Shown here: piece after piece, positions 1 to 64,000 of the stretch | Layout: each line of letters opens with the position of its first letter | Position numbering within the stretch: the first letter of the stretch is position 1 | Sequence record: MK327941.1 | Source of the DNA: Escherichia phage vB_EcoM_G37-3 | DNA: 64,000 bases | Reading direction: 5' to 3' (one strand) | The notes under the pieces: model-generated | Database searches by the model: none | What the model saw: only the letters and a program-made list of their open reading frames with translations | Told to the model about the DNA's origin: nothing | Position numbers and translations under genes: made by a program

Positions 1-657
1 CTTCGCCAAATTTAACCATTGTCAGGCCGTAACGACTACTAAACAGACGTTTCAACTGTCCAACGATTTTAGAATCAGTGGTTATAATTTCCAATTCTTC
101 TACTTCACGAAAGAATTTTCTATCAGAATCAATAAACCAGCTAGTTCCTTTATGGTCTCTATCTTCGGTTGCGCTCATTAGAGTATGGTCTTTACCATCA
201 ATTTCAATTACATCAATTTGCCCACATGGACTAACATTTTTAACAGTAAAAGGTCTATAATTTATTGCTCGTGCAATAACATAATTAAGGTTAGATACGT
301 TTTCAGCATAATGGCAGAAGTCGGTCATAGCATTCGCATCTTTCCAAGTATAAGTTTTACCAACTTCCCATTTCTGGGGAACTTCTTCAACTTCACGAAA
401 GAATTTTCTATCGAATGGACTAAAGAAATATGTTGCAGTCCAAATGTCTTTTCCTGTAGCAGTTTTCGCCGTATGATAAACACCGTCTAGCTCTATTGCA
501 TTAATCCAACCGTTACCCTCGATCTCGATGATGGTAAATGGCTTGTCACCAATAGCTGCACTAATATCGCTGTTAAGTGGAGAAAGAACACCTTCTCCGT
601 TAGTAATAAACTCAGTTTTAGCGTTTTCATCTTTCCAGGTGTAAGTTTTACCAATTT
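1..657 (-). CDS. Partial ORF (C-terminus beyond window edge), KTYK/FFREV paralog family with two internal repeat units
   Basis: ATG at 655-657 on minus strand (MKWEIGKTYTWKD...), open to window edge; motifs KWE-GKTYTWKD and DRKFFREVEE each occur twice in the translation. Confidence 0.5.
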
Positions 658-679
658 CCCATTTCATAATATATTCCCC

Positions 680-1180
680 TTAACCGATTTTATCAAGTTC
701 GTTTAATGCTTTCTCTGCTTCCTGTATAGCTTGCACTCTTTCCGGCATTTTGTCAAGAAAATCTTTCAACTCTTCAAAACTGGAGATATGACGCAAGGCA
801 TTAGCACCGATAGCCGCATGTGATTTGCATTCAAAGCGGATTTTATAATTATCCATAGCCAATTTGAGAAGGTCTATTAGATCATATTCATGACCAGGCA
901 ATAAAACTTCTTTGAAGCACGCTCGGTCGCCATCGGAAAACCATATATTATCACCAACATCGATAGAACTAATATAATCCCCTTCGTGATTATAGATTGA
1001 ACGTACATTACCCCAACGGTCTACCGTAGCGACAGTAAATGGTTTATCTAGATATGTAAACACACCATCAATATTAGGTTTTTGTTCGTAACGCCAACAA
1101 TCACGCAAAATGCGCTTTTCGTCCTCACCAACCAACTTATATGTCTTCCCTTCTTCCCATTTCATAATATCATCTCTCAT
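680..1180 (-). CDS. Hypothetical protein, KTYK/FFREV paralog family
   Basis: 166-aa ORF starting MKWEEGKTYKL; shares N-terminal and DR-x-FKEV motifs with neighbouring ORFs. Confidence 0.55.
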   Translation of the reverse strand: MRDDIMKWEEGKTYKLVGEDEKRILRDCWRYEQKPNIDGVFTYLDKPFTVATVDRWGNVRSIYNHEGDYISSIDVGDNIWFSDGDRACFKEVLLPGHEYDLIDLLKLAMDNYKIRFECKSHAAIGANALRHISSFEELKDFLDKMPERVQAIQEAEKALNELDKIG

Positions 1181-1704
1181 TTTTGATACGTGATTCTAAT
1201 TGGATCATACGGTCGCGCGTTTGCTTGTATTCTCGAATAGCACCGATCCGGCTAGGCATACCATCAAGCACGCTCTTAATCCCTTCTATGGTAGTGATTT
1301 TAGCAATGCTATTATGTAACCCCATCTTATCGATCAACTGAATGTCGTAGGCTTCCATAAGCAGACCCAGACGTTCTAAAGTTAGGTCTTCTTTTTTCTT
1401 CCGATTCTGGAATCTTAGGTTCAATAGTAACTTCGGTAAAGAAACGGCGCTCACCTGACCAAAACCACACACCGGAACAACCAATAGGGGATTCTTTTAG
1501 CGTCATAGAGTCGTAACCACTGCCGATAATAGTAATTTCTCTAACATCACCATCATCGTCAATGTCTTCTACCATAAAAGGGCGACCAGCCAACAAGTCA
1601 ACAATACATCTGTTAATAGACGACGAAAATTTAGTCAGTTCGGCTTTCGACGCTTCGCATTCAATCTTGTAAGTTTTACCAACTTCCCATTCCATAATAA
1701 TCAC
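1170..1704 (-). pseudogene. Frameshifted member of KTYK/FFREV paralog family (two overlapping ORFs 1327-1704 and 1170-1484)
   Basis: N-terminal part MEWEVGKTYKI in one frame, paralog-like C-terminal part (DGMPSRIGAIREYK) in another; frames switch at homopolymer run 1392-1397. Confidence 0.45.
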
Positions 1705-1705
1705 C

Positions 1706-2209
1706 TCAAATAATTTTCACTGGAATACTATTAACAATCTTGTATTGTACTTGATTGTCAGACCCCCGCCACGGCTTCTTCGTTGGCATATCTTTAATAT
1801 AACGACCATCGATGAACATGTCAACTGATTCTACAATTTTTCTTTGCTCATCATTCAATTGGTCAAGGGTATAACCGGACCATAGCCAAATATCTTTATT
1901 TGGCATCCATGATTTTACTTCATCGATGATCCGCTGTACACCCTTTAAATTGCGTTTATACAGTGGATCGCCACCTAAGAATGTTAGCCCCTGAATAAAA
2001 TCAGGTCTAAGCAGATCCAGAATCAATCCCATTGTATCATCGGTGAATGGTTCCCCGTTCTTAGGATTGAGTATGCTAGCATTAAAGCAACCATCACATG
2101 CGTGTGAACATCCGGTAACGTAAAGGGAGACTCTCACTCCCTCACCGTTAACCATATCACAATCTTTAATATCGGCATAGCGTAGTTTGCCGTATGTATC
2201 AGAACTCAT
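1706..2209 (-). CDS. nrdG: Anaerobic ribonucleotide reductase activating protein NrdG (radical SAM)
   Basis: Translation aligns closely with E. coli/T4 NrdG (VNGEGVRVSLYVTGCSHACDGCFN, GGDPL, IWLWSGY, WRGSDNQ); ATG at 2207-2209, track start 2215 is TTG. Confidence 0.9.
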   Translation of the reverse strand: MSSDTYGKLRYADIKDCDMVNGEGVRVSLYVTGCSHACDGCFNASILNPKNGEPFTDDTMGLILDLLRPDFIQGLTFLGGDPLYKRNLKGVQRIIDEVKSWMPNKDIWLWSGYTLDQLNDEQRKIVESVDMFIDGRYIKDMPTKKPWRGSDNQVQYKIVNSIPVKII

Positions 2210-2215
2210 ATTCAA

Positions 2216-2353
2216 TTACCCCGAACTCGTTTACAATCTGCGCTTTATAGTAACCACCGCGAGATGCCAATAGATAAGCTGGGCTTAGGTATTCGTATTC
2301 ACGGATTTCTACTTGTGCGTTTTCAGTTTCCCAAATCAGTAAAGTCCACATAT
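2216..2353 (-). CDS. Small ORF (about 45 aa) missed by the 60-aa ORF track
   Basis: ATG about 2351-2353 preceded by strong RBS AGGAGA and a PeSL-type promoter; MWTLLIWETENAQVEIREYEY... Confidence 0.3.
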
Positions 2354-2393
2354 TTGATTCTCCTGTAAAGTTGTATCTCGTCTTGATGAATAT

Positions 2394-2422
2394 AGTATAG
2401 GGGATCTCGCGATCCCCGTCAA
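2394..2422 (-). promoter_or_regulatory. Early sigma70-type promoter with spacer palindrome (PeSL-like)
   Basis: Minus strand: TTGACG, palindrome GGGGATCGCGAGATCCCC in spacer, -10 TATACT, then leader and AGGAGA RBS. Confidence 0.55.
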
Positions 2423-2431
2423 GCGTTTATT

Positions 2432-2974
2432 TTAATTTTTTCGAATGTATTCAGACCATTCCTTCCCTGTCAGTTCGGTCCCATTCTGGAAACTGAAATA
2501 TTCATACGGCATCGAGTCAAGATAAAACAGGATCATACATCGCGCCATATAATACCAATCACGATTAAAGTAAACTACGTTATCACCATTACCATCAGCA
2601 CCTTTATCATAACCATCGCGGGTACGGGCAACCCATTGAATAGTATCATTTTTCTCACGGATAATAACAGGTTCCCAATATCCAGCACATCCAGCATGAC
2701 CACACGAACAAGTAAGGAAATATTGACCTTTTGCTTTGTTGTCATCCCATTCACGATGGATTGGTTCGATCTCGTGAAACAATGCCAAGCAATCATGATT
2801 ATGCAACACTGGCTTACCATCAATCAATGCATGGAATGTATACAAACGACCAGTAGACAGATAGCTATCCTCACGCTCAACCAGTTCAATAGCAATCTTT
2901 TTAGCTCGTTCTTTGTGTCGTTGTGCTTTACGCTTACGGTTTAATGATTTCATATTCACCCCACACATTATCAA
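2432..2974 (-). CDS. Hypothetical protein (180 aa)
   Basis: Minus-strand ORF in gene chain, start overlaps stop of upstream gene (ATGA). Confidence 0.5.
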   Translation of the reverse strand: MIMCGVNMKSLNRKRKAQRHKERAKKIAIELVEREDSYLSTGRLYTFHALIDGKPVLHNHDCLALFHEIEPIHREWDDNKAKGQYFLTCSCGHAGCAGYWEPVIIREKNDTIQWVARTRDGYDKGADGNGDNVVYFNRDWYYMARCMILFYLDSMPYEYFSFQNGTELTGKEWSEYIRKN

Positions 2975-3510
2975 AGGTCGCGATATAGTACATTATGAAA
3001 ATGAGAACTTGCATTACCAATATTGTAGATAATAAATTCTTCATCCGGCGCTTGCGCTACAAATTGAGTATGAGCAACCGCCACAACCTTAAAAATACGA
3101 TCCGTGATCTTGTGTTTAATTTCTGCCCCTACTTCCATAGGAACATATTCATTTGTTTCTGTTTCAGTCGCAAAACAGCCATCTTCTTCATAAGCACGAA
3201 TAAATCGGTCGCAATCAGTACGCTTAACAAATTCAAGAGTATATAATTCTCGTGAATTGTCGGTATAGACCAATACAGAATTATTATGATAGCGAATCAC
3301 ATACAGGTTATTATCATCGTCAATTACGCAAAAGCTACGGATTCCTTCGCCTTGACTCCAGCAGATATTAACCACCGTTCCTCTAATAAAAAAACTTTCC
3401 TTTAAATTAAAACTAGCCAATGTGCTAGCGTGCATTTTAACAACAACACCATCACCAATTTCCAGTTTACGAAGTTTAACTTCTTTGCTCAGTACACAAA
3501 ACATCATCAT
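2971..3510 (-). CDS. Hypothetical protein (179 aa)
   Basis: ORF starting MMMFCVLSKE with RBS GAGGA upstream and PeSL-type promoter. Confidence 0.5.
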   Translation of the reverse strand: MMMFCVLSKEVKLRKLEIGDGVVVKMHASTLASFNLKESFFIRGTVVNICWSQGEGIRSFCVIDDDNNLYVIRYHNNSVLVYTDNSRELYTLEFVKRTDCDRFIRAYEEDGCFATETETNEYVPMEVGAEIKHKITDRIFKVVAVAHTQFVAQAPDEEFIIYNIGNASSHFHNVLYRDL

Positions 3511-3539
3511 GTTGTCCTCTCGTTGTTTTCGATGTGAGC

Positions 3540-3567
3540 ATTATACATTAGCTAATCATGTTGTCAA
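3540..3567 (-). promoter_or_regulatory. Early sigma70-type promoter
   Basis: Minus strand TTGACA, 16-nt spacer, TATAAT, followed by conserved leader and RBS. Confidence 0.55.
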
Positions 3568-3576
3568 CACCCCAAA

Positions 3577-3606
3577 ACGAAAAAGCCGACCCTTTCGGAT
3601 CGGCTG
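3577..3606 (-). terminator. Rho-independent terminator downstream of nrdD
   Basis: Minus strand hairpin AGCCGATCC-GAAA-GGGTCGGCT followed by T-rich run. Confidence 0.6.
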
Positions 3607-3610
3607 AAAT

Positions 3611-5473
3611 TTACATGTGCTTAACGCGGTTTACCATCTCGGAGTGTTTCCCGTGGTTGAATGGACGCAGATCAACAGATCCAAGATATCCACTAACGCG
3701 ACGGATAACATTCATCTTTTCCAGATTGTCATTACCGCAATCAGGACAAACAAAACCAGACTCGGTCGCTCTCATTTCCTTAGTGGATCCGCATACATGA
3801 CATACATCAGAAGGAGTATTAACACCGAAGTAGTGCAATTTATCCATTGCATAGTCTACTACAGTTTCAAGACCTTTCAGGTTGTTTTTCATGTCTGGGA
3901 ACTCAACATAAGAGATCATGCCACCGGACGCCAGCCAGTGATAATCTTTCTCAAAGTCGATTTTCTCAAATGGAGTGACTTTCCGGTCTACGTCAAGATG
4001 GAATGAGTTGGTGTACCAGTCTTTATCGGTAGCACCCTTAACAATACCAAATTGCTCTCGGTCCAGTCGATTAAATCGATAGCAAAGGCTCTCGGCTGGC
4101 GTACCGTAAAGACTAAACCCAAGTCCGGTTTCATCCTTCCATTTTTCAGTATAATGACGCAAGATCTTAAGAATATGTTTACCGTATCGCTGCGCATCTT
4201 CCGAATCAAACGGATGAACATCAAACAGGACGCTCAATACCTCATGTAAACCAATATATCCAAGAGAGATACTAGCGCGACCATCTTTCAGAACTTCCAA
4301 AATTTCATCGTTTTGATGAATACGGAAAAATGCACCTTCTGTATACAGTACAGGAGCAACATTGGCTTTAGCCCCTTTTAAAGCGTCTACGCGACTCATG
4401 AGCGCATCAAAGCAAATAGGCATACGATTAGCTAGCTCTTGTTCGAATAGCTCAATTCTGCGCATTACAGACGCTTTACCAGCACGACGCGCGGCAATAA
4501 GGGCAATACGCGGAAGATTTAGAGTCACAACACCTAAGTTATTACGTCCGTCTAATACTTCTTCGCCTTTCTCATTATGCCACACACCCAGGAAGCTACG
4601 ACAACCCATCGGGCTAACCGGAACACTAGATCCGGTGATACTACGGTTATTCTTCGCAGAGATATAATCAGGGTAAAGACGCTTACTCGAACATTCCAAT
4701 GCAAGTTGCTTAATGTCGTAGTTCGGATCTTCCGGTTTAAGGTTTAATCCTTCTTCTAAGAACATCACCAGCTTAGGAAACACCGGAGTGATACCATCTT
4801 TACCTAAACCTTTAGTTCGAACGTTCAGGATCGCTTTCTGAATCAGTTTTTCTTCCCAGCTAGTACCCATACCAAAGGTTAAAGTCACAAAAGGCGTTTG
4901 ACCGTTGGTGGAGAACAAAGTGTTGATTTCATATTCCAACGCTTGATACCCGTCTAAAGTTTCTTTTTCTGTCTTCTCTTGTGCATAGAGAGTATCAGCT
5001 TTGATTCCGTAGGTTTCGGCATCAGCAAGGTGTTTATGATATGTTTTCTCAACATACGGTGCTAACACCTGATCGATGTTTGCGATTGTGGTCCCGCCAT
5101 ATTGATGACTTGCCACCTGTGCGATAATTTGAGCGGTTACAGCACAAGCAACGCCGATTGATTTCGGACTTTCGATTTGTGCGCTACCCAATTTAAAACC
5201 ATTCTCTAACATGTCTTTTAGATTAACAAGACAGCAGTTAGTAAACGGCATAGCGGGTGCATAATCCATATCATGATAATGAATATCACCGTCTACATGC
5301 GCTTTATAGATGTGCTCAGGTAACACGGTTTTAGCAATCTGTTTAGACACAGCACCAGCAATCAGATCTCGACGTGTCGGGAATGTTCGCGCGTCTTTGT
5401 TCGCGTTCTCTTTGCTTACTTCGTTTTCTTTACCCGTTGCGATCTCTGTAATGTCTTTGATTAGTTTTTCCAT
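3611..5473 (-). CDS. nrdD: Anaerobic ribonucleoside-triphosphate reductase NrdD (glycyl radical enzyme), uninterrupted
   Basis: 620-aa ORF collinear with T4 NrdD (FPTRRDLIAGAVSK, PFTNCCLVNLKDMLENGFKLG, C-terminal Cys cluster CHVCGS...CPDCG). Confidence 0.95.
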   Translation of the reverse strand: MEKLIKDITEIATGKENEVSKENANKDARTFPTRRDLIAGAVSKQIAKTVLPEHIYKAHVDGDIHYHDMDYAPAMPFTNCCLVNLKDMLENGFKLGSAQIESPKSIGVACAVTAQIIAQVASHQYGGTTIANIDQVLAPYVEKTYHKHLADAETYGIKADTLYAQEKTEKETLDGYQALEYEINTLFSTNGQTPFVTLTFGMGTSWEEKLIQKAILNVRTKGLGKDGITPVFPKLVMFLEEGLNLKPEDPNYDIKQLALECSSKRLYPDYISAKNNRSITGSSVPVSPMGCRSFLGVWHNEKGEEVLDGRNNLGVVTLNLPRIALIAARRAGKASVMRRIELFEQELANRMPICFDALMSRVDALKGAKANVAPVLYTEGAFFRIHQNDEILEVLKDGRASISLGYIGLHEVLSVLFDVHPFDSEDAQRYGKHILKILRHYTEKWKDETGLGFSLYGTPAESLCYRFNRLDREQFGIVKGATDKDWYTNSFHLDVDRKVTPFEKIDFEKDYHWLASGGMISYVEFPDMKNNLKGLETVVDYAMDKLHYFGVNTPSDVCHVCGSTKEMRATESGFVCPDCGNDNLEKMNVIRRVSGYLGSVDLRPFNHGKHSEMVNRVKHM

Positions 5474-5486
5474 TGTATCACCTATG

Positions 5487-5512
5487 AAAAAGCGGGATTT
5501 TCTCCCGCTCGT
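5487..5512 (-). terminator. Rho-independent terminator
   Basis: Minus strand hairpin GCGGGAGAAAATCCCGC followed by TTTTT. Confidence 0.5.
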
Positions 5513-5518
5513 TGATAG

Positions 5519-6013
5519 TTATTTTACCAGTTCTGCTAATTCTTTTTCCGCCGATTCCAGTTCAGCCTTAAGCTGTTTAATCTCTTGTCGCTTCTTATTA
5601 GCGGCTTCCTGCTTACTATTTCGGATAACCTGATCTAGATACAACTCCCAATCCTGAATATTTTTGATAATGTAACCGTCAACATTAATTGGTCGGAGAT
5701 TCAGTAAAGCTTCCAGTTTAGTCGCAAAAACTTTAATTGCTGGTGTGAAGTATTCATATTCGTTATCTTCAAACCAATAACCTAGACTTGCATTATCAAT
5801 ACGAAGACGAAGTTCAAGATCAAGGTCTTTATCTTCGGTGTAAAGATCTTTCACCTGACCCAGCGAACTAACAACAACTTTAAAACGAATTTTATCTACA
5901 CCACCAAACACATCAGTAAGTATACCAGCAATTGAGCTATTAGCGCAAGATTGGTCGCTGAATGCGTCAAGGTTTTCTTTAGTTACAGTATACCAAACAT
6001 CTTGTACCCACAT
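5519..6013 (-). CDS. Hypothetical protein with C-terminal coiled coil (164 aa)
   Basis: ORF with ATG at 6011-6013, RBS GAGGAT. Confidence 0.5.
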   Translation of the reverse strand: MWVQDVWYTVTKENLDAFSDQSCANSSIAGILTDVFGGVDKIRFKVVVSSLGQVKDLYTEDKDLDLELRLRIDNASLGYWFEDNEYEYFTPAIKVFATKLEALLNLRPINVDGYIIKNIQDWELYLDQVIRNSKQEAANKKRQEIKQLKAELESAEKELAELVK

Positions 6014-6043
6014 AATATAATCCTCTCGTTGTTAAGTGGGAGT

Positions 6044-6071
6044 ATTATAGCATACTCCCTTCGCATGTCAA
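6044..6071 (-). promoter_or_regulatory. Early promoter with palindrome around -10 (PeSL-like)
   Basis: Minus strand TTGACA, spacer, TATAAT embedded in inverted repeat GGGAGTA...TACTCCC. Confidence 0.55.
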
Positions 6072-7246
6072 GCACTAACTTTTTTCTTTACTGCTTTCAC
6101 CTTCTGGCGAATTGCTCGAATCTCTTCGATCTCTTTTTCAGTATCTTTAACAATTTCTTTGCGATTCTGAATATCTTTATCGAGATTATCATCAAGTTTA
6201 GGCAGCATGTCAATCAAGAACTTTTTAAAGTCTTTCAGGTTTCGGATAACAGCACCTTCACCCATTACCGCCACGCCTACACCATCCGGCAGGTCGCCAA
6301 ACAGTTTAACCAGTTCAGACAGATGATCATGATCTTCTAGTGCTTCTTCCGGTTCAGATGGCAGTTCCACAAAGTAATAACGTTCATCATTGCTGATCAG
6401 GTGATACCAGCAAAGCCCAAAAGATTTAGGAGTATATTCTACACCACCAACTTCAACTGCGTCAACACTTCCGAAAGAATCTACTTTAGTTACCTTAAAT
6501 CCATGTTCCAGCGTTTTAATAATTTCAATAACATGACTGGATACGGTTTCAGTATTAAACCAATGAGGCAAATTATGTGGATTTGGCTTGTATCGTTCGC
6601 CTACTTTAAATCTCTGACCACGCTCTTGCATACGGACATATTCAACTCGCGTGATTTCCGCGAAGTATTCAAATTCGCCACCGTCAAACACAGAAGCCCA
6701 TTGATCACAAAAACGATCTGCCTTAACAGTTTCACCTTTCGCGGTGATCATGGTAGCTGATCCGTGCAATTCTTCTTCAACTAAAAAGCCATATTCGACA
6801 AAATCAACAAGTTTCATAGCTTCTTTGTGATCTGGATCATGCTCTCCCCAGAATCGCTTAAATTCTTGCAAACCTTCTGGGGTAAACGAATAACATTTAC
6901 CTTTTTCAAAGTAAGTCGGCATTGCATCCTCTTTCTTGTTCATCGCTTCGTATGCCTCTTTTGAGATGCGTTTAAAGTATTTACGCTCATTGTGCATAAT
7001 CATAGTAGCCCAATAATCAACAATATCATTAGCGGAATAAACTACATCTCCAGCTTCAATAGTAATAACATGACCGTGGTCATCTTTTTCTAATACTTTA
7101 AAGCCCTTTTCTACGATTTCAGCAACACGAATATGACCACGGCGCGAAGCATCGGTCAGAATAATTGAATAGCGAGAAAAGTCTAGAAACTCATCTTTAC
7201 CGCCTTCACGGAATGCATAGTAATGACCTTCAAAGAATTTAGCCAT
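6068..7246 (-). CDS. Hypothetical protein, KTYK/GFKV/ERKYF paralog family, three internal repeat units (392 aa)
   Basis: Repeated GFKV-x-VD-x-G and ERKYFKR motifs shared with ORFs 7303-7887 and 7884-8156. Confidence 0.55.
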   Translation of the reverse strand: MAKFFEGHYYAFREGGKDEFLDFSRYSIILTDASRRGHIRVAEIVEKGFKVLEKDDHGHVITIEAGDVVYSANDIVDYWATMIMHNERKYFKRISKEAYEAMNKKEDAMPTYFEKGKCYSFTPEGLQEFKRFWGEHDPDHKEAMKLVDFVEYGFLVEEELHGSATMITAKGETVKADRFCDQWASVFDGGEFEYFAEITRVEYVRMQERGQRFKVGERYKPNPHNLPHWFNTETVSSHVIEIIKTLEHGFKVTKVDSFGSVDAVEVGGVEYTPKSFGLCWYHLISNDERYYFVELPSEPEEALEDHDHLSELVKLFGDLPDGVGVAVMGEGAVIRNLKDFKKFLIDMLPKLDDNLDKDIQNRKEIVKDTEKEIEEIRAIRQKVKAVKKKVSA

Positions 7247-7276
7247 AATATAATCCTCTCGTTGTTTAGATGGGAG

Positions 7277-7305
7277 TATCTTACTACTCCCGTTTCATCA
7301 TGTCA
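7277..7305 (-). promoter_or_regulatory. Early promoter with palindrome around -10 (PeSL-like)
   Basis: Minus strand TTGACA, 17-nt spacer, TAAGAT within GGGAGTAG...ACTCCC inverted repeat. Confidence 0.55.
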
Positions 7306-7887
7306 AGCGTTAAATGACTTTTGGATCTCTTTCAGTTCAGCTACTTTATCGGCGCTATATTTTGCTTGATGTTCCATGCGCTTAAGCTCACCTTTGATAT
7401 AGGTTTCTAGCTTAGGTTTATTCTCAATCAGAAAATCTTTCAAGTCATCGGCATTTTTAAAGTATAGCTGATTATCAAAGCTAAAATCTTCCAGCGTCAA
7501 TGATACCAAAGAAGACTTCGCAAACAAGTTAATCAGATCTTCCAGAGATTCTTCTTTCTTAATTGGTTTCATTTCTTCAAACTGCTTTTTAGTGATGCGT
7601 TTAAAGTATTTTCGCTCGTTTGCAGCAATCAGAACAGATGCACCTTCATACTCATGAGTTTCTACCAGATACACACGCCCCATCGCATCAACAGTGAGAA
7701 CTTTAAAGCCGTTACAAAGCACGTCATACAAGAACTTATTATGTTGCGGACATCGTTTGATAAATTCTGCGACTGTTTCTGCACTACGGAAAGTATAGTA
7801 ACGACCTCGTTCAAAAACAGCGTCATTGGGTGACTTAACCGAATATACTTTGTATGTTTTCTGTACCATAATATAATCCTCTATCAT
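7303..7887 (-). CDS. Hypothetical protein, same paralog family (194 aa)
   Basis: Contains NERKYFKRITKKQFEEM and GFKVLTVD motifs; C-terminal LKDFL-x-KPKL motif as in ORF 680-1180. Confidence 0.55.
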   Translation of the reverse strand: MIEDYIMVQKTYKVYSVKSPNDAVFERGRYYTFRSAETVAEFIKRCPQHNKFLYDVLCNGFKVLTVDAMGRVYLVETHEYEGASVLIAANERKYFKRITKKQFEEMKPIKKEESLEDLINLFAKSSLVSLTLEDFSFDNQLYFKNADDLKDFLIENKPKLETYIKGELKRMEHQAKYSADKVAELKEIQKSFNA

Positions 7888-8156
7888 TTCACTAATTGAA
7901 CAGCACGGAACAGAATGCGGTCACACGGAAGCAGCATAAATTCCCAACGCGGATCAAAGTCTTTAGCGGTATATGTTTTCCCATCAACCGAGATTTCACT
8001 TACATAACCAATAGGTGACACTTTAAGAACAGTAAATCCATTCTTGATGACTTCGTAGGTATCTTTCAATCCTTCGTAGTCATCCTCTAGGAAGTCTTTA
8101 CGTGCTTGCTCAGATTTAAAAACATAGGCCACACCGGATTTAAACATCTTACGCAT
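7884..8156 (-). CDS. Hypothetical protein, short member of same paralog family (90 aa)
   Basis: GVAYVFKSEQARKDF and NGFTVLKV motifs. Confidence 0.5.
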   Translation of the reverse strand: MRKMFKSGVAYVFKSEQARKDFLEDDYEGLKDTYEVIKNGFTVLKVSPIGYVSEISVDGKTYTAKDFDPRWEFMLLPCDRILFRAVQLVK

Positions 8157-8187
8157 TGTTGATTCTCCTTCTTGATTAGATGGGAGT

Positions 8188-8216
8188 ATTTTACTACTCC
8201 CATTTCATGTTGTCAA
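8188..8216 (-). promoter_or_regulatory. Early promoter with palindrome around -10 (PeSL-like)
   Basis: Minus strand TTGACA, 17-nt spacer, TAAAAT within GGGAGTAG...ACTCCC inverted repeat. Confidence 0.55.
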
Positions 8217-8219
8217 CCA

Positions 8220-8708
8220 CTATCTTAATCTTTGTATGAATTGTTTCTTATACTTCTTCGTGATCTCTTCTCTTGTATCCGCGTCACAGTAATCGAAACC
8301 TTCTGCGTCCATAATAGCAACCATCTCCGCTCGTGTCAAGCGTGAAAATCGTTTTACTTTATCAACAGCATATTGAGGATGTAAATGATTGTTGGTGTAG
8401 TCTCCTTTGATGTAATTAACATAGTTTGTAGCCCAAACAACGAAATCAGCACCTAAAGCACCAACACCAAACCGTTTAAAGTCTCCGGTCAACGATCCTT
8501 CTAGGCGGTTGCAACACGAATGAAGCAATCCCCTTACGCGGCCTTGCCCTTTCCCATCTAGATCGTGGTCGTGGTCAAGATGGTTTTTGCTCATATCCTC
8601 AAAAAGTGGCAATTGACAAAGGGGGCAAATGCCCCCCTGTTTTTCGAATAGTTCTTGTTTGTACTCTTTAGCACTCTTAGCAGTCAGTAACATAAATTCA
8701 CCCTCCAA
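8220..8708 (-). CDS. 49: Endonuclease VII (Holliday junction resolvase), T4 gene 49 homolog
   Basis: Matches T4 gp49 zinc-binding core (CPLCQ...HLDHDH...GKVRGLLHSCCN). Confidence 0.85.
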   Translation of the reverse strand: MEGEFMLLTAKSAKEYKQELFEKQGGICPLCQLPLFEDMSKNHLDHDHDLDGKGQGRVRGLLHSCCNRLEGSLTGDFKRFGVGALGADFVVWATNYVNYIKGDYTNNHLHPQYAVDKVKRFSRLTRAEMVAIMDAEGFDYCDADTREEITKKYKKQFIQRLR

Positions 8709-8717
8709 AGAAGGTAT

Positions 8718-9011
8718 TTAACCATTAATCTTGTTTTTGACTACAAAGGATCGGAACTCATCAAAACCACCGATATAATCACCATCATAGAAAATCTGCG
8801 GCATGGTGGCAATAACTTCTACCCCTGCGCGATCCTGAATATCGGCAATGATAGAATCAATCTTTACCGGACGACCGTTTTCGTCCACACCATCATTAAC
8901 CGGAATGTAGATGTAAGGGATCTTACGCGCTTCACAAAGGCGCTTTGCATTCTGGCAATACTTACAGTTGTAACCTTCAAAACCAAAAATTTCTACCATG
9001 TTATACCTCAA
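8718..9011 (-). CDS. nrdC: Glutaredoxin/thioredoxin-like NrdC
   Basis: CKYCQNAKRL redox motif and MPQIFYDGDYIGGFDE resemble T4 NrdC. Confidence 0.75.
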   Translation of the reverse strand: MRYNMVEIFGFEGYNCKYCQNAKRLCEARKIPYIYIPVNDGVDENGRPVKIDSIIADIQDRAGVEVIATMPQIFYDGDYIGGFDEFRSFVVKNKING

Positions 9012-9820
9012 TCTACGTTAGTTACATAAACTTCTTGCGTATCAGAAGACTTACCACCTGAACGATCTAGGCAATAGGTCTTATTCAACAGGACGCAGTT
9101 TAAATCATTCCGCTTGATAAAGTCAAGGAGATGATCATTTACCTTTCCCTTATGATGCGTGACATTACTGATACCAAACTGAAAACCACGCGCCATAATC
9201 GATTCTACCCACTGATAGAATTTAATCTCTTCCTCGTCACTCCAGAACTTATTATATTCCGCAGAAGTGATAAGGTACGGCGGGTCCAAATAAACGAAAT
9301 CACCTGGCAAGATCTCGATCTCGTCATAGCGACCAGACGTAAAACTGATTCGACCGTCTTTGTTTTCTTCCTTAAAATTCAGGACACGCTCTACCGCGTT
9401 TTCGTTAAAAGTCCGGCGACCAAAATTAGCATTAAATTCTCCCTTCCTGTTATGGCGGTTAATGTTGCTAAAACTGTGCTGAATCAGAACAAACAGAGAT
9501 AGCGGATCTGGATTCTCATTATACTTCTTGCGGAATGCCATATAAGAATCTTTATCATCACGAGACAAACCATTCTCGGCAATAATCAGCTTGATCGTAG
9601 AAACCGGATCAGGACACTCGTCAATCGCTTTGTACGCGTCAATTAAGCGGTGATCATAGTCATTAGCCAGAACACCCCCTTCGACGTACAGAGACACGCT
9701 CAAGCCACCACAAAAGGCATCAACAAAGCGGTTATAGTGCTTAGGGAAATACTTACTAACACTTGGCAATAACTTTTCCTTATTGCCAGTATAGGGAATT
9801 AAACCTAATGCTTTCTTCAT
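9008..9820 (-). CDS. dam: DNA adenine methyltransferase (Dam-like, alpha class)
   Basis: N-terminal FVDAFCGGLSVSL (motif I) and FVYLDPPYLITSAEYNKFW (motif IV DPPY), collinear with T4 Dam. Confidence 0.85.
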   Translation of the reverse strand: MKKALGLIPYTGNKEKLLPSVSKYFPKHYNRFVDAFCGGLSVSLYVEGGVLANDYDHRLIDAYKAIDECPDPVSTIKLIIAENGLSRDDKDSYMAFRKKYNENPDPLSLFVLIQHSFSNINRHNRKGEFNANFGRRTFNENAVERVLNFKEENKDGRISFTSGRYDEIEILPGDFVYLDPPYLITSAEYNKFWSDEEEIKFYQWVESIMARGFQFGISNVTHHKGKVNDHLLDFIKRNDLNCVLLNKTYCLDRSGGKSSDTQEVYVTNVD

Positions 9821-10251
9821 TATCCCTTCCTCAAATAAGTTCGCTCAATCTCTACCAGTTCGAAAAATTCATCCCAATCACACGGAAAATTGCAGTTTCC
9901 AAAATGGTCTTCATTGTAAAGCTCTTTACCGGATGGCAACTTAATATCTGTTACAGTATACCAACCGCAACAATCACAATCACCCTCAACAACAGAAACT
10001 TTCGTCGGAATTTGCATCATTGCCAGATAGGTCGGCACGTCAGACTGTTCAAAGATCATGTAACCTTCATTGTCAAACGAAACAAAATTATCATCGCCCA
10101 AAAAAGGGATATAGTGGTCATAATCGGTTACAGGTTGACCGTGCAATTCCCATTCTACAATTTTAACATTACCACTAAACTTGATACCCATCATATCAAC
10201 CATAAAATGAGTATCGTCAATGTAAATCTTACTAGGAGTTGGATAAACCAT
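9820..10251 (-). CDS. Hypothetical protein (143 aa, Cys-rich segment GDCDCCGW)
   Basis: Minus-strand ORF in tightly packed early gene chain. Confidence 0.5.
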   Translation of the reverse strand: MVYPTPSKIYIDDTHFMVDMMGIKFSGNVKIVEWELHGQPVTDYDHYIPFLGDDNFVSFDNEGYMIFEQSDVPTYLAMMQIPTKVSVVEGDCDCCGWYTVTDIKLPSGKELYNEDHFGNCNFPCDWDEFFELVEIERTYLRKG

Positions 10252-10261
10252 TATATAATCC

Positions 10262-10558
10262 TCATATCTCAGAGAATAGAATCTCTGTTAGCTTCACTGA
10301 CTGCTCTCTGAATGTTAGCGTATACTCGAAAGGAAAGTCAACACCTAATTTCAGAAGAGAATAGCCTACCGCCTCTTTATGCTTATCTGTTAGGGCAATC
10401 CTAACCAATTCCAGTTGAATCTCTTTAGGCGGTGAATGGATAGTAACACGGGTATCATGCAATGTCCAGTCACCATTACGAATCAAGATTAACGGTTTAT
10501 CGTCATTGAAGATCACCGACCCCTTTCCGGTCGGTGAGTGTTTTATACTAATCATCAA
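10262..10558 (-). CDS. Hypothetical protein (98 aa)
   Basis: ORF in minus-strand gene chain. Confidence 0.45.
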   Translation of the reverse strand: MMISIKHSPTGKGSVIFNDDKPLILIRNGDWTLHDTRVTIHSPPKEIQLELVRIALTDKHKEAVGYSLLKLGVDFPFEYTLTFREQSVKLTEILFSEI

Positions 10559-10769
10559 ATTCTAAGAAATATTCTGGAACGATATAACCGTTAAAGTCAT
10601 TGCACTTATAAAAATGTGGTGCATTTAATGCTGGATGAGCGTTTGTAAAGAGTTTACCCTCTAGAAACAGAATGTAATTAATAGGTCTAATACCTACAGA
10701 ATCAGGGTCTAAACCTTTTTCTTTCAGTTCAGCCAGCGTTAAAACTCGTCCAGATCGTAACTTAGCCAT
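10548..10769 (-). CDS. Hypothetical protein (73 aa)
   Basis: ORF in minus-strand gene chain. Confidence 0.4.
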   Translation of the reverse strand: MAKLRSGRVLTLAELKEKGLDPDSVGIRPINYILFLEGKLFTNAHPALNAPHFYKCNDFNGYIVPEYFLEFDD

Positions 10770-11055
10770 GATTTACCCCTAATTCATCAAGATTATGTCG
10801 CAGCATTTCAGAGTATTTTTCTACTTCCTTGATCTTAGTGTGGATCTCCACGATCTCATCTTCACTATCAGAAAGTTTAATAGCAATCGCGAGCGTGCTT
10901 TTACCAGCTTTCATAGTCTCTTTCCGTTCAACCAATAGATCCGCGTGTTTCAATAGCAATTCTTCACGTCGAACATAAGCGACGGTCAAAGCCTCATCAG
11001 CGATTTCTAAAGCATTTTCAGCGACACCAACAACCATTTTACGAGTAGACAGCAT
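10762..11055 (-). CDS. Hypothetical coiled-coil protein (97 aa)
   Basis: ORF in minus-strand gene chain. Confidence 0.45.
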   Translation of the reverse strand: MLSTRKMVVGVAENALEIADEALTVAYVRREELLLKHADLLVERKETMKAGKSTLAIAIKLSDSEDEIVEIHTKIKEVEKYSEMLRHNLDELGVNHG

Positions 11056-11069
11056 AAATTCACCTCACA

Positions 11070-11378
11070 TTATTTCACGTTAACGCCGTCATAAATCCAG
11101 CCGACGCTATTTGGTTTAACAGTTTTACCATAGGATGCATACTTAATCAAGCATGGGTTAACATCATTATCAAATCTTCCTAAACGTACTCCCAAATCAG
11201 GAATATCCATGTATGCGGCTTTATATCCCCATGTGCCATATTCAGAATCAATCTCAACCGGACGGCCTTTAAAAGCATACACTACACCGTGACGGTCAAC
11301 GATAACATAACAATAACCAGCCGGAAGATACACAGTTTCGCCGTAAACTTTAACTGGAGTAGCAGAAGAGATAAACAT
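11070..11378 (-). CDS. Hypothetical protein (about 103 aa)
   Basis: Likely ATG at MFISSATPVKV preceded by RBS GAGGAT and PeSL-type promoter; track start 11414. Confidence 0.5.
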   Translation of the reverse strand: MFISSATPVKVYGETVYLPAGYCYVIVDRHGVVYAFKGRPVEIDSEYGTWGYKAAYMDIPDLGVRLGRFDNDVNPCLIKYASYGKTVKPNSVGWIYDGVNVK

Positions 11379-11413
11379 AATATAATCCTCACATCGTTCA
11401 TTTGATGCGGTCA

Positions 11414-11441
11414 TTATATGATAACCGCATTTTCATGTCAA
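11414..11441 (-). promoter_or_regulatory. Early promoter with palindrome around -10 (PeSL-like)
   Basis: Minus strand TTGACA, spacer, TATAAT embedded in GCGGTTATCATATAATGACCGC inverted repeat. Confidence 0.55.
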
Positions 11442-11447
11442 CAGTTT

Positions 11448-11756
11448 TTAAAAATCTTCTTCCGGTTTATATCGACCGTCATCAACTGGTTTTGGGCTGA
11501 ATCCGGTATGTTTGCGCGGCTTCGCTTCCGGTTTCCCCGCAATCATCAAACCAAAACATTTCAGCCCCTTATAACACATAACAATATCAACCACGGTCCA
11601 CGTTATAGGCCATACGATTGCAGCAATACAAAATGCTCCTGTATCGACCTCTTTGGTGTCCTTGTCGAATCTGGCGTACAAGCAGAATACTAGATACGAG
11701 ATCATTGCACCCGTAGTCCAGATATAAAGCACACTGACAATATCTTGTGTTGTCAC
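11448..11756 (-). CDS. Hypothetical membrane protein (two predicted TM helices)
   Basis: GTG start with RBS GGAGGA at 11761-11766; hydrophobic segments MISYLVFCLYA and IAAIVWPITWTVVDIVM. Confidence 0.45.
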   Translation of the reverse strand: MTTQDIVSVLYIWTTGAMISYLVFCLYARFDKDTKEVDTGAFCIAAIVWPITWTVVDIVMCYKGLKCFGLMIAGKPEAKPRKHTGFSPKPVDDGRYKPEEDF

Positions 11757-11766
11757 GTTATCCTCC

Positions 11767-12045
11767 TTACATGTCTTGCAGTGCATAAAAGCATTTTTCT
11801 TCATAGTCATAGAAAATGTCAAAGTATGCTTTTTCTACATACTCACCATTGATCCAAGCGGCAGTAACAATCAGAGTGGTCCAGTTCGATCCGCTCTCAA
11901 CGGTAAAGGTTTTAATACCCAGCTTCGCTGCCAAGTCGAACGCAAACCGGACGCAACCACGGCAGGAAGTGATATTTGAAGTTTTGATTTTAAAGCCACC
12001 GCGAGTTTTGGTAATTTCTACTTTAGCGAAAGACAGGTTGCTCAT
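11767..12045 (-). CDS. Hypothetical protein (92 aa)
   Basis: ATG 12043-12045 preceded by RBS AAGGAGAATCAA and PeSL-type promoter. Confidence 0.5.
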   Translation of the reverse strand: MSNLSFAKVEITKTRGGFKIKTSNITSCRGCVRFAFDLAAKLGIKTFTVESGSNWTTLIVTAAWINGEYVEKAYFDIFYDYEEKCFYALQDM

Positions 12046-12087
12046 TTTGATTCTCCTTAAGAAAGTGTGTTTCGTTTTGATGTGTGT

Positions 12088-12116
12088 AGTATAGGGGATA
12101 TGTGATCCCCTGTCAA
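12088..12116 (-). promoter_or_regulatory. Early promoter with spacer palindrome (PeSL-like)
   Basis: Minus strand TTGACA, spacer GGGGATCACATATCCCC (inverted repeat), TATACT. Confidence 0.6.
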
Positions 12117-12123
12117 CAACTTT

Positions 12124-12333
12124 TTATGATTTTAGTGAATTAACCACTACATCAAAATGATGTACAGAGTACACCTTATTAAACACATATTCATCGTGTT
12201 TAGGAATAGCCCCTAATCGCTCTATTTCGCTCGCTGACACGATAAACCGTTTATCCGGTGCATTTACCTTATATGCTTCAACAACGCACGGAAAACGCGT
12301 TTTAGCGAGTTCGGGATAGTTTTCTGACTCCAT
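12124..12333 (-). CDS. Hypothetical protein (start uncertain; track ORF 12124-12453 overlaps next ORF)
   Basis: ORF 12124-12453 overlaps 12353-12694 by 100 nt in another frame; internal ATG at 12331-12333 avoids overlap. Confidence 0.3.
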   Translation of the reverse strand: MESENYPELAKTRFPCVVEAYKVNAPDKRFIVSASEIERLGAIPKHDEYVFNKVYSVHHFDVVVNSLKS

Positions 12334-12352
12334 CAGGACAATGAATACCCTG

Positions 12353-12694
12353 TTACATTGATTGTAGAATCCTGTTTTTGATTTCATCAAGTTTTCTTCT
12401 ATGTTCAAGTCGTGCAATCTTCTTTTCATGATTTCGTTGGTTCTTGTCTTCACAGTTTACCCACTCAACAAGATCTTTACCTAACTCGAAAGCCCATTCT
12501 CGGTCTTGCTTTACGTTTTGTAGGTATGGACTTTCTGACACTCTACGAAGTGATGTTGTCGTAACAAGAATGATCCCAGGAATGGTCGGATGTTCCTTTC
12601 CATATACAATCGGACGGGAATCACTTTCGACACCTTGTAAGAAGGTGTATCCTGAATCATTCAGCAACAAATACATTTTCGGTTCGTTCATCAC
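12353..12694 (-). CDS. Hypothetical protein, small-protein family (LLLNDSGYTFLQGV...LVTT)
   Basis: Shares motif pattern with ORFs 12691-12948 and 13979-14200. Confidence 0.45.
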   Translation of the reverse strand: MMNEPKMYLLLNDSGYTFLQGVESDSRPIVYGKEHPTIPGIILVTTTSLRRVSESPYLQNVKQDREWAFELGKDLVEWVNCEDKNQRNHEKKIARLEHRRKLDEIKNRILQSM

Positions 12695-12948
12695 AGATTC
12701 CTCAACCAGTTATTAAAGCGAGCAAAGCATGATTCTTTTCGTGCTTTTTCTGCTTTACGGGCAAATCTATCCAAGAAACACCATTCATAATCATCATTGT
12801 AAATTCCCTCAAAGGAAGCTCCAGCTTTGCGTAATTCTTTGGTTGTTACCAAGAAACTATCATAGAAGGGAGTTCCTCTAACAATGATCGGAAGTTTAAC
12901 ACCTTTCAAGAAAGAATAATCGGCATCATTAATAATTTCAATTTTCAT
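12691..12948 (-). CDS. Hypothetical protein, same small-protein family
   Basis: EIINDADYSFLKGVKLPIIVRG...FLVTTKELRKAG aligns with neighbour. Confidence 0.45.
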   Translation of the reverse strand: MKIEIINDADYSFLKGVKLPIIVRGTPFYDSFLVTTKELRKAGASFEGIYNDDYEWCFLDRFARKAEKARKESCFARFNNWLRNL

Positions 12949-13193
12949 TTTACATTATCTCCATAGATCTTTCCAGCAATATCAATTTCACCAGCACGAA
13001 CATCTAGGATAAGATGCGGTAGGTGTATGCAGTTTTCCCACCCTACGCGCTTCATTTCTTCTACGGTAACGTAAGCCCACCCGTTAGCTGTAATAACGTC
13101 TACTTCAACCTTGAGAGGAAAGCAAGACTTTTCTATGTCTTCGAATCCGACAATATGTTTTGTTGTTGAATATGGAATATATCCTGTGATCAT
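12945..13193 (-). CDS. Hypothetical protein (82 aa)
   Basis: ORF in overlapping (ATGA-type) gene chain. Confidence 0.4.
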   Translation of the reverse strand: MITGYIPYSTTKHIVGFEDIEKSCFPLKVEVDVITANGWAYVTVEEMKRVGWENCIHLPHLILDVRAGEIDIAGKIYGDNVK

Positions 13194-13435
13194 TTTGTGA
13201 TCTCCTTATACTCAACACACCATAAGCGGGTAGCCCATGATAAACGCTCATACCGCTGGCAGAAATCGGACCATAGATATTGTGTACCGTCTTGCATGGT
13301 TGAAATATGCGTTTTCTCACCTACTTTCACGAAAGAAGTATTCGATTTTGTGATCTCGACCGGAGTATATCCGAAAGCTGTCGGTATTACTGATTCGTTG
13401 GTCTTCATTCTATATTCCTCACTCTTCTGTTTCAT
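13190..13435 (-). CDS. Hypothetical protein (81 aa)
   Basis: ORF in gene chain. Confidence 0.4.
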   Translation of the reverse strand: MKQKSEEYRMKTNESVIPTAFGYTPVEITKSNTSFVKVGEKTHISTMQDGTQYLWSDFCQRYERLSWATRLWCVEYKEITK

Positions 13436-13655
13436 TTCTTTTATATGGTACTATAACAGGATTAATACAGCAAGCACCAATTACGTTATGAGCACCACAA
13501 TTTAAGCATTTATAATCATGGAACTTATTAAGGAATCGCCCGAACTCATAACCGACTAACGCCGCGTGTACTTGAGTCTCGATCTCATCCATATCAGCCA
13601 ATGTTTTAACCTTCATAATATAATCCTCAAATACTGGTTTTGCGAAGATGGTCAT
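13419..13655 (-). CDS. Hypothetical Cys-rich small protein (CLNCG...CC)
   Basis: ORF in gene chain; putative zinc-binding cysteines. Confidence 0.4.
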   Translation of the reverse strand: MTIFAKPVFEDYIMKVKTLADMDEIETQVHAALVGYEFGRFLNKFHDYKCLNCGAHNVIGACCINPVIVPYKRNETEE

Positions 13656-13917
13656 TACATGCTTTTAATGCATCAGTCGAGGTGTCATAGCGAGTATTAT
13701 CATAGCACCAGTAACCATCTGTCAACTGATAAATTAATCCATCCTTTTTAGCGTCGATGAAAGACAATTCTTTGAAAGTTTCTACTTTCTTTGCTGATAC
13801 TCCACGGTCACGGCGTTTATAGAGTTTAGCTAAAACGCGTTCAGCTTGTTCCTCTTTATCGCCAGACAGATCCCAGATGACGTTTCTGATATGCTTGATT
13901 AATTGTTCAGTGGTCAT
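13627..13917 (-). CDS. Hypothetical protein (96 aa)
   Basis: ORF with RBS and PeSL-type promoter upstream. Confidence 0.45.
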   Translation of the reverse strand: MTTEQLIKHIRNVIWDLSGDKEEQAERVLAKLYKRRDRGVSAKKVETFKELSFIDAKKDGLIYQLTDGYWCYDNTRYDTSTDALKACNDHLRKTSI

Positions 13918-13948
13918 ATTTGATTCTCCTTAGTTGGTATGGTTATCA

Positions 13949-13975
13949 TTATACGGGGATTTCTCCCCGTGTCAA
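13949..13975 (-). promoter_or_regulatory. Early promoter with spacer palindrome (PeSL-like)
   Basis: Minus strand TTGACA, spacer CGGGGAGAAATCCCCG, TATAAT. Confidence 0.6.
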
Positions 13976-13978
13976 CAA

Positions 13979-14200
13979 TTAAATGATCTCTGCTTCACCG
14001 TTAAGGAAGAAAGACCATGTTTTGTTAGGATAACGAAGCGCCCATGATTCAGCAGTTTTAACACCAGCTTCGAACAATTGACGGCTGGTTACTTTAGCCA
14101 TACCATCTTCGATGGCAACGTTTTCAATAATCATCGGGTACTTAGCACCACGCATGAAACCGAAGCCAGCGGAAGATTTGATAATTTTAACAGTTGCCAT
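13979..14200 (-). CDS. Hypothetical protein, small-protein family (73 aa)
   Basis: ATG at MATVKIIKSSAGFGFMRG with RBS AGGAGAATCAAAA; track start 14254 lies inside promoter. Confidence 0.5.
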   Translation of the reverse strand: MATVKIIKSSAGFGFMRGAKYPMIIENVAIEDGMAKVTSRQLFEAGVKTAESWALRYPNKTWSFFLNGEAEII

Positions 14201-14239
14201 TTTTGATTCTCCTAGAAAGTGTCGTGTTTCGATGGGTGT

Positions 14240-14268
14240 ATTATGCAATAACACCGGATCGCTGTCAA
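14240..14268 (-). promoter_or_regulatory. Early sigma70-type promoter (PeSL-like cassette)
   Basis: Minus strand TTGACA, 17-nt spacer, CATAAT, conserved leader ACCCATCGAAACACGACAC. Confidence 0.5.
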
Positions 14269-14286
14269 CACTTTCTAAGAAAAATT

Positions 14287-14571
14287 TTAAATTAATCGAA
14301 TATAACCAAGAATTTCAGCGCCTTTAGCCAGTCCTAAAACTTCCCATTCAAGGTCGCCGTAGTCATAATTTGCAACCATCAACTGACCATTTTTCATGCA
14401 GCAATCATGAGAGAAAATTTTCCCCGTATAAACTACGATAGTAATAAACTTTCCTGATTCTGGCGGTGTGGAAGACAAAGCGACCATATGACCATTCAGC
14501 TTAGTCACCAGTGATGGAACAATAAAATTCGGGCTTACCTGAATACCGTTAAATTCGTTTGTGTCTTTCAT
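14287..14571 (-). CDS. Hypothetical protein (94 aa)
   Basis: ORF in gene chain. Confidence 0.45.
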   Translation of the reverse strand: MKDTNEFNGIQVSPNFIVPSLVTKLNGHMVALSSTPPESGKFITIVVYTGKIFSHDCCMKNGQLMVANYDYGDLEWEVLGLAKGAEILGYIRLI

Positions 14572-14918
14572 GCCAGACCTCGCAAAACACTAATAGCATA
14601 ATCATGCTGGTTATTCATAATATCAATTGCATTGTGATAACGAGCTAAACCATCAAGGATAAATTCTTGTTTATCCTGTTTCAGTTTTGTATCACGCGCA
14701 GCCATAAGAGCATCAAGAACAGGTCCAAAGTGATTATCTAATTCATCTTCGGTTGCAATGTTTCCTATTGCCTCGTCGATCCGTGATTCTAATGCTTGCT
14801 TTTCGTTGATCACTTGCTGGGTATATTCCAACACATCAAGAATATCGCGGGTAACGTCGCCATGATAAGGTATTCCCGCATGAAAATGATCAATTAATCG
14901 CTGAATATCAATGTTCAT
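14568..14918 (-). CDS. Hypothetical protein (116 aa)
   Basis: ORF in gene chain (ATGA overlap). Confidence 0.45.
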   Translation of the reverse strand: MNIDIQRLIDHFHAGIPYHGDVTRDILDVLEYTQQVINEKQALESRIDEAIGNIATEDELDNHFGPVLDALMAARDTKLKQDKQEFILDGLARYHNAIDIMNNQHDYAISVLRGLA

Positions 14919-15253
14919 TTGTAACCCTCCTCTGAAAGCACATCCCAGATCGTTGCGTCAAGATGCATTAAATTCCACATAATAGAGTCATAACTACCGA
15001 AGCCAGAAGTAAAAATTACATCACACTGGCGATATGTCTTATGAAAATCGGTGGCTGTCTCTGCATCAATCGGCATATCGTCACCGGAAAGCACCAGACA
15101 TTTAAGAATCATAACTCTGTTAGCCGTTGGCGCTTGCTTAGTCTTTTCAGCATATTTTTCGATGATCCGTTTTGCCTTTTCTTCTTTGATACGTCCAGAC
15201 CAAATCCGGTTTCGGTATTGATTCATAATAATTTCAATCACATCATTTTGCAT
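14915..15253 (-). CDS. Hypothetical protein (112 aa)
   Basis: ORF in gene chain. Confidence 0.45.
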   Translation of the reverse strand: MQNDVIEIIMNQYRNRIWSGRIKEEKAKRIIEKYAEKTKQAPTANRVMILKCLVLSGDDMPIDAETATDFHKTYRQCDVIFTSGFGSYDSIMWNLMHLDATIWDVLSEEGYK

Positions 15254-15452
15254 TCTTCACGGTCTCCATAATTGTTTTGTAAGCCAGCTTAAGATGATCA
15301 CCGAAAAACTTTGCAGTGTTACCCTTCGGATCGCGGAGCATGGTTTCTACGATCTCATCGGCAGTAACAATTTCTCCTTTCTTTGCTGCATGTTCTACCA
15401 TATACTTCAAAGTTTCTTCGGAAGCAAGTGCTGCGGCTACTGGATTAATCAT
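15243..15452 (-). CDS. Hypothetical protein (69 aa)
   Basis: ATG 15450-15452 with RBS and PeSL-type promoter. Confidence 0.45.
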   Translation of the reverse strand: MINPVAAALASEETLKYMVEHAAKKGEIVTADEIVETMLRDPKGNTAKFFGDHLKLAYKTIMETVKNAK

Positions 15453-15481
15453 TTTGGTTCTCCTTTGTTGTCGATGTGTGC

Positions 15482-15510
15482 ATTATGCTATACCCTATTC
15501 CTGTTGTCAA
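15482..15510 (-). promoter_or_regulatory. Early sigma70-type promoter (PeSL-like cassette)
   Basis: Minus strand TTGACA, 17-nt spacer, CATAAT, conserved leader. Confidence 0.5.
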
Positions 15511-15520
15511 CACCTAAAAA

Positions 15521-15550
15521 CGAAAAAGCCACCCTTTCGGATGGCTTTTT
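15521..15550 (-). terminator. Rho-independent terminator
   Basis: Minus strand hairpin GCCATCCGAAAGGGTGGC followed by TTTTTCGTTTTT. Confidence 0.6.
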
Positions 15551-15780
15551 GATTATATTTTATTCACGTCCATTTGTATAGTAGTGTTTGAATCGACCTT
15601 TGCTAAACTAGTTAAACATAGTAACCAATTCACCATCCCTTTCCAATGATAACCCTTCCTCGTCTTAGACGGGTCTTCCGATTCGGCAGTAATTGAACAC
15701 GCGAAAGTATGAGGAAGCCAAATAGTTGTGTTAATGCTAGTATTCTTTTACTTCTGGTATGCATCCCACGGTGACTAACA

Positions 15781-16180
15781 TTAAGCCAGTTGAGTGAGTT
15801 TATAAATTGTTTTAAAGCATAGAGCTTTGATATCGTCTAAAACACTCTGTAACGAGCTATCAACATCATTATAAATCTCACTAGCCATTTGCGTTAACTC
15901 TTGCAAATAGGCAATTTCGCTAATCTCCTTGCGGACGACCAACTTTGGCTGATAACGACCAGTGATCCCAATATTGGTTTCAGTGAAATTATCAACCAAT
16001 TCTTGCATTTCAAGATAGAACTCTTCTAGAGCCTTATGTTTTGCATAAGATCCAGGACCAGTTACCCCAAAATGCGCAGAATGCATATAAGTAACACTCA
16101 TCAGACATTCACCGATAAAGCGGTCAACTTTATTAGCCTTTCCCTCTTCGGACGTCTTTAGAAAATCACTGAATTTCATG
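15781..16180 (-). CDS. Hypothetical protein (about 133 aa)
   Basis: Probable ATG at MKFSDFLKTSEEGK with RBS GGAGAA; track start 16278. Confidence 0.45.
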
Positions 16181-16468
16181 TTCTCGATTCTCCATATTAT
16201 GCAACAGAACAAATTGTTGTGCGGCATATCCCCCCATAATAAAACACTGCCTAGAATCCATACATTTACTACGAGCATACATCTTCATAATATGGGCATG
16301 AAATTTCTGGCTGGTTTCAATGGAAGGAGATATTTTGTTTACATATACTATCATTGCGCCGTCGAAATAATCAGTAAAGTCACCAGTTGGATCATATTGA
16401 TCAGCACTGACACTTCCGACCGCAGTCAAGCATATTGCCGCTGTTAGAGTTTTACGAATAAATGACAT
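16166..16468 (-). CDS. Hypothetical secreted protein with N-terminal signal peptide
   Basis: MSFIRKTLTAAICLTAVGSVSA signal-like N-terminus; RBS GGGGGA; TATAAATA late-promoter motif upstream. Confidence 0.45.
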   Translation of the reverse strand: MSFIRKTLTAAICLTAVGSVSADQYDPTGDFTDYFDGAMIVYVNKISPSIETSQKFHAHIMKMYARSKCMDSRQCFIMGGYAAQQFVLLHNMENREHEIQ

Positions 16469-16476
16469 AAGTCATT

Positions 16477-16518
16477 CCCCCAGATTGAAAATATTCAGTT
16501 ATATTTATAATCTGGGGC
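16477..16518 (-). promoter_or_regulatory. T4 late-promoter motif TATAAATA inside an inverted repeat
   Basis: Minus-strand TATAAATA (plus 16502-16509) flanked by CCCCAGATT / AATCTGGGG arms. Confidence 0.45.
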
Positions 16519-16536
16519 TTTATTTATGATTAACTC

Positions 16537-17133
16537 TTATTTGGTAGTACCGTCAATAAAATGTTTACGGCACACAGAAACATATTTATCCTCTGCGCCG
16601 ACTTCTATTTGAGCACCATCGCGAATAACATTACCCTCTTTATCTACACGAAGGACCATTGTTGCTTTCTTGCCACAATGACAAATACCTTTCATTTCGA
16701 CCAGTTTATCAGCAAGTGCCATCAATGCCGCAGATCCTTCAAATAGATTGCCCTGAAAGTCAGTGCGAAGGCCATAGCACAGTACAGGGATATTTGCATC
16801 ATCGACAAGCGCACACAAGCCTAAAACATGCTCTTTAGTCATAAATTGGGCTTCGTCTACAAAAACTGCATCTGGACGCCATCGATCCGGTCTACGTTTA
16901 CCTAACGATTCACGATAAACCAAATCGAAAAGATCATCCGATTTAGTGAAGGTGATCGCTGGAGCACTTAGACCAATTCGGGAAACAACTTCACTTTCTG
17001 AATATCGATTATCAATCGCTGGCTTAAGAATTAATACTCGCATATCACGTTCGGTATAGTTATAAGCACTTTGTAACAGAGAAGTTGATTTGCCAGCGTT
17101 CATAGATGCATAGTAGAAATATAATTGCGCCAT
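16537..17133 (-). CDS. tk: Thymidine kinase
   Basis: ASMNAGKST P-loop, VDEAQF, C-terminal CHCGKKA zinc motif; collinear with T4 Tk. Confidence 0.9.
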   Translation of the reverse strand: MAQLYFYYASMNAGKSTSLLQSAYNYTERDMRVLILKPAIDNRYSESEVVSRIGLSAPAITFTKSDDLFDLVYRESLGKRRPDRWRPDAVFVDEAQFMTKEHVLGLCALVDDANIPVLCYGLRTDFQGNLFEGSAALMALADKLVEMKGICHCGKKATMVLRVDKEGNVIRDGAQIEVGAEDKYVSVCRKHFIDGTTK

Positions 17134-17426
17134 TAATTAATCTCCAAAAATCCAGCAAGACCTAAACCGATATAAGTCCAGATACCAATAAAAAAGATGT
17201 TAATGCTCATGACAAGGATAAACCCTTTTAGCGTTTTAGGATATCCGACCCAATATTCCCGACCATCTTCTAACCGGATCAACTTATTTCCTTGCGAGTC
17301 CATATCAACCACAACATGTTTATTTCGAGATTGCAATAGATATTGTTTTACAATCTCCACACCCGCCATAATAACAATAACGAAAATAAAAGTCCACACA
17401 ACAAGATTAATGATAGTCTCAAGCAT
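17133..17426 (-). CDS. Hypothetical membrane protein (two TM helices)
   Basis: Hydrophobic N- and C-terminal segments. Confidence 0.45.
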   Translation of the reverse strand: MLETIINLVVWTFIFVIVIMAGVEIVKQYLLQSRNKHVVVDMDSQGNKLIRLEDGREYWVGYPKTLKGFILVMSINIFFIGIWTYIGLGLAGFLEIN

Positions 17427-17661
17427 TTTCTATCACCTCCACCCAATCAGGTGTTTCCTGAAAGACTCCTTCACCTTCATGATGGTCGCAACCTTTATTG
17501 CTGCAATACATCCACCAATCCCACATTCCCCACGGTAAACGCTGCATATCGTCGTTACAGCAAGTGAATATAATAGGCCAACCACATCTAACACATCGGC
17601 AGTTTTCCTTCATGTGTGCGGTATTAGGCTTCTTCATAGATGACTCCAATATAATCGACAT
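17419..17661 (-). CDS. Hypothetical Cys-rich protein
   Basis: CRCVRCGW...CCND...CDHH cysteine/histidine cluster. Confidence 0.4.
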   Translation of the reverse strand: MSIILESSMKKPNTAHMKENCRCVRCGWPIIFTCCNDDMQRLPWGMWDWWMYCSNKGCDHHEGEGVFQETPDWVEVIENA

Positions 17662-17864
17662 TTACATTTAGGGCAATGCGGTTCTTTAATATAATACCCG
17701 TCTGTCTTTGGAACACTAACAGGAGCGGTTTTTATATTGTATTCAGTGAAACAACGAAAACAAGTTACGTTTTCTACAGACTGACGTTTCACCCAATCAC
17801 CGGAATATAGATCATTTTTATTTGTCATATTCAACCACCACAATGTTAATGTCTGGAGTAGCAA
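17634..17864 (-). CDS. Hypothetical zinc-ribbon protein
   Basis: CFRC...CPKCKC motif; start probably at internal MTNKND. Confidence 0.4.
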   Translation of the reverse strand: MLLQTLTLWWLNMTNKNDLYSGDWVKRQSVENVTCFRCFTEYNIKTAPVSVPKTDGYYIKEPHCPKCKCRLYWSHL

Positions 17865-18273
17865 TATTAATGATCTCTTCTACACATTCCCACTCAAGGC
17901 CACCGATACCGCAACCGATTTTAGGAATATAGAAAGGCTGTATAGCACCTTCAAAAACATCATTGATAGTCTCAAATCCTTTCAGGATAGCACCATATTC
18001 AGCATTTGGACCCGGTCGGAATTGGGTATAGAGATTCACCCCGCACCAGTTATAACCATTAACTTGATGCGTCCAGACACTAAACCCACCCAGCTTTTCT
18101 ACCTTACCGCGAGAAGTTTGCTTGTCAATCTCTAACGCTTGCGGGAACTCTTTCGCGATCTTTGCAGCAATACCAGCGCCCATAGTATGAAAACAATTAC
18201 AACCATGAATTAAATGACCGTTTCCTTGTTTAAACAGGGCGATGAGATCGCCCTTTACAGTATCAATAATCAT
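17818..18273 (-). CDS. Macro-domain-like protein (putative ADP-ribose binding/hydrolase)
   Basis: GDLIALF...GHLIHGCNCFHTMGAGIAAKI resembles the macro-domain N-x-x-N / GGG-V-A-x-AI signature; assignment by eye only. Confidence 0.45.
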   Translation of the reverse strand: MIIDTVKGDLIALFKQGNGHLIHGCNCFHTMGAGIAAKIAKEFPQALEIDKQTSRGKVEKLGGFSVWTHQVNGYNWCGVNLYTQFRPGPNAEYGAILKGFETINDVFEGAIQPFYIPKIGCGIGGLEWECVEEIINIATPDINIVVVEYDK

Positions 18274-18288
18274 AATATAAACCTCTCA

Positions 18289-18648
18289 TTAGTCACGGGA
18301 AGACAACCCAGCCATAAAACGGCTTAACAGTGTGTCGCGATAAGCAAAGCATAATTGCTTATCAGGGGCAGTATCACAAAGGTTGCGTTTTGTTTTAGCA
18401 AAGCTGGCAATACTCAGATCCCACGCTCGATTTTTTCGTTTTTCGTCTCGACCTTGTTTGTATGCTTCATCAAGTTCGAGCGCGATAAAATCACTACACA
18501 TGTTATCATCATCACAGAAAGTTTTAATGATCTTTTTGTTGATCTCAAATCCTTTGTATTCGAACTTTGGATAAGGGCGCTCATTACTAGCAAGCGCACC
18601 AGCAGAGAACATCATAGCAATCATAGCAATTATTGTCAACTTTTTCAT
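18289..18648 (-). CDS. Hypothetical periplasmic/secreted protein
   Basis: N-terminal MKKLTIIAMIAMMFSAGALA signal peptide. Confidence 0.45.
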   Translation of the reverse strand: MKKLTIIAMIAMMFSAGALASNERPYPKFEYKGFEINKKIIKTFCDDDNMCSDFIALELDEAYKQGRDEKRKNRAWDLSIASFAKTKRNLCDTAPDKQLCFAYRDTLLSRFMAGLSSRD

Positions 18649-18655
18649 ATATTCC

Positions 18656-19246
18656 TCAATAGCGTTTAGTCTTAAGAATGCCTTTACTCTTTAGATGGTT
18701 AGCCTTTTTTAGTACGTCATCAGCATAACCTAATCCGGCTTTATAGTTCCATCCAGCATTGTAAGAAGCTAGCGCGAGTCGGATATTACCGTTTCGAACA
18801 TCCAGCCAGTATGCTAACTCATCCATCGCGTAGAATGCAGAAACCTCGCGATTCATGATAAAGTTGATAGTCTGGCGATCACTCATTTTAACACCGCGCT
18901 TTGCATTTTTCGCTTTCACCGTTTTAAGGTAATTTTGAAATAATCCATAAGCATGATGATTTTTCTTTGGTGCTAAGTTTGCACCCGCGCTTGATTCTTG
19001 CCATGCGATACCCGCCAGGATGTGACCTAAACCCTTTCCGTTATAGCGAATATTCGGATGGTACTTTTTCAACTTACCGCTTTTCTCAAATTGCTCGCCG
19101 TATTGATAGGCGAAATGTAAATTATCTAGTTGGTGTGGTGTAAAGTTGTCTATCGGCGCTTTTTTGATCGGTGCGCTAGTCGATGCGTGTGTAGCACCAA
19201 CGGCTAGTGACAGACTCAATACTATCGCTTTTAGAACTTTTAACAT
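18656..19246 (-). CDS. Putative lytic transglycosylase-like protein with signal peptide
   Basis: Signal peptide then AWQESSAG...YGLFQ...SYNAGW motifs resembling the SLT/lysozyme-like fold. Confidence 0.55.
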   Translation of the reverse strand: MLKVLKAIVLSLSLAVGATHASTSAPIKKAPIDNFTPHQLDNLHFAYQYGEQFEKSGKLKKYHPNIRYNGKGLGHILAGIAWQESSAGANLAPKKNHHAYGLFQNYLKTVKAKNAKRGVKMSDRQTINFIMNREVSAFYAMDELAYWLDVRNGNIRLALASYNAGWNYKAGLGYADDVLKKANHLKSKGILKTKRY

Positions 19247-19281
19247 TAATTTCTCCTGTTTGGCTTAACTTTCTGATTCCA

Positions 19282-19308
19282 TAATATAGCCCTATCACCA
19301 GAAAGTCA
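19282..19308 (-). promoter_or_regulatory. Putative early sigma70 promoter for regB
   Basis: Minus strand TTGACT, 15-nt spacer, TATATT, RBS AGGAGA before ATG. Confidence 0.4.
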
Positions 19309-19332
19309 AGCATTATTTTTAACCAATTTCCA

Positions 19333-19755
19333 TTATTGGTCTACCTTCAAAACAACCGCCGACATTTTACCCGCCAGTCGTTTTGGATTCTCTATAATCA
19401 TTCGGCAGCATAGACCGTGATATGGCTTACCCTCTTCGATTAGATCTACTGTCATCCCGATCCACATGTTACCGTCAGTAATTTCTAATCGATTCGGTCG
19501 GTCTTCCATTTTCAGGAAGTCGAAGATCTCCGGCAAACGAGTTTCTATCTTATTGAATAGTTCCATTGTCTTATGTTCATCGATATGACGATCGGTTAGA
19601 CGGTCGATCATATGCGGACTAAAGCGAATGAAAATATACTCACCATAACCATCATTCAAGCACTTTTCTTTGATCTTCGCATTGGTTTTGCGCATTTCGG
19701 TTTCGAAGAATCTACGCAGCTTACTACGGCGAACATGTACGTTAATTGTTTCCAT
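19333..19755 (-). CDS. regB: Endoribonuclease RegB
   Basis: METINVHVRRSKLRRFFETEMRK...RLEITDGNMW...LCCRMIIENPKRLAGK matches T4 RegB; track ORF extends upstream to 19827. Confidence 0.8.
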   Translation of the reverse strand: METINVHVRRSKLRRFFETEMRKTNAKIKEKCLNDGYGEYIFIRFSPHMIDRLTDRHIDEHKTMELFNKIETRLPEIFDFLKMEDRPNRLEITDGNMWIGMTVDLIEEGKPYHGLCCRMIIENPKRLAGKMSAVVLKVDQ

Positions 19756-19759
19756 TTTA

Positions 19760-20095
19760 TTATCCTTTCTTAAACAAATTGCGAATCCAGTATACAAACG
19801 GGATTTCTTTAAACTTGAACTTGTCAATAGTTAATTCTTTAGTAGCAAGATGAATACCATAAGCATCATGTGTCACGATATGCCATTTTCTATAGTCCAA
19901 ATGTGAACAACCGTCTGGATCTAGGTTAATAAGAGTTTCTCGCTCACTAGGATTATTTTTCCACAATTTTGTAATAGGATCGCACATAATTCGACCTAGC
20001 GTACCATGAATAATCTCACAACGGTAAAGTTTTCCAGCAGTGAGATAGGCGCACCCGTCATAGTCTGTATAAACAAACACTTCTTTAACACTCAT
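19760..20095 (-). CDS. Hypothetical protein, GC(S/A)HLD small-protein family
   Basis: Probable start MSVKEVFVYTDYDGCAYL with RBS and PeSL-type promoter; motif DPDGCSHLD. Confidence 0.45.
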   Translation of the reverse strand: MSVKEVFVYTDYDGCAYLTAGKLYRCEIIHGTLGRIMCDPITKLWKNNPSERETLINLDPDGCSHLDYRKWHIVTHDAYGIHLATKELTIDKFKFKEIPFVYWIRNLFKKG

Positions 20096-20123
20096 TTTAA
20101 TACTCCTTTGTTTCGATGGGGGT

Positions 20124-20152
20124 ATATTACTACCCCCGTTTTGTTGTGTCAA
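20124..20152 (-). promoter_or_regulatory. Early promoter with palindrome around -10 (PeSL-like)
   Basis: Minus strand TTGACA, 17-nt spacer, TAATAT within GGGGGTAG...ACCCCC inverted repeat. Confidence 0.55.
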
Positions 20153-20413
20153 CTACTTTTTCAAGATTTTTTTAATTGCGTTCCAAAGACCTTTATTCTC
20201 AGGTTGTTTTGGTTCTTCGATCAGTGTCCAGGTTCGACCGTCTAAGTGTGCACAATTTTTAAGACAAATAAAAATCTGGTGTCCTTTATCATCACGGATA
20301 TAACCACTATTCGCAAATCTTTCATGTGGTGTATATTCATACAGTGTATTTGGTGTAATATACTTGCGGTTACTATAAGGTGTCATCACATACATCATGG
20401 TACTAACTCCCAT
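20153..20413 (-). CDS. Hypothetical protein, GC(S/A)HLD family
   Basis: Motif NCAHLDGRTW shared with neighbours. Confidence 0.4.
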   Translation of the reverse strand: MGVSTMMYVMTPYSNRKYITPNTLYEYTPHERFANSGYIRDDKGHQIFICLKNCAHLDGRTWTLIEEPKQPENKGLWNAIKKILKK

Positions 20414-20589
20414 TTATCACCGCGAAGATGAGAACATCCACCATCAAGAAGGATCGTAATACGAAACCCCGCATCATCTTCAATATACCCGATAGTCGGT
20501 GGATTTTCGTCGTCTCGTGTCGGGGTAAAATCATACATCTTTCCGGGCGTAATATCTTGTCCTTTATTACTATTGGTATAAACTTGCAT
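20395..20589 (-). CDS. Hypothetical protein, GC(S/A)HLD family
   Basis: Motif DGGCSHLRGDKW shared with neighbours. Confidence 0.4.
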   Translation of the reverse strand: MQVYTNSNKGQDITPGKMYDFTPTRDDENPPTIGYIEDDAGFRITILLDGGCSHLRGDKWELVP

Positions 20590-20610
20590 TTTCTTAATCT
20601 CCTATATTAA

Positions 20611-21309
20611 CTAACCACGGGTATAGTGTTCCAGAACAACGGTCAGATGAATATATTCTAATAAATCCTTCCAAAAGTCAACATCTGGTTCTTCCGGCAT
20701 ACCGTTTTTCTTTGCCTCTTCACGCGCGAGTTTAACACGCTCGTAGAGATCTTTCAATTCTTCCCGCACATTATCAAAGGTTCTTTCTCCTAACTTACAC
20801 GCTAAAATAGAAGAACGTCGCGCGAGCGGGAATTGTAGATCACCAGTTTGATAGATTTCAAGTAGCTGATAACCAACACGCAGAGCATGAGAAAGATCTT
20901 TCCAGTTACTGAAATACTTTTCAGATTTTGCTACCTGCTTTTTGAGATAACCAGACAAACCCCACATCCCAACATGATAGAATTTATCGCGATGTGTTCT
21001 GATGTATTCCCATTCTCTGGAGGATTCAATCAACATGTTACTAGGCGCGTGCACCATGTCAATAGCGCCGATATCGCCTTTACATGCCAGATTGATAAAC
21101 CGTTTTAGACTGAACATATTAACGTCAATATCGTCTTTGGTGTTCTTGATACCTTGACCGCTAGTGCTTTGGTCATAGTGTTCTTTCATCGATCCTAAGA
21201 TAATTTCTTTCGCAGTCGGAACAAAGATACCACGATAATCTTTATCTGAATTTTCAGTATCAAGGCCGTATAAGTGAGATCCGAAGACCATTTTAACCAT
21301 AGTATGCAT
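20611..21309 (-). CDS. Putative nucleotidyltransferase-fold protein
   Basis: N-terminal FGSHLYGLDTENSDKDYRGIF fits the G-S-x9-D-x-D nucleotidyltransferase signature. Confidence 0.45.
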   Translation of the reverse strand: MHTMVKMVFGSHLYGLDTENSDKDYRGIFVPTAKEIILGSMKEHYDQSTSGQGIKNTKDDIDVNMFSLKRFINLACKGDIGAIDMVHAPSNMLIESSREWEYIRTHRDKFYHVGMWGLSGYLKKQVAKSEKYFSNWKDLSHALRVGYQLLEIYQTGDLQFPLARRSSILACKLGERTFDNVREELKDLYERVKLAREEAKKNGMPEEPDVDFWKDLLEYIHLTVVLEHYTRG

Positions 21310-21327
21310 AATTAAACCCTCAGTTGA

Positions 21328-21921
21328 TTAAACGTATTCAGCGACAACATTGTGTTTAAAATTACCACTTCTTTTTGGATTTGGATTTTTCAATCGACTA
21401 TGTATTAAATTTTTGTTATATCCGGTTGCTTTAGACGCTTCTCCAATACTTTGATAAACAACACCATCAACACGAATCGGACGAGACTTATTAAACAGTT
21501 TATTCAATCCGGTATCATATGCATGGTTTTGGTTTTCTTGTCTTGTTGCGATCTCAAGATTCCAAACACAATTACAAGATTTTACCCCACTTTTATGATT
21601 AATTTCAAGCCCTTCACAATCACCTATAAAGTGTTCAGCGACTAGTCTATGAATATAGCGATATTTCTTAGTTTCCCCGTCATGCAAGCATACATTATAA
21701 TAACCATCACCAGCGCGTTTAGGTCGGAGTAGTTTACCTTTAACACGTTTTATAGTAGGGAACTCACCAAATTGATTTCGCTGGATAAAAGGAATCTCTC
21801 GGTCAAGTGAACGGATTCGACCATAGTTAGATACTTGATAAAACCCCCCATAGCCCTTAATCTGCTTCCATATCTCGGGGATTTCAACACCATCAATAAC
21901 AACAAGTTTAAGTTCTTCCAT
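21328..21921 (-). CDS. HNH homing endonuclease (Mob-like)
   Basis: YQVSNYGRIRS (NUMOD4-like) and HRLVAEHFIGDCEGLEINHKSGVKSCNCVWNLE (HNH) motifs. Confidence 0.75.
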   Translation of the reverse strand: MEELKLVVIDGVEIPEIWKQIKGYGGFYQVSNYGRIRSLDREIPFIQRNQFGEFPTIKRVKGKLLRPKRAGDGYYNVCLHDGETKKYRYIHRLVAEHFIGDCEGLEINHKSGVKSCNCVWNLEIATRQENQNHAYDTGLNKLFNKSRPIRVDGVVYQSIGEASKATGYNKNLIHSRLKNPNPKRSGNFKHNVVAEYV

Positions 21922-21933
21922 ATATCACCTCAT

Positions 21934-21962
21934 AAAAATAAAGCCAACCCTTTCGGATTGGC
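21934..21962 (-). terminator. Rho-independent terminator downstream of GrcA-like gene
   Basis: Minus strand hairpin AGCCAATCC-GAAA-GGGTTGGCT followed by T-rich tract. Confidence 0.55.
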
Positions 21963-21969
21963 TTGTGTA

Positions 21970-22386
21970 TTACATAGATTCCGTAAAGGTACGGGTGATA
22001 ATATCAAGTTGCTGTTCGCGTGTCAAGGCATTGAAGCGGGTAGCATAACCACTGATTCGAATTGTAAGCTGCGGGTACTTTTCAGGATTTTCTAACGCAT
22101 CAAGAAGAGTCTCCCGACGCAGTACGTTCGCGTTTAGGTGCATTCCCCCTTCGATAATCGGTTTACCCGCATCGATTTCGCAAATTCGAAAATTGGTCTT
22201 ATGCAGCGCCAGCGAATCGACGTCTTCTGCGGTGATCACATGGTCTTCTGCGAAAGTTTTACTAACAATTACTTTAGCGCCGATCAGTGCTTTCGGTTCG
22301 GATACCAGAATCATAGGCGCGAAGTGTCCACCAATAATAGTACCTTTATGCTCACCTTTCATGATTTGAATTGCTTTAAATTCCAT
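21970..22386 (-). CDS. grcA: Autonomous glycyl radical cofactor GrcA/YfiD-like protein
   Basis: C-terminus [57 protein letters not shown] is near-identical in pattern to E. coli GrcA glycyl radical motif (RVSGY). Confidence 0.8.
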
Positions 22387-22521
22387 AATTCACCTCTTAT
22401 AGATCAGGACGTTCGTCATTAATTTTACCAACCAAAACACCATAGAGTTTATCAGGTTGGATTTTACGATTCTTTTTAATTGTAGCACGAAATCGACGAG
22501 CTACGCTATCTTTATTTTTCA

Positions 22522-23013
22522 TTAGTTGATACCTAAGCCAATGAAAATAGGTTGGTCTTCTACACTACCCCTTCCAACACTAAATCGATTCAATTCTAAA
22601 AACTGCAATACGCTGTCAGTAAATCCGCGCATGGTAGTATCTAGGATAAAAATTGTTTTGTCAAGACTACGACCTCGCCATGTGATCGGATTCAGGAAAG
22701 TTCGGATCGACGTACAATCTACATTTGAAATATTTACATTTTCACCGCGACCGCGATCTCGGATCGTTTTGGCATGTTCCCGCGTCGTTGAAACGATAAA
22801 GACACTATAGCCTTTTCTCGTATAATGGTCATATAACTTGATTGTAGCGTCTGTATGCCCTGTCTGACGTCCTAAATTGATTGAGACAATGGAATCTAGG
22901 TCATCAGCAAAATTGCGTCGCTTACGACGTTCTATGATGCCATTTACGGCAGATACACACGCAGCATAAATCAAATCTTTACTTTCTAATTCTAAATCAA
23001 TGTCAATATTCAT
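22522..23013 (-). CDS. Hypothetical protein (163 aa)
   Basis: ORF with ATG and RBS; no recognised domain. Confidence 0.45.
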   Translation of the reverse strand: MNIDIDLELESKDLIYAACVSAVNGIIERRKRRNFADDLDSIVSINLGRQTGHTDATIKLYDHYTRKGYSVFIVSTTREHAKTIRDRGRGENVNISNVDCTSIRTFLNPITWRGRSLDKTIFILDTTMRGFTDSVLQFLELNRFSVGRGSVEDQPIFIGLGIN

Positions 23014-23021
23014 GGTAAAGT

Positions 23022-23056
23022 CTCCAGTGAACGGGGAGAGATCCTTAGATTGTCTC
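23022..23056. other. Stable GC-rich stem-loop downstream of endolysin gene
   Basis: Inverted repeat AACGGGGAGA...TCTCCCCGTT. Confidence 0.4.
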
Positions 23057-23075
23057 CCCGTTGATGGTTAATATT

Positions 23076-23465
23076 TTATTTTGGATCTGGGTATTTGCTG
23101 TGTGGTAGCTGAAAATGAACACCGTCTTTAAACGATACCCAATCCCCACCCCATTCAACAGGAACACCCAATTCTCGACCAGCTTGTTTAAATGCATCCG
23201 CGATCATGCGGTAGTATTTCATGTTCCATGTATCCTTATCTTTCGGATACGCTACAACATCAACCGCGAAACCGTGAAGATGACGAGATTTCATAGTCTT
23301 AGATTTACCTTCCGCAACATATTTCTTTTGCGTTTCTAGACTACGCACACCTTCCGTAATACCAAAATCGACCAGAGTCAGTTCTAACGCACGATGAACG
23401 ACTTTTACCAGATCAGGATGTACACCAACAAGCCGATCTTTGCTTCTTTGAGATAATTTAAACAT
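23076..23465 (-). CDS. M15-family L-alanyl-D-glutamate peptidase (T5 Lys-type endolysin)
   Basis: Aligns with phage T5 endolysin: KVVHRALELT, SRHLHGFAVDV, DAFKQAGRELG, GGDW, DGVHFQL (zinc-binding H/D residues). Confidence 0.75.
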   Translation of the reverse strand: MFKLSQRSKDRLVGVHPDLVKVVHRALELTLVDFGITEGVRSLETQKKYVAEGKSKTMKSRHLHGFAVDVVAYPKDKDTWNMKYYRMIADAFKQAGRELGVPVEWGGDWVSFKDGVHFQLPHSKYPDPK

Positions 23466-23493
23466 TATTCACCCCCTTTGTGAGTGATAATAT

Positions 23494-23685
23494 TTAGATT
23501 CCGGCGATCCTGCATATAGTTCTTGTATTAGCACCAATCAGGATCGCATTAACGACAACCATTCCCCAATCAACCCACTGATTATTATAAATGCTAAACC
23601 CGTTTGCAAGACCAAATACAAGCATTCCGGTACACATACTCAGAGCAATAATCAACATCACGGTAAAACCAAATGCAAATCTCAT
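23494..23685 (-). CDS. Small membrane protein (2 TM)
   Basis: Hydrophobic 63-aa ORF immediately upstream of endolysin. Confidence 0.4.
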   Translation of the reverse strand: MRFAFGFTVMLIIALSMCTGMLVFGLANGFSIYNNQWVDWGMVVVNAILIGANTRTICRIAGI

Positions 23686-23686
23686 A

Positions 23687-23953
23687 TTATTTTCCTTTTC
23701 TCTGTTTACGTTTATAAAAGTAATACATTACCTCATCGCGTCCGGTGATCCAACATGCTAGGGCGGTAAACAGGTTTACAATTCCCAACACACCTACTGA
23801 CGCGGCGCTGTCAACAGACATAGGAACAGTAAAGGCCATAGCTAACATAGCAACGCCACAAATGACATTAAGCACCATTATAATAAGACCGAAGAAAACC
23901 ATTGTCAATCCTCCGACACAAGAAAACCAACAATCACGCCAGTGATAAGACAT
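23687..23953 (-). CDS. Small membrane protein with basic C-terminal tail (holin-like features)
   Basis: Multiple hydrophobic helices then YKRKQRKGK tail. Confidence 0.4.
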   Translation of the reverse strand: MSYHWRDCWFSCVGGLTMVFFGLIIMVLNVICGVAMLAMAFTVPMSVDSAASVGVLGIVNLFTALACWITGRDEVMYYFYKRKQRKGK

Positions 23954-24096
23954 GATGCACCGCTAATCAGACAACCCGCGCCCATAGTTTCCCACCAGAT
24001 CAGAGAAGCGACAATAACACAGAATCCCCATACTACCGCAATCACAACATAGGCAAGGGTCGCCCAAAACATATATTTGTTCATAATAAATCCCAT
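23905..24096 (-). CDS. Small membrane protein
   Basis: Hydrophobic 63-aa ORF; start may be internal. Confidence 0.35.
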   Translation of the reverse strand: MGFIMNKYMFWATLAYVVIAVVWGFCVIVASLIWWETMGAGCLISGASCLITGVIVGFLVSED

Positions 24097-24269
24097 TCAC
24101 CAAACAAATAAGAAAAAAGCCATATCAACAGAAACGAGGCAATTGATCCGGCAAGCAAAATGATATTAGAGAATCCGCCGTCTATCCAGGCGACAAAACA
24201 GAATACGCCAGTATAGAAGCATAAACCCATTACAAAGCATACTATAAGCAACCATAGACAAAACTCCAT
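24081..24269 (-). CDS. Small membrane protein
   Basis: Hydrophobic 62-aa ORF with RBS GGAGGG. Confidence 0.35.
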   Translation of the reverse strand: MEFCLWLLIVCFVMGLCFYTGVFCFVAWIDGGFSNIILLAGSIASFLLIWLFSYLFGEWDLL

Positions 24270-24330
24270 AGAAAGCCCTCCAGCGAGATAAATTAGTGCG
24301 GGTAGTGGAATGTACTACCCGCTTTGTTAA

Positions 24331-24489
24331 TCAACGCAGAGCTTCTTCTAGCGCGATCCCAAACCATCCACAAACAACGCCCATACAGACAGCTACAAGA
24401 AGATTCATTCTCTCTTTAGGGATCATTGCAATCATAACAACAACCATACAGAAAGCCATTACCATTGAAGTTAACATTTGTTCAACCAT
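24331..24489 (-). CDS. Small membrane protein (about 52 aa) missed by ORF track
   Basis: ATG 24487-24489 with RBS AAGGTG; MVEQMLTSMVMAFCMVVVMIAMIPKE... Confidence 0.3.
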   Translation of the reverse strand: MVEQMLTSMVMAFCMVVVMIAMIPKERMNLLVAVCMGVVCGWFGIALEEALR

Positions 24490-24491
24490 TA

Positions 24492-24830
24492 TCACACCTT
24501 TAAAGTCATAGACGCATAAACATTAATGCCAGGCCAGTTAGGATCGCAATTATACTCAACATCCCACAAATAAAGCGGTTTAGATGTATCAGCCAAGTTT
24601 TTAAAATCTTCTACCCACATTTCAAGGCTATATGATGGATAAACTAGGCTATCATATCCGCCGTAACGTTGGCCTACTGGTCGGTCAGTAAAAACTACCT
24701 CAAGATCCGGTAATTCTTTTTCAAGGATAACCGCCAGCGCATAAATCAGACGGTCTTCCTTGTTACGCTGCCGAAGGACCGTTGTCAATTGGTTTTTCTG
24801 GTTCACTAGCAAGCACCTACACATTTTCAC
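24492..24830 (-). CDS. Hypothetical protein (112 aa)
   Basis: ORF in gene chain. Confidence 0.45.
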   Translation of the reverse strand: MKMCRCLLVNQKNQLTTVLRQRNKEDRLIYALAVILEKELPDLEVVFTDRPVGQRYGGYDSLVYPSYSLEMWVEDFKNLADTSKPLYLWDVEYNCDPNWPGINVYASMTLKV

Positions 24831-25083
24831 AGAATGAAATTTTCACAGACACAATTTTACCATAAGTGAAGAATGAATATACATTATCGAGATATTCAAC
24901 GTCACCTACAATCACATCAAACTGCGGATCAGCCACTGCCGCAACATATTCTACCAGTTCATCAAGAGAATGCAACTTAATTTCATCAATTCGGCTGTAT
25001 TTGGTTGCATCTTTGATTTTAAAACCACGTTCTTTCAGCTTATCAATCAGAATTTCACGCGGAGTTTCAAACAGTTTGCTCAT
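24817..25083 (-). CDS. Hypothetical protein (88 aa)
   Basis: ATG with RBS GAGGAT. Confidence 0.45.
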   Translation of the reverse strand: MSKLFETPREILIDKLKERGFKIKDATKYSRIDEIKLHSLDELVEYVAAVADPQFDVIVGDVEYLDNVYSFFTYGKIVSVKISFCENV

Positions 25084-25104
25084 AATATAATCCTCACATT
25101 AAAT

Positions 25105-25302
25105 CTAAAATTTGTTAACGACGAATTGCATAATTAGACTAATCACAAACATTGCAAACCAAGTATAAATGCAACAGATAAAAGCTACATACAATTCAAT
25201 CTGGTCAGAGAATACACCGGGTAAAAGCATTAGCAAAATAACAACAGTAAAGACGCTAGCGATACCCGCAACAAAACCAATATCATTTTTACTAATCGTC
25301 AT
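25105..25302 (-). CDS. Small membrane protein
   Basis: Hydrophobic ORF; ATG just inside TTG track start. Confidence 0.4.
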   Translation of the reverse strand: MTISKNDIGFVAGIASVFTVVILLMLLPGVFSDQIELYVAFICCIYTWFAMFVISLIMQFVVNKF

Positions 25303-25303
25303 C

Positions 25304-25447
25304 AAGTCACCGTTTTGTAAAGAAACACAATAAAATCCAAGACAAGAAAGACAGTGTAAATGATCATCGTCAAGACAGTAAACACTGTCAAATTTTCATC
25401 GTTAGTTAATTCATAGTCGCCCATCCATACAATCACAAGATATAGCA
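25304..25447 (-). CDS. Small membrane protein (about 48 aa), coordinates approximate
   Basis: MLYLVIVWMGDYELTNDENLTVFTVLTMIIYTVFLVLDFIVFLYKTVT; stop overlaps next start (TGATG). Confidence 0.25.
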
Positions 25448-25502
25448 TTGAAAGAATGGAAGCACCTACGAAGTTAAAAAAAACATATTCTTGAGCGTCA
25501 TA

Positions 25503-25685
25503 TTAACAACCATCGCGGCTTAAGTCAACAGCAATTGCATACAGCATAATGAATATGCTAGCAGATCCGAGAATCAATGCACCATCACATTTTGAAACTC
25601 GCTCATCAAAATGTAACATTATCCATCCGAGGATGTTAAAGGCGCAGACCGCGCCTATGTTCGCTAACCAATTAATCTTTTTCAT
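25503..25685 (-). CDS. Small membrane protein
   Basis: Hydrophobic 60-aa ORF. Confidence 0.4.
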   Translation of the reverse strand: MKKINWLANIGAVCAFNILGWIMLHFDERVSKCDGALILGSASIFIMLYAIAVDLSRDGC

Positions 25686-25693
25686 AATATACC

Positions 25694-26020
25694 TTAGAAA
25701 GAAACAGTTTTCAAGAAATCCAGATTTTTAGTACCGAAAACAGAAAAGTAGTGTTTTCCTTTTTCGGTTTTAGAGAAAGCGATTGTCTTCTCTACATGGT
25801 GACGGAAGCCAGACAGACGATCACCCAGGTCAAGGCGGCAAGCGTAAGTAGTGCCGTTTTCGAAAGTAACCTCGATTTGAGTTTTGTCATATTCGCTTTC
25901 ATAGGCTTTTGCTGCCGCGTCCTGTGCTTTACGCTCGAAGTCTTCGAAGTGGAATACTTCGTTTGCGTTAGCGAATACAGAAGATTCAGAGAAGATAACT
26001 TTAACAGATACTGGTTTCAT
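25694..26020 (-). CDS. Hypothetical protein (108 aa)
   Basis: ATG with RBS AAGGAGTATCAA and PeSL-type promoter. Confidence 0.5.
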   Translation of the reverse strand: MKPVSVKVIFSESSVFANANEVFHFEDFERKAQDAAAKAYESEYDKTQIEVTFENGTTYACRLDLGDRLSGFRHHVEKTIAFSKTEKGKHYFSVFGTKNLDFLKTVSF

Positions 26021-26052
26021 TTTGATACTCCTTAGTAGTTCGTGTTTCGTTT

Positions 26053-26081
26053 CGATGGGTGTATTATGCTATACACCCTCT
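26053..26081 (-). promoter_or_regulatory. Early sigma70-type promoter (PeSL-like cassette)
   Basis: Minus strand TTGACA, 17-nt spacer, CATAAT, conserved leader ACCCATCGAAACGAAACACGAAC. Confidence 0.5.
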
Positions 26082-26099
26082 CGCGTGTCAACAACTTTT

Positions 26100-26288
26100 T
26101 TAGTCTTTTTTCATAATTTCTAGAGCAGTTTCTACAGCACCTTTCCAACCTTCCCACATAATGGACATAGTAAGGAAGTTAAAGCACCCGCAGGAATCAA
26201 CCTTTTTAGAGATAAACCATTCTACAAACGCTTCGCTCATACCATGCTCTTTAGCGGATTCGCGTAATTGTTCAATTTGGTCTTCCAT
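26100..26288 (-). CDS. Hypothetical protein (62 aa)
   Basis: ORF in gene chain. Confidence 0.45.
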   Translation of the reverse strand: MEDQIEQLRESAKEHGMSEAFVEWFISKKVDSCGCFNFLTMSIMWEGWKGAVETALEIMKKD

Positions 26289-26310
26289 AGTATCACCTCA
26301 ACACTTAACG

Positions 26311-26505
26311 TTATTCAAACTCAAACGGTCTATTCAACCTATTGTAAAAGTACATATAACAAGCAAAATTATGCTTTGGCTGTACCGTATCAGATAGACA
26401 CGCTTTTACAGCCTCGCGGTCCGATGGGTCTACACCCTCAGCTTTAAGTAATGCTAAAATCTGGTTATAGCGTACTCTTAGTTGTACTAATGGTTTATCC
26501 CCCAT
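26311..26505 (-). CDS. Hypothetical protein (64 aa)
   Basis: ORF in gene chain. Confidence 0.4.
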   Translation of the reverse strand: MGDKPLVQLRVRYNQILALLKAEGVDPSDREAVKACLSDTVQPKHNFACYMYFYNRLNRPFEFE

Positions 26506-26514
26506 ATTACCCCC

Positions 26515-26742
26515 TTATAGTTGATCAGCAATGTATGCGGTGCATTTGCGGAGTTTAGCCATAGCACCACCTTTCATGTCGCTTGCGCCTACAATGTTCA
26601 TGATCTCTAAGCGATCAGCCGGATTCAGTCTAGTAGCCAAGATCTGGTTAGCCAGTTCCATTTTACCCATCTGCGGTTCCATCTCAAACATTTCACGCTC
26701 AAAGTCGATAATTTCTTTTGCTGCGTCTTTAAAGTTAATCAT
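26515..26742 (-). CDS. Hypothetical protein (75 aa)
   Basis: ATG with RBS GGAGGACCAAA and PeSL-type promoter. Confidence 0.45.
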   Translation of the reverse strand: MINFKDAAKEIIDFEREMFEMEPQMGKMELANQILATRLNPADRLEIMNIVGASDMKGGAMAKLRKCTAYIADQL

Positions 26743-26771
26743 TTTGGTCCTCCCGTTTCGTTGATGGTTGT

Positions 26772-26800
26772 ATTGTAGGGGAGTTATCCTCCCCTGTCAA
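26772..26800 (-). promoter_or_regulatory. Early promoter with spacer palindrome (PeSL-like)
   Basis: Minus strand TTGACA, spacer GGGGAGGATAACTCCCC, TACAAT. Confidence 0.6.
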
Positions 26801-26808
26801 CACTTTTA

Positions 26809-26994
26809 TCAGAAATATGCAATATAGTTTGCCAGTCCTACAGAGTCATCATTCGGCATTGCTTTTACCGCCAGTTCAAACCCTGCTTCAACTTTCTGTT
26901 TAGCGGATTCTTCGTTATAACCCCAGATGACCAGAATAGCTACTACGTTTTCTTTGCTTACTGCTTTCAGTGCTTTAGTGATGCGACGTGCCAT
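26809..26994 (-). CDS. Hypothetical protein (61 aa)
   Basis: ATG with RBS GGAGAATCAAATT and PeSL-type promoter. Confidence 0.45.
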   Translation of the reverse strand: MARRITKALKAVSKENVVAILVIWGYNEESAKQKVEAGFELAVKAMPNDDSVGLANYIAYF

Positions 26995-27040
26995 AATTTG
27001 ATTCTCCGTTTAAGAAAGTGTGTTTCGTTTCGATGGGTGT

Positions 27041-27069
27041 ATTATGCTATAGGCGTGATCTGGTGTCAA
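27041..27069 (-). promoter_or_regulatory. Early sigma70-type promoter (PeSL-like cassette)
   Basis: Minus strand TTGACA, 17-nt spacer, CATAAT, conserved leader. Confidence 0.5.
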
Positions 27070-27094
27070 CAACTTTTTTAAAAAATTTTAGGCA

Positions 27095-27125
27095 ATAAAA
27101 AAGCCACTCCGAAGAGTGGCTTATA
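27095..27125 (-). terminator. Rho-independent terminator
   Basis: Minus strand hairpin GCCACTC-TTCG-GAGTGGC followed by TTTTTT. Confidence 0.6.
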
Positions 27126-27271
27126 GGGAAGGTAGCGAATCTTCCTTATCTCCAACCTGCTAGCGGCCTAGCAAGTGAATGCTTTAGCGTACCGGATCAC
27201 CCCCATACGCTGTAATAAATGCGGCTAGGTGACGTCCAAATCATTCTAACCGCGCTGTCTTTAGTTCACTA

Positions 27272-27490
27272 TTATTTATATCGCTTTCTCTCGCGACGTT
27301 TTTGATCTTCTTCCTTGATAGAGTTAAACGCATCAAAAAGACACATGACACTAATAATAAACATAACCGTATTTTCTACGATATCCCACGGCTTCGCATC
27401 GGTACAGATTCCCCAAACTGTAAGAAATGCAAATAGTGCAGAAGAGATCACAAGCATGATACTTGCTAAGATATAAAAAGTCATTTTCAT
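27272..27490 (-). CDS. Small membrane protein
   Basis: Hydrophobic ORF with basic C-terminus KEEDQKRRERKRYK. Confidence 0.4.
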   Translation of the reverse strand: MKMTFYILASIMLVISSALFAFLTVWGICTDAKPWDIVENTVMFIISVMCLFDAFNSIKEEDQKRRERKRYK

Positions 27491-27681
27491 GGTTTTACCT
27501 CAATTCTTCGATATTCATCACACATCCACGCAGTAAGCAAGAATCCCAACACATAAGCAACAAAATACGTTAATGCTTCTTCTGGTTTCGTGCTATGTAT
27601 CATCAGTAAACCAGCGAGAACGGTCTTAACAATTGCATTTAAAATAATTAACCACGCAAATAATTTCATCGTTTGCCCCAT
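27487..27681 (-). CDS. Small membrane protein
   Basis: Hydrophobic 64-aa ORF. Confidence 0.4.
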   Translation of the reverse strand: MGQTMKLFAWLIILNAIVKTVLAGLLMIHSTKPEEALTYFVAYVLGFLLTAWMCDEYRRIEVKP

Positions 27682-27905
27682 TTCGGTCGAGTCTTTTCAA
27701 ACTTATACATTCCGTAACAATCTCGAATCATCCACGTAACAAGAGCACCAGTCAACACAGACAATACACAGAAGAAGTAAAACGGTCCGGTTGCATTATC
27801 AACATGAGCAAGCCAGGTAAAGAAAACACATGCAAGGAATGTAAAGAACATCATAAAACACAAGAAAGCAAAATATTTTATGCTACTCATAGCGCCACCA
27901 TACAA
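27666..27905 (-). CDS. Small membrane protein
   Basis: Hydrophobic 79-aa ORF. Confidence 0.4.
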   Translation of the reverse strand: MYGGAMSSIKYFAFLCFMMFFTFLACVFFTWLAHVDNATGPFYFFCVLSVLTGALVTWMIRDCYGMYKFEKTRPKWGKR

Positions 27906-27993
27906 CAGATCATAAGAAAACCCAACGCAATAAGAATTGCATCAAATTTAGTGAACTCAGATCCACCTATCAACATCATTCGTTCCTGTTCAT

Positions 27994-28236
27994 TCATAGA
28001 TCACAGAGCCATCTTAAAGCACCACATAAAGCGATCAAAAGACTAGGTATAAACGAGACTAAAACAAGACTACAAAAATCATCTAAGGTAACGCCGGAAT
28101 AGCTACCTACTGTAACAACACCGATCATCAGACACAGAAAGAAAACAAATGCAATCAGAAACAAAGTATTGCTAAACAGTTTAGTGATCATTAGACACCC
28201 CACGACGATCAATTTCAAAAACTTTTTTACCATCAA
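27994..28236 (-). CDS. Small membrane protein
   Basis: Hydrophobic 80-aa ORF. Confidence 0.4.
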   Translation of the reverse strand: MMVKKFLKLIVVGCLMITKLFSNTLFLIAFVFFLCLMIGVVTVGSYSGVTLDDFCSLVLVSFIPSLLIALCGALRWLCDL

Positions 28237-28384
28237 CGAAGCATGTCACAACTGCCTCGTTGACTTCCGCAAATTGTTGTGTTACCCACTTAAGGTCAGA
28301 GCGAAACAATGTTCTATTAATAACAAATGTTTTACCTTTCTTATCCATACCCATAAATTTTGCTTTAACCATATCCAATTCCAT
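28181..28384 (-). CDS. Hypothetical protein (67 aa), overlaps downstream ORF in another frame
   Basis: ORF with ATG; 56-nt overlap with 27994-28236. Confidence 0.35.
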   Translation of the reverse strand: MELDMVKAKFMGMDKKGKTFVINRTLFRSDLKWVTQQFAEVNEAVVTCFVDGKKVFEIDRRGVSNDH

Positions 28385-28552
28385 ATTATCACCTTATTTG
28401 CTAATCGCTAAACCCAATCCGAAGAGAGCACCCGATGCTACAGTATACCCGAAAGTTTCAAAGGAAGTAAAGATATCTAAGCCGCCAGCTAACAGAGTTG
28501 CTGTAAACAGAGTACCAGCTACGAACATAAAAGTTTTACCGATAAATTTCAT
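28385..28552 (-). CDS. Small membrane protein (about 55 aa) missed by ORF track
   Basis: ATG 28550-28552 with RBS AAGGAGAATCAAA and PeSL-type promoter; MKFIGKTFMFVAGTLFTATLLAGG... Confidence 0.35.
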
Positions 28553-28583
28553 TTTGATTCTCCTTTCGTTTGTTTGTGGGGGT

Positions 28584-28612
28584 ATCTTACTACCCCCGTT
28601 TCATGTTGTCAA
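28584..28612 (-). promoter_or_regulatory. Early promoter with palindrome around -10 (PeSL-like)
   Basis: Minus strand TTGACA, 17-nt spacer, TAAGAT within GGGGGTAG...ACCCCC inverted repeat. Confidence 0.55.
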
Positions 28613-28618
28613 CTATTT

Positions 28619-28991
28619 TTAAGAATATTTTACTTCGTCTACAATATCTTTCATGACATTGATTTCCATTCCGGTCAGAACACGTTGGAACATGTGCTGC
28701 ACATACGCTTTCAGGTATTCATTTGATGGCTTGCTATCGAAAGTCTTTTTAGTGTAGTAGTCATCACCGAAAGCTACTGTAATTACATTTTCGTCGTCGT
28801 TCCAAGCGATATAAGCAAATTTGCCGTTATCCCAGAAGCGAGCACTAATTGCTACTTTTGTTGAATCGAATCCTACTTCGCTGTGAGATTCAAGAACTAC
28901 TTGCGTGCCAGTTTCTTTATGAATGTAGTAGCGGGATACTAAGTCAAAGTTACGGGTGTAGTGACATTCAAATTTATCTTTAAACATCATC
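28619..28991 (-). CDS. Hypothetical protein (about 124 aa)
   Basis: Probable ATG at MMMFKDKFECHY with RBS AGGAGAATCAAA; track start 29062 lies in promoter. Confidence 0.45.
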
Positions 28992-29030
28992 ATTTTGATT
29001 CTCCTAAGTGTGTTTCGTTTCGATATGTGC

Positions 29031-29059
29031 ATTATGCTATAGTCGTTTATGGTTGTCAA
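29031..29059 (-). promoter_or_regulatory. Early sigma70-type promoter (PeSL-like cassette)
   Basis: Minus strand TTGACA, 17-nt spacer, CATAAT, conserved leader. Confidence 0.5.
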
Positions 29060-29062
29060 CAC

Positions 29063-29100
29063 CTAAAAACAAAAAACCCCGAAAATTTTTCGGGGTATAA
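29063..29100 (-). terminator. Rho-independent terminator downstream of 57B
   Basis: Minus strand hairpin CCCCGAAAAATTTTCGGGG followed by TTTTTTG. Confidence 0.6.
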
Positions 29101-29102
29101 AA

Positions 29103-29573
29103 TTACAGTTTGGTCGTCCACTCCAGGTCTAGATCTTCGACATACTCATGAGATCGGACAATCTCTAAATCGAACTCTAGGTCAGTGCCAAATTTACGCG
29201 CACCAACATCATAAGAAAGCGTGATATGCGGTACATATTCAGGATAATCCCACGTCGCACCTAAAGCAGTGCCGATATCGTGTCTGAATTGCATGTAGTC
29301 GCTTTCAAATGCCAACACAAGTGCATTAGTACCGGATTGAGTTTCAAACACTTTCAGATGACACAGAGAGCCTAAGAACTTCTCCCCTTCTTCTGGGATA
29401 AACGGAACATAGACACGAGAATATAAGATAGTGCTATGCAGTTTATCACGAGGAACGGCATTAGGCAGATCGTAGAACTCCTGCAATTTTTCAATGCGGT
29501 CTAGTGTATCCTCAGTGAATTTAACCGCCGCATATGTACCTTTAACGGATTCTCTAAACGGGGTCATAATCAA
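29103..29573 (-). CDS. 57B: 2H-phosphoesterase-fold protein, T4 57B/Acb1-like (anti-CBASS cyclic-nucleotide phosphodiesterase)
   Basis: Two H-x-T motifs (LHSTILYS, PHITLSY) typical of 2H phosphoesterases; position next to 57A and gene 1 as in T4. Confidence 0.65.
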   Translation of the reverse strand: MIMTPFRESVKGTYAAVKFTEDTLDRIEKLQEFYDLPNAVPRDKLHSTILYSRVYVPFIPEEGEKFLGSLCHLKVFETQSGTNALVLAFESDYMQFRHDIGTALGATWDYPEYVPHITLSYDVGARKFGTDLEFDLEIVRSHEYVEDLDLEWTTKL

Positions 29574-29836
29574 GCCTCCGTGATCAGTTCTACTTCCTCT
29601 TCTGCGTCTTCCGCTGCTTCGTCTTTAGGGAGAAGTGCTTTCACTTCTTCGACAATAGCATCAAGGGAAACAGTCCCGTTTTCGTCTGGCTGAATACCCA
29701 GAATGCGTACCAGTTCCATCAATACACGCTCACGATCTTTCAGTTGGCCTTCTAAGAATGCGGCCTTTTCTTGAGTGTCAAACAGACGTACTTTCAGGAC
29801 ATTAATCATTTGTTCATGCTGATTGGACATATTCAC
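29570..29836 (-). CDS. 57A: Tail fibre assembly chaperone gp57A-like
   Basis: Small acidic coiled-coil protein, syntenic with T4 57A. Confidence 0.6.
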   Translation of the reverse strand: MNMSNQHEQMINVLKVRLFDTQEKAAFLEGQLKDRERVLMELVRILGIQPDENGTVSLDAIVEEVKALLPKDEAAEDAEEEVELITEA

Positions 29837-29862
29837 ATCTCCTACTTGTTGATAACTTTTTA

Positions 29863-30519
29863 TTAAATGTTCGCGAGAATCGCGCTTTCAAATTCTTCTA
29901 ATGTACCATTATTTATGATAATGGTTTCACCGTCAATAGGCAAAATTCCTTTTTCGGTGGAGTGAGTCGATACAATACCAGTATCACGATGAATATGCAA
30001 CACCTTAGCACCCATAGCACGCATGAGAGCAATTTCAATAGGCTGACGCACATCAACCACTACAAAATACCCTTCTTCATTTTTGCGCTTCATAAACTCA
30101 TTCACGAAGAGATTACACCAATAAAGCGGATTGATCAAGTTAACCATTATATCAGTACCGAGAGTGGTTAACATGAGACGAATAGACCAGACGTTATTAT
30201 GTTTTTCGCCGATCTCATTAACGACCTTGTAAATCTCAGCCAGACGATCACAAGTAAAGGAACTACCGCCATACTTCGAATCTAGCATAAGCAGACACTG
30301 AATAAACCACTTATGCGCGGTATAGGTATCAATACCTAGATCGGCTTCTCTGTCACGCCCCAACCCGTCAAAGTCAAGATAAGTCAGACCTAAGTCTGGT
30401 TGACATTCGCACAATATTTCTTTGATCGGTGCTGCCAGTTGATAACTATGTCCATCAATGATTAACGCGGCAGTGTCTTTTCCTACTCGCTTTTTACCAC
30501 AAAGTGCAATCAATTTCAT
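29863..30519 (-). CDS. 1: Deoxynucleoside monophosphate kinase (gene 1)
   Basis: MKLIALCGKKRVGKDT P-loop and overall collinearity with T4 gp1. Confidence 0.85.
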   Translation of the reverse strand: MKLIALCGKKRVGKDTAALIIDGHSYQLAAPIKEILCECQPDLGLTYLDFDGLGRDREADLGIDTYTAHKWFIQCLLMLDSKYGGSSFTCDRLAEIYKVVNEIGEKHNNVWSIRLMLTTLGTDIMVNLINPLYWCNLFVNEFMKRKNEEGYFVVVDVRQPIEIALMRAMGAKVLHIHRDTGIVSTHSTEKGILPIDGETIIINNGTLEEFESAILANI

Positions 30520-30534
30520 TATATAAGCCTCTTA

Positions 30535-31125
30535 TTACTTTCTAAAAGCAGGGTGCATAGCTTTAATACCTTCCACCCTCTGACGATCCGCCGCCTGAAT
30601 TGCTGGGCGAGGAACGATCAGTTGACCATCACGTTCAATGCTCATTGTTTTAAAGGGAAGAATTGCAGTACACACCAGAGATTCATGCATATCATCGGTG
30701 TATGTTAACTCAAGTTCCCCCAATTGTGAACACCAACAACCATAAAAGTTAAAAGTGCACACAATGTTACGTCGTTCGTTGTCCATCATGTGAACTTGAA
30801 CGGCTTCCGGCATTGAATCCTTCCACGCAGTGGAGTTACCGTTATTGTAGTCTACTATAGAAAGCATCCATGTGTAAAGGTTTAGATAGCTTTCCAAATG
30901 CTCATCGACAATAAACCGGACTACCAACGGGTCAAACTCCACATGACTAGACGGATAATCAGCGACCGCCAAACCATATTGTCCAGCAACTTGCTTAGTC
31001 GGTGGAATGGTTATAGCCGGAAGTGTAACACCTTGAGCATTTAAAGTAAAGCCTTTTGTTAGTTGTCCATCTGGAATATTGATCTGCCAGTTGCTGGGGT
31101 TAGCATAGTTAAAGAGATTAGACAT
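30535..31125 (-). CDS. 3: Tail completion / sheath stabiliser protein gp3 (by synteny)
   Basis: ORF between gene 1 and gene 2 homologs; assignment mainly positional. Confidence 0.55.
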   Translation of the reverse strand: MSNLFNYANPSNWQINIPDGQLTKGFTLNAQGVTLPAITIPPTKQVAGQYGLAVADYPSSHVEFDPLVVRFIVDEHLESYLNLYTWMLSIVDYNNGNSTAWKDSMPEAVQVHMMDNERRNIVCTFNFYGCWCSQLGELELTYTDDMHESLVCTAILPFKTMSIERDGQLIVPRPAIQAADRQRVEGIKAMHPAFRK

Positions 31126-31315
31126 TACTGATTCCTCAAATGAAAATATTTATTAACAATTGTCGCTTTGCGACGTGCCGGAGGCATTGACTACTTTTTA
31201 ACCGAAACAAATTTTCTATTATTCTAAAGATCTTTCTTCGTTTTGGTTATGTTTTAACCAATAACTATATTTTTATACAGTAATAAATAAAACGGGTACT
31301 ATACGAGGACTTCTT

Positions 31316-31570
31316 ATGACAGAAGACATTTTGTTAAAACTCTATGATCGTCTGGATAACGAATTAGCAACATTGCGGGGTGAAGTTCTCTATTTGTCTA
31401 AATGCAATACAGATCTGCTTAAGCAGATTGCAGAAAGGGATGATCAAATAAAATCCCTTTCAGGTGCATTACGTGATCGCGACAAGGCATTAGAGATTTT
31501 ACAGCGTGTTACCAATAAGGAAGAATTAAAAGACTTCTTACATGGTTATGCTCATGCTATCGATCTATAA
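31316..31570 (+). CDS. Hypothetical coiled-coil protein (84 aa), plus-strand gene inside minus-strand block
   Basis: ATG with RBS GAGGA; ends at bidirectional hairpin. Confidence 0.4.
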   Translation: MTEDILLKLYDRLDNELATLRGEVLYLSKCNTDLLKQIAERDDQIKSLSGALRDRDKALEILQRVTNKEELKDFLHGYAHAIDL

Positions 31571-31574
31571 TAAA

Positions 31575-31600
31575 AAAGCCCGTCATTGACGGGCTTAATC
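31575..31600. terminator. Bidirectional hairpin terminator
   Basis: AGCCCGTCA-TTGACGGGCT hairpin; T-run on minus strand side. Confidence 0.5.
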
Positions 31601-32743
31601 TTAACTATTGATCATATCAATGACGTTTTGTAGCTCTGATATGGATAGCGTTTCTGTATATCCATCGGGCATATCTTCTTTACTAACATAGAAACCTTTA
31701 TACTTTTTCTTTATTGCACATTCCATAGAAAGAGCATCATCACCGTTATCGTATTTTTTATAAAATGTCAACTCATGACGAAATATAGATTTTGAAGATT
31801 GGTTTTGTATTCTTTTTATTAATCTGTTGTTGGTTATACCAAATTTTATAGCAACCGCAACATCTTCTTTGTATAAAGTTTGTACATAAATGTATGCAGG
31901 TTTATTCCTCTTAAATCCATGATTGCTACACATAGGGCAACCGCTATTTTTTGATACGTAGTCTCCTAAGTTTGGCGTAAATTCATGTCCGCTACTACAA
32001 CGCATTACCAATTTTGTTTTTAGCATTCCTCTATACTCACCGCCAACAAAATCAACAAATGTATCACCTTTATCAATCGCCTTATCTGTTATTTCCTTTA
32101 CTACTTGCTCAGTTGACTTCTTGTTTTTACCTGAACATAGTTTACATCTAGATCCATTAACTAAAAACGAGTGACCGGATGCAGTATATTCATGTCCATT
32201 AGGGCATTTAACTAAGATATTTCTTTCATAAAAATCTTTATAATCAGACACATAGTCAATGACTTCGTGGTCTTTTTGGTTATTCCTCATCTCTGTTAGC
32301 AACTCTTCGCTATTCCAGCGTTTACCCTTAACGCAGAGACAACCATGACCTTGATAAAGATATATAAATTTCTTAGTAAAGTTTTTGTTGCAATCAGGAC
32401 AATGCATTAGTAATTCTGTCATTTGACCTGTATATCCTTTAGGAATATCGATCAATGTGTATTTTCCGCATATTGTCTTTAATGCATCATCTATTCTTTC
32501 TTTGGTCCAGCGTAAGCGACCAGTGCATTCATGACATTTTACACCCAGTCTAAGAGTATCTAAACTAAATATAGTTGACGTATGTCCTTTATCACATTTT
32601 AACTTAAATCTAGTATCCTTTGCGTTGGTGTATTCTCCGACTAGACCATACCATTCATAACCACATGGGATATGTTCTTTTACCTTCTCTAGATATACAC
32701 CGAACGGTCTAGGAACTGAATTAGGTTTTCTTTCTTTAGTCAT
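31601..32743 (-). CDS. Multi zinc-ribbon protein with C-terminal GIY-YIG-like (T5orf172-type) domain; putative homing-endonuclease-like selfish gene
   Basis: At least six C-x2-C ... GH pairs; C-terminal AYIYVQ...IKFGITNN...GYTETLSIS resembles the T5orf172 motif pattern; inserted between gene 3 and gene 2. Confidence 0.55.
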   Translation of the reverse strand: MTKERKPNSVPRPFGVYLEKVKEHIPCGYEWYGLVGEYTNAKDTRFKLKCDKGHTSTIFSLDTLRLGVKCHECTGRLRWTKERIDDALKTICGKYTLIDIPKGYTGQMTELLMHCPDCNKNFTKKFIYLYQGHGCLCVKGKRWNSEELLTEMRNNQKDHEVIDYVSDYKDFYERNILVKCPNGHEYTASGHSFLVNGSRCKLCSGKNKKSTEQVVKEITDKAIDKGDTFVDFVGGEYRGMLKTKLVMRCSSGHEFTPNLGDYVSKNSGCPMCSNHGFKRNKPAYIYVQTLYKEDVAVAIKFGITNNRLIKRIQNQSSKSIFRHELTFYKKYDNGDDALSMECAIKKKYKGFYVSKEDMPDGYTETLSISELQNVIDMINS

Positions 32744-32761
32744 ATTTTTATATCCTGTAAA

Positions 32762-32785
32762 TTAAAGCGCCGTCACCAGCGGCGC
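32762..32785. other. Hairpin between gene 2 and inserted gene
   Basis: Inverted repeat AGCGCCG-TCACCAG-CGGCGCT. Confidence 0.4.
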
Positions 32786-32799
32786 TATTTTTATAATCA

Positions 32800-33621
32800 T
32801 TAAAACAATTTCCACACCTTACGAGCATCATATTTCTTGTCTTTGCTCATAAACTGGTAGGTCGGAAGATACACAACCGTGCTCCAATCTTTTGGTGCGA
32901 TCTCAATCAGTTTTGTTTGGATGTGTCCAGGCAAATATGCTTTGATCATGTGGTCTGCGCCTCTCATACCTTTAACATCACTCCATTTAATTTTTAAACG
33001 AGTTTTATTACTAAGAGTAGGTGTACTCGCGTATTGTCGCAACAACGCTTCTAAGAACTGCTGGCGAGCTTTAGGTGGCGCATAGTGCAAGTTCAAACCT
33101 AGCATAATCTCGTTTCCCGCTTTAGATGTACCAAATCCTAGACAGATAATCAAGGGGTATCGGTCAAAGAATGGCAAAGAATCCCGATATTTTGGGTTAT
33201 ACGCATAAGTATAGATCCGTCCCACTTGTGGTTTTACTACCTGATGACCTTTTACACCATCCTTGATGGTCTTCATAAACCACTCCTGTGATTTTTCTTT
33301 AGGACGACTCTTTGATACAGCACGCATAGACGCACGAAAATCATTAATCATCATCATTGCGCGTTGCTGCTTATTGAGACCCTTTGCGCCTTTCCCTTTT
33401 AGTTTTTCAACTTCTATTGCTGTTTTAATTTCGCTGGCATAACGAGACATACTTTTAGTGAAAGTCGCATAGGCTATTCCCTTAGAATCTGCAAATGCTT
33501 TAGCTGTCATTCCTTTGGCTTTTGCTTTCGCAAATTCTACACCCAATTCGACCCACTGTTTAGACTTTCGTTTTTTGGGAGACGGCTTTTCGTCTTCTGT
33601 GATTATTTCAAATACGCTCAT
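32800..33621 (-). CDS. 2: DNA end protector protein gp2
   Basis: 273-aa basic protein, syntenic with T4 gp2 (between genes 3 and 4). Confidence 0.7.
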   Translation of the reverse strand: MSVFEIITEDEKPSPKKRKSKQWVELGVEFAKAKAKGMTAKAFADSKGIAYATFTKSMSRYASEIKTAIEVEKLKGKGAKGLNKQQRAMMMINDFRASMRAVSKSRPKEKSQEWFMKTIKDGVKGHQVVKPQVGRIYTYAYNPKYRDSLPFFDRYPLIICLGFGTSKAGNEIMLGLNLHYAPPKARQQFLEALLRQYASTPTLSNKTRLKIKWSDVKGMRGADHMIKAYLPGHIQTKLIEIAPKDWSTVVYLPTYQFMSKDKKYDARKVWKLF

Positions 33622-33632
33622 AATATTATCCT

Positions 33633-34106
33633 CTATTTGTTAAGCCCTTTAAAGCCAAACACTTTCTTTAATGCATGTTCGGTGATGATCTTAAACTCCA
33701 TGTTATGCTTTTGGCATAATTTCACGGCAGCTAACCATTTTTCAGTATTTTTTGTGTATGTCCATACTTCATGCATATATCGTTGCTTTGTCTTCGCGGT
33801 CATTCTTTTTGGCTTTTCCGGTGGCCTTGTCTCTTTAGCTGGTTTAACTTCCCATAAATGCTCCTTGCCATCATCAAACTTAACGTAAAAATCCATAAAG
33901 TATCTGTGTCTTTTCCCGTCTGTTGATGACTCATAAGGAATTACTACGGTCTCAGATCCCCATTTTGAAACTCTAGGATTGCGGTCTAGCCACTGCATGA
34001 TCCATCTTTCCCAGCTTGAACGGTATGTGATCTTACGTATATCCCCTTTATACTTTTCCTTATTCTCAGGAACATACTTGCCCTTATAAGTGTTAGATCC
34101 TCCCAT
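33633..34106 (-). CDS. 4: Head completion protein gp4
   Basis: Aligns with T4 gp4 (GKYVP, YRSSWERW, VVIPY, DGKRHRYFMDFY, FKIITEH). Confidence 0.8.
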   Translation of the reverse strand: MGGSNTYKGKYVPENKEKYKGDIRKITYRSSWERWIMQWLDRNPRVSKWGSETVVIPYESSTDGKRHRYFMDFYVKFDDGKEHLWEVKPAKETRPPEKPKRMTAKTKQRYMHEVWTYTKNTEKWLAAVKLCQKHNMEFKIITEHALKKVFGFKGLNK

Positions 34107-34110
34107 TTTA

Positions 34111-34157
34111 GCACCCTTTATTATAAATACATAATACTATTTATCAATTGAGGGTGC
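34111..34157 (+). promoter_or_regulatory. T4-type late promoter TATAAATA (34122-34129) flanked by inverted repeat, upstream of gene 53
   Basis: Exact TATAAATA; arms TAGCACCCT / AGGGTGCTA. Confidence 0.6.
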
Positions 34158-34161
34158 TAAA

Positions 34162-34716
34162 ATGCTCTTTTCTTTCTTCCCTGCCATTGAATACAACGGC
34201 AAGATGATTACTGACATTGTGCGCAATTACCGCGCCTATTTCAACGCAATAATTTCTGATTATAACATACAAACATATTACATTCAAGGTAGTCCACGAC
34301 CGGAACAAGTTGCATATGAAGTATACGGAAACCAACAACTTTATTGGATCTTGCTGATGCTTAATGACGTATACGATCCGTTCCATGACTGGATCACCGA
34401 TCAAGAGACAGCATATGAATCAGCCGAACAGCGATATGCAAATGTAGGAGGAAATCAAGTATTATACCACGTTGATATTGACGGAAACAAGTATTGGAAT
34501 CTTACCGAATATCCGAAAGGATCAAGCAATTGGTATGATAAAGGGGATATTCATCATCGTCATTTGCAGTTTCAAGGTGCACTATCGGCAGTAGACACAC
34601 TGGAAGATGCGATCCTCCGTAATGAGGAACGACGCAAGATCAAGATCATAGATCCTACACAAATTAAACAATTTATTAACGCATTCATTCGAGAAATGGA
34701 AAAGGCTGATGTGTAA
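34162..34716 (+). CDS. 53: Baseplate wedge protein gp53
   Basis: Aligns with T4 gp53 (YYIQGSPRPE, QLYWILLMLND, WYDKGD, GALSAVDT). Confidence 0.8.
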   Translation: MLFSFFPAIEYNGKMITDIVRNYRAYFNAIISDYNIQTYYIQGSPRPEQVAYEVYGNQQLYWILLMLNDVYDPFHDWITDQETAYESAEQRYANVGGNQVLYHVDIDGNKYWNLTEYPKGSSNWYDKGDIHHRHLQFQGALSAVDTLEDAILRNEERRKIKIIDPTQIKQFINAFIREMEKADV

Positions 34717-34727
34717 GGTGATTAATT

Positions 34728-36527
34728 ATGCTAATGTTTAATAACTCCGTTAAATGGTTTACCGGAATTGTAGAAAACAGGGAAGACCCATTAATGCTGG
34801 GTCGTGTTCAGGTTAGGATTCATGGTATACATCCCTCGCTATCCGCACACGGTGACATTCAAGGTCTTCCAACCGAAGATCTATTATGGATTACGCCAGT
34901 ACAAGATATTACAAGCGCGGCGATCTCCGGTATAGGTCAAAGCCCTACTGGTATTGTTGAAGGTTCAATGGTATTTGGTTTGGCTTTAGATGAACGTTAT
35001 TTAAACTGCGTTATTCTTGGTACTATTGCCGGACAATATACAGAGAAACCACTCACTACAGAGGGTTTTTGTGACCCTTCTGGTGCATATCCTCGTTATA
35101 TTGGTAATGATGTTAATATTCTTGCTCGTGGCGGTATTAACCCAGAAACCGGACAAACAACAAAACCTGATAGTGTCTATATTCGAGATGAAAACACTGG
35201 AGTTGCAGTAAATCCAGACGACGAGCCATTAGACCAAATTCCGGTTGATGATAATCCTGATTTTACAATAGAAAAAATGCTGCGGGGCGATGAGGGATAT
35301 CGCGAGAAATGGTATCTTGATTCAGAAGGATATCCGACAATAGGCATCGGGCATTTGATCATTTATAAGAAAACCAGTGATCTTGGTATTATCAATAATG
35401 AACTTTCTAAGCTGGTAGGGCGTGAAGTTACAAACGGAAGACTTACCGCCGAAGAAGTTAGTAAAGTATTTGCCGACGATATAGAAAAGACTCGTCGTGA
35501 TATGCGCAAACATCCACGAATTGCACCTGTCTATAATAAATGTAATGCCTCTCGTCGCATGGCATTAGAAAATATGGCGTTTCAAATGGGTGTTGGTGGA
35601 TTGGGTAAATTTAAGAATAGTCTTGCTGCGATGTTAGCGGAAGAATGGAAACAAGCCTATGATGGATTACGTCAATCGGTATGGGCTAACCAAACTCCAG
35701 GACGCTCCAGCCGTGTTTCTAAAATTATTTTAACTGGTAACTTAGAATCATATGGCGTAATTGCTCCAAAGAAAGAGGAATCAATTTCTGATGATCCGCG
35801 AGAACGTTTGAGAAATGCCCGTATTGCTGCCTATAAGACGCAGAGAGCAGAAGAAGACCCAGAAGCACCGTTTACCCCACAAGACACACGAATCATGTTT
35901 AAAGAGCCTAAGAGTTCGTATTCTGCAAGGTATCCATATAACCATGTGTACGAGTCAGAGAGCGGTCATATTATCGAGATTGATGATACTCCTTCTCATG
36001 AGCGATATCATCGTAAACATCCTTCTGGTACATTTGAAGAAACCAGACCGGACGGAACGAGGGTAGAAAAGATTGAAGGCGATGATTATCTGATCGTTAA
36101 ACAAGGCCGGAAAGTAAACGTCAAGGGTAATTTGCAAGTTGTTGTTGAAGGTGACGCGCAAGTTTATTATATGGGTAATGTGATGCAAACCGTTGATGGT
36201 AACGTCACTGAATTTATTCGTGGCAATGTTAATCAGACCGTTGAAGGTACTGCTAACATGCATGTTGTTGGTGATGTTATCGCACAGCTTGACGCTAATT
36301 TGACGGCTAACGTCAAGGGTAATGCTGAATTAATGATCGAGGGTAACACTACCGAAACAATTAAAGGTAACTATGATTTAACCGTTGAGGGTAATTTTAA
36401 TATGACAGTCAATGGCACTAAATCAGATCAGGTTAATGGTGACTGGTCCCGTAATTGTGGTGCAAGCGTTAAAGATATTGCATCTGGTACAGTTAAAATT
36501 GATGGTAGCCGTATTGATCTTGGGTGA
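34728..36527 (+). CDS. 5: Baseplate hub + tail lysozyme gp5 (cell-puncturing device)
   Basis: OB-fold N-terminus, lysozyme domain GYPTIGIGHLI..., C-terminal beta-helix VxGxxxxx repeats. Confidence 0.95.
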   Translation: MLMFNNSVKWFTGIVENREDPLMLGRVQVRIHGIHPSLSAHGDIQGLPTEDLLWITPVQDITSAAISGIGQSPTGIVEGSMVFGLALDERYLNCVILGTIAGQYTEKPLTTEGFCDPSGAYPRYIGNDVNILARGGINPETGQTTKPDSVYIRDENTGVAVNPDDEPLDQIPVDDNPDFTIEKMLRGDEGYREKWYLDSEGYPTIGIGHLIIYKKTSDLGIINNELSKLVGREVTNGRLTAEEVSKVFADDIEKTRRDMRKHPRIAPVYNKCNASRRMALENMAFQMGVGGLGKFKNSLAAMLAEEWKQAYDGLRQSVWANQTPGRSSRVSKIILTGNLESYGVIAPKKEESISDDPRERLRNARIAAYKTQRAEEDPEAPFTPQDTRIMFKEPKSSYSARYPYNHVYESESGHIIEIDDTPSHERYHRKHPSGTFEETRPDGTRVEKIEGDDYLIVKQGRKVNVKGNLQVVVEGDAQVYYMGNVMQTVDGNVTEFIRGNVNQTVEGTANMHVVGDVIAQLDANLTANVKGNAELMIEGNTTETIKGNYDLTVEGNFNMTVNGTKSDQVNGDWSRNCGASVKDIASGTVKIDGSRIDLG

Positions 36528-36535
36528 GGTAACTA

Positions 36536-37105
36536 ATGGTTGAAATTCTTCCGATGAGTTCAAAATTGGAGGATATCAGCGAGCGAGAAATCTTTGAGGT
36601 GGTGTTCTCTTATAAAGCAACGCCACCGGATGCAAATACCACATACACGATTAAAGAGTTTAAGATCAGCGAGTATCGCCCTAATAAGGGCGTTACCGTT
36701 GAAGAAACTAAAATATCTGGTGAGTATCGGGATAGTTTTTCGCTTGGCGCGGATTCTCTTAAATATATAACGAAAGATAGAATTAAAAAATCTGCCGGAA
36801 GTTTTGATGATTTACCAGATCCAACTACCGCAGATCTATATTATTTTAACGCTCCTACACGTCTACAGGAGGTTTATACTTATAAAGTAACCCTAACCTA
36901 TATCCAATCTGTTTCAGAGTCTTCTGGTGGTTCTGGTGAAGGAAATAGTGGTGGTTCCAGTAGCCGAGAGGGTGCTGGTGAAACTAATCCGCCTCCGGTA
37001 GTAACCGAGCACACAATAGAGAAAGTTTATACTCAAACCGTTTTTGGAAATTGGGATGTGTGGAGTAAACAGTTAAGAGATTATGTTAGAAGAAGTGAGG
37101 GATAA
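36536..37105 (+). CDS. Hypothetical protein (gene 5.1 position)
   Basis: 189-aa ORF with Gly/Ser-rich linker; positional analog of T4 5.1. Confidence 0.45.
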   Translation: MVEILPMSSKLEDISEREIFEVVFSYKATPPDANTTYTIKEFKISEYRPNKGVTVEETKISGEYRDSFSLGADSLKYITKDRIKKSAGSFDDLPDPTTADLYYFNAPTRLQEVYTYKVTLTYIQSVSESSGGSGEGNSGGSSSREGAGETNPPPVVTEHTIEKVYTQTVFGNWDVWSKQLRDYVRRSEG

Positions 37106-37106
37106 T

Positions 37107-37646
37107 ATGATTGAAGTAATTCATTACACCAAAGAAGATGAAATTTTATATAATAGACTACATGAACTATTTTATGAAGTTGACGGAAAGGTTTATAGAA
37201 GGTTCTCTCGTGGACGTTCTAAAGCCGGAAGTCTAGTTGGTGGATTGAAGATAAATCCATGTGGATATAGATATTGGAGACTTGCTGTTGATGGTAAAGA
37301 GTTTCAGAGGTCTCATGTTGTTTATCATATGCATCACGGACACACTCCAAAAAAACCACTACAAATAGATCATATTAACACAAACTCCCTTGACGACCGA
37401 GTTAGCAATTTAAGACCAGTAACAGTTACTCAACAAATGTACAACCAAAATAAACAATCCGATTGCACATCTTCATATATTGGTGTTAATTGGAATAAAA
37501 ATTCCAAAAAATGGGAAGCTAGAATTAGAGCTAATGGAAAACGAATCCGTTTAGGTCTATTTGATAATGAAATTGACGCTGCGATTGCCTATAACACCGC
37601 TGCATTATCTAGAGATTCAAAAGTTAACAAATTAAACGATGTATGA
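37107..37646 (+). CDS. HNH homing endonuclease with AP2-like DNA-binding domain
   Basis: HVVYHMHHGHTPKKPLQIDHINTNSLDDRVSNLR (HNH) and YIGVNWNKNSKKWEARIRANGKRIRLGLF (AP2-like); ATG at 37107 with RBS GAGGGA. Confidence 0.75.
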   Translation: MIEVIHYTKEDEILYNRLHELFYEVDGKVYRRFSRGRSKAGSLVGGLKINPCGYRYWRLAVDGKEFQRSHVVYHMHHGHTPKKPLQIDHINTNSLDDRVSNLRPVTVTQQMYNQNKQSDCTSSYIGVNWNKNSKKWEARIRANGKRIRLGLFDNEIDAAIAYNTAALSRDSKVNKLNDV

Positions 37647-37661
37647 GGATGGGGGTGTTTA

Positions 37662-37955
37662 ATGGCTGGATTATCCTACGATAAAGCTAAAACTACAGGG
37701 CACGGAAACTACCCACCTACTGTAATTAATGCAACTCAATCGAAGGTATTTGTTGAGGGTATCCCTGTATTAGTAGAAGGAGACCCAATTACACCACACA
37801 CAAAAACAACAAAGCCTTATGATACACACGGGGGAACTACGGTCGCCAGTACCCCGAAAGTCTTTGTTACCGGAAAGAAAGCAATTCAAATGGCAGATCG
37901 TATTAGCTGTGGCGATACCGTCGCTATGGCATCACCGAAGGTTTATATCAAATGA
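37662..37955 (+). CDS. 5.4: PAAR-repeat spike tip protein gp5.4
   Basis: 97-aa protein directly upstream of gene 6, as T4 gp5.4. Confidence 0.75.
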
Positions 37956-39601
37956 CAAAGCAAAAGATTACACAAATTCCTGATATTTTTAATGCTGCTA
38001 CATTCGATGAAATTAAAAGCGCATTAACAGACTGGATGAGAAACCAGGAAGAATTTAAAGATTTTGATTTTAATGGTGCTGGTATTAACGTATTGATGGA
38101 CTTGCTCGCATATAATACCCTTTATATTCAGCAATTCGCCAACGCCGCGCTATATGAATCTTTTATCAGAACGGCAATTAAGCGTAGTTCAGTTGTTCAA
38201 GCCGCGCAAGATTTAGGATATTTGCCAGCAAGTAAAACTAGTGCATCAACTACAATTATGTTGCATGTATCACATCCACGAAATCCGGCAAGTATTCGAA
38301 TCCCACGAGGAACTAAATTTATTGCAAGTGTGGACCGCCAGACGTCTTATCCGTTTGTTACTACAGAAGACGTTGTGAGCGTTTTAGGTTCAAATGGTTT
38401 ATATACTCCTATGCTTAAAGTCGCACAAGGTCGTATTGTTCGTACAGAAATGTTATTTGATCCGAAGAAACAAATTCTGATCCGCGATCCTGATATTGAC
38501 CGCGCTCAGGTTAAATTGTGGGTGGATGGGGCTGAATGGAAAGACTGGACGCGAGAAAGTATTGTTAATGCAACTGGCGCCAGTAATATTTTCTATATGC
38601 GTGAAACCGTAGACGGTCATACAGAAATCTTCTTTGGTGAAGGTGAATCAACTTTATCTGCTGCTGGCGGTGCACTGGAAGCAAATTATATTGGTGGACT
38701 TAAGCCGTCAACTGGTGCTAATATTGTTATTGAATATATTAGCACTAAAGGCGCGGAAGCAAACGGATCTGTCAATTTCACATACGCGGATACCCTTGCA
38801 TCTATCTCTATTGTTAAAATTATTGAGAATCCGACAAATGATCGTGATTATGTCGGTGCAGATGGTGGTGGTGATCCTGAATCAATCGAACGTATTCGTG
38901 AACTTGCTCCGGTAATGCGTGAATCTCAGCGTCGTTGTGTTACTGCTTCCGACTATGAGGCTTTTGTATCTAGCCGTTTTGGTAGTATTGTTCAGGCGGT
39001 ACAATGTTTCACCGATCGAGAAAAACCAGGTTATGCTTTTGTTGCTGTTAAGCCTAAATCTGGTTTGCGATTGACAACTATTCAAAAAGAAGATATGCGG
39101 GATTATCTGGCAAAATATAACCTTGCCCCTATCACACCGAGCATCATTGACCCTAACTATCTGTATATTAAACAGAATATTAAAGTTTCCTATTCAATCA
39201 ATGACTTATCAGAATCAGAGCAGTGGTTGCGCGGTGCGGTTATTGATCAGATTGATGCATATTATACCGACGAAGTGGAAATTTTTAACCAGACCTTTAG
39301 TAAGTCTAAAATGCTTGCGCGTATTGACAAAGCTGATGTATCTGTGATAGGTTCTAGTGCAGAAATAGAGATGGTTCGAGAGATCGACAACTTCTATAAA
39401 GCACCTATGGCGGGAATCAAGTTTTTAAACCAGTATAAGAGCGGAATCAAGTCTAGTTCGTTCAACTTCGAAAAGGACGGTAAACAATACCCGATCCATT
39501 ATGTAAGTACAGAAATGAACAAAGAATCCGGTTTAGCTAAATTGCTGGTTGGACCTTTCCCTGTTGATTCTACAATCGCTTTACCGCACTTCCGGCACTG
39601 A
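37952..39601 (+). CDS. 6: Baseplate wedge protein gp6, N-terminal frame (interrupted by frameshift)
   Basis: 549-aa ORF at gene 6 position; terminates prematurely at 39599-39601. Confidence 0.75.
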
Positions 39602-39854
39602 TTTTGATAAAGAGGTTATTGACGGTGCGGACCTATACTTTGAGGTTGGAGAGGTTCAGCATTATGACGACCTTATTTCATGGGATCTGGGTAAACTGAA
39701 TATCAATAGCGATCGCTTTACTGGTTCATATATTGAGTTGACAGCTAAACCGATTGCTGATAACATCTTTACTAAAGACGGTTCTTTGATCGTGTTTGAA
39801 AACGATCTCCGTCCTCAGTACACAACTATTAGTCTGGAGGCAATTGCTCAATGA
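39537..39854 (+). CDS. 6: gp6 C-terminal segment in +1 frame (ends with ATGA overlap onto gene 7)
   Basis: Open frame from 39537; stop TGA overlaps gene 7 ATG at 39851. Confidence 0.55.
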   Translation, partial: LNCWLDLSLLILQSLYRTSGTDFDKEVIDGADLYFEVGEVQHYDDLISWDLGKLNINSDRFTGSYIELTAKPIADNIFTKDGSLIVFENDLRPQYTTISLEAIAQ

Positions 39855-42800
39855 TTAAAGCGCCTAGTGTAACTAGCTTGACAATAGAAAAATTGTCTGC
39901 TAATCAGGCGTATATCACATGGGATGACGTAGGCGAAAACTTCTTTTATTTTGTGGAGTTAGCCGAAACCAGAACACGAGACGGGGAGATCATCCCCGTC
40001 GATGAGTTAAGCTGGGTAAACCTGGGATATACTGCCGAACAAAACTGGTTTGAGGATAAAAACCTTTTTCCAGAATATTATTACAAGTTTCGTGTAGCAG
40101 TAGCCGCAGAAGGATTTGAACAAAGTAAATGGGTTGAGACAGAAGAGTTTCAGACATTTAAAACAAACGCATATAATTTTTCTATGATGCGAGAGTTCAA
40201 CCTTGCAAACGAGTTTATAAAGGAAAAATTTACATACGATAATCGAGAGTATGTCAAGTTTAATACCGACCTTATTCAAGCATCATTGATGAAGGAAGAT
40301 TTTGTCTTTAGTCCTGAATATGCAAACATGACAAATATCTCAAACTACATTGTAGTTGATGAGAACTTTCATGAAATACAGGACCACATAGAAAAAGTTT
40401 GTACTGATATAAACCACACTATGTTAGCGGAAATGAACGGTGTTTTGTACCTTTTCGAACGGTTCCAGCCGATCGTGAAAGTGTCAAATGATAAAGGCCA
40501 ATCATGGAAGGCATACAAGGCTTTTAATGACCGTGTAGGCAATCCGGTTTCCCGTACATGCGTTTATCAGTCTAAAACCACTACTTACGTTTTAGGATAT
40601 GACCGAATCTTTTACGGACGACAAGCGAGCGATACTCGATGGAGCGCGGACGATGTTCGATTTAGTGATGATACGATCACTTTTGCAAAGGTCGGTGACG
40701 AAAACGATTTAGGCTTTGACGTTGAGGTCTTTGGTGTATTTTCCAGATTAACAGGTGATACCACAAAATACGCCGAAGCTATGGCGTGTAGTGATGACTA
40801 TTTGTGGGTTGGTGCTAAAGATGTTATTCGCCGGATTCGTCTTAAGAATACTCCTGTTGATACCGTACAGGGTTCGCCTACGTTTGGAGAAAAAATATTC
40901 GATCCTGATGTTATCCGAGTAACAGGAAATGATAAAGCTGTCATTCAGAAAATGGATGTGGTCGACGGTAAATTGCTTGTATTTGTTACGGGTGAAGTTA
41001 AACAGCGTTATCAAGATCCAACTAAACCAGAAAACGTTGTTCCGTCAGATGATGCGGGTGTATACTTAATAGGGAGTGATGGTCTGTCTTTTCAGAGAGT
41101 ATTTGGCAACACTCCGCAGGAAAGGGAATATATTCAGCATGGGTTCAGTAATATGTCAACCAATGGTGATGAGGTGTTCATAAGCCATTATAATCATCAC
41201 TTCGAAAGCATTTTACCTGATCCAGAAACTGCCGAGAAATATGAATTGGGAGAAGCTGTAAAATATTCTCATGAGCCAACTTATCTAACTGATAAGAAAA
41301 TACATCAAACTACTTTCAGAGCAAGTTATGATGATTTGCGTATTTGGGAGTTAGGACCGCAAGCGTATTATAATGAGGCCGATTATACATGGATGCGTCG
41401 AAACGGTGTCCGTGTGTGGATCACAAATGATAATCGCCCGTTGGTTGTTTATCCAGAGGTTATCTATACTCAAGAAGTTGATACATCTGGCATTCTTGAC
41501 CAAAATAGGATCAACCGAGAAGTTTATGATAAAGGGACCGTGACCTGTTATCTTAACAATGTTAAATTTGAAGGATTCAAACAATATGCATCCGGTGTAA
41601 TGTTCCATAAAAACACAGGAGAGATCATAGGATTCTATCAATTTAATTATCGTGTTCGTGATCAGGTTGGTGTATATTGGAAACCTACAAATGTAGCATT
41701 TGTTGCTGAATTGCAAAATCAGGTTCGAGAGGTTCCCTGGGTTCCGGTTCACTACGATCGAGAGCAAGATCCAGATTTGCGGCCTTTACTGAATAAGATG
41801 ACCCCTGATAGCTTTTTACTTGAGAACGAAAATTTCAGAAAATTCTCTGAATATTATCTGCAATTCTTAAGCGATGGTTCAGGAACATATTATAATAAAC
41901 TAAAAAATCTGATTAAAAACAAATATCCACGCGAGAAAGATGCATATGAGTATCTTTGGTCAGAGATGAACAAACGAAACATCTATGCAGATAAAAACAA
42001 GCGAGATGCGGTAGTAAGATTCTTTGAATCCCGCAAATCAGATTTTTATTCCACTAAGGGCGTGGAGGCTTCTTATAAGTTCTTGTTTAAGTTACTTTAT
42101 AATGAAGATGTGGAAATTGAGGTTGAATCACAAGCCGGACTAGAGTATGATATTGTTGTTAGTTCAACGAACATTGACGAGGATATCGTAGGTCGCACGA
42201 TTTATACTCCAACCGGACGGGCTAACGTGACGTATCTTGAAAGGGAATATGAAGGTGGTCGCCTACGCTGGCGAGTAACCATTCATAACCTGATCGGGCG
42301 GTTCGAAGAAGGTCAAGTGATCAAATCAGAGAAAACAGCGTTTGAAGGGATGATCCTTGTTGGTGTACGTGGTAAAGAGTTGTTGAGTAGTTCAATCGAC
42401 TATATCAACCGCTCACGAAGCCAATACACCATGAAGATTAAAAGTGCATTGCCAGTTTCGCGCTATGCAAATGATGTAATGCGATTCGTTCATCCTGTCG
42501 GCTTTGGGTTTATCGGTGTTACCCTGCTTACGATGTTCATTAACAGCGGGTTGAGCATGAAGCACACCGAGACGATAATTCAATCTCTGAAAAATTATAA
42601 GTTTGACAGCGGATTGCCTAGCGTGTATCCTGATCGGGTGGCAGACCTTGACGTTGACGGAAACATTAAGAAAGACCCGCTTACCGGAAAAGCATTATAT
42701 TTGACTTCACCTTTAATCGGTGATGAATTTCCGGTTCCTCCTGAATATGATCAGGAGAACAGCGAATTGTTCCACGGACTTAAAGCAAGCGAACGAAGAT

Positions 42801-42937
42801 TTGCAATGAGTCCACTGTTTGACCAGTCGGCGGTAACATTCTCTATGTTCCGTGAGCTTGTGGATAAACGGTTGAAGGATAATATAGGGAATCCACGCGA
42901 TCCGAAGAATCCGACACAGAGGAAAATTAATGGCTAA
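39851..42937 (+). CDS. 7: Baseplate wedge protein gp7
   Basis: 1028 aa, collinear with T4 gp7 (IKAPSVTSL, YLFERFQPIVKVSNDKGQSWKA, NPRDPKNPTQ). Confidence 0.92.
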   Translation: MIKAPSVTSLTIEKLSANQAYITWDDVGENFFYFVELAETRTRDGEIIPVDELSWVNLGYTAEQNWFEDKNLFPEYYYKFRVAVAAEGFEQSKWVETEEFQTFKTNAYNFSMMREFNLANEFIKEKFTYDNREYVKFNTDLIQASLMKEDFVFSPEYANMTNISNYIVVDENFHEIQDHIEKVCTDINHTMLAEMNGVLYLFERFQPIVKVSNDKGQSWKAYKAFNDRVGNPVSRTCVYQSKTTTYVLGYDRIFYGRQASDTRWSADDVRFSDDTITFAKVGDENDLGFDVEVFGVFSRLTGDTTKYAEAMACSDDYLWVGAKDVIRRIRLKNTPVDTVQGSPTFGEKIFDPDVIRVTGNDKAVIQKMDVVDGKLLVFVTGEVKQRYQDPTKPENVVPSDDAGVYLIGSDGLSFQRVFGNTPQEREYIQHGFSNMSTNGDEVFISHYNHHFESILPDPETAEKYELGEAVKYSHEPTYLTDKKIHQTTFRASYDDLRIWELGPQAYYNEADYTWMRRNGVRVWITNDNRPLVVYPEVIYTQEVDTSGILDQNRINREVYDKGTVTCYLNNVKFEGFKQYASGVMFHKNTGEIIGFYQFNYRVRDQVGVYWKPTNVAFVAELQNQVREVPWVPVHYDREQDPDLRPLLNKMTPDSFLLENENFRKFSEYYLQFLSDGSGTYYNKLKNLIKNKYPREKDAYEYLWSEMNKRNIYADKNKRDAVVRFFESRKSDFYSTKGVEASYKFLFKLLYNEDVEIEVESQAGLEYDIVVSSTNIDEDIVGRTIYTPTGRANVTYLEREYEGGRLRWRVTIHNLIGRFEEGQVIKSEKTAFEGMILVGVRGKELLSSSIDYINRSRSQYTMKIKSALPVSRYANDVMRFVHPVGFGFIGVTLLTMFINSGLSMKHTETIIQSLKNYKFDSGLPSVYPDRVADLDVDGNIKKDPLTGKALYLTSPLIGDEFPVPPEYDQENSELFHGLKASERRFAMSPLFDQSAVTFSMFRELVDKRLKDNIGNPRDPKNPTQRKING

Positions 42938-43925
42938 TGAAAATAGTGTGATCTATCGCTCAATCATTACTAGTAAATTCAGAACGGAAAAACTTCTGAA
43001 TTTCTATAATTCTGTAGGCGATGGGGCAAATCAAATTACAATTTATGGAACGTTTGGACGTTCGGAGCCGTGGTCAGAAAACGAAAAAGAGGTGGGCTTT
43101 GCCCCACCTTATCCGACCGATTCAACGGCTGGTGTTGTTGACATGTGGACCCATATGATGGGGGCGGTTAAGATTAACAAATCACTTCTTGATGCGGTTA
43201 TCCCTCGTAAAGATTGGGGTGATACCGGACAGGATAACCCGCGCACATTCTTTATCAATGACATTGTTGTTGTCAACTCAGCACCATATAACCGAACTGA
43301 TGTTGGTAGCGGCTGGATGGTGTATCGCGTAACCGATGTTCCTGATCGCGGTTACTGCTCGATTTCAAGCATTGACGCTAAAGTAGAGTGTTTGAAGTTG
43401 GGCGGAAAGTGGACACCCACTCATGAATCAATTGCGCCACCTGTAGGAAAGGGCGATTCTATTGATATGGGTGATGGGTATCGTTGGGAATATCTGTACA
43501 CAATTCCACCTGATGCGGCGATCAACCGTTGCACCAATGAACATATTGTTGTACCGTTCCCCGATGAACTGCGACAAGATCCGGCGCGTTGGGGTTATGA
43601 CAATGTGATCACCTGGTATAATGACTATAATCTGCTTTATCGGCTGAAAGTAGTAACTTTGCGTTTTCAGGCTTATATGGACTCTGCGCAATTCCCAACT
43701 ACCGCGTTAGTGGGTAATACTGGTTTCCGTCAGTTAAGCATTATCCTTAACCCATTGGAAAAGAAAGCACGCCCTAGCGATCCAGACGTTAAAGCGGTTG
43801 AAGATAAGTACCGACCGCAAGACTTAGAGCCACACTCAGGCGAAATGATCTACATGGAAAACCGACAACCTATCGTTCGGTCATTAGATCAAACAGAACT
43901 TGTTTCTGTATTGTTTGAGTTCTAA
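42930..43925 (+). CDS. 8: Baseplate wedge protein gp8
   Basis: VIYRSIITSKFRTEKLLNFYNS, FGRSEPW matches T4 gp8. Confidence 0.9.
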   Translation: MANENSVIYRSIITSKFRTEKLLNFYNSVGDGANQITIYGTFGRSEPWSENEKEVGFAPPYPTDSTAGVVDMWTHMMGAVKINKSLLDAVIPRKDWGDTGQDNPRTFFINDIVVVNSAPYNRTDVGSGWMVYRVTDVPDRGYCSISSIDAKVECLKLGGKWTPTHESIAPPVGKGDSIDMGDGYRWEYLYTIPPDAAINRCTNEHIVVPFPDELRQDPARWGYDNVITWYNDYNLLYRLKVVTLRFQAYMDSAQFPTTALVGNTGFRQLSIILNPLEKKARPSDPDVKAVEDKYRPQDLEPHSGEMIYMENRQPIVRSLDQTELVSVLFEF

Positions 43926-43941
43926 GTGTATGATTTAAAAA

Positions 43942-43966
43942 GCCAATTCTAGAGAGTTGGCTTTTT
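43942..43966 (+). terminator. Rho-independent terminator after gene 8
   Basis: Hairpin AGCCAA-TTCTAGAGAG-TTGGCT followed by TTTTT. Confidence 0.6.
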
Positions 43967-43969
43967 CTA

Positions 43970-43997
43970 TTTTGGGTGTTGACAATCTTGTCTGATA
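43970..43997 (+). promoter_or_regulatory. Sigma70-type promoter driving inserted cassette
   Basis: TTGACA (43970-43975), 16-nt spacer, TATAAT (43992-43997); RBS GGAGGA before ATG 44036. Confidence 0.65.
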
Positions 43998-44035
43998 AGG
44001 TATAATGCTCACATCTAAACAACGGAGGATAAATT

Positions 44036-44293
44036 ATGGCACGTCGTAAATTTACAGATAATTGTGAAGCAATTCAGGTATCCCCTTGCGGTTGGGATGT
44101 GATCGCGAACGGTGAAAAGATCGGAGAGATCATCGATCATACTCATTCATCACTAGCCGATTACACCGATGAACTATGGGAGGGTATCAACTTCATGAAT
44201 GACACTAAACGATTCAAGACTATCGACGAAGCTATCTATTTTGTGTATAATCCAACTTTCGGTATGTGGGGAACTAGAAAATGGCACGCGTAA
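44036..44293 (+). CDS. Hypothetical protein (85 aa), cassette gene 1
   Basis: ATG with RBS GGAGGA; no recognised domain. Confidence 0.5.
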   Translation: MARRKFTDNCEAIQVSPCGWDVIANGEKIGEIIDHTHSSLADYTDELWEGINFMNDTKRFKTIDEAIYFVYNPTFGMWGTRKWHA

Positions 44294-44613
44294 ACATTAA
44301 ACTACACTACACAATGGGTAAAGCTAAGTTCCCAATGCAAAAGCATTACTATGGTCTACGTGCACAAGATCCAAAACTCTATGGTACTCATTGGTTTTGT
44401 AAACATGATAACCAATGGCACACATACGAAGAAATGCACGAGATGATGAAACAGGGTATTGAATTGAGTTATTCTAATTATGACCATCGTATAACTTGCA
44501 TTCGAAAATTGAAACGATGGATTCGTAAGAATCCGCAATTTAAAAACTTTGTGTTCTTTATGTCTCATGTTTATTTGGGACATAGCGTTACCGTCACAGC
44601 AAAGGTTAAATAA
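44281..44613 (+). CDS. Hypothetical protein (110 aa, His/Trp-rich), cassette gene 2
   Basis: ORF overlapping upstream stop; no recognised domain. Confidence 0.5.
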   Translation: MARVNIKLHYTMGKAKFPMQKHYYGLRAQDPKLYGTHWFCKHDNQWHTYEEMHEMMKQGIELSYSNYDHRITCIRKLKRWIRKNPQFKNFVFFMSHVYLGHSVTVTAKVK

Positions 44614-45452
44614 TGGCACGACTTTCTAAACAAGAACAAAAATTACACGATCGGGTGATGGAGTTGATTAATTCAGATCGCCCATTGACATATGAAGAAA
44701 AAGAATTTTGCTATAATAACTATCATGGCGATGGTCTAGGCGGTTCAGGTGCATTCTTTACCCCAGAAGGGCTTGCATGGGATTTTACCATCGATGCACA
44801 TTGCACAGGAAAAGTATTAGATCTTTGTGCTGGGATCGGTCGCTTATCTTTTTGTATGTTACATCGTTGTAAGCCAGAAAAGATCGTATGCGTCGAACTC
44901 AATCCAGAATTTGCGCGGATTGGCAAGCGACTATTACCGGAGGCAGAATGGATCACCAGCGATGTATTCGAATTTGAGTCAAACGAAAAATTCGATGTGG
45001 TGATCAGCAATCCACCCTTCGGGAAAATCAATACAACCGACACAAAGGATGTATTTGAGTACACTGGTGGCGAATTTGAATTTAAGGTTATGACATTAGG
45101 CCAGAAGTTTGCCGATGTAGGTTATTTTATTGTTCCTTCTGGTTCCGCTGGTTTTGCCTATTCCGGCAGACCTTATTATGACGGGACCATGAAGTCTAAT
45201 AAATATCTAAAATGGAGCAAACAAACTGGTTTGGTGACTTATGCCGGATGTGGGATCGATACATCAATCTATCGTGATGAATGGCATAGTACCAACGTTT
45301 TAACAGAAGTGGTTGAGGTTCGGTATTACGAGAAAGAAGCCGTAGAAGCGCCTAAATCACGTCCTAACGAACAAATAGAAGAAAGTAAGGAGATTACCTT
45401 ACCGAAACAGGAAAGCGAGTCTGGGACGCTCTCAGATTTGTTTGACATTTAA
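44613..45452 (+). CDS. Putative gamma-class amino-methyltransferase (N6-adenine-type, NPPF motif), cassette gene 3
   Basis: FFTPEGLAWDF (motif X), VLDLCAGIGRLS (motif I), DVVISNPPFGK (motif IV) in order X-I-IV. Confidence 0.65.
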   Translation: MARLSKQEQKLHDRVMELINSDRPLTYEEKEFCYNNYHGDGLGGSGAFFTPEGLAWDFTIDAHCTGKVLDLCAGIGRLSFCMLHRCKPEKIVCVELNPEFARIGKRLLPEAEWITSDVFEFESNEKFDVVISNPPFGKINTTDTKDVFEYTGGEFEFKVMTLGQKFADVGYFIVPSGSAGFAYSGRPYYDGTMKSNKYLKWSKQTGLVTYAGCGIDTSIYRDEWHSTNVLTEVVEVRYYEKEAVEAPKSRPNEQIEESKEITLPKQESESGTLSDLFDI

Positions 45453-45454
45453 TT

Positions 45455-45482
45455 ATAAGCCGTCCTTGTGGACGGCTTTTTT
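45455..45482 (+). terminator. Rho-independent terminator after cassette
   Basis: Hairpin AGCCGTCC-TTGT-GGACGGCT followed by TTTTTT. Confidence 0.65.
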
Positions 45483-45492
45483 GTATGTGTTT

Positions 45493-45500
45493 TATAAATA
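45493..45500 (+). promoter_or_regulatory. T4-type late promoter TATAAATA upstream of gene 9
   Basis: Exact TATAAATA about 27 nt before gene 9 ATG. Confidence 0.6.
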
Positions 45501-45527
45501 ATACATCATAACATGAGGAATTAAACA

Positions 45528-46382
45528 ATGGCACAAGTTCCAAAGAAAAGAATAGACACAGGTACTGTCGGCAATCCATCGACTGGCGATATCTTATATG
45601 ATGGCGGTAATAAAATTAACGATAACTTTGATTCAATATATGACGCATTTGCTGATCAACGTCTAAAAGAGATTGATCATGGTGCTGGTCGAATGGTTAT
45701 TCATGCCACGGGATACTATCAGAAACACCCACGACAAAGCTATGCAGGGTCGGCGGTAGAGATTGGTAGCTTACATGATATTGACACAACTCAAGGCGCA
45801 TTAATAGCAATTCTTCCTAAAGCTAAAGTCGGTGAGGGTGTTGTGTTCATAAATAGTAACGGTAGCTTTTCGGCAACAACACCACTAAACATTAGAACTC
45901 AAGCAGGAGATTCTATTAGCGGGTATTCCGGTGACGCGGTAATAACTCAACCTTTCTCAAAAGTCACCGTCTGGTGTACTGCCGTCGAAGGTAGTAGAGT
46001 TACCTGGCGGCTAGGCATCGAAAGTATGTTTACCGACACAACCACACCACTAGATAGGACAGTTAATGTAACTGGAGTTGCAACCAACGTTGCTATTGCA
46101 GCAAAAACAGAATATGTATCAATTAAACTATTAACAACCGCTAGCAATACGACGGGTTCAAAAATGCGCTCAAGCGAAACTCTATTGATGATTGATGCCA
46201 GAGCCGGAAAAGTTTACGCGACAGAATATGCGGTTTTACAGAAAACAGAAGACGAATTATACACGGTTCGTTATTTCATTGGTTCCGGCGATAAAGTATA
46301 TGCAGAGTATAAGGCTACTGGCGAAAATATTCGTTTAGCAGTTAAAGCCACAGACACTATTAAAATCGGGGTTGCTACATGA
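45528..46382 (+). CDS. 9: Baseplate wedge / long tail fibre socket protein gp9
   Basis: KKRIDTGTVGNPSTGDILYDGGNKINDNFDSIYDAF matches T4 gp9. Confidence 0.9.
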   Translation: MAQVPKKRIDTGTVGNPSTGDILYDGGNKINDNFDSIYDAFADQRLKEIDHGAGRMVIHATGYYQKHPRQSYAGSAVEIGSLHDIDTTQGALIAILPKAKVGEGVVFINSNGSFSATTPLNIRTQAGDSISGYSGDAVITQPFSKVTVWCTAVEGSRVTWRLGIESMFTDTTTPLDRTVNVTGVATNVAIAAKTEYVSIKLLTTASNTTGSKMRSSETLLMIDARAGKVYATEYAVLQKTEDELYTVRYFIGSGDKVYAEYKATGENIRLAVKATDTIKIGVAT

Positions 46383-48181
46383 AACAATTAATTAATATCG
46401 GTAACGTTGTAGATGACGGTACTGGTGATTATCTAAGAAAAGGCGGTCAAAAGATCAACGACAACTTTTCTGAACTTTATACTAAGCTGGGGGATGGAGA
46501 TACCCCCCACGCATCCGGTGCATGGAAAACGCATACAGATCCATTATTAAAGCCTAATTTTGGTGATGCGTGGGCTATCAATACAACAAACAACGCGGTG
46601 TCGGTAGAGCTTCCTAAAGGTGGCGTTGGTGATTATAACAAGACAATTAAACTTCGTGATGTTTGGCGCTCGTGGGCGTCTCATAACGTAACACTTAAGC
46701 CAGCACAAGGTGATACCATTAAGGGATCTCCAATCGACCGTGAGTTGTATAAAGATTTTATGGATGTTGAATTGGTTTATTGTGCGCCTGGACGCTGGGA
46801 ATATATCGAAAATAAGCGAGTTGACACGATCACCACGTCTGACCTAAGCACAGTAGCTAAGGAAGTTTATATTGCCACAGAAGGGCAAACAGATTTCCCT
46901 AATGTATTTGGTTCTAACACATATAACACTCGAAATGTTGAAGTATATTATCGAGGAAACCTTTTATATTATGGCAAGTCTTTTAGTAATGACTCTAACT
47001 ACGGTTCAATCGGTGAGGATGGATCACTTGTTGAACTTGATGGCAAAAGCATAAAACTTCGTTTTCCTTGTTCGGCTGGGGACACCGTTCAAATTATTAC
47101 ATATATGGACGGAATTGCATCATTCCGGTCTAGTTATATCACACACACAATTAGAGTGTATGATACCGGAATGACAGCACTAGAAACTATTCCGGGTGAA
47201 GTGTGGGTAGGTGATTTATCGACGAAAAAAGAATTTACCAATGCTGATTTGGGAGTTAGTAAACGTGATATAATTAACCCAAATTCATTTGAGTTATTAA
47301 TAAATGGTACTCAAATGATTAAAGCTGGTGATGCTGATCTTCCTTCGTTTGTTTGTGAAGGTGCTGACGGAGAAACCGAAGAGAGTTGCGCACTTGCTGG
47401 CGGTCAGTGGGTACAGTCTGGAGAAGATTATTCACTGGTATTTGATGAGAATAGCATTGTAACAGGGATTAAATTAGCTAAAGCGTTGGACAATAGAGAT
47501 ACTATCACAATTCGTTGGTTTAATAACGATATCGGAACTCTATTAGAATGGGATGGTGTCGGCGGAATTAAAGAAAAAGCAGACAAGATTTATCTCAATA
47601 ACGAAGACGAAGTTAATTTAACAAAACAAATTGAATATACCGACTTCCAGAATCCCAGCCAGAAAAACACTCGTCCGGCAGAAGAGTATTCAGGTCGAAT
47701 TATGGATATATATGCACTGTTTGATATTTTCCATCCGATCGGCACGATATACGAAAACGCACATAACCCAGCTAACCCAGCGACCTATATGGGTATTGGT
47801 ATCTGGGTTCGGTATGCGGAAGGAGAATTTCTTGCTGGTTGGTCTTCCGATGCCAGCGACCAGAATTTTGCATTAAACAATAACGATCTTGATATTCATG
47901 GACAACCTACACACACCGCTGGTGGTACTGGTGGTGAAGTTGCCTATCAAATCAAGAAAGATATGATTCCTGAATTACAATCCAGCGATCGTGTTTTGGT
48001 GAAAGACGATACAGGGTCAATTATCATTGGTGGTTGTCAAGTTGATCCCGATGCGGCAGGTCCAGCGTTTACGAAATATAGAGAGGATATCGTAAAAGTT
48101 AATTCTGGAAATGCTGATCCATCAATGATGGGCATTCTTCCTCCATATCGCACCGTTCATCGCTGGTTAAGGGTAGGTTAA
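46379..48181 (+). CDS. 10: Baseplate wedge protein gp10
   Basis: MKQLINIGNVVDDGTGDYLRKGGQKINDNF matches T4 gp10. Confidence 0.9.
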   Translation: MKQLINIGNVVDDGTGDYLRKGGQKINDNFSELYTKLGDGDTPHASGAWKTHTDPLLKPNFGDAWAINTTNNAVSVELPKGGVGDYNKTIKLRDVWRSWASHNVTLKPAQGDTIKGSPIDRELYKDFMDVELVYCAPGRWEYIENKRVDTITTSDLSTVAKEVYIATEGQTDFPNVFGSNTYNTRNVEVYYRGNLLYYGKSFSNDSNYGSIGEDGSLVELDGKSIKLRFPCSAGDTVQIITYMDGIASFRSSYITHTIRVYDTGMTALETIPGEVWVGDLSTKKEFTNADLGVSKRDIINPNSFELLINGTQMIKAGDADLPSFVCEGADGETEESCALAGGQWVQSGEDYSLVFDENSIVTGIKLAKALDNRDTITIRWFNNDIGTLLEWDGVGGIKEKADKIYLNNEDEVNLTKQIEYTDFQNPSQKNTRPAEEYSGRIMDIYALFDIFHPIGTIYENAHNPANPATYMGIGIWVRYAEGEFLAGWSSDASDQNFALNNNDLDIHGQPTHTAGGTGGEVAYQIKKDMIPELQSSDRVLVKDDTGSIIIGGCQVDPDAAGPAFTKYREDIVKVNSGNADPSMMGILPPYRTVHRWLRVG

Positions 48182-48182
48182 T

Positions 48183-48827
48183 ATGATTTCTAAAACACGT
48201 TCTAAAGCAAGCGTATTTTCTAGCGACGCAGCATTCATTTCATACGATCCGGGGTCGAAAGACCCCATTATTGGTGACATTCGCCCAATTGGTGGATTAA
48301 ACGTAGACCAATCTCGCAAAGGTTCTTTTATTAACAACGTACAATCAGCCATTGATGATTTGTATAGCATTTCTATGCTTAATGTCGGTGATGTATTGGT
48401 AACTACAAATTCAACTCCACCGGAAGCGGCTGGACAAATAGAAACTCTTTCTTTCACTGGAACGGTAACAAATAAACACGATCCAGCCGCGACAAAAGTT
48501 GTAATTGAAGTTTTGGGTTATCCATTTGTTGTTAATGTTGGAACATCGAATGTTGCATTATGCGAAATGGTCACAACAAAATTTACTGAATTGAAAGACA
48601 AAAGTATCTTATTCTCTAAAGTTGAGAGGAAAGGTACTGGCAACGATAAAATAGAGATTCAGTATATTGATTCAAACGCACACGAAGCAACGGTCGTAGA
48701 AAAATATGGTATTAGCGTTCGTGGGGAAATAAATTCCCCTGCTCGTTATGGTTATGGTGCATGGTCCAGATTGGGAACGGAAGAAAAATTTGATTCAACA
48801 CTATTTTATTTTAAGCGTATTGCGTAA
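48183..48827 (+). CDS. 11: Baseplate wedge protein gp11
   Basis: C-terminus GYGAWSRLGTEEKFDSTLFYFKRIA matches T4 gp11. Confidence 0.88.
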   Translation: MISKTRSKASVFSSDAAFISYDPGSKDPIIGDIRPIGGLNVDQSRKGSFINNVQSAIDDLYSISMLNVGDVLVTTNSTPPEAAGQIETLSFTGTVTNKHDPAATKVVIEVLGYPFVVNVGTSNVALCEMVTTKFTELKDKSILFSKVERKGTGNDKIEIQYIDSNAHEATVVEKYGISVRGEINSPARYGYGAWSRLGTEEKFDSTLFYFKRIA

Positions 48828-48838
48828 GGTGTAAAATT

Positions 48839-50242
48839 ATGAATAACACTATTAATCACGTAAAAGACGATGCACAGTATGTTAAGTTTGACCCTACCGG
48901 AAATTGGCCTAGCAATATAAAAAACGTACAAGCGGCATTAGCCGCTATTCAGGGATTTGCGATTGCAGGTCTTCCAACGGCAACCGAAGAAACAGCGGGT
49001 ATTGCTGAAATTGCTACTCAACAAGAAGTAGATGATGGGTTGGATGGAACGAAAATTGTTACCCCAAAAACATTGGCTGTTAAGCTGTCAAGACCGGACG
49101 CAACAAAACTTGTCAAAGGGATCACTCGCTATGCTAATAACGATGAAGCTATGGGCGATACTCCAAATATTGCAATTGGTCCTGATACATTAACCCATGT
49201 ATTCGAGAACAAGAAAGCAACGGAAACCGTACAGGGTACAATTAAAATCTGTTCTATGGATGCGGCAAAAATAGGTAGCGATGACACTATGGCAGTAACG
49301 CCTAAAAAGATGCACGCTGCTATTGCTCAGATTGTTCCAGGGTTGATTCCAGAACAAAACACGGCGACCGAGTCCCGTGAGGGTTTAGTTAGACTGGCGA
49401 CAAGCCAACAAACGCTTGCTGGTACTATCAGAGAAGGATTTGCCGTTAGTCCATATGCATTTTCCAACGCAAGAGCCAATGAAAATCAGGCGGGTACTGT
49501 TAAAATTGCCTCATCCCAACAAATGATTGACGGCAATGACAACACAGTAGTAGTATCAGCACAAAAATTTGCGAACACTAAAGCAACCACTGGACAATTC
49601 GGTGTTGTTAAGCTAACAGATAACCCAGGATCAGGCGAGGCAAACACAGCACTGTCGGCAAACGCTCGTGTATTGCCTCTAAGTGGTGGTGTCGTTACTG
49701 GTGATGTGTATCGTCATAGCGGAGGCGACGGAAACCAGTTTATCATTAAAAATGAACTGGATGGTCTTTGTATGCCTATTGGTGGCATCATTCTTACAGC
49801 ATTTAACAGTTTCGACCACGCACAATTCAAAATCTGTAACGGTCAATGGTTAAATAAACACCAATATCCAGTATTATTTTCACGAATCGGTTTCACTTAT
49901 GGCGGAGATGGTGGAGACAACTTTGCTCTACCCGATATGCGAGGGCTTGTTGCTAGAGGATGCGACCACGGTCGAGGACTAGACCCAGGTCGTGGATTTG
50001 GTACTTATCAAGACGACACCATGCAACATATGACAGGTAACTTCCCTGTAGCTAACCGTTGGCGCGGTTGGACTGGTGGTGCATTTGCCATCACAGGCGG
50101 TCAATGGAGCACGAACTATAAAAACGGTGGTGGCGATGATTGGGGTAGTATTGTTAACTTTGACAGCGCAAGACAGGTTAGAACGTCTGGCGAAACTCGC
50201 GTTAAAAGCCTTGCATTAAACTACATGATAAGGGTACAATAA
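48839..50242 (+). CDS. 12: Short tail fibre protein gp12
   Basis: YVKFDPTGNWPSNIKNVQAALAAI and repeated GT-x-KIA / GVVKLT motifs as in T4 gp12. Confidence 0.88.
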   Translation: MNNTINHVKDDAQYVKFDPTGNWPSNIKNVQAALAAIQGFAIAGLPTATEETAGIAEIATQQEVDDGLDGTKIVTPKTLAVKLSRPDATKLVKGITRYANNDEAMGDTPNIAIGPDTLTHVFENKKATETVQGTIKICSMDAAKIGSDDTMAVTPKKMHAAIAQIVPGLIPEQNTATESREGLVRLATSQQTLAGTIREGFAVSPYAFSNARANENQAGTVKIASSQQMIDGNDNTVVVSAQKFANTKATTGQFGVVKLTDNPGSGEANTALSANARVLPLSGGVVTGDVYRHSGGDGNQFIIKNELDGLCMPIGGIILTAFNSFDHAQFKICNGQWLNKHQYPVLFSRIGFTYGGDGGDNFALPDMRGLVARGCDHGRGLDPGRGFGTYQDDTMQHMTGNFPVANRWRGWTGGAFAITGGQWSTNYKNGGGDDWGSIVNFDSARQVRTSGETRVKSLALNYMIRVQ

Positions 50243-52011
50243 TGATCGAACAGTTAAACATTCGAAAGATCCCTAACGTCGATGGTGTCCCTGGAGAGGG
50301 ACAGCATTCTATTAGCTGGATTAAAAATGGTGAATGTCTAAGCGCAGCAACCACAGAAACAGGACACGAGGGGACGCTTAACCGCGCCCCTTATGCGATT
50401 CAAGAAAATATTGTTCGTCTGGATGAAAATTCTAAGACAACGGTAACAAAAGTTAACGAAGTTGTTACAGCAGTTAATGATATTAAAACTACTTTAGGCG
50501 CGGTTGCTGATGGTAGTATTATTGATATTGTCAATCAAACTATTGCAAAGGTTGAGTCTGTAGAAGAAAATTTAGGAGAAACTTCAAGGACATTACAAAC
50601 CACAGTAGATGAACTGGCGGAGACAGGAAAGAAAATTGGTGTTCGTCCGGCAGCAGATCCGAGTACACGAACAATATATGATGATATTTCTTTCATCAAA
50701 CAAGAATTGGGCGCTTTCCCTAACTTCAATATCAACGGTTCTCCAGATCCGGGTAGTTCCGGTTCCGGTATCAAATATCGAGTTATCCAGAATACGGAAG
50801 CATTAAACAACCACGGTCAGCGAATCCGCCAACTAGAAAACGACTGGCAAGATTCTGACGTTGGAGAGCTAACAAAACAAGTTAACAAAATGCGAAGCGA
50901 GCTAGGCGATACATCACTAGCAACACAGGACAATGTTTATCTTCGTCTTCGCACAAATACTCGCAATATCGCTAGTATATCAAACGAAGTTCAGGAAGTA
51001 AAGAAAGCGATTCTATTTGAATCAATTCCTGATATCGGGACTAAAGTAACTAAGCTACAATCTGATTATACACAGCTTAATGATGAAGTCAACGGCGTTG
51101 ACGCTGGTATCCGTCCTCGTTTAACTCTTCTGGAAAATAATATTGGCAATCCTCAAGCCGCTGGAAGTATTGATTATCGATTGACTAATCAAGAACGGGA
51201 ATGTGTAGATCTTAAATCTGTTGTCGGTGTTAGTGGTGCTGATGGCCTACGTGGTGAGGTTGCACGAATATCTAACACAGTTGGTACTGATAGTGAGCGT
51301 CATACTATCGCAGGTCGTCTAAAAATTGTAGAAAACACACAGGGACGACTAGAAGCTAGCGTACAGGATATCGAGCAAATGATCGGCGATCGAGATTCCG
51401 GTCTAACCGCCGGGGTTATTAAGCTGTCAAGCGACATGTACGGTAATCCAGAAGGAAGCACGCAGCTTGAACAAGATGGGATCGTGAAAACTGTTAAGGA
51501 ATTGAGCACATCCAATGCAAGTAAGGTAACAGACGTTCCTGATGATGGTTTCCATTATCTACGTAAGCACGGGGAATGGGTTCAGGTCGCATGGGCGGCT
51601 GGTGCATTTAAAAACACCGCTCAGATTGATATTACTCTCGACGGACAAGATCAATACAAAGGAATCCCGCTAAACGATATGACCGAAGAAGTTCCTGCGC
51701 GTGGAATGGTTAAGAGCGAATCTATTGTTACGGTTAACGACAAAGGCTTATTCCGTTGTGTTTTCCGTTGTTCTGTACATGCTGCACATAACGCTACTTT
51801 CGTAGTCGGTATTGCTAAAAATGGTCAGATTGTACATGAGGTACGAAATGGTCAGTATGGAACTGATGATTTAATTAGCTATTCTACCAGTGCTTTCCTA
51901 AATATTGAAAAGGGCGACCGGATCGATATTCGCATTAAGGGCGTATCCGAAGAAACATTAGCGCAACAGCTACAAATTAAAGAGTTCCTCTTTGGAATTT
52001 CTCCGGTATAA
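50242..52011 (+). CDS. wac: Fibritin (whisker antigen control) Wac
   Basis: N-terminus VDGVPGEGQHSISWIKNGE matches T4 fibritin; coiled-coil body. Confidence 0.85.
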   Translation: MIEQLNIRKIPNVDGVPGEGQHSISWIKNGECLSAATTETGHEGTLNRAPYAIQENIVRLDENSKTTVTKVNEVVTAVNDIKTTLGAVADGSIIDIVNQTIAKVESVEENLGETSRTLQTTVDELAETGKKIGVRPAADPSTRTIYDDISFIKQELGAFPNFNINGSPDPGSSGSGIKYRVIQNTEALNNHGQRIRQLENDWQDSDVGELTKQVNKMRSELGDTSLATQDNVYLRLRTNTRNIASISNEVQEVKKAILFESIPDIGTKVTKLQSDYTQLNDEVNGVDAGIRPRLTLLENNIGNPQAAGSIDYRLTNQERECVDLKSVVGVSGADGLRGEVARISNTVGTDSERHTIAGRLKIVENTQGRLEASVQDIEQMIGDRDSGLTAGVIKLSSDMYGNPEGSTQLEQDGIVKTVKELSTSNASKVTDVPDDGFHYLRKHGEWVQVAWAAGAFKNTAQIDITLDGQDQYKGIPLNDMTEEVPARGMVKSESIVTVNDKGLFRCVFRCSVHAAHNATFVVGIAKNGQIVHEVRNGQYGTDDLISYSTSAFLNIEKGDRIDIRIKGVSEETLAQQLQIKEFLFGISPV

Positions 52012-52018
52012 GAAATTA

Positions 52019-52041
52019 AAGGGGCGTTAAGCCCCTTTTCC
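52019..52041 (+). terminator. Rho-independent terminator after wac
   Basis: Hairpin AGGGGC-GTTA-AGCCCCT followed by TTTT. Confidence 0.6.
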
Positions 52042-52057
52042 GTTTATAGGTGATATT

Positions 52058-52990
52058 ATGTCAGGATATGTAACCAATAACCCAAGAGAATTAAAAGACG
52101 CTATTCTGCGTCGTTTAGGCGCACCAGTAATTAACGTAGAAGTCACAGAAGACCAGATTTACGATTGTATTCAGAGAGCACTAGAACTCTATGGGGAATA
52201 TCATTTCGATGGTGTGAATAAAGGATATAAAGTATTTCGTGTTAGTGCAGAGCAAGCGCAACACGGGGTATTTGATTTAAGCGATTCTGGAGTATTCGCA
52301 GTAACTAAAATAATTCGAACAAACGTAGGTAGCGCGGCTACGATGGATGGTACTGCCGTTTATCCGTGGTTTACTGACTTTCTGTTGGGTTTAGCGGGTG
52401 TAAATGGCGGTTTAGGATCTGGCTGTAGTAAATTTTATGGTCCAAATGCAATGGGCGGTGATCTGGGATATTTCGAACAGCTTATGAGCTATCGCGCAAC
52501 TATGCAAAATATGCTCAATCCGCTTCCAGATTATTGGTATAATAGCGCAAACGGACAACTTAAGATTACAGGAAACTTCCGAGAAGGTGATCTCATTGTT
52601 GTTGAATTATATGTTAAAAGCTATATAGACGTTCCTGATATGATCGGTGCGGTTGCTGGTTATGCTCATGCGGGAGGATGTTCTACCGCTGGCGGGATTA
52701 GCGCCGTTTATGATAACCCAACTGCTGGTTTAAGCGGGATTGTTGCTGGCATGGGACCGATCCGTGATAACAAGCAGGGCGCATATAATAACCGTTGGGT
52801 TAAAGACATGGCAACCGCTTTCACTAAGGAGGTGTGGGGGTCCATCATGGCTAAACATCAAGGTCTGCAATTACCCGGAGGTGTCACTGTTGATGGTATC
52901 CGAATCATTGAAGAAGCACGCGCCGACATTGAGAAATTGCGACAAGAACTACTTGACTTAGATCCACCATTTGGTATACTAATGATTTGA
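52058..52990 (+). CDS. 13: Neck protein gp13
   Basis: 310-aa ORF at gene 13 position after wac. Confidence 0.8.
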
Positions 52991-53007
52991 TTTATTGGGG
53001 GAGTATT

Positions 53008-53652
53008 ATGAAAAGACGAAACACATTTTTACGATTGTATGTTACCGAATTTTTATCATCCTCCGGCAAAAAGATATATGGAGGGAAACGACACTCTCCA
53101 TATAAAAATTTCGAATCAGACCCGTATGTCGGGTCTGGAGTGATTATAAAACGAGCAATAGAAAAATATGGAAAGGATTGTGTAATTTCCATATCTTGGT
53201 CAAAACCATTTGAAACACCAGAATTATTGAAAGAGGCCGAAGAATTATTAATAGACGAACTCAAAGACAAATATTCCTATTTTTGCGCTAATTTGGTTAA
53301 AGGTGGACAAGGTGGTTCATATTATGACAAAGACAAAAATCCACGCGTAGGAAAAAAGAGAACTAAAGAAAGTCGAAATAAAATGTCAGAGGCAGCAAAA
53401 AATAGAAAATGGACAGAAGAAGGGTTGAAACGTAGAATCGAAGCAACAATTAAAATGAAAAAAACAGCAAAAGTCCCAGATTTTTCTGGCGACAAAAATC
53501 CAGCCGCAAAGAAAATACAGGTAGGAGATCTTATTTTTAATACTGGAAAAGAATGCGCGAAATATTTTAATATATGTCAAGCAACGGTCATAGATAGGTG
53601 CAAAAATCAACGTCCTAAATGGAAAGAATGGAGATATTATGATTCAATATAA
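53008..53652 (+). CDS. GIY-YIG homing endonuclease (Seg-like)
   Basis: [24 protein letters not shown] (GIY-x10-YIG) and C-terminal basic DNA-binding region; ATG at 53008 with RBS GGGGGA. Confidence 0.7.
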
Positions 53653-54385
53653 TTCTAACTTATTCGCAAGACTAGAAAATGGTAGCGGATATGATAAAAC
53701 ATACGCGACGGAGATTTTAAATCCGTGGGTGAATTTTAATTCACATACAAACACCCAGACGTTAGCCGACGTTATGGTCGCCGAAGCTATTCAGATGCGA
53801 GGTGTAGAATTATATTACATCCCTCGTGAATTTGTCAAACCAGATATGATATTTGGTGAGGATGTTCAAAGCAAATTTACTAAAGCATGGAAATTTGCGG
53901 CTTATATTAACTCATTTGATGGGTATGAAGGAGCGGGTAACTTCTTCTCTAGTTTCGGTTATCAAGCCAATGATGAACTAACTTTTACGGTTAACCCCAA
54001 CCTATTCAAGCATCAAGTAGATGATCAAGAGCCAAAATCAGGTGACTTGATTTATATTCCAATGAGTAATGATTTATTTGAAATCTCATATGTAGAGCCA
54101 TATCAGCCGTTTTTTCAGGCTGGCAAAAATGCCATGCGTAAAATTATTGCAGAGAAATTCGTGTATAGCGGCGAGGAATTGCGACCAGAATTACAACGCA
54201 ATGAGGGAATTAATGTTGATGAGTTTGCGGATCTGGACCTTGCACCGATCACTAATCTGGACGGATTAACAGATATCAACTTAGAACAGTACAAAGAAGA
54301 TAAGCAATTCAGAAGCGAAGGACAAGATTTTATTGACCCGTTTGATCCTATTAATGGCAAGGGTTCACCTTTTGCTAATTTTTGA
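53639..54385 (+). CDS. 14: Neck protein gp14
   Basis: 248-aa ORF at gene 14 position. Confidence 0.8.
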
Positions 54386-54411
54386 TAAATACTCATAAAC
54401 AAGGGGGTCAA

Positions 54412-55245
54412 ATGTTCGGTTGGCACTATAATTCGTCAATTAGACGGTATATTGTATTGCTGGGTAATTTATTCTCCGGCGTACAAATTAAAAGGGTGCG
54501 TAGTGACGGTGAGCGTTTTATTAAAGTTCCTATCACCTACGCAAAGAAAGAAAAATTCATGATGAGTCTGGACAAATATAACAATATCTCAAGCGAGGAA
54601 GACGTAGCAAAGGTAGAAACTATTTTACCGCGTATGTGTCTTTCTTTGATTGATATGACATACGCCCAGAACTTTAAAACAAATATTGCAAATAAGACAG
54701 TACCAAAATATACGGCTGATGGAATCAGGAGTGTGACACAATATAATCCTGTACCATATAAGTTTACTTTCGAGTTGGGGATTTATACACGTAACGAAGA
54801 TGATATGTTTCAGATAATTGAACAGATTCTCCCTTACTTCCAGCCTCATTTTAACTGTAAGATTAAAGAACTACACGGCAATGATGTATGGATTGATCGA
54901 GATATTCAGGTCACAATTAGTTCTATTACTCCAGATGAACAGGTAGGCGAAGATAAGTTTTCTCGTCGTCGTCTTGAGTGGACCATCATGTTTGAGTTCA
55001 TCGGGTTTATCTATCCTCCAGCTACCGACGTTAAGGGGGAAATCAGAACGATTTATCTCGATTTTCATGCTAATTCTCGTGAATTAAATCCTAGCGGTAA
55101 TTTTGAATCTGTGGATCATGAGGTCGTTAAACGTGATGTTGAGCAAGAAGAATGGGATGGAACAATCAAAGAATCATATTCTAGTGATATTCCAATACCA
55201 GTTGCACCAACTCCACCGGGTCCACGTATTGTAAGAGAATTTTAA
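54412..55245 (+). CDS. 15: Tail sheath stabiliser / tail terminator gp15
   Basis: MFGWHYNSSIRRYIVLLGNLFSGVQIKR matches T4 gp15 N-terminus; ATG at 54412 with RBS AAGGGGG. Confidence 0.85.
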   Translation: MFGWHYNSSIRRYIVLLGNLFSGVQIKRVRSDGERFIKVPITYAKKEKFMMSLDKYNNISSEEDVAKVETILPRMCLSLIDMTYAQNFKTNIANKTVPKYTADGIRSVTQYNPVPYKFTFELGIYTRNEDDMFQIIEQILPYFQPHFNCKIKELHGNDVWIDRDIQVTISSITPDEQVGEDKFSRRRLEWTIMFEFIGFIYPPATDVKGEIRTIYLDFHANSRELNPSGNFESVDHEVVKRDVEQEEWDGTIKESYSSDIPIPVAPTPPGPRIVREF

Positions 55246-55258
55246 GAGGTAATTTATT

Positions 55259-57576
<2,318 letters not shown>

Positions 57577-57610
57577 ATACGATAATGCATAAAAAGATGA
57601 GGAAATTCTA

Positions 57611-59608
57611 ATGACTCTATTATCACCGGGTTTCGAAACGAAAGAAACTACTCTCTCCACTACCATTGTGCAATCTGCGACTGGTCGCGCGGCACTGGTG
57701 GGTAAATTCCAATGGGGTCCAGCTTTCCAGATTGTTCAAGTAACTAATGAAGTTGAATTAGTTAATAAATTTGGTCAGCCGGATAATAACACCGCAGACT
57801 ATTTCATGAGCGGGGCTAACTTCCTCCAGTATGGCAATGACCTGCGTGTTGTTCGTGTACTCAATAAAGAAAAAGCAAAAAACGCAACTGTCCTAGCTGG
57901 TAACGTAGAGTTTGAAATCACAAACGAAGGTTCTAACTACAAAGTAGGCGATTCAATTAAAGTAAAATACAATCGTCAGGATGTTGAAACCGCTGGCAAA
58001 GTAACCAAAGTAGATACCGAAGGTAAAATTAAAGGTATTTTCATCCCAACCGGGAAAATCATTTCTCTGGCTAAATCCATTGGTGTTTACCCTAATCTGG
58101 ATGGGTTTACCGTAGAAATCACTTCCGGCACTGGTAACTCAACTGCGGCAATTACCATTTCCAAAATTGTAACCGATTCCGGTCTTCTCTTAACGGATCT
58201 GGAAACTTCCCGTGCCAATATCACAAATCAAACTTTCTTGACTAAACTCAAGAAATATGATATGCCAGCGGTAAGTGCAATCTATGCGGGTGAGATCGGG
58301 GACTCTCTGGAAGTCGAGATCCTAGCACGTAGTGCGTTTAAGAACACCGCACCGGATCTGACAATGTATCCTTACGGCGGTACTCGCACCGCAGCACGCA
58401 ACCTGATTCCATATGCACCGCAGAATGATAATCAATATGCGTTTATTGTTCGTCGTGATGGTGTTGTGGTAGAATCCTATGTACTGTCTACTCTGAAAGG
58501 GGATAAAGACGTATACGGCAATTCTATCTATATGGACGACTTCTTTGCTCGTGGTTCTAGCCAGTACATCTATGCAACCGCTCAGGGCTGGGTAGATGGT
58601 TTCAGTGGTATTATCTCTCTTGCTGGTGGTGTGTCTGCTAACGAAGCAACGATCGGTGGAGTTGGTGCTGATCCGTTCATCGGTGCGATGATGCAAGGTT
58701 GGGATCTGTTTGCTGAACGAGAATCTATTCACGTAAACCTGTTGATTGCTGGTGCATGTGCTGGCGAAGGCGATGCGTTCTCTACCGTACAGAAACATGC
58801 TGTTTCCATCGGTGATGAGCGTCAGGATTGCTTAGTAATGGTTTCTCCGCCGCGTAGCACTGTTGTTAATATTCCGGTGACTACTGCAATTGATAACCTG
58901 ATTGCATGGCGCGAAGGTTCAGGAAACTATAATGAAAACAACATGAACATTAATACCACTTACGCGGTTATTGATGGTAACTACAAATATCAGTATGACA
59001 AATACAACGACGTAAACCGTTGGGTTCCGTTGGCTGCTGATATTGCTGGTTTGTGCGCTCGTACTGATGCTGTATCCCAGCCGTGGATGAGTCCGGCAGG
59101 TTATAACCGTGGTCAGATCATGAACGTGGTTAAACTGGCAATTGAGCCTCGTAAGGCGCACCGCGATCGTCTGTATCAGGCCGCAATTAACCCGGTAATC
59201 GGTGCTGGCGGTGAAGGGTTTATCCTAATGGGTGATAAAACCGCTACGACTGTTCCTAGCCCGTTTGACCGCATTAACGTTCGTCGTCTGTTTAACATGC
59301 TGAAAAAGAATATCGGCGATTCAAGCAAATACAAACTGTTTGAAAACAACGATAACTTTACTCGCGCTTCCTTCCGTATGGAGGTTTCGCAATATCTCAG
59401 CACGATTCGCTCTCTGGGTGGCATTTATGACTTCCGAGTACAATGCGACACCACGAATAACACGCCGGATGTAATTGATCGTAACGAATTTGTTGCTAGT
59501 ATGTTCATCAAACCAGCAAAATCGATCAACTATATCATGCTCAATTTCACTGCTGTTGCAACTGGTTCTGATTTTGACGAAATTATCGGTCCAGCTAACC
59601 AGGCATAA
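57611..59608 (+). CDS. 18: Tail sheath protein gp18
   Basis: MTLLSPGFETKETT... and extensive identity blocks with T4 gp18. Confidence 0.95.
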   Translation: MTLLSPGFETKETTLSTTIVQSATGRAALVGKFQWGPAFQIVQVTNEVELVNKFGQPDNNTADYFMSGANFLQYGNDLRVVRVLNKEKAKNATVLAGNVEFEITNEGSNYKVGDSIKVKYNRQDVETAGKVTKVDTEGKIKGIFIPTGKIISLAKSIGVYPNLDGFTVEITSGTGNSTAAITISKIVTDSGLLLTDLETSRANITNQTFLTKLKKYDMPAVSAIYAGEIGDSLEVEILARSAFKNTAPDLTMYPYGGTRTAARNLIPYAPQNDNQYAFIVRRDGVVVESYVLSTLKGDKDVYGNSIYMDDFFARGSSQYIYATAQGWVDGFSGIISLAGGVSANEATIGGVGADPFIGAMMQGWDLFAERESIHVNLLIAGACAGEGDAFSTVQKHAVSIGDERQDCLVMVSPPRSTVVNIPVTTAIDNLIAWREGSGNYNENNMNINTTYAVIDGNYKYQYDKYNDVNRWVPLAADIAGLCARTDAVSQPWMSPAGYNRGQIMNVVKLAIEPRKAHRDRLYQAAINPVIGAGGEGFILMGDKTATTVPSPFDRINVRRLFNMLKKNIGDSSKYKLFENNDNFTRASFRMEVSQYLSTIRSLGGIYDFRVQCDTTNNTPDVIDRNEFVASMFIKPAKSINYIMLNFTAVATGSDFDEIIGPANQA

Positions 59609-59641
59609 TCAGTAAATTAGCATAGATTAAAAGTTAAATCA

Positions 59642-59661
59642 AGCGGGGAGAAAATCCCCGC
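59642..59661 (+). other. Conserved stem-loop between genes 18 and 19
   Basis: AGCGGGGAG-AAAA-TCCCCGCT hairpin. Confidence 0.5.
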
Positions 59662-59681
59662 TCTATTAAGGAATATCAATT

Positions 59682-60176
59682 ATGGCACTCGATTTGAATG
59701 ATATTACACGCGGTTTCGAGTCTGGCGATTTTGCTCGTCCTAACCTGTTTGAAGTTGAGATACCGTATCTGGGGCAAAACTTTAAGCTGATGTGTAAGGC
59801 TGCGACTGTCCCGGCTGCTACCGTAGAAAAAATTGCTGTAGGCTATCAAAACCGTAAAATTAACATCGCTGGCGACCGTGTATACGACGACTGGACCATC
59901 ACTGTATTCAACGATGACGCACACAAGATCCGTGATGCTATCGTTGCATGGAGCGATCAGACACACGGCACTGGTTCGGCGATCACTGGTGCAACTCCTG
60001 CACAATATAAGAAACAAGCTATTGTTCGTCAACTTAACCGTAACACCGAATCAACTAGCGAAAAAACATTGTACGGTATTTTCCCAACCAACGTTGGTGA
60101 AGTAACCCTCGATTGGGAACAAAACAACGAAGTTGAAACGTTTGAAGTTACTTTTGCTATCGATTGGGTAGAATAA
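59682..60176 (+). CDS. 19: Tail tube protein gp19
   Basis: 164-aa ORF between sheath and portal genes, size and position as T4 gp19. Confidence 0.88.
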   Translation: MALDLNDITRGFESGDFARPNLFEVEIPYLGQNFKLMCKAATVPAATVEKIAVGYQNRKINIAGDRVYDDWTITVFNDDAHKIRDAIVAWSDQTHGTGSAITGATPAQYKKQAIVRQLNRNTESTSEKTLYGIFPTNVGEVTLDWEQNNEVETFEVTFAIDWVE

Positions 60177-60188
60177 ATATATTATCAT

Positions 60189-60207
60189 GCGGGGAGAAGT
60201 TCCCCGC
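60189..60207 (+). other. Conserved stem-loop between genes 19 and 20
   Basis: GCGGGGAGAAGTTCCCCGC hairpin, near-identical to hairpin at 59642-59661. Confidence 0.5.
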
Positions 60208-60234
60208 CTAATTTCTCCCAATTCGAGGTGAATA

Positions 60235-61800
60235 ATGTTTAGTAGATTAAAAATGCTTGCGCGTTGGGCTGATTTTGACAACGACAAATACGAAGAACAA
60301 ATTAAAGATAAAGCAGAGTCTATCGCCGCACCTAAAAACAATGATGGTGCTACGGAAGTAGAAATTAATGATAATTCACCTGCTAGCTCGTGGAACTCTC
60401 TTACCCAGCAATTTTACAGCACCGACCAGAAAATCAGCACAACTAAGCAATTAGTTAACACATATCGCGGTTTGATGAATAACCATGAAGTCGAAAACGC
60501 TGTACAAAATATCGTTAACGATGCGATTGTATTTGAAGAAGGTCATGAAGTTGTTTCATTAAATCTTGAGGCGACTGGCTTTAGTGAATCTGTAAAAGAG
60601 CGCATTCATGAAGAATTTAAAGATCTTTTAAACACTATCCAGTTTGATAGACGCGGTCAGGATATGTTCCGTCGCTGGTATGTCGATTCTCGTATTTTCT
60701 TCCATAAAATCATCGGCAAAAATCCAAAAGATGGTATCATAGAATTACGCCAGCTTGACCCACGTAATCTTGAATACGTTCGAGAGATCATTACAGAAGA
60801 CACACCGGAAGGTAAAATTTATAAAGCAACGAAAGAATATTTCATTTACACTGTAGGCAATAGCTCTTATTGCGCAGGTGGTCAAGTATTCTCTCCTAAT
60901 AGTCGCGTTAAAATCCCGCGTAGTGCTATTACATACGCTCACAGCGGCTTGATGGATTGCGATGATAAATATATCATTGGTTATTTGCATCGGGCTGTTA
61001 AGCCAGCAAACCAGCTTAAATTGTTGGAAGACGCAATGGTCGTTTATCGTATCACGCGTGCACCGGAACGCCGAGTGTTCTTTATTGATACCGGAAACAT
61101 GAACAACCGCAAGGCTGCACAGCACATGAACTCAGTGGCACAGTCTTTTAAAAACCGCGTTGTTTATGATGCATCGACTGGTAAACTTAAAAACCAGCAA
61201 GCAAATCTATCAATGACAGAGGACTACTGGTTACAGCGTCGAGATGGTAAAGCAATCACCGACGTTACTACTTTACCAGGTGCATCCGGTATGAGTGATA
61301 TCGATGATATTCGCTACTTTAACCGTAAATTGTATGAAGCGTTGCGTGTGCCATTGTCACGTAGCAATCTCTCCGATGCAAATATGGTGATCGGTGGTGA
61401 CGGTTCAGAAATTACTCGCGATGAGTTGGAATTTTCGAAATTCATTAGAACTCTGCAATCACAGTTTTCGGAAGTATTGCGCGATCCGCTTAAATATAAT
61501 CTGATTCTCAAAAATGTAATTACGGAAGACGATTGGGATCGTGAAATAAATAATATCAAGGTGGTTTTCCATCGGGACTCTTACTATACAGAAGTTAAAG
61601 ACGCGGAAATTTTAGAGCGTCGAATCGGTCTAATCGAACGTATTACACCTTACATTGGTAAATATTTCTCTAACCAGACAGTGATGCGTGACATTCTGAA
61701 ATATACCGATGACCAGATGGACACCGAGAAGAAACAGATCGAAGAAGAAGCGAACGATCCGCGCTTTAAACAAACTCCCGATGAAATAGAGGATTTTTAA
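60235..61800 (+). CDS. 20: Portal vertex protein gp20
   Basis: Identity blocks with T4 gp20 (RRWYVDSRIFFHKII, GYLHRAVKPANQLKLLEDA, MTEDYWLQRRDGKA). Confidence 0.92.
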   Translation: MFSRLKMLARWADFDNDKYEEQIKDKAESIAAPKNNDGATEVEINDNSPASSWNSLTQQFYSTDQKISTTKQLVNTYRGLMNNHEVENAVQNIVNDAIVFEEGHEVVSLNLEATGFSESVKERIHEEFKDLLNTIQFDRRGQDMFRRWYVDSRIFFHKIIGKNPKDGIIELRQLDPRNLEYVREIITEDTPEGKIYKATKEYFIYTVGNSSYCAGGQVFSPNSRVKIPRSAITYAHSGLMDCDDKYIIGYLHRAVKPANQLKLLEDAMVVYRITRAPERRVFFIDTGNMNNRKAAQHMNSVAQSFKNRVVYDASTGKLKNQQANLSMTEDYWLQRRDGKAITDVTTLPGASGMSDIDDIRYFNRKLYEALRVPLSRSNLSDANMVIGGDGSEITRDELEFSKFIRTLQSQFSEVLRDPLKYNLILKNVITEDDWDREINNIKVVFHRDSYYTEVKDAEILERRIGLIERITPYIGKYFSNQTVMRDILKYTDDQMDTEKKQIEEEANDPRFKQTPDEIEDF

Positions 61801-62043
61801 ATGAAACAATTTATCGAAGCAATTGAAACTCGCGATCTAACGCTGATCGAAAAAGAATTTGATAAGATCATGGAGGCTAAAAAAGCCCAGATCATCGAAT
61901 CCCAGCGTGTCGAAATCGCATCCAGTATCATGATCGAAGGTGAAGAAGAAAAAGACCGCGATGATGAAAAAGATATGGATGATGAGGACGACGAAGACGA
62001 AGATCGCAAAGACGATAAAAAAGACAAAGAAGACGACGAATAA
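61801..62043 (+). CDS. 67: Prohead core protein gp67
   Basis: 80-aa protein with highly acidic C-terminus, position as T4 gp67. Confidence 0.7.
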   Translation: MKQFIEAIETRDLTLIEKEFDKIMEAKKAQIIESQRVEIASSIMIEGEEEKDRDDEKDMDDEDDEDEDRKDDKKDKEDDE

Positions 62044-62055
62044 TAGGAAGCCAAC

Positions 62056-62463
62056 ATGATTAAAGATTTTACTCCTAAAGCTGACTTAGAAACTTTTCTG
62101 CCGGAAGCACAGGAAAAATTGGACATGTTGGCTATGTTTGAGTCAGAAGAACTATTGAAAATCGTTGAAGGTATCTCCGAGGATGAGCCGGAACTGGCGG
62201 TAGCAATGCTGTCTATCATCGACGGAATTACTGTAAATGAAGCAATGGTTAAACATGTAAACGCACGCGGGGAAGTTGCACGTAAGAAAGATCGCAAAAC
62301 CCGTGAGCGTAATGCTTACATGACTACTGGCCTAAGCAAAGCTAAACGCCGTCAAATTGCCCGTCGTGCTGCAAAAACCAAACGCGCAAATCCATCTATC
62401 GAACGTCATGCGGAACGTAAGCGCAAAAAAGCAATGCGTAAACGTAAGGCGTTAGGATTATAA
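62056..62463 (+). CDS. 68: Prohead core protein gp68
   Basis: 135-aa protein with basic C-terminus between gp67 and gp21. Confidence 0.65.
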   Translation: MIKDFTPKADLETFLPEAQEKLDMLAMFESEELLKIVEGISEDEPELAVAMLSIIDGITVNEAMVKHVNARGEVARKKDRKTRERNAYMTTGLSKAKRRQIARRAAKTKRANPSIERHAERKRKKAMRKRKALGL

Positions 62464-62474
62464 CAGGAAACAAC

Positions 62475-63170
62475 ATGGAAAAGAACGAATTACTGATCGA
62501 ACAATGGGGCGTTCCTGGTGCTCGCGGTAGTTCGTCATTGCTTGAATCATTTGATGATAAGGCTACAGGAAATCTCTATATTCAAGGGATTTTCCTGCAA
62601 GCCGAAACGGTAAACCGCAATAAACGCTGGTATCCTCGCAGTGTTCTAGAAAATGCGGTTACTAAATACATACATGAACAAGTTGAGACACATCAAGCTC
62701 TAGGCGAACTTAATCACCCAGCAAGAGCAATGCCAGATCCATCTAATGCTTGCATCATAATTGAAAAATTATGGTGGGAAGGTAATAACGTGATGGGTAA
62801 AGCCCGTGTTATTGAAGGGGATAAAGGCGCAGGTGATAAACTTGCGGCACTGATTCGCGCTGGCTGGATTCCTGGCGTTTCCTCCCGTGGGTTGGGTCGG
62901 TTGAAAGACTCTGGTCGCGGATACAATATTGTACAGGAAGGTTTTGTGTTGACGGTTGGTGTTGATGTTGTATGGGGTCCGAGCGCACCAGATGCGTGGG
63001 TAACTCCGGTGGTTGAGTCAACGGATAGCGATTCTAGCGCGTCAGACGCACCAGAAATCGATAAAACCGAAAAAGTGACTAACCCTACAGCCTCACAACA
63101 AAACATCGTAGAATTGAATAATAGCGCGTTTATGGCGCTCGCAGAAGCGTTATCTAAACGCTATAAATAA
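62475..63170 (+). CDS. 21: Prohead core scaffold protease gp21
   Basis: 231-aa ORF at gene 21 position; assignment by position and memory of T4 gp21 pattern. Confidence 0.85.
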   Translation: MEKNELLIEQWGVPGARGSSSLLESFDDKATGNLYIQGIFLQAETVNRNKRWYPRSVLENAVTKYIHEQVETHQALGELNHPARAMPDPSNACIIIEKLWWEGNNVMGKARVIEGDKGAGDKLAALIRAGWIPGVSSRGLGRLKDSGRGYNIVQEGFVLTVGVDVVWGPSAPDAWVTPVVESTDSDSSASDAPEIDKTEKVTNPTASQQNIVELNNSAFMALAEALSKRYK

Positions 63171-63201
63171 TAACGTCGTTATCAACAAGAAGGTTATAAC
63201 C

Positions 63202-63996
63202 ATGCTTAAAGAAATGCTGCTCGAAGAAGCAAAACAGATCACCGTAGACGTTGCTCTCGATGACCTGTTTGAATCCGTCGAACTGTCGCCGGAAGTAAAA
63301 GAAAATTTTGGTACTATCTACGCTCAGGCGGTAAAAGCTAATGCTGTTGCTCTGGCAGAAAGCCACATTGAAAAAATCGCCGCTAAAGCCGATGAACTGG
63401 TAGAATCAAAGGTCGAAGAAGCACGCACCGAGATTGAAACCAAACTGTACGAAGATGCAGATAAATTCCTGAATCACTTAGGCGCTAAATGGCTGGCAGA
63501 AAATAAAGAAGCCGTTACCCGTAATATTAAAGCGGATCTGTGCGAATCCCTGATTGGTTCTCTGAAAGATGTTTTCGTTACTCACAATGTTGTAGTACCG
63601 GAAGAATCTGTAGACGTTGTTGCTGAACTTGACGAAGCACTCAAAGAAGAAAAAGAAAAAACCTCTGAACTCTTTGATGCCAAACTGCAACTTGAAAGCG
63701 AAATTCGTGGCATGAAGCGCGAACAAGCGATCAATGAAAGCACTCGTGATCTTTCCGATACTCAGAAAGAAAAAGTAACCGCGCTGATTGAAGGTCTGGA
63801 ATATAGCGAAACTTTCGATAAGAAATTAACTGCAATTGTCGAAATGGTTGCTAAGAAAGAAGACAAACCAGCGAAGATTGAAGAATCACTAAATACTGAT
63901 GCCGACAAGCTGAATGTTATTGCAGAAGCTGTCGAAGAATCAGAGAAAAAGGCAACTGTAGATTCCGGCGTATCCCGCTACCTGAATTTCATCTAA
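63202..63996 (+). CDS. 22: Prohead core scaffold protein gp22
   Basis: 264-aa acidic coiled-coil protein following gp21. Confidence 0.8.
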   Translation: MLKEMLLEEAKQITVDVALDDLFESVELSPEVKENFGTIYAQAVKANAVALAESHIEKIAAKADELVESKVEEARTEIETKLYEDADKFLNHLGAKWLAENKEAVTRNIKADLCESLIGSLKDVFVTHNVVVPEESVDVVAELDEALKEEKEKTSELFDAKLQLESEIRGMKREQAINESTRDLSDTQKEKVTALIEGLEYSETFDKKLTAIVEMVAKKEDKPAKIEESLNTDADKLNVIAEAVEESEKKATVDSGVSRYLNFI

Positions 63997-64000
63997 TGTA

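What the first reader, a model, noticed from the sequence alone, without database searches (positions are those of the whole stretch)
23076..24489. T5-type M15 endolysin preceded by four or five small membrane-protein genes (candidate lysis cassette in the early region)
ORF 23076-23465 aligns along its length with the phage T5 L-alanyl-D-glutamate endopeptidase, including the zinc-ligand motifs SRHLHGFAVD and DGVHF. It is not a T4 e-type muramidase. Immediately upstream in the same transcript direction are consecutive ORFs of 50-90 aa with two or three predicted TM helices, one with a basic tail (YKRKQRKGK). This resembles a holin or antiholin plus endolysin arrangement.
Basis: partly seen in the sequence, partly recalled or inferred. 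Interest (0 to 1): 0.55.

Follow-up and report, generated by a model that had tools for sequence, protein, structure and literature searches.

The report
RB49-type endolysin beside small membrane genes
This is the already characterised cell-wall-cutting enzyme (EndoRB49) of an RB49-like T4-type coliphage; the five tiny membrane-protein genes in front of it are real but uncharacterised early genes, and they are probably not its holin, because these phages keep the standard T4 holin, antiholin and spanins elsewhere.

Summary
On the minus strand, 23076-23465 encodes a 129-aa M15 L-alanyl-D-glutamate peptidase. Five ORFs of 52-71 aa with two hydrophobic segments each (one clear for s103) lie directly upstream. 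The window is a Krischvirus (RB49/Phi1/JSE group). The enzyme is about 98% identical to EndoRB49, which has solved structures and published biochemistry, so it is already known.

The "holin/antiholin cassette" reading is not supported:
- The genus carries T4 holin T, the antiholin RI (in this window, 16166-16468) and T4-type spanins.
- The small ORFs match no holin family, and s104 has no relatives at all outside the genus.
- They lie in a predicted early transcription unit.
- They are one of three clusters of similar small membrane ORFans in the same hyperplastic region.
- One of them (s106) is deleted or frameshifted in some isolates.

They are nevertheless genuine genes under purifying selection; s104 is nearly invariant.

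One point seems unreported. The endolysin sits at the position of T4 gene e. Its ribosome-binding site and AUG are locked in the most stable start-site hairpin of 109 candidate starts in the window. The 5' arm of that hairpin carries a late-promoter variant (CTAAATA). This is the same control design as T4 lysozyme.

The parts
23076..23465 (-). Endolysin gene: M15 L-alanyl-D-glutamate peptidase, the orthologue of EndoRB49. It is soluble, with no signal peptide or SAR segment.
   Evidence: Pfam PF13539; PHROG 465; PDB 8q2g/23ri E about 5e-84, ChiX 5opz 2.9e-37, T5 2mxz 1.7e-19; no hydrophobic segment.
23459..23496 (-). RNA hairpin that pairs the endolysin Shine-Dalgarno sequence (GGGGGUGA) and AUG with an upstream arm (UAAAUAUUAUCACUC).
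   Evidence: MFE -12.3 kcal/mol, z -5.2, 0 of 200 shuffles fold as well. Most structured of 109 SD+ATG candidate starts in the window. Invariant in 9 isolates. Retained and stronger (-18.2 kcal/mol) in the divergent clade. Same design as T4 gene e (PMC3014915).
23491..23498 (-). Late-promoter-like octamer TCTAAATA (CTAAATA variant) inside the 5' arm of the hairpin. It overlaps the s103 stop codon. The predicted late transcript start is about 23485.
   Evidence: CTAAATA lies 18-35 nt upstream of the starts of gp37, gp26, uvsY.-2, t and this gene: 5 of 11 occurrences, against a 5% background. The -13 to -6 geometry and the Aeh1 CTAAATA consensus come from PMC1524935.
23494..23685 (-). s103 (Phi1 ORF103 orthologue), 63 aa. 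One clear hydrophobic segment in my scans; two TM helices in the published RB49 prediction. Its stop codon lies in the hairpin's 5' arm.
   Evidence: PHROG 15016, unknown function.
23687..23902 (-). s104 (ORF104), 71 aa, two TM segments plus a basic C-terminal tail (GRDEVMYYFYKRKQRKGK). It is the most constrained of the five.
   Evidence: pN/pS 0.07. C-terminal half invariant across clades. No relatives outside the genus in 5.8e9 (word-indexed search) or 1.84e9 (full profile search) proteins.
23905..24084 (-). s105 (ORF105), 59 aa, two TM segments, acidic C-terminus. Its start overlaps the s106 stop (ATGA).
   Evidence: PHROG 16151.
24081..24269 (-). s106 (ORF106), 62 aa, two TM segments. Dispensable in some isolates.
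   Evidence: pN/pS 0.49; 11-nt frameshifting deletion in PHB13 and 146-nt deletion in ELT4.
24298..24322 (.). G+C-rich stem-loop between s107 and s106, a possible attenuator and recombination hotspot.
   Evidence: -16 kcal/mol, z -5.0. Listed as terminator-like on both strands. Annotated as a terminator in G2494. The stem is conserved and the loop is reverse-complemented between genomes. The ELT4 deletion starts next to it and the JK32 duplication includes it.
24331..24489 (-). s107 (ORF107), 52 aa, two TM segments.
   Evidence: PHROG 16035.
25105..25685 (-). Second cluster of small hydrophobic ORFs (ORF110-112 orthologues) in the same transcription unit.
27275..28191 (-). Third cluster of small hydrophobic ORFs (ORF118-122 orthologues) in the same hyperplastic region.
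26063..26091 (-). Nearest strong sigma-70-type early promoter upstream of the block (TTGACA-17-CATAAT). It corresponds to the published RB49 promoter Pe:57746.
22522..23013 (-). vs.8 homologue directly downstream of the endolysin. It places the endolysin at the T4 gene e locus.
   Evidence: BLASTP against T4 vs.8, E 2e-6; synteny 57B ... endolysin, vs.8, vs.6, regB, vs, tk, rI.
16166..16468 (-). rI antiholin gene of the T4 lysis system, with an exact late promoter TATAAATA at 16502-16509.
   Evidence: PF24205, E 3e-23; 96% identical to Phi1 RI; promoter.

Best explanation
The window comes from an RB49-like T4-type coliphage (genus Krischvirus).

The enzyme. ORF 23076-23465 is the phage's only dedicated endolysin, the known zinc L-alanyl-D-glutamate peptidase EndoRB49. 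It occupies the chromosomal position that T4 gives to its lysozyme gene e. It is therefore a non-orthologous replacement at a conserved locus. The enzyme is soluble, so it must wait in the cytoplasm for large membrane holes. These are expected to come from the T4-type holin T. T would be timed by the antiholin RI, and the T4-type spanins PseT.3/PseT.2 would then break the outer membrane.

Its expression (inferred). Expression appears to follow T4 e logic. Early transcripts reading through from sigma-70 promoters about 2.6 kb upstream carry a hairpin that buries the Shine-Dalgarno sequence and the AUG. A late promoter variant (TCTAAATA) inside the hairpin's 5' arm would start transcripts at about 23485. 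These lack that arm and can be translated.

The small ORFs. The five ORFs upstream are genuine, genus-restricted genes for small inner-membrane proteins (two hydrophobic segments each; one clear for s103). They are expressed early. They belong to a hyperplastic region in which 13 of 22 ORFs are of this kind. Their most likely business is early remodelling or protection of the host envelope, for example superinfection exclusion, counter-defence or host takeover. They are unlikely to form the lysis hole.

Shown versus inferred. Shown here: enzyme identity, synteny, presence of T, RI and spanins in the genus, purifying selection, the hairpin, and the motif enrichment. Inferred: promoter use, translational repression, expression timing, and any function of the small proteins.
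For: Identity of the phage and the enzyme:
- 97-98% nucleotide identity to 58 Krischvirus genomes.
- The enzyme is about 98% identical to solved EndoRB49. Its activity is published (PMC8140593 and PMC10487532).

Locus:
- Gene order is 3, 1, 57A, 57B... endolysin, vs.8, vs.6, regB, vs.1, vs, tk, rI. In T4 the order is 57B ... e, ipIII, ipII, denV, vs.8.
- There is no T4-e homologue except the gp5 domain.

Other lysis genes:
- Holin T, PF11031, 4.5e-61; RI, PF24205, 3e-23.
- Spanins annotated in Phi1 and assigned to the T4 family.

The hairpin:
- -12.3 kcal/mol, z -5.2.
- Rank 1 of 109 candidate start sites.
- Kept in a clade whose coding flanks have diverged. Two 3'-arm substitutions there turn a C.A mismatch into C-G and extend the helix.

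The late promoter variant:
- CTAAATA is enriched 9-fold upstream of starts, including those of the late genes gp37 and gp26 and of t.

The T4 precedent:
-, and PMC3014915. That review set RB49 and phi-1 aside as having 'no apparent gene e'.

The small ORFs:
- Present in 58 of 58 genomes and in divergent metagenomic relatives.
- pN/pS 0.07-0.49.
- No family hits, no paralogy and no remote relatives.
- Early promoters lie upstream and no late promoter is predicted.
- Three clusters of similar ORFs exist.
- T4 also has membrane ORFs (e.2-e.4) upstream of e.
Against: - No transcript or protein data were available, so timing rests on promoter motifs alone.
- The published HMM scan of RB49 found no late promoter at the endolysin, and C at -12 was called rare outside Aeh1.
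- The s103 stop codon lies in the hairpin's 5' arm. Ribosomes finishing s103 could open the hairpin and couple endolysin synthesis to s103. That would link the two functionally.
- s104 has the gross build of a class II holin: 71 aa, two TM segments, a basic cytoplasmic tail.
- The tight packing s106-s105-s104-s103-endolysin is conserved in every genome seen.
- No RIII homologue was found, so the lysis-inhibition circuit may have an unidentified component.
- Holin T and the spanins were checked in Phi1, not in the phage of this window, whose sequence ends before those loci.
Confidence: 0.7

Rival explanations
1. One or more of the small membrane proteins is the holin (s104 is the best candidate), and another is its antiholin. 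With the M15 enzyme they would form a self-contained lysis cassette that works independently of, or instead of, T4-type T.
For: - Immediate adjacency and conserved order in all genomes.
- s104 is 71 aa with two TM segments and a highly basic C-terminal tail.
- s104 is under very strong constraint, pN/pS 0.07.
- The s103 stop codon is embedded in the endolysin TIR hairpin.
Against: - A full-length T holin, RI and spanins are conserved in the genus.
- There is no holin-family similarity. The best holin hits are E 0.18 and 0.96, scattered among generic membrane noise.
- The genes lie downstream of strong early promoters with no late promoter of their own. An early-made holin would be suicidal unless restrained.
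- TMD1 of s104 is strongly hydrophobic (KD about 2.7), not SAR-like. A pinholin could not release a soluble endolysin in any case.
- The upstream start that would give a dual-start (antiholin) form of s104 is not conserved.
- RB43-type phages and the siphovirus Sasha use related M15 enzymes without these genes.
- s106 is lost in some isolates.
Confidence: 0.08
2. Accessory lysis-timing model. T remains the holin. One of the small proteins (s104 or s103) would modulate T or RI, for instance by standing in for the missing cytoplasmic antiholin RIII, or would tether or chaperone the endolysin at the membrane.
For: - No RIII homologue by tblastn in about 80% of a Krischvirus genome, including the syntenic 30.3-31 interval.
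- The TMD2 and cytoplasmic tail of s104 are invariant while its TMD1 and periplasmic loop vary.
- Possible translational coupling of s103 to the endolysin.
Against: - The evidence is circumstantial only.
- RIII is small and fast-evolving, so it could be missed by BLAST.
- The small ORFs are one of three similar clusters spread over 5 kb, which argues against a function specific to the endolysin.
- The predicted late promoter lies downstream of s103, so late endolysin mRNA would not carry these genes.
Confidence: 0.1
3. Regulatory rival. The hairpin is not bypassed by a late promoter. It serves translational coupling instead: ribosomes terminating at the s103 stop (23494-23496, inside the 5' arm) melt the stem. 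The endolysin would then be made whenever s103 is translated, including early.
For: - Geometry of the stop codon and the stem.
- No late promoter was called here by the published RB49 scan.
- The octamer matches TATAAATA at only 7 of 8 positions.
Against: - In T4, the nudE stop lies just before the analogous hairpin, yet early e mRNA is reported to be poorly translated (PMC3014915).
- CTAAATA is strongly enriched before late genes of this genus.
- It sits at the right distance to remove the arm.
Confidence: 0.25
4. The small ORFs are non-coding or decaying filler between regulatory elements of a hyperplastic region.
For: - They are very short, hydrophobic, genus-restricted ORFans.
- s106 is broken in PHB13 and ELT4, and JK32 has a duplication.
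Against: - Four of the five are intact in every genome examined, including a clade only 80-87% identical in s104.
- Variable sites concentrate at third codon positions, with pN/pS 0.07-0.25 for s103, s104, s105 and s107.
- s104 and s106 have a clear SD (GGAGG), the others a weaker purine-rich one, and the start/stop spacing is tight.
Confidence: 0.03

Closest known systems
EndoRB49, the L-alanoyl-D-glutamate peptidase of phage RB49 (PDB 8q2g, 23ri; Mikoulinskaia et al. 2018, as cited in PMC10487532)
   Same: Same protein. Full-length alignment with 3-4 substitutions, the same Zn ligands, the same conserved W109, and the same genomic locus.
   Different: The window allele has L31 where all relatives have P31. 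It carries the DGVHFQL variant of the C-terminal motif, shared with Makalu_001, rather than DGPHLQL.
EndoT5 (phage T5 L-alanyl-D-glutamate peptidase, PDB 2mxz)
   Same: Same M15 fold family and catalytic motifs; aligns over residues 2-120.
   Different: A distant relative only: T5-like phages are about 38% identical, and the bit score is 73 against 131 for ChiX. EndoT5 is Ca2+-activated through a loop that EndoRB49 lacks (PMC10487532).
Serratia marcescens ChiX (PDB 5opz)
   Same: The closest solved non-phage relative (E 2.9e-37). It is an L-Ala-D-Glu endopeptidase.
   Different: It is a bacterial secretion accessory enzyme. From my own knowledge, it works with a holin-like protein, ChiW. No ChiW-like gene is present here.
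Translational control of T4 lysozyme gene e (McPheeters et al. 1986; reviewed in PMC3014915)
   Same: Same locus. A hairpin of similar strength buries the SD and AUG, and a late-promoter motif lies in the 5' arm, so late transcripts lack the arm.
   Different: The regulated gene is a non-homologous enzyme. There is one variant promoter (TCTAAATA) instead of two canonical TATAAATA. The upstream ORF's stop codon lies inside the arm. No experimental mapping exists.
ORFan genes of T4-type hyperplastic regions with PeSL cassettes (Arbiol et al. 2010, PMC2839356; Nolan et al. 2006, PMC1524935)
   Same: Small, genus-specific, early-promoter-driven genes in the 57B-vs.8 hyperplastic region. The RB49 orthologues were already listed as predicted two-TM proteins.
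   Different: ORF103-107 form a tightly packed block without individual promoters. The one stem-loop in the block (24298-24322) has no recognisable promoter attached.
Class II holins and pinholins (for example phage 21 S68/S71)
   Same: s104 is of similar size and has two TM segments and a charged C-terminal tail.
   Different: There is no sequence relation, no conserved dual start, a strongly hydrophobic TMD1, and an early rather than late genomic setting. The partner endolysin has no SAR signal.
T4 early membrane proteins Imm and Sp (superinfection exclusion), and T4 e.2-e.4
   Same: Small early membrane proteins of T-even phages. T4 e.2, e.3 and e.4 are hydrophobic ORFs upstream of e at the equivalent locus.
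   Different: No detectable homology to any of them: no Pfam or PHROG links. The function of e.2-e.4 is also unknown.

Membership tests
Peptidase M15 (L-alanyl-D-glutamate endolysins, EndoT5/EndoRB49 type) | Significant match to the family profile | tested here: met
   PF13539, 46.2 bits against a cut-off of 25; PHROG 465, E 5.5e-67.
Peptidase M15 (L-alanyl-D-glutamate endolysins, EndoT5/EndoRB49 type) | Zn-binding His/Asp/His and the catalytic Asp in the SxHxxGxAxD ... DxxH motifs | tested here: met
   S60, H62, G65, A67, D69 and D114-G-V-H117 read from the translation; aligned to the solved homologues.
Peptidase M15 (L-alanyl-D-glutamate endolysins, EndoT5/EndoRB49 type) | Cleaves the L-Ala-D-Glu bond of peptidoglycan | not testable with these tools
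   Published for the about 98% identical EndoRB49 (PMC8140593, PMC10487532).
Holin (any described family) | Sequence membership in a holin family | tested here: not met
   No Pfam, PHROG or NCBIfam holin hit for any of the five ORFs; the best is E 0.18, 12 bits against a cut-off of 27. The s104 profile finds nothing outside the genus.
Holin (any described family) | Small membrane protein with at least one TMD and a charged cytoplasmic C-terminus | tested here: inconclusive
   Met by s104 only. s105, s106 and s107 end in short acidic or neutral tails. The feature is not specific to holins.
Holin (any described family) | Late expression together with the endolysin | tested here: not met
   No late-promoter motif upstream of any small ORF. 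The nearest promoters are early-type at 26091, 26800 and 27069. The only late-type motif lies downstream of s103. This rests on motifs only.
Holin (any described family) | Forms lethal membrane lesions that release endolysin | not testable with these tools
   Needs induction and complementation assays.
T4-type lysis system (T, RI, RIII, PseT.3/PseT.2, endolysin) | Holin T present | tested here: met
   Phi1 t (154900-155556) matches PF11031 at E 4.5e-61. This is in a relative that is 97% identical, not in the window itself.
T4-type lysis system (T, RI, RIII, PseT.3/PseT.2, endolysin) | Antiholin RI present | tested here: met
   Window 16166-16468(-), PF24205, E 3e-23.
T4-type lysis system (T, RI, RIII, PseT.3/PseT.2, endolysin) | Separated two-component spanin | tested here: inconclusive
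   [quoted passage not shown] RB49, Phi1 and JSE are listed in the T4 spanin families (PMC6139136). Pfam has no model that hit them.
T4-type lysis system (T, RI, RIII, PseT.3/PseT.2, endolysin) | GH24 lysozyme E as the endolysin | tested here: not met
   Only the gp5 domain matches T4 E. It is replaced by the M15 peptidase.
T4-type lysis system (T, RI, RIII, PseT.3/PseT.2, endolysin) | RIII present | tested here: not met
   No tblastn hit better than E 0.66 in the window plus Phi1 47.8-62.8 and 100-164 kb. ORF215 at the syntenic site gives E 0.036 only. About 20% of the genome was not searched.
T4 gene-e-type translational control | Stable hairpin sequestering the SD and start codon in read-through transcripts | tested here: met
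T4 gene-e-type translational control | Late promoter within the 5' arm, so that late transcripts lack it | tested here: inconclusive
   TCTAAATA at 23491-23498 puts +1 at about 23485. The variant is enriched before late genes, but the published scan did not call it.
T4 gene-e-type translational control | Early mRNA untranslated and late mRNA translated | not testable with these tools
   Needs 5'-end mapping and reporter fusions.
PeSL cassette (promoter-early stem-loop) | Stem-loop joined to a consensus sigma-70 promoter and an AT-rich upstream tract | tested here: not met
   The stem-loop at 24298-24322 has no hexamer pair at workable spacing. Canonical examples lie further upstream, at 26063-27122.

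The most novel reading that the evidence does not exclude
The near-invariant s104, possibly together with s103, whose stop codon sits in the endolysin's translational operator, could be a new kind of accessory lysis-timing factor. In this reading it is a membrane-anchored partner of the T holin/RI circuit. It would replace the cytoplasmic antiholin RIII, which Krischvirus appears to lack. Alternatively it could be a dedicated partner acquired along with the M15 endolysin. Separately, retention of the T4-e hairpin and late-promoter switch on a non-orthologous enzyme would show that the regulatory slot, rather than the gene, is the conserved unit.
Probability: 0.1. Interest if true: 0.6.

Novelty: already known. 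Interest (0 to 1): 0.27.

Why it matters
The enzyme is already a studied endolysin, so finding it again adds nothing.

Two modest points have value.
- The work corrects a tempting misannotation. Small membrane ORFs next to an endolysin need not be holins in T4-type phages, where the lysis genes are scattered.
- The non-orthologous M15 endolysin seems to have inherited, or re-evolved, the exact control logic of T4 lysozyme: an RBS-masking hairpin with a late promoter in its 5' arm. The standard review of T4 post-transcriptional control did not examine RB49-like phages because they 'lack gene e'.

If 5'-end mapping confirms this, it is a tidy example of regulatory architecture surviving an enzyme swap. 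It would also add CTAAATA as a working late-promoter variant in coliphages.

The 13 small membrane ORFans of this region remain an untouched pool of candidate early envelope effectors.

Tried and rejected
1. Homology of the small ORFs to anything known. Pfam at E up to 10, PHROGs, NCBIfam and PADLOC gave only generic membrane noise.
2. Remote relatives. A word-indexed search of 5.8e9 proteins for s104 and s103, and a full HMM profile search of 1.84e9 representatives for s104, found Krischvirus-like sequences only.
3. Paralogy among the five ORFs, and with the upstream small ORFs. hhalign probabilities were below 3% and BLASTP E-values were at least 0.03. Tandem duplication is not supported.
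4. Co-transfer of a holin with the endolysin. The holin and the two-TM protein flanking the 62%-identical Sasha endolysin show no similarity to s103 or s104. Certrevirus POP15, the Enterobacter fragment and RB43-like phages have soluble neighbours.
5. A suspected link between P0015 and the 5382-bp Enterobacter phage record. This was a coincidence of contig length.
6. The dual-start (antiholin) idea for the 88-aa form of s104. Rejected, because the upstream ATG is not conserved and has no SD.
7. The stem-loop at 24298-24322 as a PeSL. No promoter is attached.
8. The 156-aa ORF downstream of the RB43-type endolysin as a vs.8 homologue. BLASTP did not confirm it.
9. A whole-genome check in the unannotated record LF73P4 failed, because those loci were not exported to the script sandbox. 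Phi1 pieces were used instead.
10. The Desplats 2002 RB49 paper (PMC135041) is not held.
11. Structure prediction was not used. A two-helix hairpin model would not discriminate between the hypotheses.
Full report
**What the window is.** Megablast of 22500-25500 finds 58 phage genomes at 90-99% identity. All are RB49-like T4-type coliphages of the genus Krischvirus (RB49, Phi1, JSE, GEC-3S, Sf20 and others). All the genes of the finding are on the minus strand.

**The endolysin.**
- ORF 23076-23465 (129 aa) matches Pfam Peptidase_M15_4 (E 6.8e-12) and PHROG 465 'endolysin' (E 5.5e-67).
- Against solved structures it is nearly identical to two EndoRB49 entries (8q2g and 23ri, E about 5e-84).
- More distantly it matches Serratia ChiX (5opz, 2.9e-37) and the T5 enzyme (2mxz, 1.7e-19).
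So is W109, the Trp studied in EndoRB49 (PMC10487532).
- The protein has no hydrophobic segment, so it is a soluble cytoplasmic endolysin.
- EndoRB49 has published enzymology and NMR work (PMC8140593, PMC10487532). This half of the finding is correct and already known.

**Where it sits.**
- The Phi1 annotation gives the order 3, 1, 57A, 57B, about 22 small ORFs including dmd and 55.3, ORF102 (the endolysin), vs.8, vs.6, nrdC.11, regB, vs.1, vs, tk.4, tk, rI.
- T4 has 57B ... e.8-e.1, e, ipIII, ipII, denV, vs.8, vs.7, vs.6 ... regB.
- The window's 163-aa ORF downstream of the endolysin is homologous to T4 vs.8 (E 2e-6).
- The M15 gene therefore occupies the positional slot of T4 gene e.
- T4 lysozyme itself matches only the gp5 lysozyme domain (window 35268-35753, 43% identity). 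It matches nothing else in the window or in the Phi1 pieces I could search. The annotation of the remaining Phi1 segments shows no e.
- The M15 enzyme is thus the phage's only dedicated endolysin, a non-orthologous replacement at a conserved locus.

**The rest of the lysis machinery.**
- Phi1 encodes a 218-aa protein at 154.9 kb that matches Phage_holin_T at E 4.5e-61.
- The window itself holds the antiholin gene rI (16166-16468, PF24205, E 3e-23; 96% identical to Phi1 RI). An exact late promoter TATAAATA precedes it.
[quoted passage not shown] RB49, Phi1 and JSE are placed in the T4 i-spanin and o-spanin families by Kongari et al. (PMC6139136).
- I found no RIII homologue in about 80% of a Krischvirus genome, including the syntenic 30.3-31 interval.
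- A soluble endolysin needs a large-hole holin, and T is the obvious provider.

**The small ORFs are real genes.**
- With the starts used by most annotators they are s107 (24331-24489, 52 aa), s106 (24081-24269, 62 aa), s105 (23905-24084, 59 aa), s104 (23687-23902, 71 aa) and s103 (23494-23685, 63 aa).
- My hydropathy scans find two hydrophobic segments in s104-s107 and one clear plus one weaker in s103. TM predictions published in 2006 for the RB49 orthologues give two helices for ORF103, 104, 106 and 107; ORF105 is not listed (PMC1524935 Additional file 2).
Its ATG has no SD, overlaps s105, and is not conserved.
- s106, s105, s104 and s103 are packed with overlaps or gaps of -4, +2 and +1 nt.
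- The block is present in all 58 genomes. It also occurs in divergent metagenomic relatives whose s104 is only 80-87% identical, always followed by the M15 gene, vs.8 and vs.6.
- In a nine-genome alignment, variable sites concentrate at third codon positions. pN/pS is 0.25 (s107), 0.49 (s106), 0.22 (s105), 0.07 (s104) and 0.23 (s103). For comparison it is 0.25 for the endolysin and 0.02-0.06 for two soluble neighbours.
- s106 carries an 11-nt frameshifting deletion in PHB13 and is mostly deleted in ELT4, so it is dispensable.
- TMD2 and the cytoplasmic tail of s104 (GIVNLFTALACWITGRDEVMYYFYKRKQRKGK) are invariant across both clades, while its TMD1 and loop vary.

**Why they are probably not holins.**
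- None matches any holin or other family in Pfam, PHROGs, NCBIfam or PADLOC. Each sits in its own small PHROG of unknown function.
- A profile of s104 searched against 1.84 billion representatives finds only itself. s103 is likewise confined to the genus.
- The five are not detectably related to one another.
- They are not linked to M15 endolysins elsewhere. RB43-type phages have soluble ORFs upstream of their M15 gene. The siphovirus Sasha, whose endolysin is 62% identical, has its own one-TMD holin, a two-TMD protein and spanins, none similar to s103 or s104. Certrevirus POP15 has soluble neighbours.
- They are not special to the endolysin's neighbourhood. Thirteen of the 22 ORFs between 57B and the endolysin are small hydrophobic proteins, in three clusters: window 27275-28191, 25108-25685 and 23497-24489.
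- T4 also has hydrophobic ORFs (e.2, e.3, e.4) upstream of e, and no lysis role is known for them.
- The region is one of the hyperplastic regions described for RB49 and Phi1, rich in ORFans and in promoter/stem-loop cassettes (PMC2839356).
- The nearest upstream promoters are strong sigma-70-type early promoters at 26091, 26800 and 27069. These coincide with the published RB49 early promoters Pe:57746, 58430 and 58699.
- No late promoter is predicted in front of any small ORF. A holin made from the first minutes of infection would be self-defeating.

**How the endolysin itself seems to be controlled (inferred).**
- The 28-nt spacer between s103 and the endolysin, with a few flanking bases, folds into a hairpin (23459-23496). 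Its 3' arm contains the SD (GGGGGUGA) and the AUG.
- The MFE is -12.3 kcal/mol, with z -5.2 and 0 of 200 shuffles folding as well.
- Of 109 SD+ATG candidate starts in the window, this is the most structured initiation region.
- The sequence is invariant in nine isolates.
- In the divergent clade, where the flanking codons have changed, the structure is kept and strengthened to -18.2 kcal/mol. Two substitutions in endolysin codons 3-4 convert a C.A mismatch to C-G and extend pairing with the unchanged 5' arm.
- The 5' arm contains TCTAAATA (23491-23498), a 7-of-8 match to the T4 late promoter. With the promoter spanning -13 to -6 (PMC1524935), transcription would start at about 23485. Only four bases of the arm would remain, and the residual structure is -2.4 kcal/mol.
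- T4 gene e, at the equivalent locus, has the same design: a -13.3 kcal/mol hairpin over SD and AUG, with TATAAATA in the 5' arm and in the loop. Early read-through mRNA is poorly translated and late transcripts lack the arm (PMC3014915).
- That review listed RB49 and phi-1 among phages 'with no apparent gene e' and did not analyse them.
- The weak point is the C at -12. The published HMM scan of RB49 did not call a late promoter here and described C at -12 as rare outside Aeh1, whose consensus is CTAAATA.
- I therefore counted the motif in 128 kb of Krischvirus DNA. CTAAATA occurs 11 times. Five of these lie 18-35 nt upstream of an SD+ATG: before gp37, gp26, uvsY.-2, the holin gene t and the endolysin.
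- The canonical ATAAATA scores 17 of 27. GTAAATA scores 1 of 7, TTAAATA 1 of 12, and random AT-rich 7-mers 5%.
- CTAAATA therefore behaves like a usable late-promoter variant in this genus, and it precedes both t and the endolysin gene.
- An alternative remains open. The s103 stop codon (23494-23496) lies inside the 5' arm, so terminating ribosomes could open the stem and couple endolysin translation to s103.

**Verdict.**
- The identification of the enzyme is right, but the enzyme is already known (EndoRB49).
- The cassette interpretation is not supported. The phage keeps the scattered T4 lysis system with only the endolysin swapped. The upstream membrane ORFs are best read as early, genus-specific hyperplastic-region ORFans. 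They probably act on the host envelope, for example in exclusion, counter-defence or takeover.
- That last assignment is an inference from timing, location and analogy, not from any direct evidence.
- The one possibly new item is the T4-e-like translational switch on a non-orthologous endolysin, together with the CTAAATA late-promoter variant.
- Interest is low to moderate.

Noticed in passing
window 23491-23498(-); L003 13602-13608(+), 16860-16866(+); L008 6243-6249(-), 4730-4736(-): CTAAATA has C at -12, like the Aeromonas phage Aeh1 late consensus. It precedes gp37, the holin gene t, gp26, uvsY.-2 and the endolysin in Krischvirus. The published RB49 late-promoter list (17 sites) may therefore be incomplete.
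   Followed up: partly
window 23109-23375(-): This endolysin allele has Leu31 where all 12 compared relatives have Pro31. The 3' end of the gene is mosaic across genomes, with three variants: DGVHFQL, DGPHLQL and a JSE/JK32/metagenome type, VICGVDW...DGPHMELDKKVYPDPV.
   Followed up: partly
L011 3071-3646 (JSE) and L015 2988-3563 (JK32), between the endolysin and vs.8: JSE and JK32 carry an extra HNH_3+AP2 homing-endonuclease-like gene directly downstream of the endolysin. The same two genomes carry the divergent endolysin C-terminus (the L018-L020 metagenome contigs share it without an extra gene), which may reflect co-conversion during homing.
   Followed up: partly
window 21328-21921(-): A NUMOD4+HNH_3 homing endonuclease gene lies between vs.6 and nrdC.11. 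It is absent from Phi1 at this site but present there in metagenomic relatives L020 and L021. The neighbouring vs.6 (GrcA-like glycyl-radical protein) is only 82% identical to Phi1, against 92-100% for the surrounding genes.
   Followed up: partly
window 24815-24817(-), within ORF 24817-25083: The ORF109 orthologue has a premature TAG in this window (GAG in all eight other genomes). This shortens it from 106 to 88 aa and removes its overlap with ORF108.
   Followed up: no
window 24298-24322: The G+C-rich stem is conserved, but its loop occurs in either orientation (reverse complement) in different genomes. The 146-nt ELT4 deletion starts next to it, and a 266-nt tandem duplication in JK32 includes it. 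This looks like a recombination hotspot. The JK32 duplication could also be an assembly artefact.
   Followed up: partly
window 23880-23908(-): A near-consensus sigma-70 promoter (TTGACA-17-TATTAT) lies across the start of s104. The first about 90 nt of s104 have no substitutions at all in the nine isolates, synonymous sites included. It could drive an s103+endolysin transcript. It was not in the published RB49 promoter list.
   Followed up: no
window 23680-23760(-): The 3' third of s104 and the first codons of s103 are identical at the nucleotide level even in the divergent clade, whose s104 5' half is only about 75-80% identical. The cause could be an extra RNA- or DNA-level constraint, or recent recombination.
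   Followed up: no
window 25105-25685(-) and 27275-28191(-): Two further clusters of small hydrophobic ORFs (Phi1 ORF110-112 and ORF118-122 orthologues) lie in the same hyperplastic region. Thirteen of the 22 ORFs between 57B and the endolysin are of this type. The ORF111 orthologue appears to be N-terminally shortened in this window.
   Followed up: partly
L008 26086-26333 (Phi1, between 30.3 and 31); whole genus: No homologue of the T4 lysis-inhibition accessory protein RIII was detected, although T and RI are conserved. ORF215 at the syntenic site is unrelated by BLASTP (E 0.036).
   Followed up: partly
L024 2945-3000 (Cronobacter phage leE, RB43-like): Upstream of the RB43-type M15 endolysin there is a CGTAAATA motif followed by an 8-bp hairpin (AATACCCT...AGGGTATT). 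This hairpin does not cover the SD. It is a different arrangement from the Krischvirus and T4 operators.
   Followed up: no

Follow-up and report, generated by a model that had tools for sequence, protein, structure and literature searches.

A conserved array of fourteen small hydrophobic ORFs in the hyperplastic region of Krischvirus-like phages

What is the role of fourteen very small hydrophobic ORFs packed, on a single strand, into some 5 kb of a phage genome? The window analysed here, a stretch of 64,000 nucleotides from Escherichia phage vB_EcoM_G37-3, belongs to a Krischvirus with 98.6% identity to phage W115. On its minus strand, from 23.49 to 28.55 kb, it carries 14 such ORFs of 36-74 aa (M1-M14, with start sites taken as in the RB49/W115 annotation), the orthologues of RB49p103-107, 110-112, 118-122 and 124. 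Public records already contain annotations for all of them, and W115 lists 11 as "putative membrane protein"; they are known annotated ORFans, not newly discovered genes. A first-pass annotation had reported a dense group of small hydrophobic ORFs at about 23.5-28.6 kb, and both the count and a density above chance are borne out. Its text placed the beginning correctly at 23.5 kb, but its coordinates started at 24081 and omitted M1-M3. M14 ends at 28394 instead of 28385, M10, M11 and M13 were drawn longer, from upstream alternative starts unused in RB49/W115, and M7, listed at about 25304-25447, is a frameshifted remnant and not intact. The array and its neighbours read:

23076-23465, minus: endolysin, an M15 L-alanyl-D-glutamate peptidase, downstream flank (PHROG 465, E=5.5e-67; Pfam Peptidase_M15_4)
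23494-23685, minus: M1, 63 aa, directly upstream of the endolysin; hydrophobic segment over the cut-off at residues 1-28, which a weaker second may follow; dN/dS 0.21-0.24; intact in 22/22 genomes
23687-23902, minus: M2, 71 aa, a hairpin of helices whose basic C-terminal tail is invariant; dN/dS 0.11-0.21
23905-24084, minus: M3, 59 aa, two TM; 4-nt overlap with M4; dN/dS 0.21-0.25
24081-24269, minus: M4, 62 aa, two TM; Shine-Dalgarno (SD) motif GGAGG; dN/dS 0.42-0.56
24331-24489, minus: M5, 52 aa, two TM; dN/dS 0.21-0.32; intact in 22/22 genomes
25105-25302, minus: M6, 65 aa, two TM; dN/dS 0.70; two deeply diverged alleles in the lineage
25302-25448, minus: M7 remnant, 48 aa, without SD motif
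25503-25685, minus: M8, 60 aa, two TM; dN/dS 0.35-0.39
27272-27490, minus: M9, 72 aa, two TM, its C-terminal tail strongly charged, KEEDQKRRERKRYK; closes unit A; dN/dS 0.11-0.20
27487-27669, minus: M10, 60 aa, two TM; dN/dS 0.23-0.26
27666-27890, minus: M11, 74 aa, two TM and a basic C-terminal tail; dN/dS 0.09-0.12
27887-27997, minus: M12, 36 aa, one C-terminal TM; 4-nt overlaps on both sides; dN/dS 0.28-0.31
27994-28191, minus: M13, 65 aa, two TM; 11-nt overlap with the end of dmd; dN/dS 0.54-0.55
28181-28384, minus: dmd, within the array, encoding an antitoxin against host RnlA/LsoA (PHROG 2102, E=1e-29)
28394-28552, minus: M14, 52 aa, weakly hydrophobic and Gly-rich, RB49p124 orthologue; first gene of unit A
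29103-29573, minus: 57B (so named in the RB49 annotation), upstream flank of the slot; Pfam Acb1 (anti-CBASS nuclease family)

The concentration of these ORFs is a real hotspot and not chance. With TM segments called from a 19-residue Kyte-Doolittle window rather than a trained predictor, 12 of the 24 small-TM ORFs of RB49 (164 kb) fall within one 5-kb bin, which is the array (Fisher p=1.6e-5; Poisson 1.6e-14 relative to the rate in the rest of the genome). The identical method finds at most 4 per 5.2 kb in T4, the array being about three times denser, and within the window 12 lie in the array versus 5 in the remaining 58.8 kb (p=0.004). The assignment to a T4-like hyperplastic region also holds: the array, with dmd inside it, fills the slot from vs.8/endolysin to 57B (Acb1), and the equivalent slot of T4 holds wholly different genes. 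In relatives about 88% identical the order and sizes of the array genes are unchanged, and gene content is nearly invariant across isolates from many hosts. The dmd product is 45% identical to T4 Dmd, and PF23474 (Acb1) is recorded on the 57B orthologues in L020-L024.

Two transcription units can be outlined from sequence signals. Unit A comprises M14, dmd, M13, M12, M11, M10 and M9; unit B comprises S113/LPD25, M8, M7, M6, S109, S108 and M5, followed by M4-M1 and the endolysin by read-through. Their predicted signals are:

28584-28612, minus: early sigma-70-type promoter of unit A, TTGACA-17-TAAGAT, 10/12 matches
27123-27271, minus: conserved structured non-coding element at the 3' end of unit A, MFE -64.6 kcal/mol, z=-4.47
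27101-27122, minus: intrinsic terminator hairpin of unit A, a 9-bp stem then a T-run, within the 61-nt repeat family D1
26063-26091, minus: early promoter of unit B, TTGACA-17-CATAAT, 11/12 matches
24298-24322, minus: G+C-rich hairpin between M5 and M4, its coding strand without a clean T-run, with no promoter after it

Both promoter positions are annotated as promoters in the GEC-3S record. The unit A terminator forms, together with a promoter at 27041-27069, a PeSL cassette, as also befits the hyperplastic region; such cassettes have been described in RB49/phi1, where their promoters were shown to be strong and early (PMC2839356). No late promoter was found near the M genes or the endolysin, the signals there being early-type. 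The good ribosome binding sites and translational coupling noted in the first pass are likewise present: 12 of the 14 M genes have an SD match of at least 4 nt, five array junctions are 4-nt ATGA-type overlaps, and besides the 11-nt Dmd/M13 overlap several others are spaced by -1 to +2 nt. These SD motifs and coupled junctions are conserved. The structured element at 27123-27271 shows a diversity (pi) of 0.028 versus 0.080 for M9, with substitutions in loops plus one compensatory pair, and a TATAAATA motif lies beside it at 27273-27280.

Homologues of M1-M14 outside Krischvirus-like phages were found in none of PHROGs, Pfam, NCBIfam and PADLOC. M2, M6 and M14, searched deeper, gave no homologue beyond these phages among 5.8 billion proteins, and an M2 profile matched nothing outside its own cluster among 1.84 billion representatives. 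All M homologues found sit on phage contigs about 165-175 kb in length; those of M14, whose own family is PHROG 16462, lie only on Krischvirus-like contigs. As far as these searches reach, they show M1-M14 to be specific to Krischvirus-like phages. We found no paralogy among the 14 proteins, every one of which belongs to a separate PHROG, and no resemblance, in sequence or in fold, to Imm, Sp, Ac or other characterised proteins. By tblastn, homologues of T4 imm, sp and ac were absent from RB49 and the window, where holin t and spanins were found; a miss of this kind for Imm and Sp is compatible with an exclusion function being present.

Are these ORFs genes at all? Conceivably they arose by chance on a strand rich in T, or are remnants in decay, propagated from the RB49 annotation. 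The strand that encodes them is indeed T-rich (AT skew +0.16 on the plus strand), and at codon position 2, where T yields hydrophobic residues, its share reaches 0.47 versus 0.31 in soluble neighbours. M7 is moreover disrupted in several isolates, and the dN/dS of M6 is 0.70. Yet alternative-frame ORFs of the same stretch are rarely as hydrophobic, 2/25 peaking at 2.0 or more over 19 residues on the Kyte-Doolittle scale, compared with 13/14 M ORFs (M14 is borderline, at 1.54-1.77), and in 13 of the 14 dN/dS is well below 1 only in the annotated frame (0.08-0.56, M6 apart; wrong-frame controls mostly 1-7, with a few lower, e.g. M10 and M7). The endolysin (0.23-0.27) and Dmd (0.27-0.32) give values similar to those of the M genes; over the set of 22 genomes the figures are 0.12-0.54 for the M genes other than M6, 0.23 for the endolysin and 0.32 for Dmd. 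The ORFs are intact in 14-16 of 16 isolates and, though 10-45% of residues vary, in about 20-22 of 22 genomes. Hydrophobic peaks are likewise held in narrow ranges, against 19-45% of variable residues. M11 is the most constrained of the set, with 91-99% aa identity in diverged metagenomic relatives; M13 is intact in 21/21 genomes with a peak of 2.9-3.3; M14 has SD AAGGAG 7 nt before its ATG, a dN/dS of 0.08-0.40 and an intact frame in 20/20 genomes. The first-pass annotation had named a lack of conservation in related phages as an outcome that would count against these ORFs; the M genes are instead conserved. This conservation largely refutes a non-functional origin, which we consider very improbable: M1-M14 are real, separately evolving protein-coding genes, 13 of them intact in the G37-3 isolate. 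Their products are almost wholly one or two hydrophobic helices in 36-74 residues, as illustrated by the AF2 model of M2 (helices 2-25 and 30-69, pLDDT 79.6).

Stability of the array is accompanied by turnover of single members. Full-length M7 has 65-69 aa and two TM; in the window a T8 tract at 25476-25483 shifts its frame, leaving a remnant that covers positions 18-65 of PHROG 21837, and among isolates the tract reads T5, T5C, T6, T7 or T8, with M7 switching in and out of frame. M6 exists in JSE, Makalu and mg20 as an alternative version, 35-37% identical (measured in metagenomic loci), and M4 is partly duplicated in phage JK32. M7, M6 and, in Phi1, M12 have been lost, frameshifted or swapped while other members persist.

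The explanation that we favour, with moderate confidence, is that M1-M14 are early inner-membrane proteins altering the envelope of the infected cell, most likely by Imm-like superinfection exclusion. Judging from their signals, host sigma-70 RNA polymerase would transcribe the M genes immediately after infection from two strong PeSL-type promoters; translation would proceed as tightly coupled strings, M13 to M9 and M4 to M1, and the products would form helical hairpins in the inner membrane of E. coli, their K/R-rich tails on the cytoplasmic side. From there, by analogy, they may change the envelope to the phage's advantage, most likely by blocking the membrane-insertion or genome-translocation apparatus of later-arriving phages, as does T4 Imm (9 kDa), which sits in the inner membrane, binds the tape-measure protein and prevents translocation of the genome (bioRxiv 10.64898/2026.03.06.709160). 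Some might instead counteract host defence effectors that act at the membrane, or inhibit membrane proteins of the host. Unrelated families, faster protein evolution and turnover of alleles and genes would fit factors competing with other phages or host defences, although TM helices, in which one hydrophobic residue readily replaces another, are expected to evolve faster on that ground alone. A phage with fourteen exclusion factors would have no precedent, so at least some M proteins probably do something else. Since the genes are real and constrained and lie beside the validated anti-defence genes dmd and 57B (Acb1), and since Krischvirus has no detectable homologue of T4 Imm or Sp, the roles proposed in the first pass (superinfection exclusion, membrane-targeted takeover and anti-defence) remain the most plausible candidates.

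Alternative roles share part of this evidence. It is possible, if unlikely, that the M proteins act chiefly in counter-defence at the membrane, neutralising embedded components of host systems (TM effectors of CBASS/Pycsar, RexB-like or Abi pore formers, Zorya, Kiwa) and complementing the soluble Acb1 and Dmd. The array adjoins 57B/Acb1 and surrounds dmd, phage accessory regions tend to group counter-defence genes (bioRxiv 10.1101/2023.04.06.535777), and the M proteins evolve faster than soluble neighbours, with allele turnover. The argument is one of neighbourhood association, however: M1-M14 have no PADLOC or Pfam match, a comparable membrane-embedded anti-defence protein was not found in the literature examined, and the gene content of the array is less variable than that of typical counter-defence islands. 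A lysis role for M1-M4, as proteins of holin, antiholin or pinholin type that arrived with a non-T4 endolysin and control release or lysis timing, is less likely, and we regard it as distinctly improbable. These genes are tightly coupled, the last stopping 28 nt short of the endolysin start, and M2, a two-helix hairpin with a highly basic tail, has a class II holin-like architecture; but the Pfam holin-superfamily-III matches of M2 (E=0.18) and M11 (E=0.076) are far below threshold, with no holin PHROG match, and a complete T4-type set is encoded elsewhere (holin t, 49% identical to that of T4, the rI antiholin and spanins pseT.2/3). M1-M4/lys also have no nearby late promoter, and such a role would cover at most 4 of the 14 genes. 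That the M13-M9 and M4-M1 strings encode fixed-ratio subunits of an inner-membrane channel or scaffold seems more doubtful still. Within these strings, of five and four genes, neighbours overlap by 4 nt or lie 1-2 nt apart, every relative strictly keeps their order and sizes, and the members are mutually unrelated, as expected of subunits rather than paralogues; translational coupling, though, is common in T4-type early operons and not specific to complexes, and the losses, frameshifts and swaps of M7, M6 and M12 (Phi1) left the other members in place.

How do the M proteins compare with known systems? Class II holins and pinholins such as phage 21 S21 (about 70 aa, two TM, basic C-terminus) resemble M2, M9 and M11, and M1-M4 likewise adjoin an endolysin, but there is no family match, the M signals are early and not late, and the T4-type lysis set lies elsewhere. 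T4 Spackle (sp, 97 aa) acts early in superinfection exclusion and has its gene two places downstream of T4 dmd, much as M13-M9 follow dmd; Sp, however, is a secreted soluble periplasmic inhibitor of gp5 lysozyme with a signal peptide, whereas the M proteins are predicted TM hairpins without sequence similarity to it. The T4 52.1/ac/ndd.2-ndd.6 group, between gene 52 and rIIB, likewise consists of very small ORFs, predicted to encode membrane or periplasmic proteins, in a region that is early and non-essential, yet these are unrelated in sequence, smaller (26-51 aa) and in another genomic slot, with 4 small-TM ORFs per 5.2 kb versus 12 in the array by the same method. The PeSL-flanked ORFan cassettes of RB49/phi1 belong to the same lineage and share the repeated early-promoter/stem-loop organisation and database-orphan ORFs (PMC2839356; PMC4122927); a text search of both papers found no mention of membrane proteins or the M cluster, whose gene content is far more stable between isolates than the RB49/phi1 differential loci that they describe. 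T4 Imm (83 aa) differs in lacking detectable sequence similarity (the M proteins have no Pfam Imm family match), in its position between genes 42 and 43 and in being modelled with four helices rather than one or two. Small, early and nearly all inner-membrane helices with a charged cytoplasmic end, it has the features predicted for the M proteins, and it too is encoded in a variable early region, where it is non-essential; its mechanism, binding of the incoming tape-measure protein in the membrane, is the one that we propose for at least some of them.

The M genes are a set of 14 small hydrophobic ORFs (M1-M14) in a part of the window, ~22.5-30.5 kb, where the minus strand carries all genes. 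Between 23.4 and 28.7 kb, the window shares 98.6% identity with Escherichia phage W115 and 96-98% with RB49, Phi1, GEC-3S, ECD7, and ~50 other Krischvirus genomes. The ORFs singled out by the first-pass annotation are all present in the RB49 annotation (RB49p103-107, 110-112, 118-122, and 124), each as "hypothetical protein," and 11 of the M ORFs are named "putative membrane protein" in W115. With the start sites conserved in these two annotations, the array stands as a whole as previously drawn, and some of its coordinates required small corrections.

The 14 M ORFs of the array, with dN/dS from the 22-genome set
M1, 23494-23685, minus strand, dN/dS 0.24
M2, 23687-23902, minus strand, dN/dS 0.21
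M3, 23905-24084, minus strand, dN/dS 0.25
M4, 24081-24269, minus strand, dN/dS 0.42
M5, 24331-24489, minus strand, dN/dS 0.32
M6, 25105-25302, minus strand, dN/dS 0.70
M7, 25302-25448, minus strand, 48-aa remnant in the window, dN/dS 0.31
M8, 25503-25685, minus strand, dN/dS 0.35
M9, 27272-27490, minus strand, dN/dS 0.20
M10, 27487-27669, minus strand, dN/dS 0.23
M11, 27666-27890, minus strand, dN/dS 0.12
M12, 27887-27997, minus strand, dN/dS 0.28
M13, 27994-28191, minus strand, dN/dS 0.54
M14, 28394-28552, minus strand, dN/dS 0.40

The encoded proteins measure 36-74 aa and, as judged with a hydrophobicity window, mostly contain two hydrophobic segments, with a single one in M1, M7, M12, and M14; K/R-rich C-terminal tails occur in M2, M9, and M11. 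Thirteen of the 14 (M14 is borderline) have a Kyte-Doolittle mean of 2.0 or more over 19 residues, a level attained by only 2 of 25 alternative-frame ORFs from this stretch. To count small TM-like ORFs (up to 100 aa), an annotation-free tiling gene call was applied to the whole RB49 and T4 genomes. RB49 (164 kb) has 24, half of which (12) lie inside the single 5-kb bin of the array (Fisher p=1.6e-5; Poisson 1.6e-14 versus the rate elsewhere); in T4, the identical census peaks at 4 per 5.2 kb, in the 52.1/ac/ndd.x cluster. In the window itself, 12 such ORFs occur in the array versus 5 in the other 58.8 kb (p=0.004). A Shine-Dalgarno match is found for 12 of the 14 M ORFs, and nine junctions overlap or abut: Dmd/M13 (-11 nt), M13/M12, M12/M11, M11/M10, M10/M9, and M4/M3 (-4 nt each), M7/M6 (-1 nt), M3/M2 (+2 nt), and M2/M1 (+1 nt), a spacing that indicates probable translational coupling. 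The first-pass annotation had described an unusual density of very small hydrophobic ORFs, most with a good RBS and several translationally coupled; the density statistics, Shine-Dalgarno matches, and close junctions confirm this description on each point.

Comparison among relatives indicates that the M proteins are products of real, constrained genes, given their integrity, dN/dS, and conserved hydrophobic peaks. We compared the window with 15 further Krischvirus genomes (16-genome set) and then added six metagenomic contigs (22-genome set), which, at ~88-90% nucleotide identity, are more diverged than the isolates. Each M ORF is present and intact in 14-16 of the 16 genomes, and in ~20-22 of the 22; conservation in related phages, on which the first-pass annotation had made its case depend, was thus found. 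In the 16-genome set, pooled Nei-Gojobori dN/dS ranges from 0.08 to 0.56 across the M ORFs in the annotated frame, against mostly 1-7 in three control frames, with a few lower values (e.g. M10 and M7). Comparators in the 22-genome set are the endolysin (0.23), Dmd (0.32), and nearby soluble ORFans (0.01-0.16). The hydrophobic peaks stay within a narrow band across all orthologs despite 19-45% variable positions. The selection data rule out spurious ORFs, and an origin by chance from T-rich composition is rejected by dN/dS and ORF integrity. Several public Krischvirus records (kvi, Brandy, FL04, 011D4, and JK32) omit 2-5 of the 14 genes, the sequence being intact there. M proteins evolve faster than their soluble neighbors: amino acid identity in the metagenomic relatives is mostly 67-90% for the former and mostly 96-100% for S108, S109, S113, S117, and S125, soluble ORFs numbered after their RB49 orthologs. 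S125 (28619-28993, minus strand; 124 aa) is highly conserved (dN/dS 0.05-0.12) and shows a weak, sub-threshold match to the T4 Gp30.7 Pfam family (E=0.004; 17 bits vs. a cut-off of 27).

Regulatory and flanking features of the array are as follows.

Promoters, hairpins, repeats, and flanking features
29059, 28612, 27069, 26800, and 26091, minus strand, strong sigma-70-type promoters
29096-29076 and 27122-27101, minus strand, terminator hairpins
24322-24298, minus strand, G+C-rich hairpin without a T-run
26042-26102, 27020-27080, and 29010-29070, 61-nt direct repeat family D1, each copy with a TTGACA-17-CATAAT promoter
27095-27272, minus strand, structured non-coding element of 178 nt, flanked by the M9 stop codon and the PeSL terminator
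29103-29573, minus strand, 57B, with a Pfam Acb1 (anti-CBASS nuclease family) domain in the precomputed ortholog annotation

Three of the five promoters belong to the D1 repeat family, a terminator hairpin precedes two of the three D1 copies, and the positions agree with the promoter and terminator annotation of GEC-3S. The PeSL (promoter-early stem-loop) cassettes of the RB49 and phi1 hyperplastic regions were shown to hold strong early promoters and terminators (PMC2839356), and the promoter/hairpin repeats here match them. From this layout we infer two early transcription units. Unit A would comprise the promoter at 28612, M14, dmd, M13, M12, M11, M10, M9, and a terminator; unit B would run from the promoter at 26091 through S113 (LPD25), M8, M7, M6, S109, S108, and M5 to the hairpin, probably continuing after it with M4, M3, M2, M1, and the endolysin. 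A sigma-70-like site (TTGACA-17-TATTAT, 11/12; 23880-23908, minus strand) lies across the M3/M2 junction; a transcript from it would begin within M2 and cover just M1 and the endolysin, and the site may be a chance match. The sole T4-type late promoter motif of the region is at 27280-27273, overlapping the M9 stop codon.

The structured element downstream of M9 has a minimum free energy of -64.6 kcal/mol (z=-4.47 vs. shuffled sequence) and 94-99% identity in 20 of 20 relatives. It is better conserved than its flanking genes (pi 0.028 vs. 0.080 for M9), and, apart from one compensatory pair, it has substitutions only in hairpin loops. The conserved TATAAATA late-promoter motif (27273-27280) is found at its 5' edge, and a terminator at the other end. 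No Rfam family scored above threshold, and no similarity was found to T4 rnaC/rnaD, which occupy the same slot in T4. Since the TATAAATA motif sits at the 5' edge, the element could be a late small RNA of ~170 nt; with this possible late promoter, a new phage small RNA is a possibility.

Some genes of the array show turnover. M6 exists as two alleles with 35-37% mutual identity (measured in the metagenomic relatives mg20, mg21, and mg23). In JSE and Makalu a single M6 of the diverged type (2307-2501 of locus L007 and 2305-2505 of locus L008, respectively) replaces M6 and M7, M7 being missing also from mg23, and in JK32 M4 is partly duplicated in tandem, the duplicate being fused to unrelated sequence (1572-1736 of locus L009). 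A poly-T tract in M7 (25476-25483, minus strand) reads T5, T5C, T6, T7, or T8 by isolate, shifting the 65-69-aa gene in or out of frame; in the window it is T8, thus out of frame, leaving a 48-aa remnant without a Shine-Dalgarno motif. This variation could represent a genuine on/off switch by mutation, a site of slippage, or an error in sequencing the homopolymer. Paralogy or tandem duplication was rejected as the origin of the array, as an all-against-all BLASTP of the 14 M proteins gave no match below E=0.01. The window copy of S109 (24817-25083, minus strand) ends at 88 aa through a premature stop, specific to this isolate, as the protein has 106 aa (RB49p109) and its gene overlaps S108 in 15 of the 15 isolates compared. 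S116 has two allele types among Krischvirus isolates. At ~23013-23120, which spans the 3' end of the endolysin and the gene downstream, the last ~46 nt of the endolysin diverge in JSE, JK32, PTE-Eco09, and FL04, in which a 576-nt homing endonuclease or AP2-type ORF replaces vs.8 downstream of lys, a pattern consistent with homing endonuclease insertion beside lys. S115, S116, and S117/DUF7421 (26306-27004) match T1-like (Drexlerviridae-type, ~50-kb) coliphages, and also Shigella phages, at 74-79% nucleotide identity, which suggests that unrelated phage families have recently exchanged genes horizontally within the hyperplastic region.

Sensitive blastn of the array matched the M genes in Krischvirus only, S115-S117 being the only part with DNA-level relatives beyond that genus. 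Every M protein has a match in a single PHROG, its own, which is small, of unknown function, and as long in profile as the protein, and Pfam, NCBIfam, and PADLOC returned sub-threshold noise only. Among 5.8 billion proteins searched with M2, M6, and M14, the only relatives share 74-99% identity with the query across most of its length and lie mostly on phage-sized, Krischvirus-like contigs; an M2-family HMM profile found none outside M2's own cluster among 1.84 billion representatives, and an IMG/VR scan for further relatives yielded one locus only. Fold modeling and search were confined to M2, because a hairpin fold cannot discriminate between functions: the AlphaFold2 model is a helical hairpin (helices 2-25 and 30-69; pLDDT 79.6), for which Foldseek was significant only for the Phi1 ortholog, the other matches being generic helical hairpins. 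In the literature covered (PeSL papers, a five-genome T4-like comparison, an accessory-gene screen, and Krischvirus searches), the cluster is neither described nor given data, and the searchable literature holds no experiment or dataset bearing on any functional reading of the M proteins.

The array lies in a slot bounded by vs.8/endolysin and, on its upstream side, 57B. The same slot in T4 holds denV, ipII, ipIII, e, nudE, e.2-e.8, rnaC/D, tRNAs, segB, and ipI; it is one hyperplastic slot with lineage-specific content. The T4-like hyperplastic setting proposed in the first pass therefore holds, with unrelated content in T4. Because the orthologs of 57B carry Acb1, some public product names are out of date ("57B / RNA ligase" in RB49). 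Unit A includes dmd, whose product is the antitoxin to host RnlA/LsoA, and in T4 the superinfection-exclusion gene sp (spackle) lies two genes after dmd. By tblastn, RB49 and the window have homologs of T4 holin t (49% identity), spanins pseT.2/3, and dmd, and none of T4 imm, sp, ac, 52.1, or ndd.2-6. Kinship of the M proteins to T4 small membrane proteins (imm, sp, ac, 52.1, ndd.x, 47.1, 55.8, trna.4, and others) was rejected, no homology being found.

What these conserved genes encode are very small, mostly hairpin-type hydrophobic proteins, in coupled strings behind early-type promoters. We infer from this arrangement that the M proteins would insert in the inner membrane immediately after infection and act in a competition played out at the cell envelope. 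T4 Imm is the best precedent: this 9-kDa inner-membrane protein was recently reported to prevent genome translocation by an incoming phage, whose tape-measure protein it binds (bioRxiv 10.64898/2026.03.06.709160). Since Krischvirus is without Imm and Sp, some M proteins may, by analogy, supply a function of this type. Less probably, the M proteins could neutralize membrane-acting host defense effectors, as their association with the neighboring Acb1 and Dmd hints; gene coupling and fixed gene order could point to subunits of a membrane complex. It is also conceivable that M1-M4 are lysis accessories. They directly adjoin the endolysin (M15), upstream of it, and M2 shares with class II holins and pinholins two TM segments and a charged, putatively cytoplasmic C-terminal tail, as do M9 and M11 by architecture. 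Yet the sequence signals do not point to late expression with the lysis genes, as would be expected of such holins: those upstream of M1-M4 are of the early sigma-70 type, no TATAAATA late promoter being found near M1-M4 or lys in a motif scan of the region. Moreover, the phage already has a full lysis set of the T type, its T holin, RI, and spanins being encoded elsewhere in the genome, and the M proteins match no lysis-category PHROG and no holin family above threshold (Phage_holin_3_5, E=0.18; Phage_holin_3_6, E=0.076-0.96; bit scores of 10-13.5 vs. cut-offs of 27-28). An improbable extension of the Imm analogy would see the array as a dozen unrelated, Imm-like membrane "immunity" mini-proteins, co-expressed in the first minutes of infection, each directed against a different membrane-acting threat; such threats would include the genome-translocation channels of competing phage types and the pore-forming effectors of host abortive-infection systems, and the array would carry the anti-defense of the soluble Acb1 and Dmd into the membrane.

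No part of phage genomes is less well understood than the small membrane proteins, which are often missed in annotation. The locus holds about half of those of the genome in 3% of its length, behind defined early promoters; this concentration, together with its position among anti-defense genes, makes it a reasonable screening target, compact and tractable, for new mechanisms of superinfection exclusion or membrane-level counter-defense, and it bears on how RB49-type phages manage without the Imm and Sp of T4. The array observation is correct and statistically robust, but not surprising: the M genes are lineage-specific ORFans that public records already annotate, and they belong to a known general kind, small early membrane proteins of T4-type hyperplastic regions, since a series of tiny ORFs with predicted membrane products is annotated in T4 too (52.1, ac, and ndd.2-ndd.6). 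Overall, the array resembles the PeSL-associated ORFans both in its flanking by repeated early-promoter and stem-loop cassettes and in the absence of homologs beyond the immediate phage lineage. From T4 Spackle it differs in kind, Sp being a secreted periplasmic protein with a signal peptide and the M proteins predicted TM hairpins, neither secreted nor globular, with no significant similarity between them. As for the T4 Imm family, tblastn with Imm found no match at E<=1 in RB49 or the window, phmmer of Imm against all M proteins found nothing significant, and no Imm family is among the Pfam matches at E<=1; with regard to a possible character as small, early inner-membrane proteins, the observations are the hydrophobic helices of the M proteins, the predicted hairpin of M2, and consensus early promoters upstream.

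What the first reader, a model, noticed from the sequence alone, without database searches (positions are those of the whole stretch)
27126..27271. About 145-nt non-coding interval upstream of a terminator with short hairpins
Between the stop of ORF 27272-27490 and the terminator at 27095-27125 there is a non-coding stretch containing a hairpin TGCTAG-CGGC-CTAGCA (about 27165-27180) and other GC-rich inverted segments. No tRNA-like T-loop or D-loop was recognised. It is a candidate small regulatory RNA or processing site.
Basis: seen in the sequence. Interest (0 to 1): 0.35.

Follow-up and report, generated by a model that had tools for sequence, protein, structure and literature searches.

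The report
Conserved structured non-coding RNA in krischviruses
A 146-base stretch between a small membrane-protein gene and a transcription terminator in an RB49-like (T4-type) E. coli phage is non-coding, present in every sequenced relative, and folds into four hairpins on the transcribed strand, so it is probably an undescribed phage small RNA or 3'-UTR element whose function is unknown.

Summary
Window 27126-27271 carries no conserved ORF. It lies on the minus (transcribed) strand between the stop codon of ORF72 and a strong intrinsic terminator, which is followed by an early promoter (a PeSL cassette). The window is a Krischvirus (RB49/Phi1/JSE group).

- **No known family.** There is no tRNA and no Rfam match. 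I found no similarity to T4 rnaC/rnaD, to E. coli genomes or plasmids (apart from the terminator hairpin), or to bacterial genomes.
- **Distribution.** It is single-copy in all 58 krischvirus records and in nine metagenomic relatives, and it was found nowhere else.
- **Structure.** The minus-strand RNA folds into four hairpins plus the terminator (z -2.7; -4.3 with the terminator).
- **Conservation.** Outside hairpin 2 its diversity (pi 0.017) is 3-12 times lower than third codon positions of the flanking genes.
- **Substitutions.** Hairpin 2 varies, but its lower stem keeps pairing, with a GC/GU/AU series at one pair. Single changes in the other scored stems are wobble-compatible on the minus strand only, apart from one break (C>A in HP3's lower extension) and an alignment-ambiguous apical pair in hairpin 2. 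Formal covariation is weak.
- **Possible own promoter.** An exact T4-type late promoter box (TATAAATA) sits at its 5' edge, so a roughly 170-nt late RNA is plausible but unproven.

A resemblance to the ToxI antitoxin RNA is at chance level. The function is unknown and interest is moderate.

The parts
27272..27490 (-). ORF72 (Phi1 ORF118 / RB49 ORF118), a krischvirus-only small protein annotated 'putative membrane protein' in phage W115. It ends in three in-frame stops, TAA TAG TGA (27274-27266).
27273..27280 (-). Exact T4-type late promoter box TATAAATA, overlapping the last codons and stop of ORF72. It predicts a transcription start near 27267.
   Evidence: The five other exact matches in the window all sit 20-40 nt upstream of a start codon. 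The box is present in all copies except MAVA01000028, which has a 14-nt deletion. The -13..-6 rule comes from PMC1524935. Nolan et al. did not predict it as a late promoter.
27126..27271 (-). The 146-nt non-coding structured interval (the finding).
27221..27253 (-). Hairpin 1: an 8-bp stem (GCGGUUAG/CUAGCCGC), an internal loop, a 4-bp stem and the hexaloop UUGGAC. It is sequence-invariant apart from one wobble-compatible change and one loop change.
27186..27211 (-). Hairpin 2: a 7-bp lower stem with a variable apical part. It is the only fast-evolving segment (pi 0.117). The lower stem keeps pairing through a GC/GU/AU series and through G-U changes.
27151..27179 (-). It is invariant apart from one C>A change in the extension.
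27127..27145 (-). Hairpin 4: GGAAG-AUUCGCUAC-CUUCC. There is one A>G change, giving a G-U pair.
27095..27125 (-). Intrinsic terminator (9-bp stem, UUCG loop, a run of six U of which two close the stem, then AUU). It is the stem-loop part of a PeSL cassette.
26995..27094 (-). The rest of the PeSL cassette: an AT-rich tract, -35 TTGACA (27069-27064), -10 CATAAT (27046-27041), and the leader and SD of ORF61. The leader is repeated elsewhere in the window (about 26102-26042).
26809..26994 (-). ORF61 (Phi1 ORF117, Pfam DUF7421), the downstream gene with its own promoter.

Best explanation
The interval is the body of a genus-specific, structured non-coding RNA that acts at the RNA level.

How it is probably made (inferred):
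- As the 3' end of the early polycistronic transcript that also carries dmd and several small genes (ORF72 is annotated as a membrane protein) and stops at the PeSL terminator.
- Probably also as a separate RNA of about 170 nt, started late in infection from the TATAAATA box at 27280-27273 (start near 27267) and ended by the same terminator.

It folds into four hairpins joined by A/U-rich linkers, followed by the terminator hairpin and its U tail. Hairpins 1, 3 and 4 and the linkers are held nearly invariant in sequence, which points to sequence-specific recognition by an RNA-binding protein or by base pairing with a target. Hairpin 2 is constrained only in its pairing.

My committed reading is a trans-acting small RNA or protein-binding RNA rather than a generic 3' stabiliser.

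Shown: the interval is non-coding, conserved, folds asymmetrically between strands, and shows pairing-compatible substitutions.
Inferred: transcription, the late start, trans action, and the binding partner.
For: - **Non-coding.** All frames are closed, and G-run indels shift the only mini-ORFs.
- **Distribution.** It is single-copy in 58/58 krischvirus records at 96-99% identity and in nine metagenomic relatives, including lineages whose ORF72 is only 81-83% identical.
- **Conservation (nine-genome alignment).** Outside hairpin 2, pi is 0.017. Third codon positions of nine flanking ORFs range from 0.053 to 0.20. The terminator is at 0, and hairpin 2 at 0.117.
- **Pairing (21 distinct sequences).** Stems are 99.4% paired. 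Pair 62-85 occurs as GC, GU and AU. Every single change in the stems other than 27177 C>A and the alignment-ambiguous apical pair 71-77 of hairpin 2 (46 A>G, 61 A>G, 83 C>U, 85 C>U, 129 A>G) gives a wobble pair on the minus strand and would give a C.A mismatch on the plus strand. Five invariant G.U pairs exist. The covariation score was reached by 6/500 shuffles.
- **Folding.** z is -2.7 and -4.3 on the minus strand against -1.6 on the plus strand. Raw MFE ranks 14/6388.
- **Genome context.** The gap is one of the few long ones in a compact genome.
- **Late promoter box.** It is exact, and all five other copies in the window sit directly in front of genes, although about 6.6 copies are expected by chance. 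The box is retained in 21 of the 22 sequenced copies.
Against: - There is no transcript evidence.
- Formal covariation is weak. Only one pair changes on both sides, 41 of 47 pairs never vary, and the sequences are closely related, so shuffles overstate significance.
- Mosaic recombination produces 99-100% identity blocks in coding DNA too, so high identity in one divergent contig is not proof of selection.
- The adjacent ORF61 block is also low in diversity. The comparison of the element outside hairpin 2 with ORF61 third positions is only marginal (Fisher p = 0.064).
- After GC correction the fold is in the top 1.8%, not extreme.
- Nolan et al. 2006 did not list the TATAAATA box among 17 predicted RB49 late promoters. 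It overlaps conserved codons, and one natural variant has deleted it.
- No antisense target of 12 nt or more exists in the window, and predicted duplexes with 151 translation start regions are no better than for shuffled RNA.
Confidence: 0.55

Rival explanations
1. A cis-acting 3'-UTR module. The stack of hairpins ahead of the terminator protects the early dmd-operon mRNA from 3' exonucleases, or sets its processing and decay. It has no trans function.
For: It lies at the 3' end of an early operon and shares that operon's terminator. It has several stable hairpins. A/U-rich linkers and a single-stranded GGAG could be RNase E or RegB sites (sequence, plus general T4 knowledge). No trans target was found.
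Against: A generic stabiliser needs structure, not sequence. Yet hairpins 1, 3 and 4 and the linkers are nearly invariant, while hairpin 2 shows that the lineage can vary a stem freely. The other early-strand PeSL gaps seen in the window manage with roughly 60-80-nt gaps and no such module. The terminator hairpin alone is already a strong 3' block.
Confidence: 0.2
2. A non-functional leftover (a decayed gene fragment or spacer) that looks conserved only because krischviruses are closely related and because the block next to a recombinogenic PeSL is repeatedly homogenised.
For: All copies are 94-99% identical. Identity along a divergent contig is mosaic, with 99-100% blocks in coding DNA. The neighbouring ORF61 block is also low in diversity. 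Covariation is weak. No homologue exists outside the genus.
Against: Diversity outside hairpin 2 is about 3-fold lower than ORF61 third positions and about 11-fold lower than ORF72 third positions. The single stem substitutions scored in the structure are all of the minus-strand wobble-compatible kind (five kept), with one break (27177 C>A) and an alignment-ambiguous apical pair in hairpin 2. By my own estimate, not a tool result, about one third to one half would be kept by chance. A 146-nt dead spacer retained in 58/58 genomes of a compact phage with frequent indels in this region is unlikely. GC is 9 points above the genome.
Confidence: 0.15
3. An RNA decoy against a host defence. The specific version considered is a pseudo-ToxI-like mimic of the ToxI antitoxin RNA that would neutralise ToxN of plasmid-borne ToxIN systems.
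For: GAUUCGCUACCUU (27140-27128) matches ToxI GAUUUGCUACCUU at 12 of 13 positions. The exact ToxI repeat is common on small E. coli, Salmonella and Klebsiella plasmids. The element lies in the same operon as dmd, an anti-toxin gene. Hairpin 2 evolves fast, as arms-race determinants do. There is a precedent in phage PhiTE (PMC3475682).
Against: The similarity is at chance level: 15/1000 shuffles score as well, and nine loci in the window score at least as high. Rfam ToxI is not among the matches at E<=10. There are no 36-nt tandem repeats. I could not find pairing for the second helix of the ToxI pseudoknot as I inferred it from the 36-nt sequence (by inspection and from memory).
Confidence: 0.04
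4. A DNA-level element, such as a protein-binding site, a recombination site or an origin-like site, rather than an RNA.
For: It contains palindromes (GCTAGC, GACGTC). It lies next to a PeSL, where recombination is documented. The sequence is invariant in three of the four hairpins.
Against: The five invariant G.U pairs and the observed single stem changes apart from 27177 C>A are pairing-compatible on the minus strand only. That has no meaning for duplex DNA. The fold is clearly better on the transcribed strand.
Confidence: 0.05

Closest known systems
3'-UTR-derived and terminator-sharing small RNAs of enterobacteria (for example CpxQ, SroC, DapZ). This comparison rests on my own knowledge.
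   Same: The element lies after a stop codon, shares the operon's intrinsic terminator with a U tail, and has A/U-rich single-stranded linkers next to hairpins. It may have both a read-through and an internal-promoter origin.
   Different: It is phage-encoded. No Hfq or ProQ binding, processing site or target is known. It is longer and more structured than most such RNAs, and the internal promoter would be a T4-type late promoter.
T4 stable RNAs rnaC (species 1, 139 nt) and rnaD (species 2, 119 nt)
   Same: These are structured RNAs of unknown function, 120-140 nt long, in a T4-type phage. They lie on the early strand, downstream of gene 57B, in the hyperplastic region. The krischvirus element occupies a broadly comparable position (57B ... 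dmd ... ORF72, then the element).
   Different: There is no sequence similarity. T4 rnaC has a tRNA-like T arm (GGUUCGAAUCC) and lies next to the tRNA genes; from my own knowledge it is cut out of a tRNA precursor. The element here has no T loop, no adjacent tRNA (RB49 has none), and its own terminator.
PeSL cassettes (promoter-early stem-loops) of RB49 and Phi1, Arbiol et al. 2010 (PMC2839356) and Comeau et al. 2014 (PMC4122927)
   Same: The terminator, AT-rich tract, sigma-70 promoter and SD immediately downstream (27125-26995) form a typical PeSL. The element uses its stem-loop as a terminator.
   Different: PeSLs are repeated motifs of about 100 bp. The 146-nt interval is single-copy, is not part of the repeated consensus, and is not mentioned in the PeSL paper.
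Pseudo-ToxI of phage PhiTE and the ToxI antitoxin RNA (type III toxin-antitoxin)
   Same: Both are non-coding RNAs carried by a lytic phage. There is a 12/13-nt identity to ToxI, and the hosts carry ToxIN plasmids.
   Different: The similarity is not above chance. There are no tandem 36-nt units and no Rfam match.

Membership tests
tRNA / tRNA-like / tmRNA | A cloverleaf with D, anticodon and T arms, detectable by ARAGORN | tested here: not met
   ARAGORN found 0 genes in the whole window. Hairpin 4's loop AUUCGCUAC is not a T loop. RB49 is reported to have 0 tRNAs.
Any Rfam 15 family (riboswitches, ribozymes, sRNAs, ToxI, 6S, Y RNA and others) | A covariance-model score at or above the family's gathering threshold | tested here: not met
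   There were no matches at gathering thresholds in the window. At E<=10 the only hits were at 11-24 bits against thresholds of 41-100, and they were driven by the terminator hairpin.
T4 rnaC / rnaD stable RNAs | Sequence similarity to T4 rnaC or rnaD | tested here: not met
   Local alignment scores were below the shuffle mean.
T4 rnaC / rnaD stable RNAs | A tRNA-like T arm and acceptor end, embedded in a tRNA gene cluster | tested here: not met
   There is no GGUUCGAAUCC-type arm and no tRNA genes nearby.
ToxI / pseudo-ToxI (type III antitoxin RNA) | Tandem repeats of about 36 nt | tested here: not met
   The interval contains no tandem or direct repeat units (sequence).
ToxI / pseudo-ToxI (type III antitoxin RNA) | Sequence similarity to ToxI above chance | tested here: not met
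   The best match is 12 of 13 nt. 15/1000 shuffles and nine window loci score at least as well. ToxI was not reported by Rfam at E<=10.
ToxI / pseudo-ToxI (type III antitoxin RNA) | Neutralises ToxN | not testable with these tools
   This needs a toxicity-rescue or plating assay.
PeSL cassette | Stem-loop terminator, then an AT-rich tract, then a sigma-70 -35/-10, then an SD and start codon, repeated in the hyperplastic regions | tested here: met
   This is met for 27125-26995. The 146-nt interval itself lies outside the repeated motif and is single-copy.
Terminator-sharing (3'-UTR type) small RNA | Located after a stop codon and ending at the operon's intrinsic terminator with a U tail | tested here: met
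   The stop is at 27274-27272. The terminator stem-loop is at 27122-27101 and is followed by a run of six U, two of which close the stem.
Terminator-sharing (3'-UTR type) small RNA | A discrete stable transcript, produced from an internal promoter or by processing | not testable with these tools
   There is only a sequence-level late promoter box. No expression data for krischviruses were found.
Terminator-sharing (3'-UTR type) small RNA | Binding to Hfq or ProQ and a base-pairing target | tested here: inconclusive
   No complementarity of 12 nt or more exists in the window, and duplexes with start regions are no better than for shuffles. Host targets and protein binding could not be tested.
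T4-type late transcription unit | TATAAATA at -13 to -6 with an AT-rich downstream segment | tested here: met
   The octamer at 27280-27273 is exact and is followed by ATAGTGAA. The rule comes from PMC1524935 and PMC2988020. Activity was not tested, and the box is not in the published RB49 prediction list.
CRISPR repeat mimic (RNA anti-CRISPR) | Close similarity to a host CRISPR repeat | tested here: not met
   In 5,426 E. coli genomes only the terminator hairpin finds any match. The resemblance to the type I-F repeat, recalled from memory, is limited to TTCACT plus GCAG.

The most novel reading that the evidence does not exclude
The interval encodes a late-expressed phage small RNA that works as a decoy or sponge in the phage-host arms race. 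It would titrate a host RNA-targeting defence nuclease or an RNA chaperone. The invariant hairpins 1, 3 and 4 would be the binding platform, and the fast-evolving hairpin 2 the specificity determinant. It sits in the same operon as the anti-toxin gene dmd.
Probability: 0.1. Interest if true: 0.7.

Novelty: new member of a known kind. Interest (0 to 1): 0.4.

Why it matters
Krischviruses (RB49, Phi1, JSE and dozens of therapy-candidate isolates) are annotated as having no tRNA or ncRNA genes (PMC10194099; PMC1524935). A genus-wide, constrained, structured RNA would be their first non-coding gene. To my knowledge it would also be one of very few candidate regulatory RNAs in strictly lytic T4-type phages besides T4's unexplained rnaC and rnaD. 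The element is short, single-copy and flanked by defined signals, so it can be deleted or probed directly. If it proves to be a late sRNA or a decoy, it would add an RNA layer to T4-type gene control or counter-defence. If it is only a 3' stabiliser, it is ordinary.

Tried and rejected
- **Known families.** tRNA/tmRNA was negative, and Rfam was negative at gathering thresholds and at E<=10.
- **T4 RNAs.** There is no similarity to T4 rnaC, rnaD or the tRNA cluster.
- **ToxI mimicry.** I verified my recalled ToxI sequence against pECA1039 and E. coli plasmids. The similarity to the element is at chance level.
- **CRISPR-repeat mimicry and host-derived sequence.** Only the terminator matches E. 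coli genomes or plasmids.
- **CsrA-sponge idea.** There are four GGA motifs against about 2.7 expected (my own count from the sequence), which is not an enrichment.
- **Coding remnant or mini-ORFs.** Frames are closed and indels shift them.
- **Distant homologues.**
  - Two DNA patterns and a pseudo-protein trick on viral contigs found only two krischvirus-like contigs.
  - The metagenome scan found three loci, all krischvirus-like.
  - The bacterial genome scan found nothing.
  - blastn in distant mode on 50,697 phage records found only the 58 krischviruses.
  - The covariance model R1 found only the element itself in the window, the T4 tRNA region and two loci carrying ORF61 homologues.
- **Linkage to ORF61.** ORF61 homologues in T1-like phages have only 60-95-nt upstream gaps.
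- **Antisense targets.** The longest complementarity in the window is 11 nt, as expected by chance. The duplexfold screen of 151 start regions was uninformative.
- **A cloverleaf-like 7-bp closing stem (UAGUGAA/UUCGCUA).** It competes with hairpin 4. It is lost when the terminator is included, is weakened by the MAVA deletion, and would be absent from a late transcript, so I do not count it.
- **The divergent IMGVR contig as proof of selection.** I withdrew this because identity along that contig is mosaic.
- **The apparent breakpoint in OQVL01013596.** It is a junction with a uppS-like bacterial sequence, so the contig is probably chimeric.

Full report
**What the window is.** The 1.5 kb around the finding matches 58 records of the genus Krischvirus (RB49, Phi1, JSE, GEC-3S and others; Straboviridae, T4-type) at 90-99% identity. 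All genes around the finding are on the minus strand. Read on that strand, the order is:
- ORF72 (27490..27272, Phi1 ORF118), which ends with three in-frame stops, TAA TAG TGA.
- 146 nt without a gene (27271..27126).
- An intrinsic terminator: stem-loop 27122..27101, then a run of six U (two close the stem, four are free).
- An AT-rich tract and a near-consensus sigma-70 promoter (TTGACA 27069-27064, CATAAT 27046-27041).
- ORF61 (26994..26809, Phi1 ORF117).

The terminator plus promoter is a typical PeSL cassette as described for RB49 and Phi1 (PMC2839356). Nolan et al. 2006 predicted both parts for RB49: terminator 58720-58737 (score 100) and early promoter Pe:58699.

**Checking the observation.**
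- The interval is non-coding. All six frames carry stops, and the two mini-ORFs of 12-15 codons run through a G-run whose length differs between strains.
- RNA folding of the minus strand gives four hairpins. HP1 is 27253-27221, HP2 is 27211-27186, HP3 is 27179-27151 and HP4 is 27145-27127. The terminator follows.
- The energy is -49.2 kcal/mol for the 146 nt (z -2.74), and z is -4.33 with the terminator. The plus strand reaches only -40.8 (z -1.64).
- Among 6388 windows of the same length the interval ranks 14th by raw energy. It is in the top 1.8% after correction for its GC content, which is 49% against 40% overall.
- The intergenic gap of 277 nt is among the three longest uncovered gaps in the window by a crude ORF cover, where the median gap is 27 nt. 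The longest of these holds an opposite-strand ORF.
- ARAGORN found no tRNA. Rfam gave nothing at gathering thresholds, and only weak terminator-driven hits at E<=10.

**Distribution.**
- The 186 nt including the terminator occur once in each of the 58 krischvirus records at 96-99% identity, and in no other phage record (blastn with 11-nt words).
- E. coli genomes and plasmids match only the generic terminator hairpin.
- To look further I translated the element in its stop-poor frame and used it as a pseudo-protein, so that several degenerate patterns were scanned at once. Viral contigs gave two krischvirus-like contigs, metagenomes gave three, and bacterial genomes gave none.
- Homologues of ORF72 at 83-93% identity, looked up in assemblies, gave six more loci.
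- In every case the element follows ORF72.
- ORF61 has 75-80% identical homologues in T1-like siphoviruses, but there the upstream gap is only 60-95 nt, so the element does not travel with ORF61.
- A covariance model of the element found only the element itself in the window, in the T4 tRNA region and in those loci.

**Is it constrained?** In a nine-genome alignment of 2.5 kb, diversity compares as follows:

| Region | pi |
|---|---|
| Element, outside HP2 | 0.017 |
| HP2 | 0.117 |
| Terminator | 0 |
| Third codon positions of nine flanking ORFs | 0.053-0.20 |
| First and second codon positions of the same ORFs (ORF61 is at 0) | 0-0.10 |

Most of the element is therefore as constrained as protein-coding first and second positions, and HP2 drifts at about the synonymous rate. 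Three cautions apply:
- The lineage is mosaic. One divergent contig shows 99-100% identity blocks in coding DNA as well.
- The block that includes ORF61 is generally low in diversity.
- The comparison with ORF61 third positions alone is marginal (8/118 against 10/61 variable columns, p = 0.064).

**Is the constraint on an RNA?**
- In 21 distinct sequences the five helices are 99.4% paired.
- One HP2 pair occurs as G-C, G-U and A-U.
- The other single changes in the stems scored are 27226 A>G, 27211 A>G, 27189 C>U, 27187 C>U and 27143 A>G. All of them create G-U pairs on the minus strand and would create C.A mismatches on the plus strand.
- Two apical HP2 changes (27201 G>A, 27196 U>C) are also pairing-compatible in the single-sequence fold register. 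In the register scored the apical pair 71-77 counts as unpaired in 5 of 21 sequences, so it is alignment-ambiguous.
- One change breaks a pair (27177 C>A, in the lower extension of HP3).
- Five G-U pairs are invariant.
- By my own estimate, not a tool result, random substitutions would keep pairing about one third to one half of the time. Five to seven kept against one broken is therefore suggestive (roughly p 0.003-0.1, depending on how many kept events are counted and on the chance rate assumed).
- The formal measures are weak. Only one pair changes on both sides, 41 of 47 pairs never vary, and the covariation score was reached by 6/500 shuffles. The tool warns that this figure can be inflated by relatedness.
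- The strand asymmetry argues against a purely DNA-level role.

**How it could be expressed.**
- No sigma-70-type promoter lies just upstream. Early transcripts from the promoters upstream of the dmd-containing operon should therefore run through ORF72 and end at the terminator, which makes the element a 3' UTR.
- In addition, an exact T4-type late promoter box, TATAAATA, lies at 27280-27273 and overlaps the last codons of ORF72. With the published -13 to -6 rule (PMC1524935), transcription would start near 27267 and give an RNA of about 170 nt.
- The window holds six exact copies of the box, and about 6.6 are expected by chance. The other five all lie 20-40 nt upstream of start codons, so non-promoter copies appear to be avoided.
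- The box is kept in 21 of 22 sequenced copies.
- Against this, the box overlaps conserved Tyr-Lys-stop codons, it is missing from the 17 late promoters predicted for RB49, and one metagenomic variant has a 14-nt deletion that removes it.
- I put the late transcript at about 40-45%.

**What it most likely does.** HP1, HP3, HP4 and the A/U-rich linkers are constrained in sequence, while HP2 is constrained only in pairing. That pattern fits specific recognition, either by an RNA-binding protein or by base pairing, better than it fits a generic 3' stabiliser, which would need only stable stems. The layout resembles terminator-sharing enterobacterial small RNAs: hairpins, UA-rich linkers, a terminator hairpin and a U tail (my own knowledge). 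I therefore commit to a trans-acting or protein-binding small RNA at 0.55 confidence. The rivals are a cis-acting 3'-UTR module (0.2), a non-functional leftover (0.15), a DNA-level element (0.05) and a defence decoy such as a ToxI mimic (0.04).

**Leads that failed.**
- **T4 rnaC and rnaD.** T4 has two unexplained stable RNAs downstream of 57B, in a broadly comparable genome position. There is no sequence similarity, and the T4 RNAs have a tRNA-like T arm that this element lacks.
- **ToxI.** I noticed that GAUUCGCUACCUU resembles the ToxI antitoxin repeat. My recalled ToxI sequence proved exact on pECA1039 and on 49 E. coli plasmids. The match, however, is no better than 1.5% of shuffles, and eight other loci in the window do as well or better.
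- **Type I-F CRISPR repeat.** A vague likeness has no support.
- **Antisense targets.** None stands out in the window.
- **Literature.** No literature on krischvirus non-coding RNAs exists in the searchable library. One paper explicitly reports none by Rfam.

**Verdict.** The finding is a real, conserved, probably RNA-level element that belongs to no described family. It is a new member of a known kind (a phage small RNA or structured 3' UTR). Its function is unknown, and one RNA-seq or Northern experiment would settle whether a discrete transcript exists.

Noticed in passing
window 27110-27113 (terminator loop); locus L011 (phage FL15): In phage FL15 the terminator loop UUCG is replaced by its reverse complement CGAA while the stem is unchanged, so the loop is inverted. 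The PeSL paper located recombination crossovers within PeSL loops.
   Followed up: no
window, somewhere within 26500-28000 (exact position not mapped): Most krischvirus records align to window 26500-28000 in two pieces that span about 1,950 nt instead of 1,501. The window therefore lacks about 450 nt that they carry, or they have an insertion.
   Followed up: no
window 26809-26994 (ORF61, Pfam DUF7421): This small gene has 75-80% identical homologues in T1-like siphoviruses (Tunavirus and relatives) and 67% in Xuquatrovirus. That implies exchange between unrelated phage families.
   Followed up: partly
window 27080-27020, 26102-26042 and about 29066-29010: The early promoter plus leader of the PeSL is repeated at 85-88% identity at several places. 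Many metagenomic contigs end about 170-250 nt after ORF72, presumably because assemblies break at this repeat.
   Followed up: partly
locus L019 (MAVA01000028.1) around 1935-1940; window 27269-27282: A 14-nt deletion (GATATAAATAATAG) removes the ORF72 stop codon and the TATAAATA box. The ORF then ends at a TAA a few codons further on.
   Followed up: partly
locus L018 (OQVL01013596.1) 3121-3169; window breakpoint at 27140: Homology stops inside hairpin 4 and continues into a sequence that translates as KIPQHIAIILDGNGRW. This looks like the start of a bacterial undecaprenyl-pyrophosphate synthase, so the contig is probably chimeric.
   Followed up: partly
window 27266-27274: ORF72 ends with all three stop codons in a row and in frame (TAA TAG TGA). 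They are conserved in nearly all copies; E26 has TAA CAG TGA.
   Followed up: no
window 16502, 34122, 45493, 57572, 63162: All five other exact TATAAATA boxes in the window lie 20-40 nt upstream of a start codon with an SD. The total count equals the chance expectation, which suggests that non-promoter copies are selected against.
   Followed up: partly
window 31316-31570 (+): An 84-aa ORF lies on the plus strand inside an otherwise minus-strand early region, within a 475-nt gap. The part of the gap at 31167-31312 is only about 57-63% identical in a related contig.
   Followed up: no
not in the window: plasmids NC_011767.1, NZ_CP030330.1 and others: The 36-nt ToxI repeat of Pectobacterium pECA1039 is 100% identical on dozens of small mobilizable plasmids of E. 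coli, Salmonella and Klebsiella.
   Followed up: no
locus L006 (T4) 4370-4377 (-): T4 has an exact TATAAATA on the early strand inside trna.2, about 340 nt upstream of its tRNA and stable-RNA cluster. This parallels the box at the 5' edge of the krischvirus element.
   Followed up: no
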